Part shown: positions 1 to 13,067 of the stretch, piece by piece | How positions within the stretch are numbered: the stretch's first letter is position 1 | Layout: each line of letters starts with the position of its first letter | DNA from: an uncultured Candidatus Bathyarchaeia archaeon | Lineage (GTDB): Archaea > Thermoproteota > Bathyarchaeia > Bathyarchaeales > Bathycorpusculaceae | Length of the DNA stretch: 13,067 bases | Assembly: GCA_964450845.1 (NCBI GenBank) | Contig: CAYVGZ010000043.1 | Coordinates: forward strand, 1-13,067 | Direction: 5' to 3' | Translations under genes and position numbers: made by a program | Notes under the pieces: model-generated | The model's database searches: none | What the model was told of the DNA's origin: nothing | The model's input: only the letters and a program-made list of their open reading frames with translations

Positions 1-2
1 GT

Positions 3-2243
3 GTAGGCTTTCGCCCCTTCATCTATCGTACAGCAGTCAAAAATGATTTAAAAGGATACGTTAGAAACAGAGGCGATGCTGGAGTAGAAATTCTTCTCGA
101 AGGTGAAGAAAAGGACATTGAAAATTTCATGCAAGATTTGAAGCAAAAGAAGCCCCCTCTTGCACAAATCCACAATGTCATCACAACAAGACTAAAAGGC
201 AAAAGCGAATACGAAAGATTCACAATTTATAAGAGCTCGGAGGAAGCAGAGCTTTCTGGTTCAGTTATCCCTCCAGACATAGCCATATGCAACGAATGCC
301 TAAGAGAGCTCAGAGACCCAAAAGACCCAAGATACAAATACTTCTTTATTACTTGCACGGACTGTGGTCCAAGATTCACAATTATCGAAAAGCTTCCGTA
401 CGACCGCGAAAACACTACCATGCGGGACTTTCCCATGTGCAGCTTCTGCCAAAGCGAATACACAGACCCATTAAACAGGCGCTTTCACGCCCAAACCGTG
501 GCTTGTCCAAAATGCGGACCAAAAGCATATTTAACAACCAGAAACGGCGAACTAATTGAACATAAAGACCCTATACGAGAAGCTGGTAGACTCCTTTCAG
601 AAGGCTTTATACTTGCCATAAAAGGTTATGGTGGTTTTCACGTTGCTACGTCAACAACGAAAGATGAGCCATTAATTAGGCTTAGAAAGGTTAAGCATAG
701 AAGCCAGAAGCCCTTCGCCATTATGGCTCGAAGCTTAGAAGCCATAAAAACTTTTACAGAATTAAGCGAGAAAGAAGCAGAGCTTCTAACTTCTTATAGT
801 CGCCCAATAGTTTTGCTGAACAAAAGCGCTGAATATTATCTTTCAGATTTGATTGCTCCAAGTTTGCACAATGTTGGGGTTATGCTCCCCTACACTGGGT
901 TGCATTACATGCTTTTTGACGAAACGAATGAGCCAGCGTTTGTGATGACAAGTGCTAATCCGCTAGATCAACCAATAATAAAGGACAACGAGGAAGCCTT
1001 GCAGAGGCTGGGCGACACTGTTGACTACTTCTTGTTTCACAATCGCAGAATTGCTCAAAGATGCGACGACTCAGTAGTTCGTGTACACGACAAAGATTCG
1101 GTATTCATAAGACGCTCACGAGGTTACGCACCAGCCCCAATAATGCTTAGACGAAAAGCGAAACGTTGCGTTTTAGGCTTAGGCGGAGAATTAAACAATA
1201 CAGTATGCGTTTTACTTGAAAATAAGGCGTTTATTTCCCAACACTTAGGCGACGTAGAAAACGTTGAAACAATTGATTTTCTGAAAGATGCAACAAAACA
1301 CCTAATCCGCTTAACAAACAGCAAAGTAGAAGCAGTTGCATGCGATTTGCATCCAAAATTCACAACAACAAAGCTTGCACATGATTTGGCAGAAGAAAAC
1401 AATTGGCAACTAGCTCAGGTTCAGCATCACTACGCGCATATCGCTGCTTTAATGGTTGAACATGACATTAAAGAAATCGTGGGTACGTGTTGTGATGGGT
1501 ATGGGTATGGAATTGATGGAGAAGCATGGGGCGGCGAAATATTGCTTTGCACCCAAGAAAGCGCCGATTTCAAACGGGTAGCTCACCTTGAAAAACAACC
1601 CTTAATTGGCGGGGACTTGGCTACTTGTTACCCTCTAAGAATTGCCGCTGGCATACTCTATAAAAAAGTCAACATGGAAAGCTGGCTCCTAAGAAACAAG
1701 CAGCACTTTCCACACGGCGAAAACGAAATCCAAATAATTCTTAGCCAACTTGAAAAAGGTCATAACATAATTGGAACAACAAGCTGTGGAAGAGTTTTAG
1801 ACGCTGTTGCATCCGTTTTGGGCGTATGCTATGAACGCACGTATGAAGGCGAACCAGCCATGAAACTTGAATCAGCCGCAATAAAAGGCAAAGATGTGCT
1901 GAAGCTAAAACCCATAATAAAAAACAACACGTTAGACACTACCCAAATGCTCCTGGAGATATTTGAGAACCGAGAAAAACACTCTAACGCAGATTTGGCT
2001 TACTCTGCTCATGCGTACCTAGCAACGGGCTTAGCCGCATTAGCCATAGAAAAAGCATTAGAAAACAACGTTAAAACGGTTGGTTTTTCAGGTGGAGTTG
2101 CATGCAACGAAATTTTAGCATTAATCATGCGGAAAACCGTAGAACATGCTGGCTTACGGTTTCTGGTTCACGAGTCTATTCCGCCAGGCGACGGCGGCTT
2201 ATCCTTTGGTCAAGCTGTTGTAGGTGGATTTTTCCGGTTTTGA
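3..2243 (+). CDS. hypF: Carbamoyltransferase HypF ([NiFe]-hydrogenase maturation), 5'-truncated by the window edge
   Basis: The frame is open upstream of the ORF-track ATG at 129 and reads VGFRPFIYRTAVKNDLKGYVRNRGDAGVEILLEG from nt 3 (acylphosphatase-like domain). It then shows two CxxC...CxxC Zn fingers (CNEC..CTDCGPR; CSFC..HAQTVACPKCGP), KGYGGFH, RRSRGYAP, DLHP, QHHYAH, DGYGYG, FSGGVACN and PPGDGGLSFGQ. Confidence 0.98.
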   Translation, partial: VGFRPFIYRTAVKNDLKGYVRNRGDAGVEILLEGEEKDIENFMQDLKQKKPPLAQIHNVITTRLKGKSEYERFTIYKSSEEAELSGSVIPPDIAICNECLRELRDPKDPRYKYFFITCTDCGPRFTIIEKLPYDRENTTMRDFPMCSFCQSEYTDPLNRRFHAQTVACPKCGPKAYLTTRNGELIEHKDPIREAGRLLSEGFILAIKGYGGFHVATSTTKDEPLIRLRKVKHRSQKPFAIMARSLEAIKTFTELSEKEAELLTSYSRPIVLLNKSAEYYLSDLIAPSLHNVGVMLPYTGLHYMLFDETNEPAFVMTSANPLDQPIIKDNEEALQRLGDTVDYFLFHNRRIAQRCDDSVVRVHDKDSVFIRRSRGYAPAPIMLRRKAKRCVLGLGGELNNTVCVLLENKAFISQHLGDVENVETIDFLKDATKHLIRLTNSKVEAVACDLHPKFTTTKLAHDLAEENNWQLAQVQHHYAHIAALMVEHDIKEIVGTCCDGYGYGIDGEAWGGEILLCTQESADFKRVAHLEKQPLIGGDLATCYPLRIAAGILYKKVNMESWLLRNKQHFPHGENEIQIILSQLEKGHNIIGTTSCGRVLDAVASVLGVCYERTYEGEPAMKLESAAIKGKDVLKLKPIIKNNTLDTTQMLLEIFENREKHSNADLAYSAHAYLATGLAALAIEKALENNVKTVGFSGGVACNEILALIMRKTVEHAGLRFLVHESIPPGDGGLSFGQAVVGGFFRF

Positions 2244-2291
2244 ACCATAACTGATTTATTGCTGCACATTTTTGGTTAAATATCGATAATA

Positions 2292-2522
2292 ATGTGTTTG
2301 GCGATTCCAGCGAAAGTCGTAAGCGTTAAAGAAGACAAGGCCAAAGTGGACTTTGGTGAAGGCGTTTTAAGAGAAGTTAATGTGGCGCTTGTAAATGCTA
2401 AAGTTGGCGACTATGTTTTGGTGCATGCTGGCTACGCCATCGAAGTTTTAGACGAAAAAGAAGCCCAAGAAACCATACGCTTATGGAACGAAATCCTTGA
2501 AGCCGAAACCCACCAGAAATAA
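2292..2522 (+). CDS. hypC: Hydrogenase assembly chaperone HypC/HupF
   Basis: N-terminal MCLAIPAKV (Cys2) and VGDYVLVHAGYAI motifs; 76 aa; lies between hypF and hypD. Confidence 0.98.
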   Translation: MCLAIPAKVVSVKEDKAKVDFGEGVLREVNVALVNAKVGDYVLVHAGYAIEVLDEKEAQETIRLWNEILEAETHQK

Positions 2523-2534
2523 AGTTGACTGGAA

Positions 2535-3611
2535 ATGGCTGAAAAATTGAGGTTTAGAGACCCAGACTTGGCGAAACGCATAGCAGAAAAAATCCGCAAA
2601 ATTGCATCAAAAAAAGAAATCGTTAAGATTTGCCATGTCTGCGGCACACATGAATGGACTATTACACATTTTGGCATACGCAGTCTATTACCTGAAAATG
2701 TGGAAGTCATTGCTGGACCCGGATGTCCAGTCTGTGTAACGCCCGCCTCCGAAGTTGATGAAGCCGTGCAATTAGCCTTGAAAGGCGTGACGGTTACTTG
2801 TTTTGGCGACGTTCTACGTGTTCCAGGCTCGAAGACATCTCTTTTAGAAGCTAAAGCAGAAGGCGCCGACGTTCGCATAGTTTATAGCGTCAGCGATGCT
2901 GAAAAGATAGCTCAAAAAGAGCCGAACAGAGAATTCTGTTTTTTCGCTATTGGTTTTGAAACAACAGCTCCTTCTACAGCAGTGGAAATTCTGAACAAAC
3001 CACCAAGAAACCTCAGCTTTCTGGTTTCGCATCGTTTGATTCCTCCAGCAATGAAGCTGCTCGTCGAAATGGAAGACTTGAGCCTAAACGGATTTATCGC
3101 ACCTGGACATGTCAGCACGATTATTGGGCTTAAGCCCTACGAAATTTTCCCAAAACTTTACAGCATGCCAACAGTTGTGACAGGATTCGAACCCCTCGAC
3201 ATCTTATTTGGTGCATACATGATTTTGAAACAGTTGAGGGAAGGCAAACCACGCTTGGAAAACGAGTATACACGGGCTGTACGTTGGGAAGGTAACACGA
3301 AAGCGCAAGAGCTAATGCAAAAAGTCTTCGATGTTGTTGATGGCAACTGGCGTGGACTAAGCACAATTCCTTCTTCAAAACTCACGCTTAAAGAGAAATA
3401 CGTAGCCTATGACGCACATTTGAAACATAACGTAAAAGTGGAACATGGAGTTGATATACAAAAGGGCTGCAGGTGCCACCTAGTTATAATTGGCAAGATT
3501 AAGCCAACGGAATGCCCCCTATTCATGAAAGCCTGCACTCCGCAAAAGCCTGTAGGCGCATGCATGGTAAGCGTTGAAGGAACATGCAGAATCTGGGCAA
3601 AAGCGGCATGA
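2535..3611 (+). CDS. hypD: Hydrogenase formation protein HypD
   Basis: HVCGTH, GPGCPVC, GFETT, PGHVS and GFEP motifs, plus the C-terminal Fe-S Cys cluster CRC...PTECPLF...C..QKPVGACMVSVEGTC. Confidence 0.98.
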   Translation: MAEKLRFRDPDLAKRIAEKIRKIASKKEIVKICHVCGTHEWTITHFGIRSLLPENVEVIAGPGCPVCVTPASEVDEAVQLALKGVTVTCFGDVLRVPGSKTSLLEAKAEGADVRIVYSVSDAEKIAQKEPNREFCFFAIGFETTAPSTAVEILNKPPRNLSFLVSHRLIPPAMKLLVEMEDLSLNGFIAPGHVSTIIGLKPYEIFPKLYSMPTVVTGFEPLDILFGAYMILKQLREGKPRLENEYTRAVRWEGNTKAQELMQKVFDVVDGNWRGLSTIPSSKLTLKEKYVAYDAHLKHNVKVEHGVDIQKGCRCHLVIIGKIKPTECPLFMKACTPQKPVGACMVSVEGTCRIWAKAA

Positions 3612-3640
3612 AAAATCCGCAGAACACATCAACAATCTTA

Positions 3641-3660
3641 GAAAAGCTTTTATTTAAATA
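3641..3660 (+). promoter_or_regulatory. Candidate archaeal BRE/TATA promoter for the DUF996-like gene
   Basis: GAAAAGCTTTTATTTAAATA: a purine-rich BRE-like run followed by a TATA-like run. An SD-like GAGGT lies at 3678-3682, before the ATG at 3694. Confidence 0.5.
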
Positions 3661-3693
3661 GATTCAAACCGTTGTGCGAGGTATTGAAAAAGA

Positions 3694-4332
3694 ATGAACT
3701 TAGAAACAAGCAAAAATCTTGGCGGAATAGGAGCAATACTTGTTGCCATTGGTGGGCTAGCCACTTTTGGCTACGGCTTAGCTGGCTTACTGAGCCTCAT
3801 TGGAATAATACTTGTGCTTATAGCGGCTAAAGGTTTAGCAGACAATTACGGCGAAGTAGGCATATTCAACAACGCGCTGTATGCTCTAATCATGGGAGTA
3901 ATAGGCGTCATAGCTCTCATAGGTGTTCTAGTGTTTTCTGTTTTCTCAGCATTTGCTGATTTGGGTATAGATACTACAGATTGGGCTAACGTGGGTCCAC
4001 AGTTTCAGGAACGTCTAATGGGAGGAGACTGGGACTTTATTTGGAAATTACTTGGAGCTGCTATCTTGGCTTGGGTCGTGCTTTCAATTTGTGTTATAAT
4101 TGCAGTCATCTTCTCAAGAAAATCATTAAACCTTGCTTCGGCAAAAACTGGAGTAGGCATGTTTGGCACTGCAGGAATACTAATGCTAATAGGCGGTATC
4201 TTGGCCATAGTATTTATCGGCTACTTACTTATCTGGATTGCTTGGATATTGATCGCTGTTGCTTTCTTCTCGATTAGAACAACGGCAACTCAACAAACTG
4301 CACCTGCACAACCCTCGCAACCTTCTGCATAA
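3694..4332 (+). CDS. DUF996-like multi-pass membrane protein
   Basis: N-terminus MNLETSKNLGGIGAIL, then GIILVLIA.KGLAD.Y..IFNNALY and TGVGMFGTAG..L.IGG.L.I.IG.LL.WIAWIL.AVAFFS, which match my recollection of the archaeal DUF996 family. About 5-6 hydrophobic segments and a Q/P/A-rich C-tail. Confidence 0.8.
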   Translation: MNLETSKNLGGIGAILVAIGGLATFGYGLAGLLSLIGIILVLIAAKGLADNYGEVGIFNNALYALIMGVIGVIALIGVLVFSVFSAFADLGIDTTDWANVGPQFQERLMGGDWDFIWKLLGAAILAWVVLSICVIIAVIFSRKSLNLASAKTGVGMFGTAGILMLIGGILAIVFIGYLLIWIAWILIAVAFFSIRTTATQQTAPAQPSQPSA

Positions 4333-4345
4333 GCTAGCACCCACA

Positions 4346-4351
4346 TTTTTT
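4346..4351 (+). terminator. Possible oligo-T intrinsic terminator after the DUF996-like gene
   Basis: T6 tract 13 nt after the stop codon. Archaeal terminators are U-rich, but the sequence is AT-rich so chance is possible. Confidence 0.3.
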
Positions 4352-4415
4352 ATCATTCTATACTTGACAAGTTTTAAACGCAAAAAACTCGTATTAAGTA
4401 TGAAGTGTATCCCAA

Positions 4416-4628
4416 ATGAGCAGAGAAACTGGAAAGACTTTTGCTGGCAAATGCGTTGATTGCGGTTCACCACTAGTGTTGTATGAGGTTGATTTTGAGA
4501 AAAACAGACGAATCATGCAGTGCAATCGATGCGGCTTATTTCATTTCTATAAGAAGGATTTCTTTGGCAAGTGGAAGCTTGTGAAGGCTGGTAGAGTTTC
4601 AGATTTATGGAGAAAACCATCAAAATAA
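4416..4628 (+). CDS. Small Zn-ribbon-like protein (70 aa, CxxC-x19-CxxC)
   Basis: CVDCG...CNRCG pairs with a beta-hairpin-like spacer and a basic/aromatic C-tail. It fills an otherwise empty gap and converges on hypE. Confidence 0.75.
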   Translation: MSRETGKTFAGKCVDCGSPLVLYEVDFEKNRRIMQCNRCGLFHFYKKDFFGKWKLVKAGRVSDLWRKPSK

Positions 4629-4652
4629 TGGTGTCTGTTCACTCCGAATGGC

Positions 4653-5720
4653 TTAGCATATTCTGGGAACGGGGTCGCCCACAGGTCTAGCAATTATCCT
4701 TTTTCCACCGACAACAGTCTGCATCGCCACACCCATGAAATCCATTGTTGCTTCGCCGATGATTTCTGCTTCTTTCCCCTCTTCAGTTGTTCTTAAAAGC
4801 TCCAAAATCTCTTCAGCCTTTTCCTTCACTGTACCAATGATTATTTTTCCCTCGTTTCCAACTTCAAGCGGGTCTAAGCCCAACATTTCACATGCTGCTC
4901 GCACATCTTCTCTGACTGGAATCTTGTCTTCGTGAACCAGTACGCCCACCTTTGATTTTTCGCTGAACTCGTTTAAGGCATCTGCTAAGCCTCCACGCGT
5001 TGGGTCTTTCATTGCAACTACGCCGCCAACTTCGCCGAGCAAACGCTGAATTAAACGGTTTAAGGGTTTAACATCAGATTTTATGCTACTTCCAAAACTT
5101 AATCCTTCTTGAGCGGATAAGACGGCTAAACCATGGTCGCCAACTGTTCCAGACAATATTATCTTGTCGCCTGCCATAAGGTTTGAGTCTAAAACCCAAC
5201 GCGCTTTAAAGTCCTTTTTAAATCGTTTAACAATTTCAAGATTTTTATCTAAAGCCATGGTTCTTCTTCCAATTCCAGAAGTGTTTATTACACAGCCGCC
5301 TAAGCTTCCCTTCTCAACAACCTTCGTATCCCCAGTAACAATGCTCACACCAGCTTCCTTGCAAGTCCGCTGCATGCTAGCCAAAATCCTTTCAAAATCA
5401 GCCAAGGCTAAACCTTCCTCCAAAACGAAGCCACAAGTCAAAGCGTATGGTTCAGCACCCAAAACTGCAATGTCGTTGACTGTGCCAGAAACCGCTAAAC
5501 GCCCAATGTCCCCGCCAAGGAAGAAAATGGGTTTAACGACATGAGAGTCGCTTTTTAACACTATGTCGTCTACAACGGCTGCGTCATCAAGGGCTTCAAG
5601 TGGCACTTCGAAGTTGGCTGCGTTGCCAAAATACTTTACAATATACTTTTTAACTAAATCGTGCATGACTGTTCCGCCAGCACCATGCAACATGGTAACA
5701 TGCTCATTCTTAACAGCCAA
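4653..5720 (-). CDS. hypE: Hydrogenase maturation carbamoyl dehydratase HypE
   Basis: HGAGG, LDDAAV, KSDSHVVKPIFFLGGDIGRLAVSGTVND, VTGDTKVV, GDHG, MKDPTRGGL, NEGK and the C-terminal PRIC-stop with the essential terminal Cys. Start reassigned from 5777 to TTG 5720 (MAVKNEHVTMLHG), with GAGG upstream; GTG 5729 is an alternative. Confidence 0.97.
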   Translation of the reverse strand: MAVKNEHVTMLHGAGGTVMHDLVKKYIVKYFGNAANFEVPLEALDDAAVVDDIVLKSDSHVVKPIFFLGGDIGRLAVSGTVNDIAVLGAEPYALTCGFVLEEGLALADFERILASMQRTCKEAGVSIVTGDTKVVEKGSLGGCVINTSGIGRRTMALDKNLEIVKRFKKDFKARWVLDSNLMAGDKIILSGTVGDHGLAVLSAQEGLSFGSSIKSDVKPLNRLIQRLLGEVGGVVAMKDPTRGGLADALNEFSEKSKVGVLVHEDKIPVREDVRAACEMLGLDPLEVGNEGKIIIGTVKEKAEEILELLRTTEEGKEAEIIGEATMDFMGVAMQTVVGGKRIIARPVGDPVPRIC

Positions 5721-5806
5721 TTTCCACACTCGCCTCAGTTCTGAATATCTAACCTTAAAAGTTAGACATAAACACATCGTAAAATTGTTTCGAAGTCAGC
5801 TGTCAC

Positions 5807-5815
5807 TTTTTAAAG
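5807..5815 (+). promoter_or_regulatory. Candidate TATA box for eamA (possibly leaderless transcript)
   Basis: TTTTTAAAG ending 23 nt upstream of ATG 5839. The BRE is poor. Confidence 0.35.
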
Positions 5816-5838
5816 CGAGAAACACTTTTTAGTAGGCT

Positions 5839-6723
5839 ATGAAGGAAGTATATGGTTACTTTTTGATTGTTTCGGCGTCAATTATATGGGGAACAATGGG
5901 AATTTTCGGGAAACTTGCTTTTGAATATGGAATTAATCCAGTAACATTGATTGCCTTAAGATTGCTTATTTCTTCCTCAACAATTCTAATGCCCATAACG
6001 TTGTTTAGAAGAGAATTATTCAGAATCAAAAAACGAGACATTTCTCAATTTTTCGCGCTTGGCATTTTCGCTACTGCCTTTCAAAGAATAGCTTATTTCT
6101 ATGCCGTTGACTTAACGACAGTCACAGTAGCAGCAATTCTCTTTTACACTTACCCGATTTTTGTCACAATCTATTCGTCACTATTTCTCAAGGAAAGAGT
6201 GCCTTGGTCAACTGCATCAGCGATAATCCTAACATTTTCGGGCGTTGCACTGGTTGTGAAAGTTTATGAAGTTTCAAGGTTAAACGCCAGCTTGCCTGGA
6301 GTAATTTTTGGAGTGCTATCAGGCATTCTCTTTGCCCTTTATTTCTTGAGTACTAAAAAATTAAGAAACCACTATACTAATTGGACTCTAATCCTTTATG
6401 GCGACGGGATAGGTGCTGTGGCTTTAACTCCGATCATTTGTTTAGCTTCTTCTGAAATCGCTAGCTATCCCTCACAACTTTGGCTTCTTATACTAACAAT
6501 AGCTTGGTTTCCGTCTCTATTAGCGTATCTTCTATACTCCTACGCCCTGAAACATGTCCAACTTTCAAAAGGAAGCATACTCTCAGTTATGGAACCATTA
6601 TCAGCAGCAATTTTTTCGGCGACACTCCTTAGAGAAAATCTTGAACCATTACAAATTATAGGCGTAATACTCGCTTTAACAGGAGTAGTCCTACTTTTCT
6701 ACAAGCCCAAATTGAAAAACTGA
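5839..6723 (+). CDS. EamA/DMT (drug/metabolite transporter) family permease
   Basis: 294 aa, about 10 hydrophobic segments in two repeats. IIWGTMGIFGK, ALRLLI, Y.A...TTV..AAIL.YTYPIF and GSILSVMEPLSAAIF...L.E.L..LQIIG motifs. Confidence 0.93.
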   Translation: MKEVYGYFLIVSASIIWGTMGIFGKLAFEYGINPVTLIALRLLISSSTILMPITLFRRELFRIKKRDISQFFALGIFATAFQRIAYFYAVDLTTVTVAAILFYTYPIFVTIYSSLFLKERVPWSTASAIILTFSGVALVVKVYEVSRLNASLPGVIFGVLSGILFALYFLSTKKLRNHYTNWTLILYGDGIGAVALTPIICLASSEIASYPSQLWLLILTIAWFPSLLAYLLYSYALKHVQLSKGSILSVMEPLSAAIFSATLLRENLEPLQIIGVILALTGVVLLFYKPKLKN

Positions 6724-6739
6724 CCAATCGCATAAATAG

Positions 6740-6773
6740 TAGAAAATGTCCATTTCTATGATAAGTTTAGAAA
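6740..6773. repeat. Three TAGAAA half-sites in alternating orientation (candidate operator)
   Basis: TAGAAA (6740-6745)-N7-TTTCTA (6753-6758)-N9-TAGAAA (6768-6773), directly after a TATA-like ATAAATA (6732-6738). Confidence 0.35.
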
Positions 6774-6789
6774 CGCAGAGGTGGAAAAT

Positions 6790-6948
6790 GTGGTTAAGAA
6801 AGCTGTAATTGTTATTTCTCTTGTTGAAGAGAGCACCAAAGTGGAGAATGGAAAAATTGAAAAAGAAATTCTAAATGAACTTTCTGAGGAGCCAACTAAG
6901 ATCCCATGGCTAAAGGAAGTTGAGAAGGTAACGGTCACCGAAGAGTAA
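6790..6948 (+). CDS. Small 52-aa acidic hypothetical protein (not in the ORF track)
   Basis: SD GAGGTG at 6778-6783, GTG at 6790, TAA at 6946-6948. Translation: MVKKAVIVISLVEESTKVENGKIEKEILNELSEEPTKIPWLKEVEKVTVTEE, a natural-looking beta-alpha-beta pattern. It explains the 6756-6938 minus ORF as a shadow. Confidence 0.8.
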   Translation: MVKKAVIVISLVEESTKVENGKIEKEILNELSEEPTKIPWLKEVEKVTVTEE

Positions 6949-6958
6949 AAGATAGCCT

Positions 6959-8098
6959 TTATGCCTCGACGTTCTCCAGTCTAACCTTTCTTACCATATT
7001 TTGAAGGTTTTCCATATGTTTCTTATGATCATAAGTCCACGATCCATTCTTAAAATACTCGTAGGAAATGGTTTGGCGTGAAGAGTTTTCAAAGTCCTGA
7101 ATTACGTAGCGGTAGCTCTCTAGAAAACCAGTTTTAATGAGCTTTGATAAGGCTTTTAAAAAGTTTTTAAACTCTGATCTTGGAAGATAGACGTATGCAT
7201 AGAGAGCATTTTTGCCTAAGATCTTGCCAAGAGTTTTTGCGAATGGTTTATCTAACATTGAAGATGCGAATTTTGCAAGCTTTTCATAATTATCGAAGCT
7301 AAAGATGAAAAAGCAAAAATCTGAGGTTTCTCTGCCGAAATGAAAGGCTGTAACTTCAAAGCTTTCAATTAAACCTCTCCTAATTAGATGCTGGTGATAA
7401 TGATATCGAGCCAGTTGTGGAGATATTTTAAGCATTTCCGCTAATTTGGCTATTTTAATCGTTGCGTCCTTTTCCAACTCCTTTAACATTAGCACATCGA
7501 TTTCGTCCCCTAGAATGGGGAAATCTTTAGGTTCAATTAGCGTGTAGGGCAATTTTGTTTGCTCATTTTTGATCTCTTCAATCCAGTTATCCCACTGAAG
7601 GCTCCAGTATCCCAGCTGCTTGTCAAACCACATACTCCTTGAATTAACCGAGTGGAAACACGTGGACCAAAAAACATCAACGTTTTTAGCCACACCTAAT
7701 CTTTTAATTTCGTTGAGAAATTGCTCAAATTCATTGCGGTGAATTTTCGGAATCGCAAAGACACTAACGCAACCTTCAAACATGCCATAACATCTTGAAA
7801 TAGCAAGCCAAAACCCATTCTGTTTTAGGCAATTAAAGAGTAAATCCTCATACCCGGGAATCGCTTCAGCCAAAACGACAGCTTTCTTAAGTCCTAAATT
7901 AGTATGGTAAATGTTTACGTTCATTCTTAAAAAAATTTGGGAGCGAAGGCGCTTCAGCTTTTTACGCAAAGTTTCTGCAGGCATGCCTAGCTTCCTAGCA
8001 ACTTCTGACACATTTCTAGGACCATAAGTTGCCAAGTCTTCTAGAATTCTTAGATCAGATAGGCTGAGATTGATATTCTCAATCGGCAAGTGTGTCAA
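6959..8098 (-). CDS. Tandem (double) Lrp/AsnC-like winged-helix transcriptional regulator
   Basis: HTH1 DLRILEDLATYGPRNVSEVARKLGMPAETLRKKLKRL and HTH2 DEIDVLMLKELEKDATIKIAKLAEMLKISPQLARYH. Each is followed by a ~120-140 aa alpha/beta effector-type region ending in an aromatic 'F.x..G.W' motif. Start is TTG 8098 or, better spaced from AGGAG (8103-8099), TTG 8089. Confidence 0.8.
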   Translation of the reverse strand: MTHLPIENINLSLSDLRILEDLATYGPRNVSEVARKLGMPAETLRKKLKRLRSQIFLRMNVNIYHTNLGLKKAVVLAEAIPGYEDLLFNCLKQNGFWLAISRCYGMFEGCVSVFAIPKIHRNEFEQFLNEIKRLGVAKNVDVFWSTCFHSVNSRSMWFDKQLGYWSLQWDNWIEEIKNEQTKLPYTLIEPKDFPILGDEIDVLMLKELEKDATIKIAKLAEMLKISPQLARYHYHQHLIRRGLIESFEVTAFHFGRETSDFCFFIFSFDNYEKLAKFASSMLDKPFAKTLGKILGKNALYAYVYLPRSEFKNFLKALSKLIKTGFLESYRYVIQDFENSSRQTISYEYFKNGSWTYDHKKHMENLQNMVRKVRLENVEA

Positions 8099-8125
8099 CT
8101 CCTAATATAATTAGTAATATGCCTT

Positions 8126-8140
8126 CTTTAAATTTTCAGT
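8126..8140 (-). promoter_or_regulatory. Candidate BRE/TATA promoter for the tandem Lrp-like regulator
   Basis: The minus strand reads ACTGAAAA-TTTAAAG just after the peptide gene stop. Canonical spacing would put the TSS near 8103. Confidence 0.5.
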
Positions 8141-8143
8141 TTT

Positions 8144-8338
8144 TCAGCTAGGGAAGACTGGATTGTCAACAGGGTCGCCTGTAGGTTGAATGTTTCCATA
8201 GCCTGTGGTTACTGCTATGGTTTTTGTTACACTAGATGAAACTGGTGTTGGAATTTTCAACGTCACAGCTACTGTGGCAATTGTTGAAATTGTAGCGAGA
8301 AGTGTTAGAGCTAGTAAGAATATAACTTTCATGTTCAA
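8144..8338 (-). CDS. Small exported/membrane-anchored peptide precursor (62-64 aa) with a C-terminal QPTGDPVDNPVFPS motif
   Basis: Strong SD GGAGGTGA (8350-8343) followed by TTG 8338 or ATG 8332. Translation from ATG: MKVIFLLALTLLATISTIATVAVTLKIPTPVSSSVTKTIAVTTGYGNIQPTGDPVDNPVFPS. It has an n-region Lys, a hydrophobic h-region, a Thr/Ser/Val-rich linker and a Pro-periodic tail. The 8413 start in the ORF track runs through the divergent promoter and is unlikely. Confidence 0.8.
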   Translation of the reverse strand: MNMKVIFLLALTLLATISTIATVAVTLKIPTPVSSSVTKTIAVTTGYGNIQPTGDPVDNPVFPS

Positions 8339-8396
8339 TTTCTCACCTCCATTTTTGTTTTTTAACCCAGAAAGATAATATGTATAGATGAAAAGA

Positions 8397-8410
8397 AAAA
8401 AAGTTATATG
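8397..8410 (+). promoter_or_regulatory. Candidate BRE/TATA promoter for the PadR-like gene
   Basis: AAAAAAG-TTATATG about 31 nt upstream of GTG 8442. Confidence 0.55.
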
Positions 8411-8414
8411 CAAT

Positions 8415-8434
8415 TAGCTTCTAGAAGTAGCTTC
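8415..8434. repeat. Perfect 10-bp palindrome CTTCTAGAAG overlapping a TAGCTTC direct repeat (candidate operator)
   Basis: Palindrome at 8418-8427; TAGCTTC at 8415-8421 and 8428-8434; located between the TATA box and the PadR-like start. Confidence 0.45.
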
Positions 8435-8441
8435 CATAGGT

Positions 8442-8774
8442 GTGTTAACTTTGGAATCTGAGATTCTGGTGAAAATGAATAGAAGGGTCGTCACTGTTTT
8501 TCTAGACGCATTGATTTTGTTGAAGTTAAGGAATGCCCCGTTGAGCGGTTACGACATCGTTTCCTACATTCATAAACGCTTTGCTGTGCCTATCTGCGCG
8601 GGTACGGTTTACACATGTTTATATCACCTTGAAAGAGACGGGCTAATTAAAGGAGACTATGCTCAGAGGAAAAAGACGTATGTGCTGAGCGAAAAGGGAA
8701 GTGAAACGGTGAAAACCCTGTTAAGTATGAGGGACAAGATTTTAGGACTTGTTTTAAACATCGTTATGGGCTAA
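8442..8774 (+). CDS. PadR-family winged-helix transcriptional regulator (short type)
   Basis: LDALILLKLRNAPLSGYDIVSYIHKRFAVPICAGTVYTCLYHLERDGLI...RKKTYVLSEKG matches the PadR pattern (GY.I, GTVY..L..LE..GLI, R..Y.L...G). 110 aa. Confidence 0.88.
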   Translation: MLTLESEILVKMNRRVVTVFLDALILLKLRNAPLSGYDIVSYIHKRFAVPICAGTVYTCLYHLERDGLIKGDYAQRKKTYVLSEKGSETVKTLLSMRDKILGLVLNIVMG

Positions 8775-8898
8775 TTAGTCTTTTTTCAAGGCGCCTTACT
8801 ACGTTAAGAGGTTGCTTGGACACAAAACTCTCTAAACGCGGAGATTTACATACACATTGAACATGCCACATTCCAAACAGAAAAGCGGTAAGCTCCAA
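8764..8898 (-). CDS. Possible 44-aa hypothetical protein with a CxC motif (tentative)
   Basis: TTG 8898 gives MELTAFLFGMWHVQCVCKSPRLESFVSKQPLNVVRRLEKRLISP. It occupies the otherwise empty gap before rpl22 and overlaps the padR 3' end by 11 nt. There is no clear SD, so it may be spurious. Confidence 0.3.
   Translation of the reverse strand: MELTAFLFGMWHVQCVCKSPRLESFVSKQPLNVVRRLEKRLISP
8781..8786 (+). terminator. Possible oligo-T terminator after the PadR-like gene
   Basis: T6 tract 6 nt after the TAA. Confidence 0.35.
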
Positions 8899-8961
8899 GT
8901 GAAAGTAGCTGAAACTACCTGCAAAACGGAAACGGTGAGTGTGGAAATCAGTAAGAATTAT

Positions 8962-8977
8962 GGAAAACAATATAAAT
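8962..8977 (+). promoter_or_regulatory. Candidate BRE/TATA promoter for the ribosomal protein operon
   Basis: GGAAAACA-ATATAAAT about 43 nt upstream of the rpl22 GTG; SD GGAGA at 9006-9010. Confidence 0.55.
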
Positions 8978-9019
8978 CGCTATAACGCTGTTCAATTGCA
9001 CAACTGGAGAGACCATAAA

Positions 9020-9508
9020 GTGCCAAAATGGGGATACTCTATAACAAAAGAGGAATTAGACCCTGAAAAAACCGTTAAAGCAAGCGGACGAGAGGTTAGG
9101 GTATCCCATAAATCATCAAGAGAAATATGCAAAACAATTAAGGGAATGATGCTCAGCCAAGCAAAACAATACCTTAGAGACGTTATAGATAAAAAACGAG
9201 CTGTTTCCTTCACAAGATTCAAAAAGAAGGCTGGACACCGCCACGGATTGGAAAAGGCCTATGCAGGGAGATACCCAGTAAAAGCATCAAAACAAATATT
9301 AAAAATAATAGAAGGAGCAGAAGCCAACGCCGAATACAAAGGCTTAGACACAGAAAGACTCCGTATCATTCACGCATCTGCATATCCGGGGATGAAGATT
9401 AAGCGGTACACTCCAAGAGCTCAAGGAAGATCCGCACCGACTTTTGAAACCGTATGTCACATTGAAGTAGTTCTGGAAGAACGGCCAGAAAAAGGGGAAG
9501 AAGTATAA
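9020..9508 (+). CDS. rpl22: 50S ribosomal protein uL22
   Basis: Start reassigned to GTG 9020 (MPKWGYS) after SD GGAGA. Motifs VSHKSSREIC..IKGM, AGHR, GRYPVKA, NAEYKGLD and PRAQGR; first gene of the cluster. Confidence 0.97.
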   Translation: MPKWGYSITKEELDPEKTVKASGREVRVSHKSSREICKTIKGMMLSQAKQYLRDVIDKKRAVSFTRFKKKAGHRHGLEKAYAGRYPVKASKQILKIIEGAEANAEYKGLDTERLRIIHASAYPGMKIKRYTPRAQGRSAPTFETVCHIEVVLEERPEKGEEV

Positions 9509-10194
9509 TGGCTGTCGTCAAACATTTTATAACAGAGTCCATGAAGAAAACGGAAATCGACGAGTTTCTACAGAAAAAACTTGAAAGAGCTGGATATGGC
9601 GGAGTAACAATATCAAAAACTCCGTTGGGAACCCACATGGTAATCTATGCTATGCGTCCCGGCTTGGTAATAGGACGTGGTGGAGAAAGTATAAAAGAGC
9701 TTGCAAGTATTTTAGAAGAAAAATTTAAAGTTTCAAACCCGCAAATTTCTGTTTCCGAAATTGAAATTCCAGAATTAAATGCTTATGTTGTTGCTTCACG
9801 TATTGCTTCAGCCCTACAAAGGGGCATACATTTCAGACGCGCTGGTTTTTGGGCTTTGAACCAAGTTATGGATGCTGGAGCCCTAGGCGCAGAAATAGTC
9901 ATAAGTGGTAAGTTGAGAACTGAAAGGGCAAGATTTGAGAAGTTCCGTGCTGGATATTTGGCAAGATGCGGAGAACCAGCACTAAAATATATGCATAAAG
10001 CCGAAGTTCACGTTCAACTAAAACCAGGCATATTCGGTATAAGAGTTAGAATAATGCCGCCAGACGCAGTTTTTCCAGACAAAATCCAAATAATCGAGGC
10101 TATTCCACCAGAAGAGGAAAAAATGGAAGAGACATTGGAAGCAAAGGAAGAAAAAACTGAAGAACCAAGCGAAGAAAAGGAGGAAACTGAGTAG
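9508..10194 (+). CDS. rps3: 30S ribosomal protein uS3
   Basis: KTPLGT..VIYA.RPGLVIGRGG..I KH domain, FRRAG..AL..VMDAGALGAEIVISGKL; TAATG overlap with rpl22; acidic C-tail. Confidence 0.98.
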   Translation: MAVVKHFITESMKKTEIDEFLQKKLERAGYGGVTISKTPLGTHMVIYAMRPGLVIGRGGESIKELASILEEKFKVSNPQISVSEIEIPELNAYVVASRIASALQRGIHFRRAGFWALNQVMDAGALGAEIVISGKLRTERARFEKFRAGYLARCGEPALKYMHKAEVHVQLKPGIFGIRVRIMPPDAVFPDKIQIIEAIPPEEEKMEETLEAKEEKTEEPSEEKEETE

Positions 10195-10434
10195 ATGCCA
10201 ATACTGCGAGTCAAAGAGATACGGGATATGCCCTCCGAAGAACGAATTAGAAAACTCGGCGAACTAAGAACAGAGCTTCTAAGATTGAAAACTATGATTA
10301 GAGCAGGCGGTACCGTGGAAGACCCATCCAGAGTAAGAGAATTGCGAAAAACAGTTGCCCGCATACTGACCATAGAGAACGAGCAAAAAATCGAATCGCG
10401 AAAAACGAAGAGTAAGAAGGAGAAAAAGAAATGA
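10195..10434 (+). CDS. rpl29: 50S ribosomal protein uL29
   Basis: LRVKEIRDM..EER..KL.ELR.EL and RVRELRKTVARILTI; position after rps3. Confidence 0.96.
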   Translation: MPILRVKEIRDMPSEERIRKLGELRTELLRLKTMIRAGGTVEDPSRVRELRKTVARILTIENEQKIESRKTKSKKEKKK

Positions 10435-10712
10435 AAGTGACGCCAGATGTAATCCGCTTCGAATTCATCGGAACCGAAGCCAAAGTTTCCAAAAGCACGC
10501 ATCCCGGTTATGTTGGAATATACGGCAAAATAATAGATGAAACTCGAAACACCCTCACAATCTTACATAAAGGAAAAAGAAAAATAGTCGTAAAAAACTC
10601 CGCAGTTTTCCATTTCAAGTTTCCTGATGGAACAATTGTTGAAATTAACGGCAAAATTCTTGTAGGAAAACCAGAAGACCGCCTCAAAAGGCACATTAGG
10701 AGACTGTGGTGA
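10431..10712 (+). CDS. rnp1: Ribonuclease P protein component 1 (Rpp29/POP4 homolog)
   Basis: EFIGTEAKV..ST.P.YVGI.GKIIDETRNTL and F.F.FPDG..VEI.G..L..KPEDRLK; canonical position between rpl29 and rps17; ATGA overlap. Confidence 0.95.
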   Translation: MKVTPDVIRFEFIGTEAKVSKSTHPGYVGIYGKIIDETRNTLTILHKGKRKIVVKNSAVFHFKFPDGTIVEINGKILVGKPEDRLKRHIRRLW

Positions 10713-11029
10713 TGTCGCTGACTTTTAAAAAGCCCAAGAAAACTTGTAATGATAGAAATTGCCCCTTCCACGGAGACCTCCCAGTAAGAGGTCGCGTATT
10801 AGAGGGATCAGTCGTCAGCGCAAAAATGGATAAAACAGTCATAGTGAAACGTGACTATTTACACTATGTTCCAAAGTTCATAAGGTACGAAAGGAGACAC
10901 AGCCGCATTGCTTCCCATAACCCACCTTGCATAGATGCAAAAGAGGGAGATCGAGTAATAATAGCGGAGTGCCGACCAGTAAGCAAAACTGTGTCATTTG
11001 TTGTTGTTGAAAAACTAGAGGAGAAGTAG
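10712..11029 (+). CDS. rps17: 30S ribosomal protein uS17
   Basis: CNDRNCPFHG..VRGR..G.VVSAKMDKTV..PKF.RYERR.S and ECRPVSKT.SFVV. ATG 10712 (TGATG overlap, AGGAG at 10698-10702) is preferred over GTG 10706. Confidence 0.97.
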   Translation: MSLTFKKPKKTCNDRNCPFHGDLPVRGRVLEGSVVSAKMDKTVIVKRDYLHYVPKFIRYERRHSRIASHNPPCIDAKEGDRVIIAECRPVSKTVSFVVVEKLEEK

Positions 11030-11030
11030 G

Positions 11031-11471
11031 ATGGCAGCAAAAGCAAAGCAGAGAGCACTAGTCGCAAAGGGAATGCTTGGACACGGAATGAAGATTTCAA
11101 AGGGACTGCTTGCTGGCTCAGTATTAAGATGCGCCGATAACACAGGCGCCAGAGAACTGCGTCTAGTCCAAGTTATGGGTTATAAAGGACGGTTGCGCCG
11201 TGTTCCGTCTGCCGCATTGGGCGACAGAATAACTGTTTCTGTCAGACACGGAACACCAGACATGAGAAAAAAAATCTTTCAGGCAGTAATTGTAAGACAA
11301 AGAAAAACCTTCAGAAGAGCTGATGGTATTTGGATTCAATTCGAAGACAACGCAGCAGTAATAATAACTCCAGAAGGGGAAATGAAAGGCTCAGAAATCC
11401 GTGGACCCGTAGCAAAAGAGGCTGCTGAAAGATGGCCGAGAATAGCAAGTGCCGCTAGCATAATAATATAG
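11031..11471 (+). CDS. rpl14: 50S ribosomal protein uL14
   Basis: CADNTGAREL, A.LGD.I.VSV..GTPDMRKK, AVIVRQRK..RR.DG..IQFEDNAAVI and KGSEIRGPVAKEAAERWPRIAS. Confidence 0.98.
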   Translation: MAAKAKQRALVAKGMLGHGMKISKGLLAGSVLRCADNTGARELRLVQVMGYKGRLRRVPSAALGDRITVSVRHGTPDMRKKIFQAVIVRQRKTFRRADGIWIQFEDNAAVIITPEGEMKGSEIRGPVAKEAAERWPRIASAASIII

Positions 11472-11480
11472 GTGAAACCC

Positions 11481-12095
11481 ATGCAAGCAATAAAACCAGT
11501 AACAAAACCAACAAAACAAAGAAAAATGCTCTACCAAGCGCCAGACCACATACGCTACAGACTTTTTGCTGCACCGCTCTCATCAGAACTGAGAGCATCA
11601 CATGGAGTAAAAACCCTTCCCGTCAGAAGCGGCGACTCAGTCCGAATCATGCGAGGTGACCGAAAAGGATTCGAAGGAAAAATCACGCGCATAGATAGGA
11701 GAAAATACAGGATTTACGTTGAAGGCTTAACAAGAGAAAAAGTTGATGGAACCACAATATTCGTTCCCATTCACCCCTCAAAAGTTATGATTACACGCTT
11801 AAGCCTTGATGATAAATGGAGAAAGAAAATTTTAGAAAGGAAAAAAGTAGCCCACAGAAAAGTGGAAGAGGTTGCAGAGAAGCCTCCTAAAGAAGTTGTA
11901 GAGATGAAAGAAGAAGCCGTCGAAGAAAAACCTACAGAAAAAAAGCCAAAGAGAAGAAAGAAAAAAATGGCTAAAAAGCCACCTACAAAAAAGGTGAAAG
12001 GAAAAGCCGAAGAAATCGAAAAGGAAAGGAAGCCGAAAGCAAAGAAAACAAAAGCGAAGAGCAAAACTGTTGAAGAAACGAAGGGAGGAACGTAA
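11481..12095 (+). CDS. rpl24: 50S ribosomal protein uL24 with a long charged C-terminal extension
   Basis: KPTKQRK..YQAP.H.R, L.VRSGD.VRIMRGD.KG.EGKI..ID, VEG.T.EK.DG...PIHPSKVMIT.L. GGTGA at 11471-11475 is the SD for ATG 11481 (the ORF track starts at GTG 11472). Confidence 0.96.
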   Translation: MQAIKPVTKPTKQRKMLYQAPDHIRYRLFAAPLSSELRASHGVKTLPVRSGDSVRIMRGDRKGFEGKITRIDRRKYRIYVEGLTREKVDGTTIFVPIHPSKVMITRLSLDDKWRKKILERKKVAHRKVEEVAEKPPKEVVEMKEEAVEEKPTEKKPKRRKKKMAKKPPTKKVKGKAEEIEKERKPKAKKTKAKSKTVEETKGGT

Positions 12096-12097
12096 AT

Positions 12098-12865
12098 TTG
12101 GGTAAGAAAGGAGGATCAACAGGGTTAAAGCGTAAACCTGCACCAAGATTCTGGCCAATTCATAGAAAGGAATTTGTCTGGATTGTAAAACCCTCTGCAG
12201 GGCCACATTCCCTTCAAGAATGCTTGCCTTTGGCAATTGTTCTACGTGATATTCTTGGATTTGCCAAGACAAGGAAAGAGGGTAAAAAAATAATTTCGCA
12301 AGGAAAGGTATGTGTCGATGGGAAAGTTAGACGTAAAGACAACTTTCCAGTGGCTCTAATGGATGCCATTTCAATACCAGATGCTGACAAATGCTTCCGA
12401 ATACTACCATCCAAAAAAGGCTTAATTCTTCATTCGATAGGCAAAGAGGAAGCAGTTTTCAAATTATGCAGAATAGAAAATAAAAACGTCACGAAAAAAG
12501 GGCACATACAACTCAACCTTCATGACGGTTCAAATATTTTGGTGAAGGTTGCTGATCCGAAAAATCCACAGGAGGACGTTTACCACGCTTTTGATACAGT
12601 TAAAATAAGCCTTCCAGAAAAGCAAATCCTTGAACATGTAAAAATGAAGGAAAATGATTTTGCGATAATAACTGGTGGAAAAAACATTGGAGAATATGGC
12701 AAAATAGTTGAACTCGAAAGTGCGAAGGCGAAGAAACGTAGAAATGCTTTTGCGATAATCGAGAATGAGAAAGGCAATCGTTATCAAACAATCTTGAATT
12801 TCGTCTTTGTAATAGGCGAAAAACAGCCAATAATATCCCTACCGGAGACAACCAAAGATGTCTGA
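12098..12865 (+). CDS. rps4e: 30S ribosomal protein eS4 (S4e)
   Basis: LKRKPAPRFWPI.RK, PSAGPH, PL.IVLRD.LG.AKT..E, VDGKVR.KD.FPV.LMD, NLHDG.N and ITGGKN.G.YG.I; TTG start after GGGAGG. Confidence 0.97.
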   Translation: MGKKGGSTGLKRKPAPRFWPIHRKEFVWIVKPSAGPHSLQECLPLAIVLRDILGFAKTRKEGKKIISQGKVCVDGKVRRKDNFPVALMDAISIPDADKCFRILPSKKGLILHSIGKEEAVFKLCRIENKNVTKKGHIQLNLHDGSNILVKVADPKNPQEDVYHAFDTVKISLPEKQILEHVKMKENDFAIITGGKNIGEYGKIVELESAKAKKRRNAFAIIENEKGNRYQTILNFVFVIGEKQPIISLPETTKDV

Positions 12866-13067
12866 GGATGAAATCCGCAAGACATGGGAGGAACAGCCCA
12901 TGCTTAAACCAAAAATCGAAAAGGTTGTCGTTAACATTAGTGTTGGAAAATCTGGCGAGCCACTAGAAAAGGCTGCAAAAGTCATGAAGGATTTATCAGG
13001 TCAAACTCCATGCAAGAGAAAAGCCAAGAAAACCATAAGAGATTTTGGAATCAGAAAAGGCGAACCA
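12858..13067 (+). CDS. rpl5: 50S ribosomal protein uL5, 3'-truncated by the window edge (not in the ORF track)
   Basis: ATG 12858 after GGAGA gives MSEDEIRKTWEEQPMLKPKIEKVVVNISVGKSGEPLEKAAKVMKDLSGQTPCKRKAKKTIRDFGIRKGEP, the archaeal uL5 N-terminal signature. It overlaps the rps4e end. Confidence 0.96.
   Translation, partial: MSEDEIRKTWEEQPMLKPKIEKVVVNISVGKSGEPLEKAAKVMKDLSGQTPCKRKAKKTIRDFGIRKGEP

Follow-up and report, generated by a model that had tools for sequence, protein, structure and literature searches.

The RRNPP(A) cassettes of Bacillota and their phages (Rap/Phr, NprR/NprX, PlcR/PapR, Rgg/SHP, ComR/ComS, and AimR/AimP) place the gene of a short exported pro-peptide beside the gene of a cytoplasmic regulator. 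In the Rap/Phr, PlcR/PapR, Rgg/SHP, and ComR/ComS systems, the precursor encoded beside the regulator is exported, processed, re-imported, and finally bound by that regulator, the receptors being of the TPR type. To our knowledge, cell-to-cell communication in archaea is almost a blank. Here we describe a gene pair from the Bathyarchaeia, a globally abundant, uncultured lineage of sediment and soil, which forms a conserved cassette, tightly linked and co-diversifying, and which the structural models make a credible candidate for peptide signalling in archaea. The literature on archaeal peptide signalling (Bathyarchaeota, Asgard), on RRNPP systems in archaea, and on Lrp proteins acting with peptides yielded no description of such a cassette.

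Like the RRNPP(A) cassettes, the Bathyarchaeia locus sets a short, putatively exported pro-peptide beside a cytoplasmic regulator, with a precursor whose N-terminus resembles a signal peptide and whose active part should lie at the C-terminal end; a genome can carry more than one cassette, each with its own peptide, and the layout suggests autoregulation. Unlike them, it has an archaeal host and a Pro/Asp/Gly-rich peptide with a family-wide motif, its putative receptor is a fused double Lrp/AsnC protein (winged helix-turn-helix, wHTH, plus RAM) rather than a TPR protein, with no homology between the two, and it often has a divergent small PadR/wHTH gene upstream. The features of the locus in the window, that is, the whole stretch of 13,067 nucleotides that was analysed, are as follows.

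8442..8774, plus strand: divergent small winged-HTH gene of the PadR family, 110 aa (Pfam PadR, 3.3e-09)
8404..8427, minus strand: conserved upstream block, candidate operator/promoter of the peptide gene (palindrome CTTCTAGAAG at 8418-8427, then TATA-like CATATAA at 8404-8410)
8343..8350, minus strand: Shine-Dalgarno sequence GGAGGTGA, 10 nt ahead of the peptide ATG
8144..8332, minus strand: pre-peptide gene, candidate exported precursor, 62 aa plus stop (translation)
8267..8332, minus strand: putative signal peptide, residues 1-22 (by inspection)
8186..8266, minus strand: variable Thr/Ser/Val-rich linker, residues 23-49 (family-wide identity)
8147..8185, minus strand: conserved C-terminal tail, residues 50-62 (PTGDPVDNPVFPS), candidate mature peptide/ligand (motif and predicted interface)
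8099..8143, minus strand: peptide-regulator spacer, 45 nt (sequence)
6959..8098, minus strand: tandem Lrp/AsnC-type regulator gene, 379 aa (Pfam, PDB profile search, AF2 model, Foldseek)
7928..8077, minus strand: first winged HTH, residues 8-57 (Pfam HTH_20/TrmB at 8-53; model helices 13-25, 30-37, and 41-54)
7664..7927, minus strand: first RAM-like domain, residues 58-145 (PDB profile match to PH1519 residues 21-144; beta-alpha-beta-beta-alpha-beta in the model)
7370..7507, minus strand: second winged HTH, residues 198-243 (Pfam HTH_AsnC-type PF13404, 4.5e-10; HTH_24 PF13412, 1.4e-09)
6962..7369, minus strand: second RAM-like domain and family-specific C-terminal extension, residues 244-379 (profile, model)

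The peptide gene runs from an ATG at 8332 to a TGA stop at 8146-8144 (62 codons), and what an earlier note on this DNA had read from its letters is there: a strong Shine-Dalgarno sequence, and a Cys-free reading frame composed of a signal, a Thr/Ser/Val linker, and a distinct tail, with 11 Thr and 5 Ser overall and tail Pro at residues 50, 54, 58, and 61, further Pro residues standing at 28 and 30. The peptide ends in NIQPTGDPVDNPVFPS, followed by the stop codon, and with its upstream extension the tail reads (IQPT)GDPVDNPVFPS. The genome search found the gene as a single copy in its own genome, and GGAGGTGA is kept 5' of nearly all homologous peptide genes. Pfam and NCBIfam searches with the window peptide and 18 homologues returned scattered chance matches to single members only, and a look-up of the window peptide in the ESM Atlas returned no usable match.

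An n/h/c layout is, by inspection, common to all 51 distinct homologous precursors found upstream of regulator homologues, the majority of which carry two to three basic residues before the h-region, acidic ones after it, and A-x-A-like sites. Candidate cleavage sites are clear by eye in the minimal forms described below and in those of the g142 clade (VFA|E, VHA|G, and VSA|G). The window precursor has an n-region MK, a long h-region, and a c-region ending in T-V-A, and signal peptide cleavage would probably fall after A22; its h-region of about 20 residues could, however, serve as an uncleaved anchor, the site T-V-A|V being less clear on inspection than those of the minimal and g142 forms. 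As the earlier note had described, the peptide gene lies co-oriented with the regulator, both on the minus strand, and its stop is separated by 45 nt from the regulator start, a TTG at 8098. This spacer is free of any oligo-T run, which makes co-transcription of the two genes likely; in homologous loci, the spacers measure 10-97 nt, or 101-142 nt in the g142 clade. Since an AGGAG (8103-8099) lies immediately against the TTG at 8098, translation of the regulator may in fact begin at another in-frame TTG, at 8089.

The regulator is a fused double Lrp, and the tandem Lrp-like architecture proposed in the earlier note is borne out by Pfam HTH matches (residues 8-53 and 198-233), by PDB profiles, and by the AF2 model. 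Both halves match full-length Lrp/FFRP chains in the PDB profile search (ST1022, 3.7e-16, residues 198-310; PH1519, 3.4e-12, residues 8-132), and the alignment runs through the RAM domain of ST1022, PH0140, and PH1519, although the Pfam RAM model itself (PF01037) finds no match in the regulator. The AF2 model (pLDDT 96.2) consists of two HTHs and beta-alpha-beta-beta-alpha-beta units, and Foldseek matches it to single Lrps at TM 0.6-0.73 (normalised to target). Pfam detects in this chain HTH families only and no TPR-type peptide-binding domain, in keeping with the double Lrp fold given by the model and Foldseek. The family comprises 928 proteins at E<=1e-5, annotated simply as Lrp/AsnC regulators.

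Like the Lrp/AsnC proteins or FFRPs (PH1519/FL11, ST1022/Grp, LrpA, and E. coli Lrp), each half has an N-terminal wHTH and a C-terminal RAM domain (profile E values of 1e-12 to 1e-16). Ligands of FFRPs bind at RAM-RAM interfaces. The present family departs from the FFRPs in that two units are fused in one chain to give a pseudo-dimer, in that a family-specific, aromatic-rich extension follows each RAM domain, and in that a gene-encoded peptide of 9-15 residues, rather than a free amino acid, is predicted as the ligand. The second RAM-like domain with its extension includes a conserved R-Q-T-I-S-Y (341-346) and an invariant W354. The double-Lrp architecture, fused or heterodimeric, is shared with the siroheme decarboxylases NirDL and AhbA-AhbB (PDB 4ch7, 4czd), but these catalyse steps in the biosynthesis of haem d1 and haem and have no adjacent peptide gene. 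For the whole chain, Foldseek ranks the fused NirDL 4ch7 first (E 2.4e-10, TM 0.54/0.64), at an identity of 10%; with this low identity, no Pfam or NCBIfam match to siroheme decarboxylases (NirD/L/G/H, AhbA/B), and no haem-biosynthesis context, an assignment to that enzyme family was rejected at the sequence level.

The pairing of the two genes goes far beyond chance. A peptide-type reading frame (co-oriented, small, with a hydrophobic N-terminus and the tail motif, and ending no more than 200 nt away) lies upstream of 49 of the 50 regulator homologues of at least 33% identity with readable upstream DNA, vs 2 of 246 other genes taken as a control, and this linkage spans families, orders, and paralogous copies. 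The reverse search gave the same picture: all 14 matches of the peptide HMM in 61 related genomes (E<=1e-6) stand directly upstream of a regulator homologue, with zero orphans. Outside this set, a 14-member regulator clade from one family (f35) has no peptide gene nearby, nor does any motif-bearing or conserved small reading frame, as expected of a leaderless micropeptide, occur within 350-400 nt on either side of its regulators. A phylum-wide search added 32 distant loci, 26 from other Thermoproteota classes and 6 from Bathyarchaeia or unplaced, among which 2 have a peptide gene, both in genus g240; most regulator homologues in other Thermoproteota classes are without one nearby. These peptide-less regulators, in the f35 clade and in other classes, imply that the fold does not require the peptide.

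Within the precursor, conservation as measured by identity is limited to the tail. The mean pairwise identity of the tail is 0.32 vs 0.24 for shuffled sequence, whereas the linker, at 0.18 vs 0.17, is no more alike than shuffled sequence and is also the least conserved part of the precursor in comparison with a congener (80% nucleotide identity). The motif at the C-terminus can be written G-[DE]-P-[VI]-[DP]-x-[PG]-x-x-P-x; certain tails contain Cys, His, or Trp, none of which is universal. Two minimal forms occur in nature, one in which the signal peptide is followed directly by nine residues, EP[VI]D.P..P, and another in which it is followed by A-x-A and then by GD.xGGG.H.II..L, of 15-17 residues, while five precursors (L017, L082, L084, L106, and L024) repeat the core two or three times. 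These minimal forms and repeated cores point to the tail as the functional unit, and the repetition within one precursor implies proteolytic release of the repeated unit. Repeated cores are likewise found in yeast alpha-factor and in multi-core RiPP precursors (cyanobactins), but most members of the present family, the window peptide included, are single-core, and no processing or modifying enzymes lie nearby. On a regulator tree from a quick IQ-TREE search, the tail classes map onto regulator clades, a match equally expected from plain vertical co-inheritance; in genomes with two cassettes, the two tails differ.

C-terminal sorting signals consist of a motif followed by a TM helix and a basic tail, and recur on many proteins per genome. 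A reading of the tail as such a signal (PGF-CTERM, PEF-CTERM, or another archaeosortase/exosortase substrate) was rejected, given that the tail ends the protein without a C-terminal TM helix, that the gene is single-copy, and that significant HMM matches are found only beside regulators.

When the regulator and the peptide are modelled together, tail residues 48-62 come to lie between the two RAM domains, in a cleft, and the predicted interface on the peptide comprises exactly these residues. The ipSAE value, which is the model's own confidence, is 0.89 (runs of 0.91, 0.86, and 0.89) vs 0.02 for the best control; at least 80% of the contacts agree between runs, with a partner pLDDT of 57 or more. 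In a calibration of this score, 58 of 80 solved complexes attained the mark, as did 2 of 110 mismatched pairs, counts that hold only roughly because our own alignments were used. The predicted contacts lie in the first RAM-like domain (residues 58-62 and 92-113), in the second HTH (residues 206, 209, and 210), and in the second RAM-like domain with its extension (residues 245-261, 288-302, 334-348, and 364), and the peptide's F60 occupies a hydrophobic pocket. Contact columns are richer than other columns in variation specific to the tail class (MI/H 0.67 vs 0.60, p=2e-5), which could in part be an effect of buried positions in general. Classes B and E keep G-D but lack R341, the residue that the model puts in contact with D53. 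The earlier note had proposed a more conserved tail, peptides that adjoin tandem-Lrp genes and vary with them, and a multimer model of the two partners; with a tail more alike than the linker, homologous peptides next to the regulator genes in both search directions, tail classes that track regulator clades, and the C-terminal 15 residues predicted in the cleft, its peptide-receptor reading has gained computational support.

Upstream of the peptide gene, the palindrome and TATA-like block are kept across regulator clades A, B, and Amin and fall within a block that is 100% identical to the congener; the upstream region as a whole is 95% identical and the wider alignment 89%, and we claim no unusual intergenic conservation. 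A search of the 1.64-Mb genome for the composite operator motif found the cassette as its sole site and hence no regulon. Both HTHs of the regulator keep basic recognition helices, columns 41, 42, 46, 52, and 54 of the HTH1 recognition helix vary by clade, and the upstream DNA motifs also differ by clade; these clade-specific columns and motifs are indirect hints of sequence-specific DNA binding by the regulator. When reading frames up to 3 kb to either side were compared all-against-all across 44 loci, the divergent small wHTH gene was the only neighbour to recur, and no modifying enzyme, immunity gene, dedicated exporter, peptidase, or importer was conserved by the cassette. At least 13 of the 44 loci carry, at the corresponding place, a divergent gene of about 110 aa, and sampled cases belong to PadR (3 of 3, plus the window) or are NitrOD5-like wHTH proteins (2 of 2, the second of these weakly), so that, judged by gene order, the divergent small wHTH gene appears as a recurrent third member of the module. 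The other neighbours in the window are hypothetical genes, eamA, and ribosomal genes.

The mechanism that we propose would begin with export of the 62-aa precursor by Sec and a signal peptidase cut after about A22. Outside the cell, the Thr/Ser linker would be trimmed to leave a Pro/Asp-rich C-terminal peptide of roughly 11-15 residues, a release for which the minimal and multi-core natural variants argue. The peptide would then be taken back up by the cell, perhaps by way of an ABC importer of the Opp/Dpp type (the genome carries one Opp/Dpp-type binding protein gene, SBP_bac_5), and, as the complex model suggests, bind the cleft between the RAM-like domains of the neighbouring tandem-Lrp regulator. 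Binding may in turn alter the action of the regulator at operators, which would include the palindrome by the TATA-like box ahead of the peptide gene and the divergent PadR gene. That the exported peptide is the ligand of the neighbouring Lrp-fold regulator, in a logic resembling that of RRNPP systems but with non-homologous parts, is a reading that we consider somewhat more probable than not, and its support is computational throughout. Density-dependent cell-to-cell signalling would depend on export, trimming, and re-import, all of which we infer. More tentatively, it is possible, if somewhat short of probable, that the Bathyarchaeia and at least one further Thermoproteota genus employ exported, gene-encoded peptides as diffusible signals between cells, read by fused double-Lrp receptors; this would amount to an archaeal peptide quorum sensing of an origin independent of RRNPP, with a pherotype-like diversification of matched pairs.

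Several other readings of the locus have to be weighed against a peptide ligand. The product of the small gene could be secreted as a bioactive or RiPP-like peptide with, for instance, antimicrobial, metal-binding, or adhesive activity, its production merely controlled by the tandem-Lrp and PadR proteins, with no binding of the peptide by the regulator. The signal peptide and conserved Gly/Pro/Asp-rich core of the precursor would suit this, as would multi-core precursors, which are known from several RiPP and pheromone families, the Cys, His, or Trp of certain tails, and the two regulators that flank the peptide gene. We nevertheless consider it rather unlikely: those residues are not universal, RiPPs usually conserve the leader and vary the core, which is the reverse of the situation here, none of the accessory genes sought is conserved within 3 kb on either side in the 44 loci (though such enzymes may be encoded elsewhere), tail classes follow regulator clades, and the complex model with its clean controls favours direct binding. 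Small signal-anchored proteins are, in addition, common in archaeal genomes, and the reading frame might specify a minor protein of the envelope or surface whose only tie to the regulator is a common operon, an adjacency devoid of ligand-receptor meaning. Linkage in 49 of 50 cases across families, orders, and paralogous copies without orphan peptides, conservation confined to a short C-terminal motif, and the complex model all speak against this, and we give it very little credence. Both the RiPP and the surface-peptide alternatives are weakened by these findings.

The complex model shows how the tail may fit the cleft and not where the two partners would meet, which leaves room for the regulator to sense the peptide inside the cell, either as a sensor for feedback or secretion load that binds unexported precursor, or by being tethered to a membrane precursor with a cytoplasmic tail. 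One Lys on either side of the hydrophobic stretch of the window peptide does not strongly fix its topology, and an operator motif unique to the cassette suggests a self-contained loop. Against such intracellular sensing, the basic n-regions, the acidic residues after the h-region, and the A-x-A-like sites of most precursors are typical of cleaved N-in/C-out signal peptides, and a variable spacer of 20-30 residues together with repeated cores is hard to explain for a purely intracellular ligand; we regard it as distinctly improbable. Lastly, the tandem Lrp-fold protein might not be a transcription factor at all and might instead act on the peptide tail as an enzyme or chaperone: NirDL and AhbA/B reuse the Lrp fold, and NirDL 4ch7, the best whole-chain structural match, shows that an enzyme with a substrate cleft can be built on a fused double-Lrp scaffold. 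However, the identity to NirDL is only 10%, no NirD/AhbA Pfam match is found, the profile match to true Lrp regulators (3.7e-16) is far better than that to AhbA/B (6.4e-05), basic recognition helices are kept in both HTHs, and recognition helix and upstream DNA motif change together between clades, which places this among the least probable of the readings, a shade below the envelope protein.

Returning to the peptide as ligand of the regulator, the cassette offers a concrete and testable pair, namely a short, synthesisable peptide and a soluble protein with a very confident model. If the reading holds, the cassette would stand as the first case of peptide signalling in archaea, the Lrp/RAM fold, familiar from amino acid sensing, would be able to read gene-encoded peptides as well, and matched peptide/receptor sets would become available for archaeal genetics and for the study of social behaviour in Bathyarchaeia. 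Among the forms derived from the window tail, GDPVDNPVFPS, PVDNPVFPS, and IQPTGDPVDNPVFPS are of interest as candidate ligands.

The small Cys-free open reading frame in three parts, with an upstream SD, that the earlier note had claimed is present in the sequence on the minus strand, and so is the 45-nt gap separating its stop from the start of the regulator ORF, which has the same orientation. The relevant features of the window are:

129-5777, hydrogenase maturation cluster: hypF, hypC and hypD on the plus strand, an AIR-synthase-type hypE-like gene on the minus strand, and a DUF996 membrane protein
6959-8098, minus, regulator ORF, 379 aa, TTG start at 8098
8332 (ATG) to 8146-8144 (TGA), minus, peptide ORF, 62 residues by translation
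8404-8410, TATA-like CATATAA, adjoining the palindrome (region 8404-8441)
8418-8427, palindrome CTTCTAGAAG, in the DNA that separates the peptide gene from the divergent PadR gene
8442-8774, plus, divergent PadR-family gene, 110 aa

On inspection, the precursor consists of an n-region (MK), a hydrophobic segment about 20 residues long, a central linker rich in Thr, Ser and Val, and a tail ending in NIQPTGDPVDNPVFPS; the translation contains no Cys, and GGAGGTGA stands 10 nt ahead of the ATG. The AGGAG at 8103-8099 directly touches the regulator's TTG at 8098, and a second in-frame TTG at 8089, spaced 9 nt from AGGAG and giving a protein of 376 aa (region 8087-8103, minus strand), may be the true, better spaced start. 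Both genes are single-copy in their own genome, a 1.64-Mb MAG that is 93% complete, and their neighbors in the window are hypF/C/D, DUF996, the hypE-like gene, eamA, the divergent PadR gene and a ribosomal-protein operon. A 55-codon ORF at 6781-6948 on the plus strand, convergent with the 3' end of the regulator gene, is without a family match. When the window peptide and 18 of its homologues were scanned, no Pfam or NCBIfam family covered the precursor.

The peptide-regulator pair is a conserved cassette. The regulator is present in 30 of 61 related genomes, and the weak matches to the window peptide in these 61 genomes lie directly upstream of regulator homologues. The upstream DNA read at 143 fetched loci yielded 51 distinct precursors, 38-94 aa in length. 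In each, the n-region is basic and the h-region hydrophobic, and the gene is co-oriented with that of the regulator and ends 10-142 nt ahead of it. Under one fixed criterion, a peptide-type ORF precedes 49 of the 50 regulators of at least 33% identity with readable upstream DNA, against 2/246 among the other ORFs of at least 150 aa at the same loci; in the reverse direction, an HMM built from 18 peptides, run on the 61 genomes, matched 14 times at E<=1e-6, always directly upstream of a regulator homologue, which bears out the co-localization with tandem-Lrp genes that the earlier note had named as support. At lower identity (21-33%), tandem-Lrp homologues in other Thermoproteota classes are mostly without a peptide gene, the exception being one genus of another class, g240, whose precursors, 40-42 aa long and with the C-terminal ends GETPIDDPL and GGIPIADPDPS (L124:1205-1327 and L133:391-519 in regulator-oriented coordinates), are encoded about 150 nt ahead of a tandem-Lrp homologue of 25-27% identity; the cassette therefore reaches beyond Bathyarchaeia. 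For a clade of 14 rows from a single family, f35 (L091-L099, L101-L103, L105, L107), a search of 350-400 nt around the regulator turned up no peptide gene; the members of this clade are tandem-Lrp paralogues of about 30% identity, present in 2-4 copies per genome and at times in convergent pairs.

When the precursors are aligned from their C-terminal ends, the tails share the pattern G-[DE]-P-[VI]-[DP]-x-[PG]-x-x-P-x, and the check proposed for tail against linker came out in favor of the tail, with mean pairwise identities of 0.32 (shuffled 0.24) for the tail, 0.18 (shuffled 0.17) for the linker and 0.32 (shuffled 0.25) for the signal; compared with a congener, the linker is again least conserved, at 80% nucleotide identity versus 88-90% for signal and tail. 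Three natural variations suggest that the tail is the functional unit: in the minimal precursors (38-39 aa) the nine residues EP[VI]D.P..P come directly after an A-x-A-like site, a distant clade has GD.xGGG.H.II..L immediately after the A-x-A site, and five precursors (L024, L017, L082, L084 and, as a two-core form from Bathyarchaeia, L106) have the core in two or three tandem copies (DNGRPY x3, GDPV.GGHP x2, PNGDEIGGGWPTP x2, KALLGDGTGGGGHG x2).

The label "tandem Lrp-like regulator" proved right: Pfam recognizes one HTH at residues 8-53 and another at 198-233; an 85-homologue profile run against solved full-length Lrp/FFRP chains matches PH1519 with residues 8-132 (3.4e-12) and ST1022 with residues 198-310 (3.7e-16); the AF2 model, which is very confident (pLDDT 96.2, pTM 0.92), has two wHTH plus beta-alpha-beta-beta-alpha-beta units, with an extension after each; and the top whole-chain Foldseek match is NirDL (4ch7; TM 0.54/0.64), followed by single Lrp regulators. 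NirDL, a siroheme decarboxylase, shows that fused double-Lrp scaffolds exist, yet it is only 10% identical to the regulator. The family is modest, with 928 proteins found at E<=1e-5 and 441 clusters formed at 50% identity, and its members, where named at all, are called only "Lrp/AsnC regulator". Weak regulator matches also occur in 730-760-aa open frames from one family of the class (G091:C1:34642-35745, G070:C1:260511-261608, G062:C10:117025-118119), where the double-Lrp unit may exist in a larger fused form.

Complex prediction from the regulator alignment and residues 33-62 of the peptide alignment, a check the earlier note had suggested, placed the tail in a cleft with an ipSAE of 0.89 (runs 0.91, 0.86, 0.89) against 0.02 for the best control, the score being the model's own confidence and no measurement; the same mark is reached by 58/80 solved complexes and 2/110 mismatched pairs, a calibration that is only rough here because our own alignments were supplied. 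At least 80% of contacts are shared by the runs, partner pLDDT is at least 57, and the confident interface comprises exactly residues 48-62, that is, the conserved tail. In the model, F60 is surrounded by regulator residues 98-113, 261, 302 and 334-341, D53-V55 lie against 341-343 and 209-210, and the walls of the cleft come from the two RAM-like domains, helix one of HTH2 and the C-terminal extension, which contains the conserved R-Q-T-I-S-Y segment. No solved complex of an Lrp protein with a peptide is known to us from which the prediction could have been copied. The predicted contact columns are richer in tail-class-specific variation (MI/H 0.67 vs 0.60 elsewhere, p=2e-5; RAM regions alone, p=2e-4) and make up 8 of the 30 most class-discriminating columns, which lends weak support to the interface since buried positions generally may behave likewise.

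The co-variation that the earlier note had named as support is also seen: on a quick maximum-likelihood tree with 74 regulators as tips, the tail classes (GDP[VI]D.P..P, EP[VI]D.P..P, PID.PGGPT, GD..GG.W, GGGDPVPGGGIPK, GDPVPGG.., GDEGGG.RP and GD.xGGG.H) fall in separate, mostly well supported clades, and genomes with two cassettes have different tails in each. This match is consistent with ligand-receptor co-evolution and no proof of it, because plain vertical co-inheritance yields the same pattern.

Alongside the observed linkage, shape of conservation, co-diversification and fold, the complex model suggests that the regulator binds the tail, and the best reading, which we hold to be somewhat better than an even bet, is that the exported peptide is the ligand of the adjacent double-Lrp regulator. 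The precursor would be cleaved and then trimmed, and the peptide would be re-imported (one Opp/Dpp-type binding protein is encoded in the genome); the regulator would bind DNA, and the response would depend on density. Its working logic would be that of the RRNPP cassettes of Bacillota, whose parts are unrelated to those found here. According to a 2025 paper (PMC12240190), archaeal quorum sensing has been described in no more than three cases, and filI is the sole gene shown to participate. The literature searched gave no description of the peptide/double-Lrp cassette.

Four other explanations are all weakened. It is unlikely that the peptide is a secreted bioactive or RiPP-like product whose making is locally controlled; among the 44 loci compared, the cassette has no recurrent neighbor that is a transporter, a peptidase or a modifying enzyme. 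Sensing of the precursor tail inside the cell seems more doubtful still. Adjacency without meaning, read beside the linkage counts, is very improbable, and least probable of all is an Lrp scaffold working as enzyme or chaperone; the sequence evidence groups the regulator with Lrp regulators and not with the siroheme decarboxylase.

In the DNA ahead of the peptide gene, a palindrome, (C)TTCTAGAA(G), is common to three regulator clades (A, B and the minimal-precursor clade); CATATAA comes about 8 nt after it, about 75 nt before the peptide ATG, and together they are a candidate shared operator and promoter. The remaining clades have conserved upstream motifs of their own, and the regulator columns that differ most between clades include 41, 42, 46, 52 and 54 of the HTH1 recognition helix. 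The 1.64-Mb genome contains no further sites of the composite motif and no regulon was found, so that the module, with the cassette site as sole copy, looks self-contained. In at least 13/44 homologous loci the position of the window's PadR gene is taken by a small wHTH gene, likewise divergent and about 110 aa long (Pfam: PadR in three tested and in the window's, NitrOD5-like weakly in two tested), and the module may therefore be one of three genes.
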